Below, one piece after another: positions 1 to 36,049 of a DNA stretch of 36,049 nucleotides. The translations under genes were made by a program, and so were the position numbers. Position 1 is the first letter of the stretch. Each line of letters opens with the position of its first letter. The notes beneath the pieces are model-generated. The model saw only the letters and a list, made by a program, of their open reading frames with translations. It was not told the origin of the DNA and did no database searches. The stretch is from Capsulimonadales bacterium (lineage in GTDB: Bacteria > Armatimonadota > Armatimonadia > Armatimonadales > Armatimonadaceae): contig JANRLW010000122.1 of assembly GCA_033762295.1 (NCBI GenBank), forward strand, positions 1 through 36,049, written 5' to 3'.

Positions 1-371
1 AGCACCGCCGCCCGGTCGTCACCGTCCTCGATCTTTCGCACGAAGGATTCGTAACCCGCGCCGAAGGTGATCAGTCCTACCGTGTCGCCGACACTGCACC
101 CGTAACGAAGGATATTACTGGTTGCCTCCCGCGCCCGATTCCACATCTCGAAACCCTTCATCGACCCGGAAACATCCATGATCAAAAACACGGATTTGTT
201 TTTCCGGGGACGAAGTTCACGGATCGGACCGGCGGCCTCCCCCAGTTCCGCCAATTCCTCGGCGGTCAGATCGAGGCCGGAGGACTCCTGCGCCCGCAGC
301 GGCGCGAACGATAGCAGCATCGCGCACACCAGCAGAAATGACGAAAGAACGTGTCGACGCCGTTGTCGCAC
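1..371 (-). CDS. Exported von Willebrand factor A (VWA) domain protein, 5' part only (runs off the window start)
   Basis: Not in the ORF track. Manual translation from GTG at 371: VRQRRRHVLSSFLLVCAMLLSFAPLRAQESS...KSVFLIMDVSGSMKG...GDTVGLITFG. Signal peptide, MIDAS DxSxS motif and the typical VWA 'D-x-V-G-L-I-x-F' strand. TACAAT box at 410-415 upstream. Confidence 0.85.
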   Translation of the reverse strand, partial: MRQRRRHVLSSFLLVCAMLLSFAPLRAQESSGLDLTAEELAELGEAAGPIRELRPRKNKSVFLIMDVSGSMKGFEMWNRAREATSNILRYGCSVGDTVGLITFGAGYESFVRKIEDGDDRAAV

Positions 372-464
372 GCATGAGATGAGCGGTGCCAAATAATTCA
401 TACCTTCATATTGTACGCCATTTCTCTCGTGCATATTCCCGTCCCTCGCCTGCCGGCAACGACC

Positions 465-1862
465 TCATTGCCGGAGCAGGTGAAGGCACAGTGGCACCAG
501 ACCGACCGGGACCAGCAACAGAAGCCCCGCCAGCACGGCGCAACCGGGTCCGCCCGAGATTTTCGGCGCGTTCGCCGGAAACGGTGGCCCGGCGGCGGCA
601 GGGGCCGGAGCGGTCGCCTGACTGTTCAGCGTGGTCGGACCGCCGACCGAATCGACCATCACCCGCACCTCCGAAACATGTTTCTCCCGGATCGGGTTCG
701 CCGCGCCATCGGTCCCTCCGGTCCGTTCCAGCGTCAGATATACCTCGCTCCGATACTCGCCCGGCGTCAATCGCGCCGCCGAAATCGCGAATTCGAGCGT
801 CTCCGCGCCACTGACCGGAATCGCGAGCGGCAACGTGATCGGTCGAACGTTGAGCCAGGCATGCTGTGTGGCAACCATCCGGACGAGAATCGGCTGTGGC
901 GCCTCGTTTCGAATGTGCAGACCGACGACCCCGCCGCCACCCTGCGGTACGTGAACGCCCTGCGGCAGAAGAGAGACCGTGACCGGGGGCGGCACGGTTT
1001 CGACCGGAGCGGACGACTCCTCCGCCGGTGACGGCGACGGTCGGGTTCCCGGCATCTCCAGACGGGGGATACCGATGGTCGTGGGCGGTTCGCTCGCCGG
1101 CTCCTGCGGCATCAGGGTCGGGACGCCGTCCTTGGGGCGACTCATTCCGGGGGTGTTCGCGGCGAGTTTCTCCAGAGAGTTCAGGATCTCGCGCAGATCC
1201 TCCGAGGAATCGCTGCGCCGGATCAATCCCTCGATCCGTCCCCGAACGGCAAGGTTGGAAAACGCCCCGCCGGTCGGCAGATAGGCGGCCAGAACGCTAC
1301 CCAGCGCCCGAACGTCCCCGGCGGCGGTCGCCTTCCCCGCATAGTTCGGCTGATGGCGCGGCGCGTTCGGATCGGTGGTGGCGTAATCGAGAAGCAATAA
1401 CCGCCCGTCGTCGGCAATCAGGATATTCTCCGGAGAGATCCCGGCATGGACTACCCCCTGCCCGTGGGCGTAGGTCAACGCGTCGAGCAGCGGCAGAAGC
1501 AGTTTTCTCAGCAGTTCGGGGCCGGGCCGCTCGCCGCTCGCGGTGGTCAGCGCCTGTCGGAGATTCTTCCCTCGCACCACATCGCGGGCGATATAGAGAA
1601 ACCCGCCGTCGGCGAGCCAGCGACGCGGCGGGAGAATCTGGGGGTGCGCCAACTGCAACGCTTCGGTCGCGCGCGCCTTGCGCGAACCGGTCCCCGCGCC
1701 CTCCCGCACCCGTTTGACAATGACCGGGCGGGGCGCGCCGTCCGGTCCGATATCTCCGGCAAGCCACGCTTTGACACCGGGCGTCGGTGTTTCGACCTCG
1801 CCCGGACTGTCGAACAGCGCCAGGATGCGGGCATCGCTTTCCGGGATCGTCTCAGAGGCCAC
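465..1862 (-). CDS. Ser/Thr protein kinase-like (probable pseudokinase) with Pro-rich linker, BACON/Ig-like domain and C-terminal membrane anchor
   Basis: Kinase landmarks VIVK, LAHPQI, HAGISPENILI, LDYA, GDVRALG. Start moved to GTG at 1862 because AGGAGG precedes it and it overlaps the upstream stop. Hydrophobic C-terminus CAVLAGLLLLVPVGLVPL. Confidence 0.8.
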   Translation of the reverse strand: MASETIPESDARILALFDSPGEVETPTPGVKAWLAGDIGPDGAPRPVIVKRVREGAGTGSRKARATEALQLAHPQILPPRRWLADGGFLYIARDVVRGKNLRQALTTASGERPGPELLRKLLLPLLDALTYAHGQGVVHAGISPENILIADDGRLLLLDYATTDPNAPRHQPNYAGKATAAGDVRALGSVLAAYLPTGGAFSNLAVRGRIEGLIRRSDSSEDLREILNSLEKLAANTPGMSRPKDGVPTLMPQEPASEPPTTIGIPRLEMPGTRPSPSPAEESSAPVETVPPPVTVSLLPQGVHVPQGGGGVVGLHIRNEAPQPILVRMVATQHAWLNVRPITLPLAIPVSGAETLEFAISAARLTPGEYRSEVYLTLERTGGTDGAANPIREKHVSEVRVMVDSVGGPTTLNSQATAPAPAAAGPPFPANAPKISGGPGCAVLAGLLLLVPVGLVPLCLHLLRQ

Positions 1863-3567
1863 GGTCGGCCTCCTGCGGACGTTCGTAGGCCAGCGCGTAC
1901 AGCACCCCGTTGGTCGCCGCCACAAACAGAAGACCGTCGGCGAAGGCGGGCGCGGCCACAATCTGCGAACCGGCGGTCGCCGTTTCATAAGCCTTTTCCA
2001 GGGGACGTCCGGCGGCCGCCCCGTACACCGAGCCGTCGAGACAGCCGAACAAGAGCGTTCCGTTCGCCACGACCGGCGCGGAGCGAACCGGTTGTCGGGT
2101 CGGATACCGACGCACCGACCGTCCCTGGGCGCTGACCAGGTGCAGGCCGTCGTCGGCCGGCAGATAGATCAATGTCGAGTCTCCGGCGGGCGTTCCGGCG
2201 AACGGCGCATTGGTGACGGCCAGATTCCAGATCTCCTCCCCGGACGCGACCTGTCGGCAGACCAGATTCCCGGACGCCGTCGCCGAATAGACGCGCTCTC
2301 CAAGGACGACCGGGGCGGCATTGAACGTCGTCTCCGGATGGGCCAGGGCGTGAAGCACGACGCCGGTCTTCAGATCGGCGATGGTCAGCGTCCCACGATC
2401 GTCGTGGACGAACGCCCGACCGTCGGCGGCGGCGGGAGCGCAGTCAGGCGGTCCGGGTAGCGGAATGCGGTGCAGGATTTCGCCGTTCGCGCTGTTCAGC
2501 ACAAAGAGAACGCCACCGGGTTCGCCCGGTGTTTCCGCCATGGTGGCGACCAGCAACGGTTCGTCGCCGCCGATCGGCGTCACCGCTCCGTAGACGCGCC
2601 CCGGCAGTCGTCGTTCCCAGAGGCGGGTTCCGCGCTGCGCGTCCAGCGCCAGGCACACGCCTTCGATGGTCGCCGCGTACAGCCGCCCACCGGACAGGGC
2701 GACGCCACCCCGGTCCGGGTAGACGGGCGCTTCCAGCGGGTACGGTTCCCAGAGCGTCGCGCCGTTTTTCGCCTCGAACCCGAAGATATGGGCGTCTCCG
2801 TCCGGGGTCGCGGCGGCGGCGGCCACGATTCCGTAGGCTGAGGCGGGCGCACTCCAGAGCAGAGCCTTTTCCCGGCGCAAGGGGGGAGCGGTCGGATAGG
2901 ACCAGCGGCGGGCGAGGGCGGGCAGGGCCGGCGTTGTCACGGTGCCCCGGTGGGCGGGACCCCCTCCGAGCATGCCCCAGTCCGGTTCCGCCCGGAGAAT
3001 ATGCTCGGAATCGCGGAGGCATCGACGCGCCAGCCAGGAGTTGAGCGTTCCGCAGACCGGACAGGGGCGCAGACGTTCGTAACAGTACGGACAGAACTCC
3101 GGGACGTGGTTGGCGTCCCCGGCGGCAATCGCCTCGTCGAGGGACCGTTTGCAGTTGGGACAGGAGGCGGCGGGAAGCACGACGAACACGTCGCCCGTCT
3201 CGGGCAACGTCGTCGCACCGCCGAACGACGCCGGGTACAGACGCTGATACGCCAGTCGGATCGGTCCCGAGGCCGGACCTCCGGCCCGAAGAGCCGCTTT
3301 GGCTTTTGTCACATCGGCGCGAACTACGACACTCTGCCGCTCCTTCGGTCCGAGCGCCACCTCGGTCGGCACGACGGACAGCCAGTCGGCCCCGGCGGTA
3401 AGCCGGACATGGAGTACGGCGGGGTGCGGGTTTCGAAGGGCGAACCGGAGCAGACGAATGCCACCGGCAACATAATCGGCGGGGGCGACGGTCACCTGGC
3501 GAGAATCGGCGGGAAAGTCCGGCGCCTCCGGCGCGGCGGCAGCGGACACGGGCGCAGCGTTCGGCAC
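1852..3567 (-). CDS. PQQ-like (BamB-type) beta-propeller protein with N-terminal BACON/Ig-like domain and Zn ribbons
   Basis: Repeated propeller blades (ALDAQRGTRLWE, GFEAKNGATLWE, SGEEIWN, SAPVV), WGMLGGGPAHRG propeller start motif, CPNC/CPYC/CPVC knuckles. GAGGAGG-like SD before the GTG start. Confidence 0.85.
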   Translation of the reverse strand: MPNAAPVSAAAAPEAPDFPADSRQVTVAPADYVAGGIRLLRFALRNPHPAVLHVRLTAGADWLSVVPTEVALGPKERQSVVVRADVTKAKAALRAGGPASGPIRLAYQRLYPASFGGATTLPETGDVFVVLPAASCPNCKRSLDEAIAAGDANHVPEFCPYCYERLRPCPVCGTLNSWLARRCLRDSEHILRAEPDWGMLGGGPAHRGTVTTPALPALARRWSYPTAPPLRREKALLWSAPASAYGIVAAAAATPDGDAHIFGFEAKNGATLWEPYPLEAPVYPDRGGVALSGGRLYAATIEGVCLALDAQRGTRLWERRLPGRVYGAVTPIGGDEPLLVATMAETPGEPGGVLFVLNSANGEILHRIPLPGPPDCAPAAADGRAFVHDDRGTLTIADLKTGVVLHALAHPETTFNAAPVVLGERVYSATASGNLVCRQVASGEEIWNLAVTNAPFAGTPAGDSTLIYLPADDGLHLVSAQGRSVRRYPTRQPVRSAPVVANGTLLFGCLDGSVYGAAAGRPLEKAYETATAGSQIVAAPAFADGLLFVAATNGVLYALAYERPQEADRGL

Positions 3568-3602
3568 GGACCTCTCCTCAAAAGGCGGATTTCAAGCAGA
3601 GA

Positions 3603-3631
3603 ATTGTAACATTTCACCGCGCCGTTTTCAA
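3603..3631 (-). promoter_or_regulatory. sigma70-type promoter for the propeller-pseudokinase operon
   Basis: Minus strand TTGAAA-N17-TACAAT with extended -10 TG, about 36 nt upstream of the 3567 start. Confidence 0.7.
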
Positions 3632-3858
3632 CGCCCCGTTCCGGAGGCACGACCGGACTCCACGCTTCCTGCAAAGGGACTTTCGTAAACTCCTGATTGC
3701 TCCGGTTCGTGGGGGGACGGATTCGTGTCCGGACGGGCAGTGTCGAAGGCGACTACCGCCTCGATGCGTTTGGCAATGCCCTGCCCGGCGGACGGAACCG
3801 TCTTCTCCCGCAAACCGTAGGTAGACTGTCACCGGAGCGTCGGTAGGAGGGACTCGAC

Positions 3859-4347
3859 ATCGACAGTACGCTGAAATACCTGGCCGACGTCATTTCGGCC
3901 TATACGATCAATCCCGTTCTGCTCGCCCTGATCGCGCAGGAGCCGTTGCTACATCCGCAGGCGACCGCACGGGAACGTTTCCGCATCACCGCCGCGTTCT
4001 GGGGACGGTCCCTTCTCGGACTGGGCGTCGCCGTAGCCCTCGCCGAACTGGGTAAAGCGACCGAGGTCTGGCCGGGCCACCCTCTCTTTCCGAGCGGACA
4101 CACCACCTTTGCCATGTCCGCGGCCACCTGCATCGTACTTCAGCGCGGAAAAGGCTGGCTCTGGCTCCTCGTGCCGATCGTTGGCCTGATGGGCGTCTGT
4201 CTCGTCTACGGTCAATGGCATACGCCGGACGAGGTCGCCGGCGGTCTGGTCGTTGGGAGCGTCGTTCCCCGACTTCTTTGGAAGCTCAGCACACTTCCCT
4301 TCGTCCGCCGGACCGCCCGGCCTGTTTCCGCCGATCTTCGGGTATAA
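3859..4347 (+). CDS. PAP2-superfamily membrane protein (minimal, degenerate motifs)
   Basis: FPSGH motif and H-x3-E (WHTPDEV), several TM helices. Start uncertain: track gives TTG 3946, but the frame is open back to an ATC at 3859 lying 8 nt after AGGAGG. Confidence 0.75.
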   Translation: MDSTLKYLADVISAYTINPVLLALIAQEPLLHPQATARERFRITAAFWGRSLLGLGVAVALAELGKATEVWPGHPLFPSGHTTFAMSAATCIVLQRGKGWLWLLVPIVGLMGVCLVYGQWHTPDEVAGGLVVGSVVPRLLWKLSTLPFVRRTARPVSADLRV

Positions 4348-4378
4348 CAGGCCGAAACCAACTGTTCGGGAGACTGTC

Positions 4379-5734
<1,356 letters not shown>

Positions 5735-5791
5735 TCGGAAGGAGCCGTCGTGCCCCTCCCGGAAAACCGTCGTTTTGCATAGGGCGGACGC

Positions 5792-5821
5792 TTGACGAAG
5801 AGTGGTGATAAATGTTAAAAT
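5792..5821 (+). promoter_or_regulatory. sigma70-type promoter upstream of the candidate ncRNA
   Basis: TTGACG (5792-5797)-N18-TAAAAT (5816-5821) with extended -10 TG. Confidence 0.7.
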
Positions 5822-5824
5822 GTC

Positions 5825-6157
5825 ACTGCATCTGAAGGCATCCCCCAGTTGCTCCACCGAACCGTTTCGGCCTTGTGTCGTAAGGAGACGAGAGTAATGT
5901 TAGGACGGCGCGGGTGTAATCTTAACTCCGGGAGGTGGTGGCTAATGGTTCACAGTCATAGTCTCCGGGGGGGTCTCGCGGGTTAGTTTTAGCCCTCGGC
6001 TCGGCCTGCTCCTGTGACCGGTCGGAACGCCCGGCGTTCCGCGCCGATTACGTGAGGTTGTCGTATGACCGTTTTGGGGTCATGAACGAAACCCAGGGGC
6101 GAGCCCCCTCGAACGTGAGACCCCGGTAGCCCTGCGCATCCGGGGTCAGCGTGTAGT
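5825..6157 (+). ncRNA. Candidate large structured non-coding RNA (~330 nt), family not identified
   Basis: Own promoter; ends complementary (5825-5835 with 6146-6157); nested helices 5970-5980/6114-6124, 5998-6002/6101-6105, 6008-6014/6094-6100; several internal hairpins; no long plus-strand ORF. Confidence 0.65.
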
Positions 6158-6192
6158 TCTTCCGTTCCCTCTCCTTGTTCCGCTCTTCGACA

Positions 6193-6201
6193 TGCTATAA
6201 T
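6193..6201 (+). promoter_or_regulatory. Extended -10 promoter for the hypothetical gene/priA
   Basis: TGCTATAAT, a perfect TGn-TATAAT. Confidence 0.6.
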
Positions 6202-6259
6202 GTCCGATACCGTCCGCCATTACCGGCGTGACCCTCCACGACACGGAGAGCAAAACATC

Positions 6260-6763
6260 ATGACCGATTTTTCTCCCTCGCGTAATGTCGCCTATGCCCG
6301 CGTCTGGACGGCGGCGGCAACCCCGGTTCTGCCCGCCGATCTGGCCGAAAACCTGTACGGGCGAGGATTTATGCCCGGTTTCACCGACCCGGAAGGTAAA
6401 AACGCTCCCCTGATGGAAGCCGGTCTGGCCGAAGCGGTCTTCGCGGTCGGCAGCGACGGTTACCGGGTCGTCAACCTGACCTCCTCGCGCGGCGAAGGGT
6501 GTCGCGTCTCCGTCCACCCGTCCGAGGCCGGCGATCTTCCCGACGACTACCTCGCCCGACGCACCGTGCCGCGCCCGCGCCTGTGTTATATCGTCACCGC
6601 CGGCGGCCCGGCCCATAGCGACCGTAACCTCTGCGAGAATATCGCCGAAGCCCTGATGCTGATGACCAACGGCCTGACGGAGATCGGCGGCCTCGGGATG
6701 AAAGGCAATCGCCCGACCCTGCACAATTCGTCCTGGGTCGGCTCGATCAAAACCGTCTCCTGA
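6260..6763 (+). CDS. Hypothetical protein (167 aa)
   Basis: Coding-like codon usage and GGAGAG SD before ATG 6260. No family recognised. Confidence 0.75.
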   Translation: MTDFSPSRNVAYARVWTAAATPVLPADLAENLYGRGFMPGFTDPEGKNAPLMEAGLAEAVFAVGSDGYRVVNLTSSRGEGCRVSVHPSEAGDLPDDYLARRTVPRPRLCYIVTAGGPAHSDRNLCENIAEALMLMTNGLTEIGGLGMKGNRPTLHNSSWVGSIKTVS

Positions 6764-6800
6764 ACCGCATCGGTTGCCGTTCGGGATGCGGTAGCATAGA

Positions 6801-9386
6801 GTGTCCATGGTCGATCCCTCCCCGCCCGTCGCCGATCCCCGTGAACTGACCCTGTTCGCCGCAGTCGTCGTCGGGGTTGACGCGCCCGGATTGCGCCAGC
6901 CGTTCACCTACCGGGTCCCCGACTCCCTGCGTCCCCTGCTCGCGGTCGGTACCTGTGTCGTGGTGCCGTTCGGCTATCAGGAGGCGATCGGGTTCGTTCT
7001 CGCCCTGTCCGAACGCGCCCCGGACCATCTTGAAGCGGAAACGATCAAGGATGTCGCCGGTCTCGTCACCGGCGAAGGCGCGCACCTGCCGGACGCCGTC
7101 CTGAAAACCGCGCAATGGATGTCGCGGAACTACCTCACCGATCTGGCGCTCTGCGTCCGTACCGTCGTTCCCGACGCCCAGACCGCCCATATCCATCGCC
7201 GTTACCGATTGGCGCCCGACTGGGCCGAATGCTGGCAGGATCGCCTGGCGGAGATACGAACCGCCACCCATCGGGATGTCGTACGGGTTCTCGGGGAACG
7301 CCCCGAACGGGCCGGAACCGAGGCGCAGATTGCCGACGCGCTGAACGGCGCGAAGCTGACCTCCCCGCTTTCCCTGCTTCGACAACGGGGCGTGCTGATC
7401 GACGAATGGCGGGTCGACCCGCCCAAAATCGGGGCGAAGCAGGTAAAAGCGATCCGCCTCCTTCCGAACTGGGACGAAGCCGAAAGTATCGCCGCCACCT
7501 GGGAGGTCGCCCTGGCCGGAGCGACCGACAGGGAACGGAAAAGCCTGGAAGGGCGCGTTCGACTGCTTCGCACGCTGATCGAATCGGGGGGTGGGCCGAT
7601 CCCGACCGCCGAACTGCTGGCCCGGACGGACGCGACCGCCGTTCACCTGAAGAAACTGGAAGCCGGGAACCTGGTCGAAACCGAAACGATCACCCTTCGG
7701 CGCAAGCCGTTCAAACTGGCGGGCGGCGCGGCGGTGCCACCGATGCCGACCGGCGAGCAGACGGCTGCCGTGGAGGCGGTCAAACAGCGACTGGACGGGC
7801 GCGAGGCGAACGTCGTCCTGCTCTACGGCGTCACCGGGTCCGGGAAGACGGAGGTTTACCTGCGTTCGATCGCCGAGACGCGCCGTCGGAAAAAAACCGC
7901 CCTTGTCCTGGTGCCGGAGATCGCCCTGACCGCGCAGGTGATGGACACGTTTCGCGCCCGGATCGGCGATCGGGTTGCGGTGCTGCACTCGGGGCTCTCG
8001 GCGGGGGAGCGTCGGGATGAATGGCAGAGGATCGGACGCGGCGAGGCGGACGTGGTCGTCGGGGCGCGTTCGGCGATCTTCGCCCCGCTGGAGAAGGTCG
8101 GCCTGATCGTCGTGGATGAGGAGCACGAAGCGTCCTACAAGCAGGACGCCGCGCCACGGTACCATGCCCGCGATGTCGCCATCGCCCGCGCTCGCGCGAC
8201 CGGGGCGACCGTTCTCCTCGGTTCGGCCACCCCGGCGATGGAATCGTTTTACCGGGCGGAAGCGGGTGAATGGGGCTTTTTACCGCTGCGGGAACGCGCC
8301 CTTTCCCGCCCGCTGCCGTCCGTGCAGATCATCGACCTGCGGGAGGGGTATAAGAAAGGCGATCCGCCCGGTATCTTCGCGCCGCCACTGATGGAGGCCA
8401 TAACCGACCGCCTGGCGAAACGTGAGCAGACGATTCTGTTTCTGAACCGTCGCGGTTACGCCCAGTTCCTGCTCTGCCGCGATTGCGGTTATACCACCCG
8501 CTGCCCGCACTGTGACGTCTCCCTCACCTTCCATTCCCGCGCCCGCCGCCTGATGTGCCATCACTGCGGTTTCGAGAAGGGTGCCCCGTCCGTCTGTCCC
8601 GTCTGCACCGGGGATCGTATCCGCCCGTTCGGCCTCGGCACCGAACGGATCGAAACCGAGGTTCGCGCGTTGTTCCCGGACGCCCGGGTGTTGCGGATGG
8701 ACCGCGACACGACGCAGCGGAAGGACGCCCACCTCTCGATGCTCAAAACGTTCCGCAACGGCGACGCCGATATTCTGATCGGGACCCAGATGGTGGCGAA
8801 GGGCCTGGACTTCGCCGGGGTGACGTTGGTCGGGGTCATCTCGGCGGATACCGCTTTGAATATGCCGGACTTTCGGGCGTCCGAACGGGCGTTTCAGTTG
8901 CTGACACAGGTTTCCGGTCGGGCGGGACGCGGTCGTAAGCCGGGCCATGTCATCGTCCAGACATTCAATCCGGAGCATGAATCGGTCGCGGCGGCGGCGG
9001 AGCACGATTACGAGACGTTCTACCGGCAGGAGATCGGCAACCGCCGGGAACTGGGATATCCGCCGTTCACCCGCCTTGCGAACATCATCGCCCAGGACGA
9101 GGACGGACGGCGGGCGGAGGCCGCCTTGCGTTCGCTGGCGGGCTTCCTTGGCGGCGGTTCCCGGTTGCTGGAAGGTCCGAAGGTCGGCGGGGACGACGAT
9201 CTTCAGGTGCTCGGTCCCGCTCCCTGCCCTCTTTCCCGGCTGCAGGAACGCTACCGCTGGCATCTGTTGTTGAAAGCCGGGGACATCGATACGCTCCGCT
9301 CCCGCATCCGCGCCGGCCTCGCGCAACTGACGGCCTCCGAACGCTCGCTCCTCCACATCGACATCGACCCGATGAGCCTGCTTTAG
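6801..9386 (+). CDS. priA: Primosomal protein N' (replication restart helicase)
   Basis: FTYRVP N-domain, GVTGSGKTEVY, VDEEHE, four CxxC Zn ligands, TQMVAKGLDF, QVSGRAGR, C-terminal DIDP. Start may be ATG 6807. Confidence 0.97.
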   Translation: MSMVDPSPPVADPRELTLFAAVVVGVDAPGLRQPFTYRVPDSLRPLLAVGTCVVVPFGYQEAIGFVLALSERAPDHLEAETIKDVAGLVTGEGAHLPDAVLKTAQWMSRNYLTDLALCVRTVVPDAQTAHIHRRYRLAPDWAECWQDRLAEIRTATHRDVVRVLGERPERAGTEAQIADALNGAKLTSPLSLLRQRGVLIDEWRVDPPKIGAKQVKAIRLLPNWDEAESIAATWEVALAGATDRERKSLEGRVRLLRTLIESGGGPIPTAELLARTDATAVHLKKLEAGNLVETETITLRRKPFKLAGGAAVPPMPTGEQTAAVEAVKQRLDGREANVVLLYGVTGSGKTEVYLRSIAETRRRKKTALVLVPEIALTAQVMDTFRARIGDRVAVLHSGLSAGERRDEWQRIGRGEADVVVGARSAIFAPLEKVGLIVVDEEHEASYKQDAAPRYHARDVAIARARATGATVLLGSATPAMESFYRAEAGEWGFLPLRERALSRPLPSVQIIDLREGYKKGDPPGIFAPPLMEAITDRLAKREQTILFLNRRGYAQFLLCRDCGYTTRCPHCDVSLTFHSRARRLMCHHCGFEKGAPSVCPVCTGDRIRPFGLGTERIETEVRALFPDARVLRMDRDTTQRKDAHLSMLKTFRNGDADILIGTQMVAKGLDFAGVTLVGVISADTALNMPDFRASERAFQLLTQVSGRAGRGRKPGHVIVQTFNPEHESVAAAAEHDYETFYRQEIGNRRELGYPPFTRLANIIAQDEDGRRAEAALRSLAGFLGGGSRLLEGPKVGGDDDLQVLGPAPCPLSRLQERYRWHLLLKAGDIDTLRSRIRAGLAQLTASERSLLHIDIDPMSLL

Positions 9387-9502
9387 GGCAACGCCTTCAG
9401 GGAATCGGATCGCGCACGGCAAGGGGCCTGAAACCGCCGCATCAACCACTCGAAGGCCGCACGATCCCCATTTTGCGCCGCTCGTATCCGTTGTTCCATC
9501 AT
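9383..9502 (-). pseudogene. Truncated ECF sigma factor remnant
   Basis: MMEQRIRAAQNGDRAAFEWLMRRFQ matches the ECF N-terminal 'A-x-x-GD-x-x-AF-x-x-L-x-x-R-(Y/F)' helix. Stops after 39 aa, overlapping the priA stop. Confidence 0.6.
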
Positions 9503-9587
9503 CGCTTGCGTATTAAGGTGCCCTCCCGCCGATGAAAAGTTATGACGGCAGGAATTTCGTTTGTCGAACGCGAACCAAACCGGCATT

Positions 9588-10082
9588 ATGCCCGATCTTC
9601 TGGTGCCTCTTTACAAACTGCCTCCGGTACAGGAGAGAATCGATGCGCTACGTTCGGAGGGGATCGTCATTCGACGCGCCTATCCGTTCGACCTCTCCCG
9701 AACGCGCCGGTTCATTATCAAGCATTTTAGCGAGGGATGGGCCGACGAGGCCGAAGCCGCCTTTGCGCGTCTTCCGATCACCTGCTGGATCGCCGTCCAT
9801 GAGAAACGCGTCGTCGGCTTCGCCTGTGTGGAAGCGACCGCCCGGAGTTTCTTCGGCCCGACCGGTGTCGATACCGCGTTTCGCGGCAAGGGCATCGGCG
9901 CGGCGTTGCTGCTTGCCTCGCTGCACGGTCTGCGCGAGATGGGCTACGCCTACGGCATCATCGGCGCGGCGGGTCCGGTCGATTTCTATGTCAAATCGGT
10001 CGGTGCGATCCCGATTCCCGATTCCAGCCCCGGCATCTATCTCGACCTGCTCGGTCCGGACGGCGCGGAAGCCCGCGGCTAA
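9588..10082 (+). CDS. GNAT family N-acetyltransferase
   Basis: FFGPTGVDTAFRGKGIGAALL acetyl-CoA binding motif and FY motif near the C-terminus. Confidence 0.9.
   Translation: MPDLLVPLYKLPPVQERIDALRSEGIVIRRAYPFDLSRTRRFIIKHFSEGWADEAEAAFARLPITCWIAVHEKRVVGFACVEATARSFFGPTGVDTAFRGKGIGAALLLASLHGLREMGYAYGIIGAAGPVDFYVKSVGAIPIPDSSPGIYLDLLGPDGAEARG
9991..10082 (+). repeat. Direct repeat copy 1 (3' end of the GNAT gene)
   Basis: 9999-10060 is identical to 10888-10949 (62 nt); AGCCCGCGGCTAA follows in both copies after a 9-nt indel. Confidence 0.95.
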
Positions 10083-10251
10083 TACTTTGTTTCCGACGAT
10101 CGATCCGTATAGCCATGCGGCCTGTCTCCACCGTTACCGGAGCGACCGGCCTGTGTTACGGTTATCCGTTCGCCTGTACCTACCGCCGATGCATGGGTGA
10201 GGGCTATCGAATCGTTTTCACCGGGACCATCAACGCCCCGGTTCGCCTCGC

Positions 10252-10785
10252 TCATGGACGCTCACGCCCCGGTTCTTCTTCTGCGCCGCGATTCCGGAGC
10301 GTGCCGGTCCGCTCCATTTCGTACAGTCCCATCTCCTCGGACAGGGCGACCAGTGCATCAAACGCCAGGTGAGATTCCTGCCGCTCCTTCTCCAAATACT
10401 GCAACAGTTCCGAATAGCGGACGCGCCGGTGCTCGCCGACTTTTCGGTAGGGAAGCTTCCCCTCTTCCAACAACTTCACGAAAAAAGGGCGGGAAACGCC
10501 CAGCAGGTCCGCCGCCTGCTGAGTGGACAATTCCGCATGCAGGGGTACCAGAGTCACCGTCTGACCCTCAGCCAGTTTCGCCAGGACCTCGGCAAGCAGT
10601 CGCATGGCGATGGAAGGCACGGTAGCCTCTACCGCCTCACCTGTCGCAGGGTTGGTCAGTCGGAGCGATAGGGGGGACTCGCCGCGAACAAAGCCAGCCA
10701 GTGTCTCGCTGGTCGCGCGTGCCAGCGCGGTTTCCCGTTCGGGGAGCGTCACCGGTTCGACCGCCCCGTTACGAAAACGAGTCAT
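10252..10785 (-). CDS. Excisionase-family (HTH_17) DNA-binding protein, antitoxin-like
   Basis: ELSTQQAADLLGVSRPFFVKLLEEGKLPYRKVGEHRRV is the classic motif. GAGGGAG SD before ATG 10785. Confidence 0.9.
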   Translation of the reverse strand: MTRFRNGAVEPVTLPERETALARATSETLAGFVRGESPLSLRLTNPATGEAVEATVPSIAMRLLAEVLAKLAEGQTVTLVPLHAELSTQQAADLLGVSRPFFVKLLEEGKLPYRKVGEHRRVRYSELLQYLEKERQESHLAFDALVALSEEMGLYEMERTGTLRNRGAEEEPGRERP

Positions 10786-10840
10786 TCTTGTGTCTCCCTC
10801 GAATAGGTCCTGGGTCATCCTAACAGCTAATCGCATCCGG

Positions 10841-10867
10841 CGCAACAATCGAAATAATCGAATTGGA
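10841..10867. promoter_or_regulatory. Three tandem 9-bp direct repeats, putative operator of the HTH_17 gene
   Basis: CGCAACAAT-CGAAATAAT-CGAATTGGA, about 55 nt upstream of the HTH_17 start. Confidence 0.5.
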
Positions 10868-10879
10868 CAAGATTCGGGA

Positions 10880-10962
10880 TCAGATCCGTCGGTGCGATCC
10901 CGATTCCCGATTCCAGCCCCGGCATCTATCTCGACCTGCTCGGTCCGGAAGCCCGCGGCTAA
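10880..10962 (+). repeat. Direct repeat copy 2 (orphan GNAT 3' end)
   Basis: Near-identical to 9991-10082; encodes SVGAIPIPDSSPGIYLDLLGPEARG* with no upstream gene body. Confidence 0.95.
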
Positions 10963-11101
10963 AAAATACTTTCCCCCGGTTCGATCCTTTTTCCCGGTTC
11001 GCTGCGCCTATCTTCCGAACAATAGGAACAACGGCGCAGCGACCGATCCCCGGTTTCCTGTCCCGAGAGCATCCGCAACCGTCATACGGGAGGACATCGC
11101 C

Positions 11102-12628
11102 ATGAAAACGACAGAGGAAACCGCTTCCCCCTCGGACGCAGGGTTGATCCGACGATCTCTTCGCGGGGAACGTTCGGCGTTCGCGCAGATCGTCGCTCGT
11201 TACCGGGAGGCGGTGACGGCGACGGCGTTCTATGCTCTGGGCAATTCCGAGGACGCACAGGATGCCACCCAGGAGACGTTCGTCTATGCGTTCCGGAATC
11301 TGAACGAACTACGCGATGTCGATCGGCTACTGCCCTGGCTGCGGCGGATCGCCGTCCACCGGGCGATTGACCTGCGGCGACGCCGGTCCACCCGCTCGCA
11401 CTCCTCGTTGCCGGACCGGTACGCGGAAACGGCGAAGAGCGTCGATACGGCGTTGCCGACCCTCGAACGGTCGGTGATGGAGATGGCGATTCAGCAACTG
11501 TCCGATCCCCTCCGGCGGACCTTCGAACTCTTTTATCGGCAGGGGCACTCTCTCGAAGAGGTCGCCGTGCTGCTCGATATTCCTCTCAATACCGTCCGCA
11601 GTCGTCTTCAGGCGGCGCGGCAACGACTGTACCATCTGCTGTCGGGGGCGTTCCCCGAAAGGATCGAAACTCACTTTATGGCTGCGAAAACCGTGACCGA
11701 AAACACGACAACGACTCTACCCACCGAATACGAAGCCCTGCTGCGCTCCGTTTTTCCGGATGCCGCGATAACCGACATCAAGCGCGACCCCGAAATGTGG
11801 ATGCCGTTCGAGTACCGGGTTACCCTGAGACTGCCCAACGGGTTCGAACGCCCTGTCGACTTTCGAGGGTTCGCCAATCTCCTGAACGAATTTCGGGGAA
11901 GCGGCGAGGACCCGATCGCTCTTCTCGACGCCCTGAAACGGTGCGGTCTGCCGGTTCCCGAACGACTGGCCGGACCGATCCTGCGCCCGGACGGCTCTCG
12001 GGTCGCGCTTTGTTCGACTCCGATCGGGGAGAACCTGCTGCTCCGGGCGTTCGACGGCAATCCCCACCGAATCCGGCACGCGACCGACCTGGGAATCGCG
12101 GCGATCGACCAACTGCACGGAATCACGGCACGACTGGAGAAGGAGCCGATTGCAGCGCGATTGCCGCGTCGGACCCTGGTTGACGACCTGAACGAGATCA
12201 TCGACAAAGGCGGACCATGGCTGAGCGAACCGACCTTCGCCGACGCCCTGAATCGGTTCCGTCCGATCGTCGAGGAGGTCGCGCGAACGACACCGCTGGT
12301 TTATACGAACGACCTGTACTTCCCGAACTTCCTGCGCGTTCAGGACGATCGAATCACCGAGTTTATCCAGCCCTTCGGCTGGTTCGGAGACCCGCTGCTC
12401 GGTCTGGCGAAGTTCCGGACCTACGACTGCTATCCGTTCGTACATACCGGATTTGTCGAACGGTATCTTTTTGATAAAGGATACTCACGCCGCGATTTCG
12501 CCCCGCGCCTGGCGGTGCGAGCGCTGTGGACCCTGCAAAGGGAAACCCAGGCGGAACAACGGCCCGGAGAGAACGGCTACCGGGACGAACTGCTCCGCCA
12601 GTTACGTTACGCTCTCGATTCGCTCTAA
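11102..12628 (+). CDS. ECF sigma-70 factor with C-terminal APH/choline-kinase-like domain
   Basis: sigma2 (GERSAFAQIV..EDAQDATQETF..WLRRIA) and sigma4 (SLEEVAVLLDIPLNTVRSRL), then ~315 aa with GLPVP, QLH, LVYTNDLYFPN, GDPLLGLA. GGAGG SD before ATG 11102. Confidence 0.88.
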   Translation: MKTTEETASPSDAGLIRRSLRGERSAFAQIVARYREAVTATAFYALGNSEDAQDATQETFVYAFRNLNELRDVDRLLPWLRRIAVHRAIDLRRRRSTRSHSSLPDRYAETAKSVDTALPTLERSVMEMAIQQLSDPLRRTFELFYRQGHSLEEVAVLLDIPLNTVRSRLQAARQRLYHLLSGAFPERIETHFMAAKTVTENTTTTLPTEYEALLRSVFPDAAITDIKRDPEMWMPFEYRVTLRLPNGFERPVDFRGFANLLNEFRGSGEDPIALLDALKRCGLPVPERLAGPILRPDGSRVALCSTPIGENLLLRAFDGNPHRIRHATDLGIAAIDQLHGITARLEKEPIAARLPRRTLVDDLNEIIDKGGPWLSEPTFADALNRFRPIVEEVARTTPLVYTNDLYFPNFLRVQDDRITEFIQPFGWFGDPLLGLAKFRTYDCYPFVHTGFVERYLFDKGYSRRDFAPRLAVRALWTLQRETQAEQRPGENGYRDELLRQLRYALDSL

Positions 12629-14106
12629 AGGATCCATTTCCGGCCGTCGCGGGCGAGCAGTTCGTCCGCGGCTTCCGGCCCCCAGGTTCCCGCCGCGTAG
12701 TTCGGGAAATCGGCGGGTTCCGAACGCCAGTAGGCCAGCAACGGATCGACCACACGCCAGGCGGCGTCGATCTCGTCCTCCCGCATGAAAAGGACGGCAT
12801 CGCCGTTCAGCGCATCCAGTAGCAGTCGCTCATAAGCGTCCTTGAGCGGTGTCTGGAACGTCTCCTGATAGTACATATCCAGCTCGATCGGGATCAGATC
12901 GTTCATCGTGCCGGGACGTTTCAGTTCGACCACCAGCGCGATTTCCGCATCGGGCTGAATCCGCAGGCGCAGACGGTTGGGCTCCGGTTTGCGCGTCGAC
13001 GACCGAAACAGCGTCAACGGTGCGCCCTTGAAGATGATATTTACTTCCGTCACCTGACGCGGCAACCGCTTCCCGGCGCGGACGTAAAACGGCACGCCGG
13101 ACCACCGCCAGGACTCGATAAACAGACGGGCGGCCATATAGGTTTCGGTATTGGACTCCGGGGGAATACCCGGTTCCTGCCGGTAGCCAGAAACCCCCTC
13201 CCCGGAAGCGTCATAGCCGGGGCCATACTGCCCACGGACCGCGTAGTACGCGGTCAACGGACGCATCGACTCCAGCACCTTGGATTTCTCCTCGCGTATC
13301 GCTTTCGCGGCGAACGAGTTCGGCGGTTCCATCGCGAGCAGGGCCAGCACCTGCAGGGCGTGGCTCTGGACCATGTCGCGTGTCTGACCCATCGGGTCGA
13401 AATACGCCCCGCGACGCTCGACGCCCAGGGTCTCGGCGACCGTAATCTGTACCTGATCGACGTACCCGCGGTTCCAGAGCGGTTCGAACAGCGAGTTGGC
13501 GAACCGCAATACGGAAACATCCTGCACCGCGTCCTTGCCCAGATAGTGGTCGATGCGGAAGACCTGATCCTCGGCGACGACCTTATGGAACTGCTCGGTG
13601 AGCCGCTTCGCCGATTCCCGGTCGATGCCGAACGGTTTCTCCGCGATGATCCGGGTCCACGGCGTCTGTGTGGCGGACGGCGTCGTCAGTTGCGTCCGAT
13701 CGAGATGCCCCAGAATATCCGGCACCAGGGCGGGGGGGGTCGCCATGTAGAACAGCCGATTTCCGAAAGTGCTGCGTTCCTTCTCGACCCGCAACAACTC
13801 CTCGGCCAGACGCTCATAGCCGTCGGCATCGGTGAAATTCGCGGCGACGAAGGAGGTCAGGGCGACAAATTCATCCAGCGCCGTGCCGGATTTATCGCTC
13901 TCGGCGACGAACTCTTTCAGCGACCAGCGGACAAAATCGTGGTAGTCGGGCTTTTCCGAATGCGGCAGGGCGAACCCGACGATGGCAAAGTTCGCCGGAA
14001 GAAGCTTTTCACAGTAAAGCCGGAAGAGGGCCGGCAGAAGTTTCCGGCGTGTCAGATCGCCCGTCGCCCCGAAAAGAACGAAGGCACAGGAGGTTCGTGC
14101 GGGCAT
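12625..14106 (-). CDS. zwf: Glucose-6-phosphate 1-dehydrogenase
   Basis: FGATGDL, EKPFG, RIDHYLGK, RWSGVPFYVRAGK motifs. Confidence 0.97.
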   Translation of the reverse strand: MPARTSCAFVLFGATGDLTRRKLLPALFRLYCEKLLPANFAIVGFALPHSEKPDYHDFVRWSLKEFVAESDKSGTALDEFVALTSFVAANFTDADGYERLAEELLRVEKERSTFGNRLFYMATPPALVPDILGHLDRTQLTTPSATQTPWTRIIAEKPFGIDRESAKRLTEQFHKVVAEDQVFRIDHYLGKDAVQDVSVLRFANSLFEPLWNRGYVDQVQITVAETLGVERRGAYFDPMGQTRDMVQSHALQVLALLAMEPPNSFAAKAIREEKSKVLESMRPLTAYYAVRGQYGPGYDASGEGVSGYRQEPGIPPESNTETYMAARLFIESWRWSGVPFYVRAGKRLPRQVTEVNIIFKGAPLTLFRSSTRKPEPNRLRLRIQPDAEIALVVELKRPGTMNDLIPIELDMYYQETFQTPLKDAYERLLLDALNGDAVLFMREDEIDAAWRVVDPLLAYWRSEPADFPNYAAGTWGPEAADELLARDGRKWIL

Positions 14107-14109
14107 CGT

Positions 14110-15066
14110 CTACAGGTCCTTCTTTCCGCCGGAGGGTTGAGGTTTCCCTTCCATCTTTTCCAGGTGCTTGGCGACGACCGCATGGCCGCCGAACTGATTT
14201 CGCAGCGCGGCGATCACCTTGCCCGCGTACGATTCGTCCTGGCGGGATCGGAACCGGGTCTGCAGGGCGAGGGTGATGACCGGCAACGGAATCGCCCGGT
14301 CGATACTCTCCTGAACCGTCCACCGCCCGGTGCCGTTGTCGGCGATGTCGTCGTCAAACTCCTCGAACTCCTGGCCGGATTCGAAAGCGCGCTCGGCCAG
14401 TTCCAGAAGCCAGGAGCGGACGACGCTTCCCTGATTCCAGACATGGGAGATTCGATGCAGGTCCAGATCGAACTCGGTCGCGCCGTGCAGCAGTTCGAAC
14501 CCCTCGGCGTATGCCTGAAGAAGGCCGTATTCGATGCCGTTGTGGACCATTTTGACGAAGTGCCCGGCGCCGGTCGGACCGACGTGCGCGTAACCGTCGG
14601 GCGGTGTCAGGGCGAGAAGCAGCGGTTCGATCGCCTGCACCGTCTCCTCGGCGCCGCCGATCATCAGACAGTAGCCGTTGCGAAGACCCCAGATCCCCCC
14701 GGAGGTTCCGCAATCCACGAACCGGACACCGCGCGCTTCGAGTTCCTTCGCATGACGGATCGAGTCTTTGTAAAAGGTGTTTCCGCCATCTACGACGATA
14801 TCTCCGGGGGAGGCCACTTCGCCGACCTGGGTAACGACGCTGTCGGTGATTTTTCCGGCCGGCACCATCAGCCAGAAAACACGCGGGGTTTCGTTAAATT
14901 TTTCCGCCAGACCTTGTAACGAGTCCGACGTGCCGATATTCTCGGCTTCCGCCTGAGCCCGGCTTTCCTCCGAAAGATCAAATCCGTAGGCAGTATGGCC
15001 ATGCTGCGCCAGACGCGCCGCCATATTCTGCCCCATTCGACCGAGACCAATGAATCCGACTTCCAC
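14110..15066 (-). CDS. gnd: 6-phosphogluconate dehydrogenase (decarboxylating, short form)
   Basis: GFIGLGRMG, VDGGN, DCGTSGG, GHFVKMVHNGIEYG, LRNQFGGH. Confidence 0.96.
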   Translation of the reverse strand: MEVGFIGLGRMGQNMAARLAQHGHTAYGFDLSEESRAQAEAENIGTSDSLQGLAEKFNETPRVFWLMVPAGKITDSVVTQVGEVASPGDIVVDGGNTFYKDSIRHAKELEARGVRFVDCGTSGGIWGLRNGYCLMIGGAEETVQAIEPLLLALTPPDGYAHVGPTGAGHFVKMVHNGIEYGLLQAYAEGFELLHGATEFDLDLHRISHVWNQGSVVRSWLLELAERAFESGQEFEEFDDDIADNGTGRWTVQESIDRAIPLPVITLALQTRFRSRQDESYAGKVIAALRNQFGGHAVVAKHLEKMEGKPQPSGGKKDL

Positions 15067-15134
15067 TTTTGCCTCTCCCTTCGTTCATGGCCGCGGGAGG
15101 ATTGTACCCGAACGGAACGACGTTCCGGGCAGGT

Positions 15135-15581
15135 TTAATCGAGCAAAGCGGGAAACCTCGGAAAGATCCGCCGGGGAAGCGCGAAGGGTCCGGGACCTAG
15201 CAACAGCAGGGGGAAGAGAAGACCGATCAGGGCGAAGTTATACTCAAAGCCCTTCTCGCTCAGGAAAAAGCCGTTCTTGCCGTGCACCATGATGATCGCG
15301 CCGAACATGATCACGATCAGGGACGCCGCCGAAAAACGCGTCAGGAAGCCGACGAGGATTCCCAATCCGCCGAAGAACTCGCCGACCGAAACCAGGAAGC
15401 CAAGAACTGGGCCCATCTGTCCCATCACGGCGTTCAGGCCCGGGCCACCGAAAAGGCCGAAGACCTTCTGTGCCCCGTGCGCCATGAAAATGACGCCGAC
15501 CACGATTCGAAGAATCAACAGCGACCAGGCGACACGCTCCGCTCCCCGGGCATCGAGTACGTTTACCACCGGCATATTCAT
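15135..15581 (-). CDS. DoxX family membrane protein
   Basis: LRIVVGVIFMAHGAQK, EFFGG, GFLTR, GFEYN, GPG motifs. Exact start uncertain. Confidence 0.92.
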   Translation of the reverse strand: MNMPVVNVLDARGAERVAWSLLILRIVVGVIFMAHGAQKVFGLFGGPGLNAVMGQMGPVLGFLVSVGEFFGGLGILVGFLTRFSAASLIVIMFGAIIMVHGKNGFFLSEKGFEYNFALIGLLFPLLLLGPGPFALPRRIFPRFPALLD

Positions 15582-15582
15582 A

Positions 15583-15627
15583 AAACAGCGCAAAACCGAT
15601 GGAGGTTCCGTCGGTTTTGCGCTGTTT
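15583..15627. terminator. Long inverted repeat / intrinsic terminator after the TPR gene
   Basis: AAACAGCGCAAAACCGA-T-GGA (GGT) TCC-G-TCGGTTTTGCGCTGTTT: 21-bp stem with one non-Watson-Crick pair. Confidence 0.75.
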
Positions 15628-15659
15628 CCGGGAGTTCCTGAAAGGCAGGTTTCGCCCGG

Positions 15660-17069
15660 TCAGGGATTGAGCGACCGGCCGCCTCCGCTGAGCACCGCCA
15701 TCATGGCCGCTCCAAGGATCAGGACGAGCAGGAACCCGATCACCAGTCCGGCGACCATCAGGCCGACCGCCCAGTAGGTCCAGGTCCGCTGGCACTGGTG
15801 AAAATCCTCCACCGAGGCGAAGTTGCGGTTCTGCCAGGCGAGCTTGTTTCCGTTGATTCCCAGATAGATGCCGAACCCGAACTGTACGAAACCGAGCAAC
15901 AGGGAGACGATACCCGTCCACGACCCGCCGCCATCACGACCGCTCGCCGACGCGCTGGCGGCGCCGACGATGCCGATCAGGATCGGCAAAACGAAAAAGA
16001 CGCCGACCATCGCCGCGCCGATGGTCGTCAGGCGCATATTGAAGGCCCAGATAAACCCCCAGCCCTGCCACGTCAGCAGAAAAGCGCCCCAGTTGAACGG
16101 TTTCGAGACCTCGAACGGAACATCGCCCTGCATGCCCGAGGTGTTCACCAGGTTCGTCTGATAGTTCTGACCGAGGACGGGCGGCGGGGCGTAGTTCGAT
16201 GCCCCCGGATAACTGCTGGCGACGTTCGCCGCGAACGCGGAGGGCGAGGCGGAAGGCGGAGGGGCGACGGAAGGGACATGGCCGGCGGGCGCGGTGCCGG
16301 GGCGTAATGTCGGGGTCCCCCCCGGCCCGACGGAACCGAGCATGCTCGCGTTTCCGCCGCCGATATTGGTATGCCCGGTGTCCTGCGGCGCGGACGACGC
16401 CATCCCGACCGAGGAGAGGCCGGTCGCATTCCCCCCACCGATGTTGGAGTGACCACCGGCGGGCGGCGGAGCCGCCTCCCGGTGCGCCCCGATGGAGAGA
16501 AGCCCGGTCGCATTTCCCCCGCCGATATTCGTATGACCGGCGGGCGACGGTTGGGTCTGTTGTGCCTGCTGGGCCGCGTAACCGGGAGAACTGATCGAGG
16601 CAAGTCCGGTGGCATTCCCCCCACCGATATTCGTATGCCCTTCGGCCGGAACATTGGGTGTGGCGGGGCGCGGGACGCCCAGTTGTTCGGCGACCTCTCC
16701 GAGGCGGGTTCGTGCCGGATCATGTCCGGGGTCCAGGGAGACCGCCCGTTCGAAGCTGGATTTCGCCTCCGGCAGTCGGCCCGCGCTCTGCAGGGCCAGT
16801 CCGAGATTGTAATGACTGCGGGCGGCCATGGGGACGATTCGGACGGCGTTGCGGAACGCTTCCACGGCGCCGTTCGCGTCCCCTTTGGACGCCAGCGCGC
16901 CGCCCAGAAGACGCCAGGCGACCTCATCGTTATTATCCAGTGCGACGGCCTCCCGAAGTACGGCAGCCGCCTCTTCAAACTTCCCCTGTTTCAGAAGGGC
17001 CGTCCCGGCCTCCTTCGGATCGTCTATCCGGCCGGGCAGCGCGCTGCCGGCACCGTTCTCCGCCATCAA
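15660..17069 (-). CDS. TPR protein with repeat-containing disordered linker and C-terminal membrane domain
   Basis: N-terminal TPRs (AWRLLGGAL, SHYNLGLAL), four GHxNIGGGNA repeats, then FNWGAFLLTW...G..GNKLAWQ membrane module (DUF2628-like) with several TM helices. Confidence 0.85.
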   Translation of the reverse strand: MMAENGAGSALPGRIDDPKEAGTALLKQGKFEEAAAVLREAVALDNNDEVAWRLLGGALASKGDANGAVEAFRNAVRIVPMAARSHYNLGLALQSAGRLPEAKSSFERAVSLDPGHDPARTRLGEVAEQLGVPRPATPNVPAEGHTNIGGGNATGLASISSPGYAAQQAQQTQPSPAGHTNIGGGNATGLLSIGAHREAAPPPAGGHSNIGGGNATGLSSVGMASSAPQDTGHTNIGGGNASMLGSVGPGGTPTLRPGTAPAGHVPSVAPPPSASPSAFAANVASSYPGASNYAPPPVLGQNYQTNLVNTSGMQGDVPFEVSKPFNWGAFLLTWQGWGFIWAFNMRLTTIGAAMVGVFFVLPILIGIVGAASASASGRDGGGSWTGIVSLLLGFVQFGFGIYLGINGNKLAWQNRNFASVEDFHQCQRTWTYWAVGLMVAGLVIGFLLVLILGAAMMAVLSGGGRSLNP

Positions 17070-17153
17070 TCGTCCGTCCTTTCCGGTCGGAAGGACCCCA
17101 ACGTCGTCCCCCGCCCGCGTCCCCTAACCCTTTATTCCGCTTATGTTTCGCTC

Positions 17154-17184
17154 AGTATACAGGACGAAAATCCGTTTCTGTCAA
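17154..17184 (-). promoter_or_regulatory. sigma70-like promoter with 19-bp spacer
   Basis: Minus strand TTGACA-N19-TATACT upstream of the 17069 start. Confidence 0.5.
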
Positions 17185-17221
17185 GAGGTTTATCGTGATT
17201 CCGTGCTATCGGGAACGGGGT

Positions 17222-17719
17222 TCACGCTTCCAGCAGTAGAATGAACTTTTCGAGCACCTTTCCCACGGGCAAATCGGTCATGTTTTTACCACGGTAGGCG
17301 AGGGTGATTATTCCGTTCCGATCCAGAATGAACAGGGACGGGCGGGCCAGGTTGAACCCCTCCGGCGATAACCAGTAGTGCGAACCGTAGGATCGGGCGA
17401 CCTCCCGCGTCTCATCGGCGAGCAGCGGAAACGGAAGACGGACCGACTCGGTATAGGCACGCACCGACCGCCGGTTCTGACAGACGATGCCCAGAAGAGT
17501 GATTCCGGCCTCGCGCAGACGGGGTTCGTTGTCCGCGAGCAGGCGCATCTGATCCCGGCAGAACGGACACCAGGTTCCGCGAAAAAAGACCAGCAGGATA
17601 TCTCGACCGGTCAGATCGGACAGACGGACCGTTTCTTCGTTCCGCGCATCCGGCAGGCAAAAATCCGGGGCGGGCATCCCGGCCTCAGGAATGGTCGAAT
17701 CGAGCTTTGCGGGTTTCAT
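17222..17719 (-). CDS. AhpC/TSA family (peroxiredoxin-like) redoxin
   Basis: APDFCLPD, FFRGTWCPFC, FPLLAD, PSLFILD. GGAAGG before ATG 17719. Confidence 0.9.
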   Translation of the reverse strand: MKPAKLDSTIPEAGMPAPDFCLPDARNEETVRLSDLTGRDILLVFFRGTWCPFCRDQMRLLADNEPRLREAGITLLGIVCQNRRSVRAYTESVRLPFPLLADETREVARSYGSHYWLSPEGFNLARPSLFILDRNGIITLAYRGKNMTDLPVGKVLEKFILLLEA

Positions 17720-17823
17720 CGGGCCTTCCGTCTCCTTCCGACCGTTTCGCCACATTGCCTCGATTCGGTCACCGGCAACAGTGTACCCGGCGCTCCGGCA
17801 AAAATCCGACGGGGGCGGTTCCC

Positions 17824-17852
17824 TTGACAGTTTGACCGGGATATGGTATCTA
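17824..17852 (+). promoter_or_regulatory. Promoter of the tRNA pair
   Basis: TTGACA-N17-TATCTA with upstream TG, 20 nt before tRNA-Leu. Confidence 0.55.
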
Positions 17853-17872
17853 ATTACTCGTCGATCGGTTCC

Positions 17873-17953
17873 GGGCGAGTGGTGAAACGGCAGCCACGCT
17901 GGTCTTAGGAACCAGTGCCGGAAGGCGTAGGGGTTCGAATCCCCTCTCGCCCA
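17873..17953 (+). tRNA. tRNA-Leu (anticodon TAG)
   Basis: Acceptor GGGCGAG/CTCGCCC, anticodon arm CTGGT-CTTAGGA-ACCAG, long variable arm, GGTTCGAATCC T-loop; CCA not encoded. Confidence 0.95.
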
Positions 17954-17963
17954 TTCTCCAGGA

Positions 17964-18041
<78 letters not shown>

Positions 18042-18085
18042 CTCCGAAGAAGCCGCCGCCGTTACTGCGGCCACGTTAAGATTTT

Positions 18086-18137
18086 AGCAGGATACCGGAA
18101 TACGGGCAACTCGCTCGTAGTTCTGGTATCCTGTTTT
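18086..18137 (+). terminator. Long hairpin plus U-tract between the tRNAs and tig
   Basis: AGCAGGATACCGGAA-TACGGGC (AACTC) GCTCGTA-G-TTCTGGTATCCTGTT-TT. Confidence 0.65.
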
Positions 18138-18227
18138 GCTGAGTGGTGTATCGGAGATTTATTCGATTAATCGTCCTTCCCTCCGGAACTACCTACCCCG
18201 AATCCCATATTGAGGAGTTTTCCCACC

Positions 18228-19796
18228 GTGCAGGTGACAACCGAGCAGATAGACCCGTGCAAGGTCGCGCTGACGATTTCGATCGAACCGGAAAAGGTCA
18301 AGGCGCAACAGGACAAAGTATACAACCAGTTCGCCCGCGAAATCACCATCCCGGGGTTCCGCAAAGGCAAGGTGCCGCCGCAGATGGCACGCAACTATAT
18401 CGACCCCGATCGTGTTCGACAACGCGCCGCCGAACAACTGGTCGGCCCTGCTTACGCCGAAGCTCTCAAAGAGACCGCCACTCAGCCGTTCGGCGGACTC
18501 GACCCCGAATTCGAACTGGTCGAAATGAACGACGGCGGCCCCCTCGTCTTCCGGGCGCTGGTGCCCCTGCCGCCGGTCGTCACCCTCGGACTCTATAAGG
18601 GACTCGCCCTGGATAGCCGCAAGATCAATATCTCCGATCAGGACGTCGAAGCCCAGCTCGATCAGGTGCTCTCACGACATGCCGAGTATCCCTCGATCAC
18701 CGACCGCCCTGCGGAAAAGGGTGACGTCGTCTTCGCTAAGGTCCTCACCCGTACGGAAGACGAGGAAAACCCCGACACCGAACCACAACCCGCCTTCATC
18801 GAGATCGGCAAAAACATCGAGGATTTCGATAACGGACTGGTCGGAATGAATCCGGGCGATTCCAAAACGATCGAGGCCCACTATCCCGCCGACTTTCATG
18901 ATGCCAATCTGCGCGGCAAAACCGTGACCTTCGACGTCACCGTCACCGAACTTCGGGCCAAGGTGATTCCCGAACTGACGGAGGAGTTCCTGAAGAAGCT
19001 TCACCCGACCGCCACCAACGAGGAGGAACTGCGCGCCGCACTCCGGGAAAGCCTGGAGAAAGCCGCGCGGGAAATGTCCGAGAACGATCTGGAGTACCGC
19101 CTGGTTTCGGCGATCGTCAACACCTCCCAGGTCGCGTTCCCGGACGCCCTCCTTCGCACCGAAATGCAGGCCGATATCCGTAATCTCGAGGAACGACTGA
19201 AACGGGAGAACACGTCGTTCGAGGACTATCTCGAAAACTCCGGACGCACCGCCGAGGAGATCGAGAAGGAGATGGCCGCCGCGGCCGATCGCCGCATTCG
19301 CAACTCCCTGGTGCTGGCGGAGGTCGCCCGACAGGAGCAGATCACGTTGGAGGATGCCGATCTCGAACGGGTCATCGCCGAACGCGCCGAACGCGCCAAG
19401 GTCAGTCCGGCCGCTATCCGCGCCTATGCCGAGAAAAACGATCAGATGCGCGTCTTCCAGGATCAGGCCCTTACCGAAAAGATCCTCGACTTCCTGAAAT
19501 CCGTCTCCACTATCACCGAACGGGAAACGACGGTCGACGAGATGGAAAACGAGATCGAACAGGACGAGGCGCAGCCGGCCGGCGATGCCGCGCCGCTGAC
19601 CATCTCCTCCGCACGTACCGTTCGGCGACGGGGCGGAAAACCCGGTGATGAGACCGTAACCGCCGACACCGAAACGGCAGAGAACGCTGCGTCCGAAGAA
19701 GCGACGGAGACGGCGGACGACCTGCCCGAAAGCGGAGTAACGGAGGGGGACGACGAAACCGTAGAGAACGTTACGGAAACGACCGCCGACCGATAG
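18228..19796 (+). CDS. tig: Trigger factor
   Basis: [10 protein letters not shown] ribosome-binding signature and FKBP-like domain; GAGGAG SD before GTG 18228; tig-clpP-clpX synteny. Confidence 0.96.
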
Positions 19797-19878
19797 GCCG
19801 GCGGCCCCGCACGATTCGCAGACCCGCCGGGCGACTTTCCGCCCGGCGGTCGTCTTCGCTGAAAGGACGCACCAACCC

Positions 19879-20463
19879 ATGTTAATACCCTATGTGGTCG
19901 AGCAGGACGCTCGCGGTGAACGCAGCTACGATATCTACTCCCGACTGCTGAAAGACCGGATCATCATTCTTGGCGAAGCGGTCAATCACCAGATGGCGAA
20001 CAATATCATCGCTCAGCTTCTCTTCCTGGAAAAGGTCGATCCCAACGCCGATATCGAACTGTATATCAACTCTCCGGGCGGTTCCGTCTACGATGGCCTC
20101 GCCATCTACGACACCATGCAGGCGATCAAGTGCGATGTCGCCACCATCTGTATGGGGATGGCGGCGTCCATGGGATCGCTGCTTCTGGCCGCCGGAGCCG
20201 CCGGGAAACGGTACGCCCTGCCGAACTCGCGCACCATGGTGCATCAGGTCTCCGCCGGATTCGAAGGGACCGCCATCGATATCGACATCCAGGCACGCGA
20301 AATTATCCGGACCAATGAACAGCTAGCACAGATCTTGCAGAAACACACCGGTCAGAGCTACGAGCGCATCAAGAACGACATTCAGCGCGATTACTGGATG
20401 ACGGCGCAGGAATCGGTGGATTACGGTCTTGTCGACCATGTCTTCACCCGGGGCGACCGCTAA
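19879..20463 (+). CDS. clpP: ATP-dependent Clp protease proteolytic subunit
   Basis: [25 protein letters not shown] (Ser), MVHQ (His), RDYW (Asp). Confidence 0.98.
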
Positions 20464-20534
20464 CCCCCGCGCCCGTTCGTAGGCATATCTCCGGGATCGG
20501 CGAACGGTCCCGGCCACGAAAGCAACGGGAAAAG

Positions 20535-21788
20535 ATGGCACGTATCGGGGGATTCGATCGCAACGACAGTCGGTGTGTCCTGTGCGGGAAAAGCCGCGAG
20601 AACGTCCGAAAACTGATTCTCGGCGTCCATGGCGGCGTCTGCACCGAGTGCGTGGAGTTGTGCAACGACATCATCCGCGGGGAGGAGGCCGAAGCCGAGC
20701 AGCCGCGCATCGGTTACCTTCCCAAACCCCGCGACATCCATCGCTTCCTGAATCAATATGTCGTCGGACAGGAACGCGCCAAACGCGCCCTGTCCGTCGC
20801 CGTTTATAACCACTACAAACGTATACACTACAGCTCCCCGGACGTCGAACTGCAGAAATCGAATATCCTGCTGATCGGCCCGACGGGCACCGGAAAGACT
20901 CTCCTCGCCCAGACCCTCGCCAAGGTCCTGAACGTTCCGTTTGCCATCGCCGACGCCACCAGCCTGACCGAAGCCGGTTATGTCGGCGAGGACGTCGAAA
21001 ATATCCTCCTCAAACTCCTGCAGGCGACCGACGACGGCGATAATCTCAACAATGTCGTCAAAAAAGCGCAGCGGGGCATCATCTACATCGATGAAATCGA
21101 CAAGGTCGCCCGCAAAGGCGATAGTCCCAGCATTACGCGGGACGTTTCCGGAGAGGGAGTCCAACAAGCCCTGCTGAAGATTCTCGAAGGAACGGTCGCC
21201 AATGTGCCGCCGCAGGGCGGGCGGAAACATCCGCAGCAGGACTATATCCCGATCGACACCACCAATATCCTGTTCATCTGCGGGGGGTCGTTCGAAGGTC
21301 TCTCCCAAATTATCGAACGGCGCACCAAACCGTCCGCCGTCGGGTTCCGCGCCCGTCAGACAGGCGACGCGATCAACGAAGGCGATATCTTCGCCCATGT
21401 CCAGCCGGACGATCTGGTGAAGTTCGGCATGCTGCCGGAATTTATCGGCCGCCTTCCGGTTGTCGCCACCTTTACGCCGCTGACCGAGGATTGCCTCGTC
21501 CGTATCCTGACCGAACCGAAAAACGCGCTGACCCGCCAGTATAAAAAGTTCCTGGAGTTCGATGGCGTCCAGCTGGAGTTCACGCCCGATTCCCTTCAGG
21601 CGATTGCGGCGGAAGCGATGGGGCGGGGAACCGGGGCGAGGGCTCTCCGGACGATCATCGAGGAGGTCATGATGAACATCATGTACGATCTCCCGTCGAC
21701 CAACGATATCCGTTCCTGTATCGTTTCCGGAGATACCGTACGGGAACGCAAGGAGCCGGAACTGATCCGGTTCGACCGCGCGGCCTGA
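20535..21788 (+). CDS. clpX: ATP-dependent Clp protease ATP-binding subunit
   Basis: C4 Zn finger, [42 protein letters not shown]. Confidence 0.98.
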
Positions 21789-21793
21789 AAGGA

Positions 21794-21830
21794 AAACGGC
21801 CCCGATCCCCGGCGGGGATCGGGGCCGTTT
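21794..21830. terminator. Bidirectional intrinsic terminator
   Basis: AAACGGCCCCGATCCCC-GGC-GGGGATCGGGGCCGTTT, perfect 17-bp stem between convergent genes. Confidence 0.9.
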
Positions 21831-21842
21831 CGTTCCCGGCGA

Positions 21843-24410
21843 CTAGCTGTTGTCTTTGATATACTTGTCGAGCTGCTGGGCCGTTTTCTCCGTTTCGGCG
21901 TACTCCGGAAGGCCGAGCGGTTTGGCCGTTGTCAGGTACTGGTTGAACAGGGTCAACGCCTCCTTCAAGATTTCGATATTCTCCGCCAGTTTCCCCTGAT
22001 TCTGTCGTACGATCGCCTGGCTGCGCAGGATGTTCGCTCGTTTTTTCGCCAGATCGGTCTTTTCGGCCTCCGGCGCCTCCAGGGCGGTCATCGCCTTGCC
22101 ATAAAGGTCGAATGCCTTGCCGTAGAACCCGGCGGCCTTGGCCGGATCGGGGTCGCGGAACTTGTCACCCTGGACGCTGTACGCCCGGGCGGCTTCCAGC
22201 GCGGTGTTGTAATCGTTCTTCAGCGCGATGGATGCCTCGTAATCGGCGGCCGCGGCCACGTCGTTTCCGGCCTTGGAATGGGCCAGACCACGGTTGTAAA
22301 GCGCGACCGCCTTTTCCTTCCCACCGGCATCGATGTATTTGGTCAGATCGGCGATCCCCTCGGTGTACTTACCCAGGCCGACATGGGCGACACCCCGGCT
22401 ATAGACGGCTTCCGTATCGTCCGGATGCTTCGGGATATACTCGTTCATGATCCGAACGGTATTGGCGTAATCCTTGTTGGCGACGTAGGCGAACGCCAGT
22501 CCCTTCAGGGCATCCGCGTTGTTCCTGTCTTTGGCGTAGATCGCCTCGTAGTCGCGGACGGCATCGGCATACTTCTTGGCCTCGAGGTTGGCCTGCGCAC
22601 GGAGCAACAGAGCGTCGGGATAGTCCGGCTTCAGGGCGAGAGCGGCGCTGGCGTCTTTCGCCGTATTCTCCCAGTCCTTTTTCTTGGCATAGACCGCCGC
22701 CCGGCTGTAGACGGCCACCGGATCGTTGGGACTGATCCTGATCGCTTCATTGTAGGCGGTGATAGCCCGGTCATAGTTGGCCGGGTCCTTTTCTCCCTGC
22801 CGGAAATAGAGAGTCCCCAGGTTGGTTCGGTAGACGGCATTGGTCGGATCGGCGGCAATCGCCTTGGTCAGTGCGGCTACCTGCTCCTCCGGAGAACCGG
22901 CGGACAGCAGTTCGATGTCGGTCTTCAGCTTGGACGCTTCCTTGTTGTCCGGTTTCGCTTTCAGGTAGACATCGAGATCGGCAATCGCCTTTTGCAGGGT
23001 CGGCCGGTCGTTGTTGCTGGCGGCTCCGGCATTGAAGTACGCCTTGGCCCGGTTGAAATACGGTTCGGGATCGGTCACCTTCGCCGCTTCGTTGTTGGCG
23101 ATGATCTGGGTGAAGGTATCCGCCGCCTGACCGTACTGGCGCAGGTTGATCTGCGCCGCCGCCTTGCCGGTCAGCGCGTTGGCGACCGCGTTCGTGTCCT
23201 GCGGCTTCAGTGCGAGGTAGGCGTTATAGTCGGCGATCGCCTTATCGTAGGCATTCAGATTGAGGTTGGCGGTAGCCCGGTTCGACAGGACGGTCGGGTC
23301 GTTCGGATCGACTTTAGCCAGGAAATCGTAATCGCGAACGGCGTTGGCATAGTCCTTCAGCTGCATATAGACCAGGGCGCGGCTGGCGACTTTGTCCTTC
23401 TGCTCCTTCTTCGGCGGGTTGGAGATCCCCTTGCTCAGTTCGGCGAGCGCCGTCTTCGGATCTCTGGTCAGCATGATGCGGGTCACCCCCGCCTGGGCGT
23501 TAGCCGAGGTGGGATTCACAGCCAGCGCATCGCGGAAGTCCTTCATCGCGGCATCGACGTTCTTGGACTCCTCGTAGGCAACCCCCCGTCGCTCCAGCGC
23601 ATAGCTATCCTTGGCGTTCTTGGCAAGGTACAGGGAGTAGTTACTGATCGCCTTATCGTAGTTCTTCGTAATGAGATAGGCGTCGGCGCGGGAGCGATAG
23701 GCGTCGGACGGGTCCTGATTGGCCGCCGTCGCCTGGGCGATATACTCCTCGTAATCGGCCAGGGCCGCCTTTACGTCGTCTTCGTTCGCCTTATTGGCTT
23801 CCTTGTCCGCCTGATACTTGCTCAGATAGGCGTTGCCCCGGTTGGCGAAGGCATCGGGGACGCTCTGACGGGTCCGCTTCAGTCGTTCGATGAAGGTCGA
23901 ATAGTTTTCGATGGCCTTGGGATAATCGTTCTTGATCTGGTACGACTGACCGAGGTCGCCGTAGATTTCGTAGAAGTTCTGTCCCTTGATCTGCAGCGCC
24001 TTGTTGAAGTCCTCGATCGCCTTGTCCGGCTGCTTCAGACGGTTGTAGGCGCGTCCGCGGAATCGGTAGGCATCCGCCAGTTTGGGCTTCTTGTCGATGA
24101 CCTGGGTGTAGTCGGCGATCGCCTTCTCGTACTGTCCGAGTTGCATATAGCAGTCGCCCCGGCTGTAGTAGGCGACCCAGTAGGTCGGGTCCTTCTTGAC
24201 GGCGTTGGAGAAGAAGACGATCGCCTTGTCCCACAGCCGCTTCCTTTGAGCCTCGACCCCGGCGTTGAACTCATCGTCAGCGCCCTGAAATCCGACGAGG
24301 GCGTGTGCGATTGCCGTCGTCGGCAGGGAGGGAATGTCGCCCGCGTTTGCCGCCCCGATGGTCAGCAGAGTCAACGACAGGGACAAAGCGGTGAAGAGCG
24401 TTCTATTCAT
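21843..24410 (-). CDS. Exported multi-TPR protein (855 aa), paralog B
   Basis: Signal peptide ending ANA; many AY-x-x-RG...Y-x-KAIADY TPR units; GGAG SD. Confidence 0.9.
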   Translation of the reverse strand: MNRTLFTALSLSLTLLTIGAANAGDIPSLPTTAIAHALVGFQGADDEFNAGVEAQRKRLWDKAIVFFSNAVKKDPTYWVAYYSRGDCYMQLGQYEKAIADYTQVIDKKPKLADAYRFRGRAYNRLKQPDKAIEDFNKALQIKGQNFYEIYGDLGQSYQIKNDYPKAIENYSTFIERLKRTRQSVPDAFANRGNAYLSKYQADKEANKANEDDVKAALADYEEYIAQATAANQDPSDAYRSRADAYLITKNYDKAISNYSLYLAKNAKDSYALERRGVAYEESKNVDAAMKDFRDALAVNPTSANAQAGVTRIMLTRDPKTALAELSKGISNPPKKEQKDKVASRALVYMQLKDYANAVRDYDFLAKVDPNDPTVLSNRATANLNLNAYDKAIADYNAYLALKPQDTNAVANALTGKAAAQINLRQYGQAADTFTQIIANNEAAKVTDPEPYFNRAKAYFNAGAASNNDRPTLQKAIADLDVYLKAKPDNKEASKLKTDIELLSAGSPEEQVAALTKAIAADPTNAVYRTNLGTLYFRQGEKDPANYDRAITAYNEAIRISPNDPVAVYSRAAVYAKKKDWENTAKDASAALALKPDYPDALLLRAQANLEAKKYADAVRDYEAIYAKDRNNADALKGLAFAYVANKDYANTVRIMNEYIPKHPDDTEAVYSRGVAHVGLGKYTEGIADLTKYIDAGGKEKAVALYNRGLAHSKAGNDVAAAADYEASIALKNDYNTALEAARAYSVQGDKFRDPDPAKAAGFYGKAFDLYGKAMTALEAPEAEKTDLAKKRANILRSQAIVRQNQGKLAENIEILKEALTLFNQYLTTAKPLGLPEYAETEKTAQQLDKYIKDNS

Positions 24411-24530
24411 AGGATGGAGGCTCCTTGTAACTTCCAGGTGGTCCGAGAAACAACGATTTATTACTATTGTCGTCGTGGGATCGACATTTATTTACCAGGA
24501 ATGGATATACCACATCTTAAATGCAGGAAC

Positions 24531-24553
24531 GGGGAGCGACGTCGTCGCTCCCC
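24531..24553 (-). terminator. Stem-loop after TPR paralog A
   Basis: GGGGAGCGAC-GTC-GTCGCTCCCC, perfect 10-bp stem; weak U-tract. Confidence 0.55.
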
Positions 24554-24579
24554 TCGCTTCCCTGCGTCGGTCGTCGGAA

Positions 24580-27144
24580 TCAAAGCTCCGCGATCTTGGC
24601 TTTCAGGGCGTCGATCTGTTTCTGGACGTCGGCGGCGTCCGTGATCGGCGGAGTCGCCATCTTCCCGACTTCCAGGTACTTTGCATACGCTTCCACGGCC
24701 TGCTTCAGGTTCTCCGCCGATTCGTCCGCCTTGTATTTCGCCTCGAGCATGACTCCCTTGTTGAAGTAGGCATCGGCAAGGTCGCGGGTCGGCTTCGCGC
24801 CGCGCGCCGCAATCTCCTTATCGTACAGAGCGATCGCTTTGGCGTAGTGTCCGGCGGCCTTCATCGGGTCGGCGTCCAGCGTTTTGGCGGCCAGTTTACC
24901 GTACGCCTGGGCGCCCTGCTTGGCGTAGTCCGGATCGGGCTTGGTCGCCAGCGCCTGTTCGAAGTCGGCTCCCCCCTTCTCAAACTCCTCCTTGTTGACG
25001 TAAGCGACGCCCCGGATGAAGTATCCCGCCGCCTTCGACGCGGTCACATCCTCCGGTTTCGCTCCCGCAACCGGCGGTTTTGCCAGGAAGTCCGTAATGT
25101 CCTTGATGGCTTCGTCGTACTTCTTCAGAGTCAGGTAGTACCCGCCGCGAAGTCGCAGTCCGTTCGGTTCCGTCGGAGCGGCGGCGATGTACTGGGTCAT
25201 CGCATCGACCGCGCTCTGGAAGTCCTTGTTGGCCGCGCTGGCATTCGCAAGCTGGCTGAGGCCGTAGGCTTTATCCTTCGGGTCCTTCGACAGGGCAGCG
25301 AACTGCTTGTAGTCGGCGATGGCTGCGGCATACGTTTTCGTATTGTAATTGGCGTCGCCGCGGGTAACCAGGGCGTCCGTATAATCCGGTTTGATCGCCA
25401 GGGCGGCGTTCGTATCGGCAATGACGTTCTTCCAGTCCTTCTTGCCGACGTAGGCGATGGCCCGGTTATAGAGAACGGTGGCGTCCTTCGGACTGATGGC
25501 GGCGGCGGCGGTGAAATCGGCGATCGCCTTGTCGTACGCCGGCGGGTTCATCTTCATGAAATAGACGCCACGATTGACCAGCGGGTCCGGGTCCTTCGGG
25601 TTGGCCGCGATGGCATCGTCGAGCGCCTTCTTCGGATCGTACCCCCCGTCGAGCGCCATTTCGGCGATCAGTTTGTTGGCGTCGGCGACCACTTTTTTGT
25701 CGGTCGGCGCGGTCTTCAGGTACGCGGTCAGGTCGGCGATCCCTTTGGTGGCAGGATCTTTTTTCGCCGACGCGCCCGCACCGTTCCAGACGTTATAGTA
25801 GGCCGCGCCCCGGTTGTAAAGGCCGGTCGCATCCTTCGGGTCCAGGGCGATGTATTTGGAGAACGCGTCCACCGCTTCGGGATACTTCTTCATCTCCATG
25901 TAGGCCGTCCCGAGCCCGAGATGCGCCTTGGCCGGTTCCTTCGGGTTGGTCTGAAGATAGGCCTGGAAATCCGCTGCCGCTTTGTCGTAGTTTTTCAGCT
26001 TGGTATTGGCGACGGCGCGGTTGAAGTAGGCGGTCGACTCCTTGGGATCGAGCTTTACCAGAAGGTCGTAATCCTTGACCGCGTTCGTCCAATCCTGCAT
26101 ATTGACGTACGCCTGCGCCCGCGCGCTCAAAGCGACCTTGTCGGACGCTTTGGGCGGGTTGCCGACGACCCGGTTGAACGTCGCAATAGCGGCGGCGGAG
26201 TCGCCCGCCAGTCCCTGTGCGATGCCCAGATTGATTCGAGCGTTCACATCGTTCGGCGCGGCCGACGTGAGGGACGTGTAGTCCTTCACCGCGTCCGGAT
26301 ACTTCTTCATTTCCATGTTGGCGCGGGCGCGGGCGCCGAGAGCGTATGCATCATTCGGCTTCTTGGCCAGATACGCGGTATAATCGGCGATCGCCTTGTC
26401 ATAGGCCTTCAGTCCGGCGTATGCGTCTCCCCGGTTCAGGTAGCCGTCGAAGTTTTTTGCCGGGTCGGCGGTGACGAACTTGTCAAAATCGGCGATGGCG
26501 GCGCGCAGGTCCGCTTCGGCTTTGCTGGACGACGACTTGGCGAGGTAGGCGAGACCACGGTTGTTGTAGATGCCGGGATCGGCCTTCGGGTTGGCGGTGA
26601 CATACTTGGTGTAGTCGGTGATCGCGGCGTCGTACTGCTGCCCGATATAGTAGGCGGCGGCCTCATCGAGGAGCACTTCGGTCAGGTCCGGCTTCACGGT
26701 GAGCGCCTGCTTGAAGTCCGCCAGAGCCTTGTCGGACTGTTTCAGCGCGACGTAGGCCCGCCCGCGCAGATGATAGGAGTCGGCCAGCTTTCCCTTCGGC
26801 GCCGGAGGCGTCTTGGTGATGACCCAGGTGAACTCCTTGATCGCTTCCTCAGGTTTGCCGGAATCGGCCAGAGAGATACCGAGGTTGAAGTGGGCATCGG
26901 TAAAGGCAGGTCGTTTGGCGATGGCGGCCTGGAACTTGGCGACCGCTCCGGCGATGTCTCCCTTGGTGTAGGCATCGACGCCCTGGTTATAAAGGGTATC
27001 CGCATCCTGGAAACCGACACGGACAATGATGGCGGCCGACGGGAGCACGGGTGCGGCGGTCAACGGGGTCTGCGCGGACGCGCCCCCGATCAGCGCCAGC
27101 ACGGCTGCCGACAGCGAAAAGGTCGATGCGAGCATCCGATTCAT
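24580..27144 (-). CDS. Exported multi-TPR protein (854 aa), paralog A
   Basis: Signal peptide ending ASA-Q; many YxNRG...YDKAIADY units; AAGGAG SD; colinear with paralog B. Confidence 0.9.
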   Translation of the reverse strand: MNRMLASTFSLSAAVLALIGGASAQTPLTAAPVLPSAAIIVRVGFQDADTLYNQGVDAYTKGDIAGAVAKFQAAIAKRPAFTDAHFNLGISLADSGKPEEAIKEFTWVITKTPPAPKGKLADSYHLRGRAYVALKQSDKALADFKQALTVKPDLTEVLLDEAAAYYIGQQYDAAITDYTKYVTANPKADPGIYNNRGLAYLAKSSSSKAEADLRAAIADFDKFVTADPAKNFDGYLNRGDAYAGLKAYDKAIADYTAYLAKKPNDAYALGARARANMEMKKYPDAVKDYTSLTSAAPNDVNARINLGIAQGLAGDSAAAIATFNRVVGNPPKASDKVALSARAQAYVNMQDWTNAVKDYDLLVKLDPKESTAYFNRAVANTKLKNYDKAAADFQAYLQTNPKEPAKAHLGLGTAYMEMKKYPEAVDAFSKYIALDPKDATGLYNRGAAYYNVWNGAGASAKKDPATKGIADLTAYLKTAPTDKKVVADANKLIAEMALDGGYDPKKALDDAIAANPKDPDPLVNRGVYFMKMNPPAYDKAIADFTAAAAISPKDATVLYNRAIAYVGKKDWKNVIADTNAALAIKPDYTDALVTRGDANYNTKTYAAAIADYKQFAALSKDPKDKAYGLSQLANASAANKDFQSAVDAMTQYIAAAPTEPNGLRLRGGYYLTLKKYDEAIKDITDFLAKPPVAGAKPEDVTASKAAGYFIRGVAYVNKEEFEKGGADFEQALATKPDPDYAKQGAQAYGKLAAKTLDADPMKAAGHYAKAIALYDKEIAARGAKPTRDLADAYFNKGVMLEAKYKADESAENLKQAVEAYAKYLEVGKMATPPITDAADVQKQIDALKAKIAEL

Positions 27145-27254
27145 TTTGTGAACAGCTCCTTCAGGAGAAAGGTTGATTTCGCACGTACACGGTCACCATC
27201 CCTGCGAATCGTGCAAAACCGAACGATGCAACGCGGACACCGCGCCTCTGCGGG

Positions 27255-27284
27255 AATATAACATAATCCTTCCGCAAAACGCAA
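27255..27284 (-). promoter_or_regulatory. sigma70-type promoter for TPR paralog A
   Basis: Minus strand TTGCGT-N18-TATATT with extended -10 TG. Confidence 0.5.
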
Positions 27285-27357
27285 GCGTGTCCGGCTGCTC
27301 GCTCGTCCCTGCTCCGGCTTCGGGAGAGATGCCGACCGACATAGTTTTCTTCTTTAA

Positions 27358-27388
27358 TACGAGTGTTTCTATATAGAATTGTCTCGTA
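27358..27388. promoter_or_regulatory. Palindromic putative operator
   Basis: TACGAG-tgt-TTCTATATAGAA-ttgt-CTCGTA in an AT-rich intergenic patch. Confidence 0.5.
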
Positions 27389-27449
27389 GACTTTAGCGTC
27401 CCGTCGGTGTTCCTTTTCACAGGATCGTCGAAACGTGTCGCCGCGCCCG

Positions 27450-27839
27450 TCAGGCCGGTCGCTGCAGCGACTTCGGGTTCTCGCCGGCGCGGAGCGACAG
27501 CACCGCGCCTTCCTCCCCCATACCCAGGCACTCAAACAGGTTCCGGACGCACTGGCCCAGGCGGTCCTCCGCCACCTTCGCAGACTCGATCTCCTCCACG
27601 AGTCGACGCGCCATCTCCGCGACCTGTTGCCGGACGTATTCCGCCTCCTCGTCATCGGGGTCCTCCCCGGTCAGACGATAGGACAGCAACGACTGCTCGA
27701 TCTGAGCCGCCGTCTCGGCCAGCGCCACTCCGCCCGGCTCCTCATCCAGTCCGTGATTCTCGATAATCCGGCAAATACGCAGGGCGACATTTCCGGCATG
27801 CGGCAGATTCACCGGCAAATCAAAGTGCGGTACGCTCAT
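27450..27839 (-). CDS. Hypothetical acidic helical protein (129 aa)
   Basis: Coding-like ORF; TAGAAT box 7 nt before ATG 27839. Confidence 0.75.
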   Translation of the reverse strand: MSVPHFDLPVNLPHAGNVALRICRIIENHGLDEEPGGVALAETAAQIEQSLLSYRLTGEDPDDEEAEYVRQQVAEMARRLVEEIESAKVAEDRLGQCVRNLFECLGMGEEGAVLSLRAGENPKSLQRPA

Positions 27840-28066
27840 CCCGTCTATTCTACCCATATCCGAAACGCGGGCCGCTTCCGTACCGCTTTCAGTATCGGAG
27901 AATCTCCATCCCGGTTTTACCCGTCATATTTGTCTGCCAGCACCATGCGACGACGGAATTCCCTCGCCATACCGCGTGAAATACGTCACACTCCGCCGCA
28001 ACCATGCCGTTTAGATTCCGGAGACGACTTCAAACTTCGGTGTTTCCGCGCACCTCCCGGGGTGAT

Positions 28067-28783
28067 TTACCTCACCCGACGAAAGCCGATCAGCCGTCCG
28101 CCCACCTGTTCCGGGACGACGACGCCGACGCCGGTTCGGGCCAGACCGACCTCGCGCAGTCGCTCCACCGTCCACCGATTGCAGTCCGACCAGAGGATAT
28201 AGTATTCACGCGCCGGGAAAAAGCGTCCCTTCAGGTCGGTACGCGGCGGCAGAGGCGGCGGACGCTCTCCGGAGGCGGCGCGGGTCATCGCCTGCTCCAA
28301 CCCCGTCAACAGGAGGCGCAGCTGCTCGGCGGTGACGGTCCGATAATACGCGGCGCGGATCGTTCGTTTCGCCGGCGGGAAACCCTCTTCGCCACCGACG
28401 TAGACCACGGACGGAGTGCCCCAGAAGGCGGCCGTCAGCATCGCCGGGATCGACTGATCGTTGAAGCCGTAAAACCGTCGATCGCCCCAGCCGTATTCCA
28501 GGAAATCGGCCGATTCATTGCCGGGCGGGCCGAGACGCCAGCCGTCGGGCTGTTCGAGGAAGATCGCCGTATGGTATCCGTAGGCGATCACGTAGAGGTC
28601 GTATTGGGTCTTGCCCGACGGCACGGGGGGCAGGGCAACGACACCCGGAGGTTCCGTCAGCAGGCGGATACGAACGGCGGGAACGAGGAAAAACAGCAAC
28701 AGGGCGGCGGCGCATCCGAGCCGCCGCCCGAAACGGATCGGCCGACCGGCCGATCTACCACTCGGTGACGGAACCATCCGCAT
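28067..28783 (-). CDS. DUF2459-like protein
   Basis: YVIAYGYHTAI, EYGWGDRRFY, FWGTPSVV, FFPA..Y....CNRW pattern; N-terminal TM segment. Start uncertain. Confidence 0.75.
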   Translation of the reverse strand: MRMVPSPSGRSAGRPIRFGRRLGCAAALLLFFLVPAVRIRLLTEPPGVVALPPVPSGKTQYDLYVIAYGYHTAIFLEQPDGWRLGPPGNESADFLEYGWGDRRFYGFNDQSIPAMLTAAFWGTPSVVYVGGEEGFPPAKRTIRAAYYRTVTAEQLRLLLTGLEQAMTRAASGERPPPLPPRTDLKGRFFPAREYYILWSDCNRWTVERLREVGLARTGVGVVVPEQVGGRLIGFRRVR

Positions 28784-29906
28784 TCCGCCAGATCGGGTTG
28801 CGCCAGCGATGTCCGACCTTCGCCGCCTCTCGTACCCGGTCCTCGTCGATCTCGATACCCAGGCCGGGCGCGGTCATCAGAGGAACATACCCGGCCGTAT
28901 ATCGGAACACCGCCGGGTCCTTCAGATAATCGAGAACGTCCGATCCCTGATTGTAATGGATGCCCAGCGACTGCTCCTGAATAAAGGCGTTCGGGGTACA
29001 GAAATCGAGCTGCAGGGAGGCGGCCAGAGTGATGGGCCCGAGCGGACAGTGGGGCGCGACCGCGACATCGTACGCCTCCGCCATCGCCGCGATTTTTCGC
29101 AGTTCCCAGATCCCCCCGCAGTGAGAGATATCCGGCTGAATGATATCGGCCCCACCCGACGCCAGCAGCGATTTGAACTGCCACCGGGTAAACATCCGCT
29201 CGCCCGTCGCAATCGGCACCGTCGTATGGCGCGCGATTTCCAGCAAGGCTTCGTTGTTCTCGGGCAGCACCGGTTCCTCATAAAAGGTGGGCGCGTACGG
29301 TTCCAGCGCCCGGACCAGTGCCTTCGCCATCCCTTTGTGTACCCGGCCGTGGAAGTCGATCCCGACCGCGACCGCCGGTCCGACCGCGGCGCGCACCGCC
29401 GCCATCCGTTCGGCGGCCAACTGCACCTTTTCGAGCGAGTCGATCCATTCCATCGGTCCGGTGCCGTTCATCTTGACGGCGGTGTACCCCTCGCCCAGAC
29501 GCTCCTTGGCATGCGCCGCGACACCCGACGGATCATCGCCCCCGATCCACGAGTAGACACGCATACGGTCACGCACCGCCCCACCGAGAAGTTCGTAGAT
29601 CGGGACGCCGAGTCGCTTCCCCTTGATATCCCATAACGCCTGTTCGATCCCGGAGATCGCCGATGTCAGAACCGGACCGCCGCGATAGAACCCGCCGCGA
29701 TACAGCACCTGCCAGAGATCCTCGATATTCCCCGCCGGCTGCCCGACCAGAAAATCCGACATCTCCTCGACACAGGCGCGGACGGTCTCGGCCTTTCCCT
29801 CGACGACCGGTTCTCCCCAGCCGTACGTGCCGTCACTGGCCGTTACCTTGAGAAAAAGCCACCGTGGCGGCACCGTAAACAGTTCCAAACGTTCGATCGT
29901 TGCCAT
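28755..29906 (-). CDS. dgoD: Galactonate dehydratase (enolase superfamily)
   Basis: VPPRWLFLKV, GWGEPVVEG, GGFYRGGP, DFHGR, APHCPLGP, IQEQSLGIHYN, DGSVTEW. Confidence 0.95.
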   Translation of the reverse strand: MATIERLELFTVPPRWLFLKVTASDGTYGWGEPVVEGKAETVRACVEEMSDFLVGQPAGNIEDLWQVLYRGGFYRGGPVLTSAISGIEQALWDIKGKRLGVPIYELLGGAVRDRMRVYSWIGGDDPSGVAAHAKERLGEGYTAVKMNGTGPMEWIDSLEKVQLAAERMAAVRAAVGPAVAVGIDFHGRVHKGMAKALVRALEPYAPTFYEEPVLPENNEALLEIARHTTVPIATGERMFTRWQFKSLLASGGADIIQPDISHCGGIWELRKIAAMAEAYDVAVAPHCPLGPITLAASLQLDFCTPNAFIQEQSLGIHYNQGSDVLDYLKDPAVFRYTAGYVPLMTAPGLGIEIDEDRVREAAKVGHRWRNPIWRNADGSVTEW

Positions 29907-29992
29907 ACCCGGCATTTCGCTCCGCCGCCCGGCTCTTCCTCCCCCGCCCCCTCGTACCGGTGGCCGACGAGGGGACGAGCGCAGGGCGGCGC

Positions 29993-30343
29993 TTACGCCG
30001 CGTTGTAGTAGAACCGCTCGCGGACGATCTTGCCGTTCTCCCAGGTCTGCACCGCGACCTGCTCCATGTGGTAATCGTTGCCGTCCGCGCCGACGAAGTC
30101 GAGCGCATTTTCGTAGAAGGAGACGTTCTCACCGACCACGAGGTTCGGGACCGAGAACGATTTCCACTCCTTGACGAAGGCGAGGAACTGCTCCTCACGC
30201 GCGATATTGGCCGCCAGACCGACGGTCGTGCCGTAGCGCGGTTCTTCCATCACCACATCCTCCGCGTAAAACTCCTTCATCGCTTCCAGGATACGCCCCT
30301 GACCGATATACTCCAGGAGTTCGTGCAGACGTACGTTCGACAT
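29993..30343 (-). CDS. SnoaL-like / NTF2-fold protein
   Basis: FYAEDVVMEEP...EQVAVQTWENGKIVRERFYY; AGAGGA SD. Confidence 0.88.
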   Translation of the reverse strand: MSNVRLHELLEYIGQGRILEAMKEFYAEDVVMEEPRYGTTVGLAANIAREEQFLAFVKEWKSFSVPNLVVGENVSFYENALDFVGADGNDYHMEQVAVQTWENGKIVRERFYYNAA

Positions 30344-30551
30344 ACGGATAATCCTCTTTCTTGCAATAGTGGCAACAGATACGAACCGGGACAGCCCTGT
30401 TGCCTTCCTTTCTCACTGACACCGCGCCTTCGGCGCCGTTCCGTTTTTGCGACGTTTTTTTTCGGCGACGGATAACTCCGCAGGCCTCGTTCAGGTTTGG
30501 GCAATCACGTTCCTGCAACCCGGACCCGTCGGGCGTTGTCCCTTTTAACCG

Positions 30552-30902
30552 ATGCTTCTGCTCCATATCGTTGATCGTTCCGCCTGGGAACGGGCCGCCG
30601 TCACCGGCGAGTATCGCGCGGATTCCCTCGAAACCGAGGGCTTCGTTCACCTTTCCACGCCCGAACAGGTTCTTTTGCCGGCCAACCGATTTTACCGGGG
30701 TCGGACCGGGTTGGTTCTGCTGGTGATCGATTCGGCTCGCCTGACCGCGCCGCTTCGTTTCGAAGCGGTCCCCGGACACGGGACCTTTCCTCACCTTTTC
30801 GGCCCGCTGAACACGAACGCGGTCCTGTCGATACTGACGTTCGAGCCGGACGAAAATGGAACGTTTTTCCTGCCGGAGGCGCTCCGCGATGCCACAAACT
30901 GA
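30552..30902 (+). CDS. DUF952 domain protein
   Basis: LHI...W...SLETEGFVHLST..Q...FPHLFGPLN. Confidence 0.9.
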   Translation: MLLLHIVDRSAWERAAVTGEYRADSLETEGFVHLSTPEQVLLPANRFYRGRTGLVLLVIDSARLTAPLRFEAVPGHGTFPHLFGPLNTNAVLSILTFEPDENGTFFLPEALRDATN

Positions 30903-31971
30903 TCCCCGCCCGACCGCCACCCCCTCGACCGTCGGCAGTCCGGGCATCTCCGAAACCCCGGCTTCGGGGTCCCCGGCCCCGGAAGCGACCCCGTCGGGGG
31001 ATTTCAGCCTCCCCTGGCTGCTCGGACTGCCGACGCCCACCCCCGCGCCGACCACGGCCCCTTCCCCCTCCCCCGCCGCGAAAACGGCCGCCAAATCGAC
31101 GGCAAAGGCGGACGGCGCGCTGCCCAACCTGACACGGACGATTGCCGAGGAGATCGTGAGCCTGCCGATCCTTCGCGACCTGCCGTTCAAAGTCACCCTG
31201 ATGGCCGGGATCGAACTGATCCTCCTGGGTGTTTTGTTCGTCGTCCTTCGGCGATACCTGGGACGGATCGTGCTTCGGGGAACGGAGACGATTGCGCGGC
31301 GGGCGGAGGGGGCGGGCGACCTGGCGAGGGCGGGACGCGTCCGATCCCTTGCCGGGACGATGCTGGGGGCCGCTTTCTGGACGCTCGGTTTCCTCTTTCT
31401 GGTGTTCGCGCTGAAAACGATCGGGGTGGACCCGACACCGTTGCTCGGAACCGCTTCCGTGGTCGGCATCGCCGTCGGTCTCGGGGCGCAAAAACTCGCC
31501 AAAGATACCCTGACCGGATTTTTCATTCTGCTGGAGGATCAGTACGTGGTCGGCGACTATGTGACAATCAGCGGCGTCACCGGAATCGTCGAGCAGTTGG
31601 GAATCCGGACGACCACATTGCGCGATGACGACGGCAAACTGTATATCCTGTCAAACGGGGATATCACGACGGTCTGCAACCATTCGCGCGGCCCGGTCGC
31701 CGGCAGTCTCGAGATACCGATCGCCGCCTCCGCCGACCCGGAACAGGCGATGCGGACCGTCCAAACCGCTCTGGATCGACGCCGGGACGAGTTCGGCCTG
31801 TCCGAATCGCCGAAGATGCTGGGAGTGACGACGGTGGACGCGGCCAAGACGGTAATCAAGATCGGCTTCAACGCGCCGCCGAACCAGCGTCCCGGATGGC
31901 TCGCGCCGCGCTTGCGGGCGGCCGCCCGGGCCGCCCTGGTCGATGCCGGCATCCCTCTCGGCGGCCCCTGA
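30889..31971 (+). CDS. Small-conductance mechanosensitive channel (MscS family)
   Basis: GIAVGLGAQKLAKD..GFFILLEDQYVVGD..G.VE.LGIRTT.LR..DG...N; Pro/Thr-rich N-terminus. Confidence 0.92.
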   Translation: MPQTDPRPTATPSTVGSPGISETPASGSPAPEATPSGDFSLPWLLGLPTPTPAPTTAPSPSPAAKTAAKSTAKADGALPNLTRTIAEEIVSLPILRDLPFKVTLMAGIELILLGVLFVVLRRYLGRIVLRGTETIARRAEGAGDLARAGRVRSLAGTMLGAAFWTLGFLFLVFALKTIGVDPTPLLGTASVVGIAVGLGAQKLAKDTLTGFFILLEDQYVVGDYVTISGVTGIVEQLGIRTTTLRDDDGKLYILSNGDITTVCNHSRGPVAGSLEIPIAASADPEQAMRTVQTALDRRRDEFGLSESPKMLGVTTVDAAKTVIKIGFNAPPNQRPGWLAPRLRAAARAALVDAGIPLGGP

Positions 31972-32280
31972 CCTTCGCGACCCACCGTCATTGGTCGGCA
32001 CGAAAAACCAGGGAAGATGGCACATTTCCGGCAGATTGTCGTCGTTTTTGTTTGATATTTGCACGGTTTAGCGCAGCAAACCGAACATACCCCTCCAGGA
32101 ATTCGGTCTGACGTTATCCTATCGAGACGGAATCGATCCGAAACCGAAAAATATCCGCATATGATTCTTCGCAACGGGAGAATGCGGGTATAATCCCTCC
32201 GTTTGCGGTCATCTATCGTTGCACATAAGCAAAATAGCGCAAACAAAACTACCAAAATTTCGTTTTCGGATGTTTATCCT

Positions 32281-33573
32281 ATGAAGAACCTGTCCAAGTT
32301 GTCATTTTTGGGGATTCTCATCGTACTCGTCATGCTGACTCAGGCACCCGGTGTGTCGGCTCAGGTTGAACACGGGGTACTTTCCGTCATTCAAAATGAC
32401 GCCAACAATAACCTCACCTCGGTCACGGTGACCAAAACTCAGGGGACGGCGGATTTCAACCTGCGTCCCGGCAGTAACCGGGGAGATTATAATATCCGGT
32501 TCAGCGACGCGCCGGACAATGACAGTGTGAATGGGGTGGCGATTTCCAGTGTTCGTCAGAACGGGCGCAATAATGGGGCCACCCCGAATGCCGGTGGGAA
32601 TACCTCGGGACTTCCGGCAGGGATCATCCATTCGACCAGTGCGGTTACTCCGAACAACCCGAATGATGTCACCGGCTCGTTTTTCATCCCGGTTTTTGCC
32701 GCCTTCGAAAGCACCTCCCCGGCCGTGGACAACGTTGAATTCAACGTCGATGTCGCCGTTGCCTACTTCGCTTTCTCCGACGGATGGCTGGCCGGAACTG
32801 CCGGAAACGGGTCCGCAGGCAACAATCAACCCATGACGGCGCAATCCAGCCGATTCGCGCCCGGAATCAACCTCGGCAACCAATTTGTGGATCAGGACGT
32901 AAACGCCGGGACCTATCTGTTGAATCTGACCGGTCTCGGAGCCTCCAGCCAGAATGGAATTTTGCTGGTCGGGGGGGCGAAAAATGAGGACAACTACGCT
33001 CTCTCCCGTGACAATGCCGACGGCACGTTTACCATCTTCTGCCACGATAACGCACAAAACGGTGCAAGCTACGAAAACGATCCGATCTCGTTCGTTTATG
33101 TGCCGAACACGGCGGTGAATGTTACCGCCGGGCGGGTCCGGGGCGACGGAACCCTGGAACTTTCCTTTAACGGATTCACCGACGGCACAGGCGGCACCGC
33201 CATCACTCGCCTGGATAACACCGGACGATACCTTATTCGAATCACCGGTCAGACCGACACCACCGGGACACTGATTATCAGCCCGGAAGGCGGTGAATCG
33301 AATAATGTCGATAACATTGTAACGTATGAGTGGAACCCCGGTCAGAACGGATGGATCGTGGAAACCCGTGATCTCTCGGCAACCGGGGCAGGCGCCAACC
33401 CGCAAAACCTGAATGCCGCAGAGGGCGCTTTCAGCTTCGCGTTCTTCTCCAATTTTCTGGAAGCCCGTCCCTTCTCCCTGTCCGCGACCGCACCGGAACC
33501 GACCAGCTTTCTCTTCCTTTCCCTGACGCTAGGTTTCCTGCCCCTGCGACGATGGCGACGCCGTTCGCCATGA
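32281..33573 (+). CDS. PEP-CTERM exosortase-sorted surface protein
   Basis: Signal peptide (VSA-Q), Asn/Gly/Thr-rich beta-type body, C-terminal APEPTS + hydrophobic segment + RRWRRR. Confidence 0.88.
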   Translation: MKNLSKLSFLGILIVLVMLTQAPGVSAQVEHGVLSVIQNDANNNLTSVTVTKTQGTADFNLRPGSNRGDYNIRFSDAPDNDSVNGVAISSVRQNGRNNGATPNAGGNTSGLPAGIIHSTSAVTPNNPNDVTGSFFIPVFAAFESTSPAVDNVEFNVDVAVAYFAFSDGWLAGTAGNGSAGNNQPMTAQSSRFAPGINLGNQFVDQDVNAGTYLLNLTGLGASSQNGILLVGGAKNEDNYALSRDNADGTFTIFCHDNAQNGASYENDPISFVYVPNTAVNVTAGRVRGDGTLELSFNGFTDGTGGTAITRLDNTGRYLIRITGQTDTTGTLIISPEGGESNNVDNIVTYEWNPGQNGWIVETRDLSATGAGANPQNLNAAEGAFSFAFFSNFLEARPFSLSATAPEPTSFLFLSLTLGFLPLRRWRRRSP

Positions 33574-33674
33574 ACCCGGTACGTTACCCCGGAACAGGGG
33601 GGCAGGTGGCCGGACGGATACTTCCGGCGTTCCCGTCGACCGATCGTTGACCCGGACAGGTACAATACCTTCCG

Positions 33675-34175
33675 ATGCCCGAGGAAATGCCTGACCAGCC
33701 TCGCCTGACGCATCTCTCCGACGCCGGAGAGGCGCGCATGGTCGATGTTTCGGATAAACCGGAGACGAAACGAACCGCCGTCGCCGCCGGATTCGTCCGG
33801 ATGAACGCCGAAACGCGCCGTCTGGTCGCCGAGAAAGCCCTGCCCAAAGGCGATGTCCTGACCGTCGCCCGTGTCGCCGGTATCCTCGCCGCCAAACGCG
33901 TCGGTGAATTGATCCCGATGTGCCATCCGCTGCCCCTGACCGAGGTCCGGGTGGACTTTCGCCTGACCGACGACGGCATCGCGCTGTCCGCCTCCGCGAG
34001 CTGTGTCGGTCGCACCGGCGTCGAAATGGAGGCGCTGACCGCCGTCACCGTCGCCGCACTGACCGTCTATGATATGTGCAAGTCCGCCGACAAGCGCATG
34101 GTGATCGAGGACGTACATCTCGTTTCCAAAACCGGCGGCAAGTCCGGCACGTTTCGCTTCGAGGAGGAGCCGTAG
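33675..34175 (+). CDS. moaC: Cyclic pyranopterin monophosphate synthase
   Basis: LTHL...[41 protein letters not shown]. Confidence 0.97.
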
Positions 34176-35393
34176 ATGCGGTCCTACGATGAGGCGATCG
34201 AACGCATTCTGGCGCAGGTCCCCGAGGAACGCACGCTGGAAACCGTTCCTCCGGAGCAGGCATCGGGCCGTCCGCTCGGTTTCGACGTCTTTGCAAGCGT
34301 CGATCTCCCGCCGTTCGATAACAGTGCGGTCGACGGCTTCGCGCTGAATCTCACCGCTTCCGATCGCCGCCCTCCCGGAGTCGCTTTCCCGATCACCCGG
34401 ACGATCTCCGCCGGTGACCCGCCCGGATCGCCCCTCGCCGGAAACGAAGCGGCCCGTATTCTGACCGGTGCGCCGGTCCCGCCGGGCTGCGATACCATCG
34501 TCATGGTCGAGGATACCGAGACCTCGCCGGACGGTTCGTCGGTCCTCCTCCGCGATGCCGGTTCGGCGCGTTACATCCGGCGAAAAGGAAGCGACGTTCG
34601 GCAGTCCGCACCGGGCGAGGTTCCGTTGCTCCCGGTCGGCACGCCACTCCGACCGGGCGCGATCGGTCTGCTCGCCGCTCTGGGCCGGACCGAGGTAGCG
34701 CTGTTCGCCCGTCCGAAGATCGCCCTCTTCTCCACCGGCGACGAACTCGTTCCGGCCGGGACCGTCTTCCTGCCGCCCGGTAAGATCCGTGACTCGAACG
34801 GTCCCGCACTTGCGGCGGCGGTCGCCGAGGCGGGCGGCGTCGTGACGATCCGGCAACCGATCGCCGACTCTCCGGAGGCCACCCGCACCGCTTTCGACAC
34901 GGCGGCGGATTGCGACCTGATCCTCACGTCGGGCGGCGTTTCGGTCGGCGATCGGGACTTCGTCAAAGCGGTCGCCGAGGAGCGAGGGACGCTCGTCTTT
35001 TGGAGGGTCGCGATTCGCCCCGGCAAGCCACTGGCCTTCGGACGGATCGGGAAGAGTCTCTTCTTCGGCCTGCCCGGCAACCCGGTCTCCTCGCTCGTGA
35101 CCTTCGAACTGTTCGTCCGACCGGTGATTCGTCGCTGGCTCGGTTTCCGCGATCTTTTCCGGCCACAGGTCCCCGCCGTCCTGACCGCCGACCTGCCCCA
35201 CGAACCGGGACGGCGGGAATTCGTTCGCGCGACCGTCTCCTGGGACGGAGGAATCTGCCGGGCGACGCCGACCGGGGCGCAGGGGTCCCATCGCCTCTCC
35301 ACCCTGATCGATGCCGACGCCTTTCTGATCGCTCATGAGGACCATGGGGATTACGCCGCCGGGTCCGAACTCCCGGCGATGCTGCTGTTGTAA
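34176..35393 (+). CDS. moeA: Molybdopterin molybdenumtransferase
   Basis: PPFDNSAVDGFA, ILTGAPVP, STGDEL, SGGVSVGDRD, RPGKP, GLPGNPVS. Confidence 0.96.
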   Translation: MRSYDEAIERILAQVPEERTLETVPPEQASGRPLGFDVFASVDLPPFDNSAVDGFALNLTASDRRPPGVAFPITRTISAGDPPGSPLAGNEAARILTGAPVPPGCDTIVMVEDTETSPDGSSVLLRDAGSARYIRRKGSDVRQSAPGEVPLLPVGTPLRPGAIGLLAALGRTEVALFARPKIALFSTGDELVPAGTVFLPPGKIRDSNGPALAAAVAEAGGVVTIRQPIADSPEATRTAFDTAADCDLILTSGGVSVGDRDFVKAVAEERGTLVFWRVAIRPGKPLAFGRIGKSLFFGLPGNPVSSLVTFELFVRPVIRRWLGFRDLFRPQVPAVLTADLPHEPGRREFVRATVSWDGGICRATPTGAQGSHRLSTLIDADAFLIAHEDHGDYAAGSELPAMLLL

Positions 35394-35410
35394 GCGATAC
35401 AATCCCTTCA

Positions 35411-36049
35411 ATGGGAATTCGAATCCTCGCCGCGGAAGACGGCATCGATGAGGCGGCCGACCGGCTGAGGGAGGGCCGCCTTGTCGCCTTTCCCACCGAA
35501 ACCGTGTACGGTCTGGGCGCGAACGCTCTGGACAACGATGCCGTCGCCGCCCTGTTCGCCCTGAAGGGTCGCCCCTCGACGAATCCGGTGATCGTCCATG
35601 TCGCCGATGCCGACGCCGCGCGTGCCCTCATTACCGACTGGCCCGACAACGCCGAACGACTCGCGCGCGCGTTCTGGCCCGGACCGCTGACTCTGGTTCT
35701 GCCGAAGACTCCCGCCGTACCCGGAATCGTCACGGCCGGTGGCCCCACGGTCGGGCTGCGCATGCCGGATCACCCGGTGGCGTTGCGCCTGCTCTCGGCC
35801 GCCGCCGTTCCGATTGCGGCTCCGTCCGCGAACCGCTCCGAGGAGGTCAGCCCGACCACGGCCGCCCACGTCGCCGACTCCCTGACGGCCTATGCCGACG
35901 ACCTTCTGATTCTGGACGGAGGCCCCTGCTCGGTCGGTATCGAGTCCACCGTTCTCGATGTCACGGTCGATGCGCCCCCCAGTATTAGGCCCGGGCGGGT
36001 AGACCCGACCCACCCAACGGCGGGCGGGGGGGATGTAGAGGAGGACGAT
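35411..36049 (+). CDS. tsaC: L-threonylcarbamoyladenylate synthase (Sua5/TsaC), partial; runs off the window end
   Basis: Not in the ORF track. Manual translation: LVAFPTETVYGLGANA..KGRPSTNPVIVHV..FWPGPLTLVL..APSANRS..GIESTVLD. Confidence 0.95.
   Translation, partial: MGIRILAAEDGIDEAADRLREGRLVAFPTETVYGLGANALDNDAVAALFALKGRPSTNPVIVHVADADAARALITDWPDNAERLARAFWPGPLTLVLPKTPAVPGIVTAGGPTVGLRMPDHPVALRLLSAAAVPIAAPSANRSEEVSPTTAAHVADSLTAYADDLLILDGGPCSVGIESTVLDVTVDAPPSIRPGRVDPTHPTAGGGDVEEDD

Follow-up and report, generated by a model that had tools for sequence, protein, structure and literature searches.

The plus-strand segment 5825-6157 of the window (by which we mean the whole 36,049-nucleotide stretch that we analyzed, from a Capsulimonadales bacterium) is a true small RNA gene with no earlier description, and the core of this RNA carries a mini-gene. 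A ribosome-binding site and a reading frame of 10-13 codons lie within the folded core, so the RNA probably acts by engaging ribosomes. It is not a 6S-type RNA. We propose that the mini-ORF RNA of the Armatimonadota is a new family, and it is ancient in this phylum: it has been kept since before the phylum's families split. The family has a leader, a Shine-Dalgarno (SD) sequence, an ATG or TTG start codon, 10-13 codons, and a stop codon in the 5' arm of a hairpin, along with two long-range helices formed by the ORF (H2 and H3), a GGUCAUGAA loop, and a terminator. All of these features are found in the window's copy. In a search of the full-text literature, we did not find a paper on a small RNA of any kind in the Armatimonadota.

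A structured RNA gene outside of the known families

The first-pass annotation of this DNA described a stand-alone structured RNA gene on the plus strand with its own promoter, and the promoter scan, the strand-specific fold, and the homologues all support this. (The sequence words that it cited are all present where it placed them, including the next gene's own TGCTATAAT at 6193.) The promoter does point into the gap. It is a sigma-70 promoter at 5792-5821 on the plus strand, with TTGACG at -35 (5792-5797), an 18-nt spacer ending in TGT, and TAAAAT at -10 (5816-5821), so that TG precedes the -10 box. It is the only promoter-like site in 5400-6600, with 10 of 12 matches and the TG (shuffled sequences give 0.1 such sites), and it places the predicted transcription start at about 5825-5829. 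The plus strand folds at -145.7 kcal/mol (z = -2.62), which none of 100 shuffled sequences equaled, while the minus strand gives z = -0.60, and 29 of 100 shuffles were as good.

The annotation also viewed the RNA as lineage-specific and without an Rfam family, and it named a search of Rfam as the check. That search left the novelty intact. At the gathering score, the only matches in the whole window were two tRNAs at 17873-18041; at E <= 10, the only match within 5650-6350 was a chance fragment of sul1 that lies within the next gene; and 17 homologues had no match at E <= 5.

Distribution across the Armatimonadota

The core of about 130 nt (5918-6112 in the window) and its terminator hairpin occur once per genome in 31 of the 32 genomes of the window's family. 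The core RNA also extends to the sister family and to eight or more additional families of Armatimonadota. We used two covariance models. R1, built from the window's family alone, gave one match in each of those 31 genomes and matches the window at 5918-6158 (138.9 bits). R1 is too narrow for the sister family, where it found 4 of 39 under strict filters; R2, which was built from realigned core-only loci, found 7 of 7 there. R2 matches the window at 5918-6112 (103.7 bits), and of 151 genomes sampled from the phylum, 38 have a single full-length match to it (by family, f1 6/6, f2 7/7, f19 3/3, f22 5/6, f26 3/3, f27 3/4, and f8 5/8). In building R2, a tighter E-value removed a spurious minus-strand row and a weak row (L121), and a MAFFT alignment (A3) was not used because the 3' strands of the sister family were out of register. 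The RNA was not found in any of the five genomes from families f5, f7, f16, f17, and f10, even with lax filters, so it is not universal in the phylum.

Our view across phyla comes from a narrow pattern scan of genomes and from the absence of Rfam matches, as the covariance-model searches were within the Armatimonadota. Among 185,579 species genomes, 20 of the 21 pattern matches were in records with Armatimonadota titles (including Armatimonadetes, Armatimonadales, Armatimonadaceae, Armatimonas, Capsulimonadaceae, or Capsulimonas). The other match, from a Desulfobulbus MAG, has a coding-looking context and looks like chance, so we left it out. Similarly, R2 confirmed 63 of 72 pattern matches from metagenomes, and the other 9, which look like chance, were left out. 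We also discarded L057 (from G030; 25.4 bits with R1), which is an unrelated palindromic element. Altogether there are about 130 natural variants: 43 homologues in alignment A2 and 75 distinct sequences in A7, which partly overlap.

The window's copy is a longer version of the ancestral RNA. The annotation's size of about 330 nt is correct for the window's genus (g1) and one sister genus (g2), while the ancestral RNA has about 175-200 nt. The first addition is a 5' extension (5825-5917, + strand) that is found only in g1 and g2 and folds on itself in the consensus of five sequences; it retains the words CCCCCAGTTG, CCGTTTCGG, and AATGTTAGGA. All other homologues lack it, and their promoter stands directly before an ATCTCAA-type leader. 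In the window, the ancestral leader AATCTTAACTCC and the SD region GGGAGGTGGTGGCT occupy 5918-5943 (+), and the matches to R1 and R2 both begin at 5918. The second addition, an insertion at 6009-6075 (+), is likewise limited to g1 and g2; its consensus includes a hairpin at about 6020-6049. In the window, the insertion carries ATGACC, which could pair with a conserved GGTCAT. In other genera, the two conserved blocks adjoin. So the window's RNA is the ancestral RNA plus a 5' domain and an internal insertion, for a total of about 333 nt.

Conserved structure

The conservation and covariation that the annotation had called for are both present: homologues recur across the phylum, and their helices covary. 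Across the conserved structure, 94.5% of cells are paired, compared to 79.0% in shuffled alignments (0 of 500 shuffles reached the observed value) and at most 54.5% in a control with slid partners. In the phylum-wide set, these values are 88.0% and 74.5%, and 15 of 16 pairs have changes on both sides.

The consensus fold begins with a 5' hairpin; a long-range helix then closes a multi-branch junction, and the terminator hairpin stands apart from both. All of the following elements are on the plus strand. The 5' hairpin, H1 (5931-5966), is rich in G.U pairs; the SD region (5931-5942) pairs with codons 4-8 (5955-5966) and the start codon lies in the loop. H1 (helices 1-3) is 86-95% paired with few double changes. 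The 5' strand of H2 is GGGGGGG at 5967-5973 (codons 8-10) and that of H3 is CTCGC at 5975-5979 (codons 11-12). Their 3' strands lie within 6099-6110: GCGAG at 6099-6103 for H3 and 6104-6110 for H2. Both sides change in 10 of the 12 pairs of H2 and H3. Phylum-wide, compensatory changes occur in 6 of 7 pairs of H2, and all 5 pairs of H3 have changes on both sides (alignment pairs 69-73/207-211, with CG/GC/UA, UA/GC/UG, and others). The stop-codon hairpin (5980-5995) joins GGGTTAG, which is the last sense codon and TAG, to TTAGCCC. All 7 standard pairs are possible in 48 of 50 homologues, and positions 1 (GC/AU), 2, and 4 (CG/UA) covary. The GGGT of this hairpin has an alternative partner, ACCC at 6091-6094, which also covaries. 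Next come a small junction hairpin, GGC-TCG-GCC (5998-6006), which differs among families in both alignments and folds, and a hairpin at 6077-6094 whose loop word GGTCATGAA (6078-6086) corresponds to near-invariant alignment columns; this element is conserved in both the sister family and more distant ones.

The RNA ends with a terminator-type hairpin at 6113-6163: ACG...GACCCCGG (6119-6126), a loop, and CCGGGGTC (6140-6147)...CGT. It comprises helices 6-7, in which 11 of 11 pairs change on both sides. In the window, the hairpin is followed by a T-poor tail, GTAGTTCTTCC, whereas the relatives have GCTTTT. The 3' end of the window's RNA is uncertain because a terminator scan of the window did not call this hairpin.

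This consensus lacks the rod with paired ends that the annotation had drawn from the single sequence. Among 43 homologues, its helix GGGGTCTCGCG/CGTGAGACCCC (5970-80/6114-24) is paired in 58% of cells with changes on both sides in 3 of 11 pairs, and GCTCCTG/CAGGGGC is paired in 44%, so the long-range rod is not conserved. A third helix, GGCTC/GAGCC, is 83.6% paired, yet it competes with a better-supported helix. For the covarying helices, the figure is 94.7%. The paired ends do appear in the minimum-energy fold of the window's sequence, but not in the consensus of the five sequences that have the 5' extension, where the extension folds on itself. As for the proposed side hairpins, the one at 5925-5974 corresponds to the conserved Shine-Dalgarno hairpin, while the one at 6020-6049 sits in the insertion that is shared with just one sister genus.

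The annotation had also suggested an RNA that binds RNA polymerase, as do 6S RNA (which binds the holoenzyme) and Ms1 (the core enzyme), and that is not translated. 6S RNA is a rod with a large central bubble and paired 5' and 3' ends. The mini-ORF RNA resembles it in being single-copy, housekeeping-like, strongly promoted, and of similar size (about 180-330 nt), and RF00013 does not find a 6S RNA in the window's genome or in five other genomes of the family. But RF00013 scores above its cut-off alongside our RNA in at least nine genomes (G025, G038, G074, G089, G102, G114, G126, G149, and G160), so the mini-ORF RNA cannot be the 6S RNA of this lineage. Furthermore, the consensus has neither the rod with a central bubble nor a closing stem of the ends; the conserved SD, start, and stop have no role in a 6S-type RNA; and RF00013 has no match in the window (at the gathering score), in 5650-6350 (at E <= 10), in the whole genome, or in the 17 homologues (at E <= 5), which also lack matches to any other Rfam family. 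Given the co-occurrence with canonical 6S RNA and the lack of an RF00013 match, we reject this identity and give a 6S- or Ms1-type role almost no credence.

We also considered tmRNA, which has a tRNA-like domain and a tag-encoding frame that lacks an SD or a start codon. The window's genome encodes a separate tmRNA on contig C68 (152.5 bits), while the mini-ORF RNA has an SD and a start codon and does not match RF00023.

A conserved ribosome-binding site and mini-ORF

The mini-ORF in the window (5945-5986, + strand) begins with ATG, has 13 codons (MVHSHSLRGGLAG), and stops with TAG at 5984-5986. The first-pass annotation had overlooked the SD, the start codon, and the 13-codon frame, which together span 5930-5986. 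Upstream of the start codon, GGAGGTG (5932-5938) is the Watson-Crick complement of the 3' tail of 16S rRNA (GGCTGGATCACCTCCTTTCT, taken from two relatives). The window's SD can form 7 contiguous Watson-Crick pairs with this tail (11 with G.U pairs), and those of the relatives form 9-11. A strong SD is not unique to this locus: AAGGAGGTG has 27 copies in the genome, compared to 57 for a reversed control.

All 43 homologues contain GGAGG or GGGGG, all have a start codon 7-12 nt past the SD (24 ATG and 19 TTG), and all have a stop codon at the same structural position. The stop codons interchange (17 TGA, 14 TAG, and 12 TAA), while TGG never appears, even though it would preserve the pairing. Insertions and deletions within the frame are of whole codons only. 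Phylum-wide and in metagenomes, a script found an SD with an in-frame start and stop in 74 of 75 distinct rows, and we identified the last one by eye; the pattern for the metagenome scan did not place any constraint on the ORF. In every copy, the start codon lies 7-14 nt past the SD and opens a frame of 10-13 codons, whose stop always falls in the 5' arm of a hairpin that covaries. The final eight codons supply the 5' strands of the two strongly covarying long-range helices (H2 and H3) and of the stop hairpin. Because these codons and the stop are helix strands, occupancy by a ribosome and the folded state are mutually exclusive.

Access to the SD varies. Its pairing in H1 is specific to the window's family and is no longer present in the sister family or in distant ones: the mean probability that the SD is unpaired is 0.23 in the window's family versus 0.50 in distant families. 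The start codon is mostly unpaired (P of 0.6-0.8). In weighing the readings below, we counted it against the ribosome-engaging reading that H1 largely sequesters the SD in the window's family.

One rival account of the conserved frame would be an ordinary gene for a micro-protein, with a peptide of 11-13 residues (consensus M-x-[HDYN]-S-[QL]-R-G-[DG]-x-x-G) as its functional product and with a structure that tunes translation or stabilizes the message. The SD, start, frame, and stop are kept phylum-wide, as this account would have it, and 78-85 of 95 distinct ORFs retain the Ser, Arg, and Gly found at positions -8, -6, -5, and -1. Also, the Leu at -7 is encoded by CTC, TTA, TTG, or CTA, and Arg by CGA, CGG, or AGA. 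However, synonymous sites are nearly as frozen as the others (for example, Ser is AGT in 77 of 78 cases and Gln is CAA in 55 of 55), which points to constraint on the RNA; and because of this, conservation of the peptide cannot be separated from conservation of the RNA. The C-terminal half of the peptide shifts along with compensatory changes (L-A in the window's family, G-E in the sister family, and R-A elsewhere), and about 100 nt of conserved, covarying RNA lie beyond the stop codon, which is far more than a micro-gene needs. We think a micro-protein gene is rather unlikely.

In principle, the conserved start and stop could serve some purpose other than translation. For example, the RNA could bind a protein or a ligand, with the SD-, start-, and stop-like words never being decoded, as in a mimic of an mRNA operator that titrates a translational repressor or a ribosomal protein. 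The frozen synonymous sites, the invariant loop words (GGUCAUGAA and UUUUAGCC), the invariant word CAUAGUC, and the partly sequestered SD would all suit such an RNA. But this leaves unexplained why an in-frame start always follows the SD by 7-14 nt, why three stop codons interchange without TGG ever appearing, and why indels are of whole codons. We consider a binding RNA of this sort improbable.

The RNA is unlikely to be a leader of the adjacent genes

The layout of the mini-ORF RNA is reminiscent of attenuators such as trpL, hisL, and pheL, in which a good SD introduces a short ORF, and helices overlapping that ORF and an intrinsic terminator come after it. Could it be a cis-acting leader, either a leader-peptide attenuator or a riboswitch-like element, for the downstream hypothetical gene (6261-6763) and priA? 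Those genes are on the same strand, the window's T-poor tail was not called as a terminator, and there are alternative pairings around the stop codon. Also, in two distant families (L136 and L138), greA-lysS lies downstream on the same strand. On the other hand, the neighboring genes differ between genera. The genes downstream are unrelated and often convergent (at about ten loci, a methyltransferase and rsgA are on the opposite strand). A tblastn search with the window's pgi, hypothetical, and priA proteins against the loci of 19 relatives found nothing outside of the window's own locus, and all three genes are absent beside the RNA in 17 relatives. Unlike the attenuators, the RNA is free-standing: each copy is separately promoted and terminated (with predicted ends), a TTGAC-N17-TAnAAT promoter is immediately upstream in all of the homologues, and in the relatives, a good hairpin and a run of T end the RNA. 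There is no conserved operon, and the frame lacks a run of regulatory codons. A conserved antiterminator is likewise absent, as the sole candidate is the poorly conserved rod helix 5970-80/6114-24. And in the window, the next gene has its own TGCTATAAT. Lacking both a conserved downstream gene and a conserved antiterminator, a classical attenuator is rejected, and we think that a cis-acting leader of any kind is very unlikely.

Metatranscriptomes offer some evidence on expression. In three runs (from soil, wetland, and moss), contigs of 183-357 nt cover relatives of 5846-6108, and a 229-nt contig from a relative starts at about 5844-5846. These are Logan contigs, from which ends, strand, and expression level cannot be read, and RNA libraries may be contaminated with DNA; the short contigs are consistent with a discrete transcript.

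Discussion

Several dual-function small RNAs encode small proteins, including SgrS/SgrT, RNAIII/hld, and Spot 42/SpfP. Like the mini-ORF RNA, they are small, terminated, structured transcripts with a translatable short ORF. They base-pair with mRNAs that are known targets, and their occurrence is limited to narrow lineages. To our knowledge, their ORFs are not integral to a conserved fold.

The closest analogues of the Armatimonadota RNA are the rreB and rreR small mRNAs, which have an extended SD. In the published account (Hahn et al. 2016, RNA Biol 14:1353, PMC5711450), rreB is an independently promoted and terminated small mRNA of 165 nt that contains a 14-codon ORF; by experiment, it binds strongly to 30S subunits, is weakly translated, and has a stability that depends on its start codon. 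It is distinguished by perfect complementarity to the 16S tail over 16-17 nt, which extends into the start codon. These RNAs and ours are alike in being free-standing units of about 165-190 nt, with a sigma-70-type promoter, a terminator, and a tiny conserved ORF (14-18 codons in rreB/rreR and 10-13 in ours). They also share an unusually strong SD that is partly buried in a conserved hairpin, some non-ATG starts, and conservation across a large clade. A conserved ORF of fewer than 20 codons on a free-standing transcript is found in 43 of 43 homologues and in 75 of 75 rows, with the transcript ends being predicted. The differences are that rreB and rreR are from Alphaproteobacteria and have no sequence relationship to our RNA; that instead of complementarity of at least 16 nt that reaches the start, the Armatimonadota RNA has 7-11 pairs and a normal spacer of 7-14 nt; and that an ORF which supplies the 5' strands of covarying helices, with its stop in a hairpin, does not form part of that description of rreB.

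Our preferred explanation, which we hold with modest confidence, is that this is a stand-alone small RNA gene that encodes a highly structured mini-mRNA and acts in trans, engaging ribosomes in the manner of rreB; that it is translated is something we infer from the conserved frame. A strong promoter precedes a short leader, a strong SD that can form 7-11 Watson-Crick pairs with the 16S tail, and a start codon (ATG or TTG). H2, H3, and the stop hairpin close a junction that displays the invariant GGUCAUGAA loop, and the intrinsic terminator comes last. A 30S or 70S ribosome would load at the exposed start codon and read to the fixed stop, and in doing so, it would have to melt H1, H2, H3, and the stop hairpin. 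Therefore, the RNA would switch between two forms, one folded and free of ribosomes and the other unfolded and bound by them. It might report on or modulate the cell's capacity for translation, or the ribosome might set the stability and activity of the RNA itself. The peptide of 11-13 residues would be a secondary product at most.

A more specific proposal, which is possible but which we put forward only tentatively, is that the RNA is a ribosome-operated switch and a housekeeping component of the Armatimonadota. The mini-ORF would be there to let a translating or terminating ribosome unzip the covarying helices, and this would make the invariant GGUCAUGAA/UUUUAGCC junction accessible to a partner that acts in trans, or conceal it. 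The ribosome might pause at the structure-embedded stop codon with the S-Q/L-R-G nascent chain in its exit tunnel.

The Armatimonadota are widespread in soil, in freshwater, and on plants, yet there is almost no molecular biology for them. Because the mini-ORF RNA is single-copy, is strongly promoted, has been kept since before the families split, and appears in metatranscriptome contigs, it probably belongs to the phylum's core repertoire of RNAs. Its design is also unusual: the start and stop, both conserved, are part of helices that covary, and so the RNA cannot be decoded and stay folded at once. Alongside rreB and rreR, and by analogy with them, it suggests that mini-mRNAs that engage ribosomes form a recurring class of bacterial RNA that still awaits explanation. 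The role of the RNA can be tested directly, since the natural variants are in hand and there are cultured hosts (Armatimonas and Capsulimonas). Also, the covariance model is ready for use in annotating genomes, in which this locus is now an empty gap. If the RNA does prove to be a switch, then the cell would be reading its own translational capacity through the conformation of an RNA, and the phylum would have a new functional class of RNA beside tmRNA, 6S RNA, SRP RNA, and RNase P RNA.

Layout and structure of the RNA

All copies of the RNA share one order of parts, from promoter to terminal hairpin. The promoter (TTGAC-N17-TAnAAT) is followed by a leader of about 12 nt, a Shine-Dalgarno (SD) element (AAGGAGGUGGUGGCU; GGGAGGUGGUGGCU in the window), a start codon (ATG or TTG) with a short frame, and a stop hairpin (GGGCUAA/UUAGCCC) in which the last sense codon and the stop codon together make up the 5' arm. 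Then come a variable hairpin or two, the hairpin that displays GGUCAUGAA, the 3' strands of two long-range helices (H2 and H3) whose 5' strands are the final codons of the frame, and a GC-rich hairpin with a T-run. In the window, the mini-ORF runs from the ATG at 5945 to the TAG at 5986 on the + strand and encodes MVHSHSLRGGLAG; H2 pairs 5967-5973 with 6104-6110, H3 pairs 5975-5979 with 6099-6103, and the stop hairpin occupies 5980-5995. The window's RNA reaches 333 nt because a self-folding 5' domain (5825-5917) and an insertion were added in its genus and one sister genus. Its 3' end is uncertain, because the terminal hairpin (6113-6152) has a T-poor tail behind it and no terminator was called there in our scan.

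The sequence words quoted in the first-pass annotation are all where it placed them, and the promoter that it proposed, a TG-extended TTGACG-N18-TAAAAT (5792-5821), is the sole promoter-like site in 5400-6600, where 0.1 are expected. The structured + strand RNA that it described also holds up: 5825-6157 folds at -145.7 kcal/mol (z = -2.62, with 0 of 100 shuffles as good), as against z = -0.60 for the - strand. A conserved core with covarying helices was recovered in relatives. The annotation's more specific model, a long rod with paired ends, was poorly supported: the three rod helices were 58%, 83.6%, and 44% paired, and the pairing of the ends is absent from a five-sequence consensus.

In A2, an alignment of 43 sequences that is model-fitted and so biased toward structure, 94.5% of cells are paired, versus 79.0% when shuffled (0 of 500 shuffles reach the observed value), and slid partners, which give at most 54.5%, argue against an artefact. 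Changes on both sides occur at 10 of 12 pairs in H2 and H3 and at 11 of 11 in the terminator helices. For A7 (75 distinct rows from the phylum and metagenomes, model-fitted with the same bias and the same argument from slid partners), the figures are 88.0% versus 74.5%, with both-sided changes at 15 of 16 pairs. All seven standard pairs of the stop hairpin are possible in 48 of 50 sequences, and three positions covary. In both alignments, its GGGC segment also covaries with another partner, the GCCC ahead of the 3' strand of H3, so two exclusive pairings are conserved around the stop codon. In partition-function folds, the start codon is mostly unpaired (P 0.6-0.8); the unpaired probability of the SD is 0.23 in the window's family (largely sequestered) and 0.50 in distant families (half-open).

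Other features touch the same regions. Throughout the phylum, a GGUGGCU word is conserved 3' of the SD. The SD region reads GGAGGUGGUGG at 5930-5940 in the window, as it does in the majority of homologues not from the sister family; its four GG tracts, separated by 1 nt each, could form a two-tier G-quadruplex overlapping the ribosome-binding site. Also, ATGACC in the lineage-specific insertion could pair with GGTCAT, an otherwise invariant word exposed in the conserved loop (6062-6085 in the window; also in L002, a sister-genus locus), and the loop may be masked in these species.

The reading frame

Every row of A2 has GGAGG or GGGGG, an in-frame ATG (24) or TTG (19) 7-12 nt on, and then 11-13 codons. 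The stop codon falls at one structural site in 43 of 43 (TGA 17, TAG 14, TAA 12), and is never replaced by TGG, which would keep the hairpin via G.U pairs. In A7, where the scan pattern left the ORF unconstrained, 74 of 75 distinct rows pass our ORF script, all with ATG and 10-13 codons (67 with 11), and the remaining row, the locus L143, passes by eye. In a weak match, L156, the homologous stop is in frame only from a GTG start. In-frame length differences are whole codons. Judging from these comparisons, selection clearly acts on a translatable frame of fixed geometry.

A genuine micro-peptide gene is an alternative. There is a peptide consensus, M-x-[HDYN]-S-[QL]-R-G-[DG]-x-x-G, but synonymous sites are nearly frozen (AGT for 77 of 78 serines, CAA for 55 of 55 glutamines) and C-terminal residues vary together with compensatory helix changes, and the codon comparison does not demonstrate selection for the peptide as such.

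The 16S tail of two relatives is GGCTGGATCACCTCCTTTCT. Against this tail, the SD of the window's copy forms 7 contiguous Watson-Crick pairs, and those of relatives form 9-11. Strong SDs are not unique to the RNA: AAGGAGGTG occurs 27 times in the window's genome.

Distribution and relation to known RNAs

The RNA matches no Rfam family: at gathering scores, Rfam 15 finds only two tRNAs in the window, elsewhere, and at E<=10 nothing relevant in 5650-6350. No homologue searched matched any Rfam family. (Two adjacent tRNA genes lie at 17873-17953 and 17970-18041 on the + strand, at 54.5 and 72 bits.)

A blastn search with 5780-6200 covered 24 other genomes from the window's family and matched 17, in just two blocks, about 5896-6008 and 6074-6126; these are adjacent in relatives, so 6009-6075 is an insertion. 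R1, a family-wide covariance model, was built on A1 (18 sequences, leaving out L019 and L020, the second loci of L007 and L003). Of the family's 32 genomes, 31 have a full-length match to R1, always a single one; the assembly without a match is 89% complete. One weak R1 match, L057 (G030:C1:3737910-3737985), is an unrelated, highly symmetric hairpin-rich element between inverted repeats.

R2, a core-only model (129 positions, 29 sequences from both Armatimonadia families, Armatimonadaceae-like and Capsulimonadaceae), matched 38 of 151 sampled Armatimonadota genomes at full length, once in each. These include 13 of 13 from the two Armatimonadia families, the majority in families f8, f19, f22, f26, and f27, and one or a few genomes each in f6, f11, f15, and f39; even with lax filters, R2 had no match in five genomes of f5, f7, f16, f17, and f10. 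A metagenome pattern scan found 72 loci: 63 have R2 matches at E<=0.001, and the remaining 9 resemble chance matches.

A 6S-like RNA, which the first-pass annotation had raised as a possibility, is another alternative, but at least nine genomes carry 6S as well as the RNA, which makes that identity very unlikely. SRP RNA, RNase P RNA, and tmRNA are present elsewhere in the window's genome. The 6S model RF00013 matches 47 of 101 sampled Armatimonadota genomes and 4 of 5 further Capsulimonadaceae genomes. It has no match in the window's genome, G000, or in five others of its family (0 of 6), so 6S there is either very divergent or lost.

As for expression, 13 RNA runs have a few words in common with the stretch, and four were aligned to it. 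Three of the four, metatranscriptome assemblies (soil, wetland, and moss), each contain one short contig (229, 183, and 357 nt, covering relatives' counterparts of 5846-6015, 5894-6010, and 5894-6108); the raw-read run yielded no aligned reads. The contigs fit a putative discrete, abundant small transcript and are no proof of transcription, ends, or strand.

Neighboring genes

In the window, the RNA lies between pgi (4253-5734) and an ORF without a Pfam match that ends at 6763 (+ strand) and precedes priA (6801-9386). This ORF has its own extended -10, TGCTATAAT (6193-6201, +), and candidate starts at 6200 or the ATG at 6261; it has no counterpart beside the RNA in relatives. Opposite pgi, the - strand has an open frame of 523 codons (4286-5857); since the PGI domain is in the sense frame, we regard it as a GC-rich shadow ORF.

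None of pgi, the hypothetical protein, or priA is encoded at the loci of the 17 blastn-matched relatives. The RNA might instead be a cis-acting leader or attenuator, but this is unlikely because its neighbors vary, with nothing conserved throughout, and because we found no conserved antiterminator.

Some neighbors do recur. Within the window's family, two genes are found downstream on the opposite strand, a Methyltransf_25 SAM-methyltransferase (L027, L031, L045, L047, L049) and rsgA, a 30S-maturation GTPase (L028, L033, L037, L043, L048); this convergent arrangement is probably ancestral and was lost in the window's genome. In two distant families, greA lies downstream on the same strand, some 200-350 nt beyond the terminator: in L136 (f22), the RNA is at 1501-1630 and the greA-side gene at about 615-1094, and in L138 (f19), the RNA is at 1501-1613 and the greA-side genes at 735-1274 and 1-675 (all - strand). 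In L138, greA is followed on the same strand by a gene for a class II tRNA synthetase of the lysyl/aspartyl type (lysS). The greA linkage was not seen in the window's family.

A proposed mechanism

The frame supplies the 5' strands of the SD hairpin H1 (in part), H2, H3, and the stop hairpin, so a decoding ribosome would have to unfold the conserved junction, and once it departs the RNA could refold. We propose that the RNA is a mini-mRNA that engages ribosomes and acts in trans, its conformation or stability reporting ribosome loading. An operator mimic is an alternative.

The closest precedent is rreB/rreR (PMC5711450). There, rreB is described as a small mRNA (165 nt) whose ORF has 14 codons, with strong 30S binding, weak translation, start-codon-dependent stability, and no known function. 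Our RNA lacks the 16-17-nt SD that defines rreB, so we consider it an analogue rather than a member. Full-text searches turned up no publication about small or structured RNAs from Armatimonadota. With no match in Rfam, the RNA is a new family, and it is also a new structural variant among stand-alone mini-ORF RNAs, a poorly understood class.
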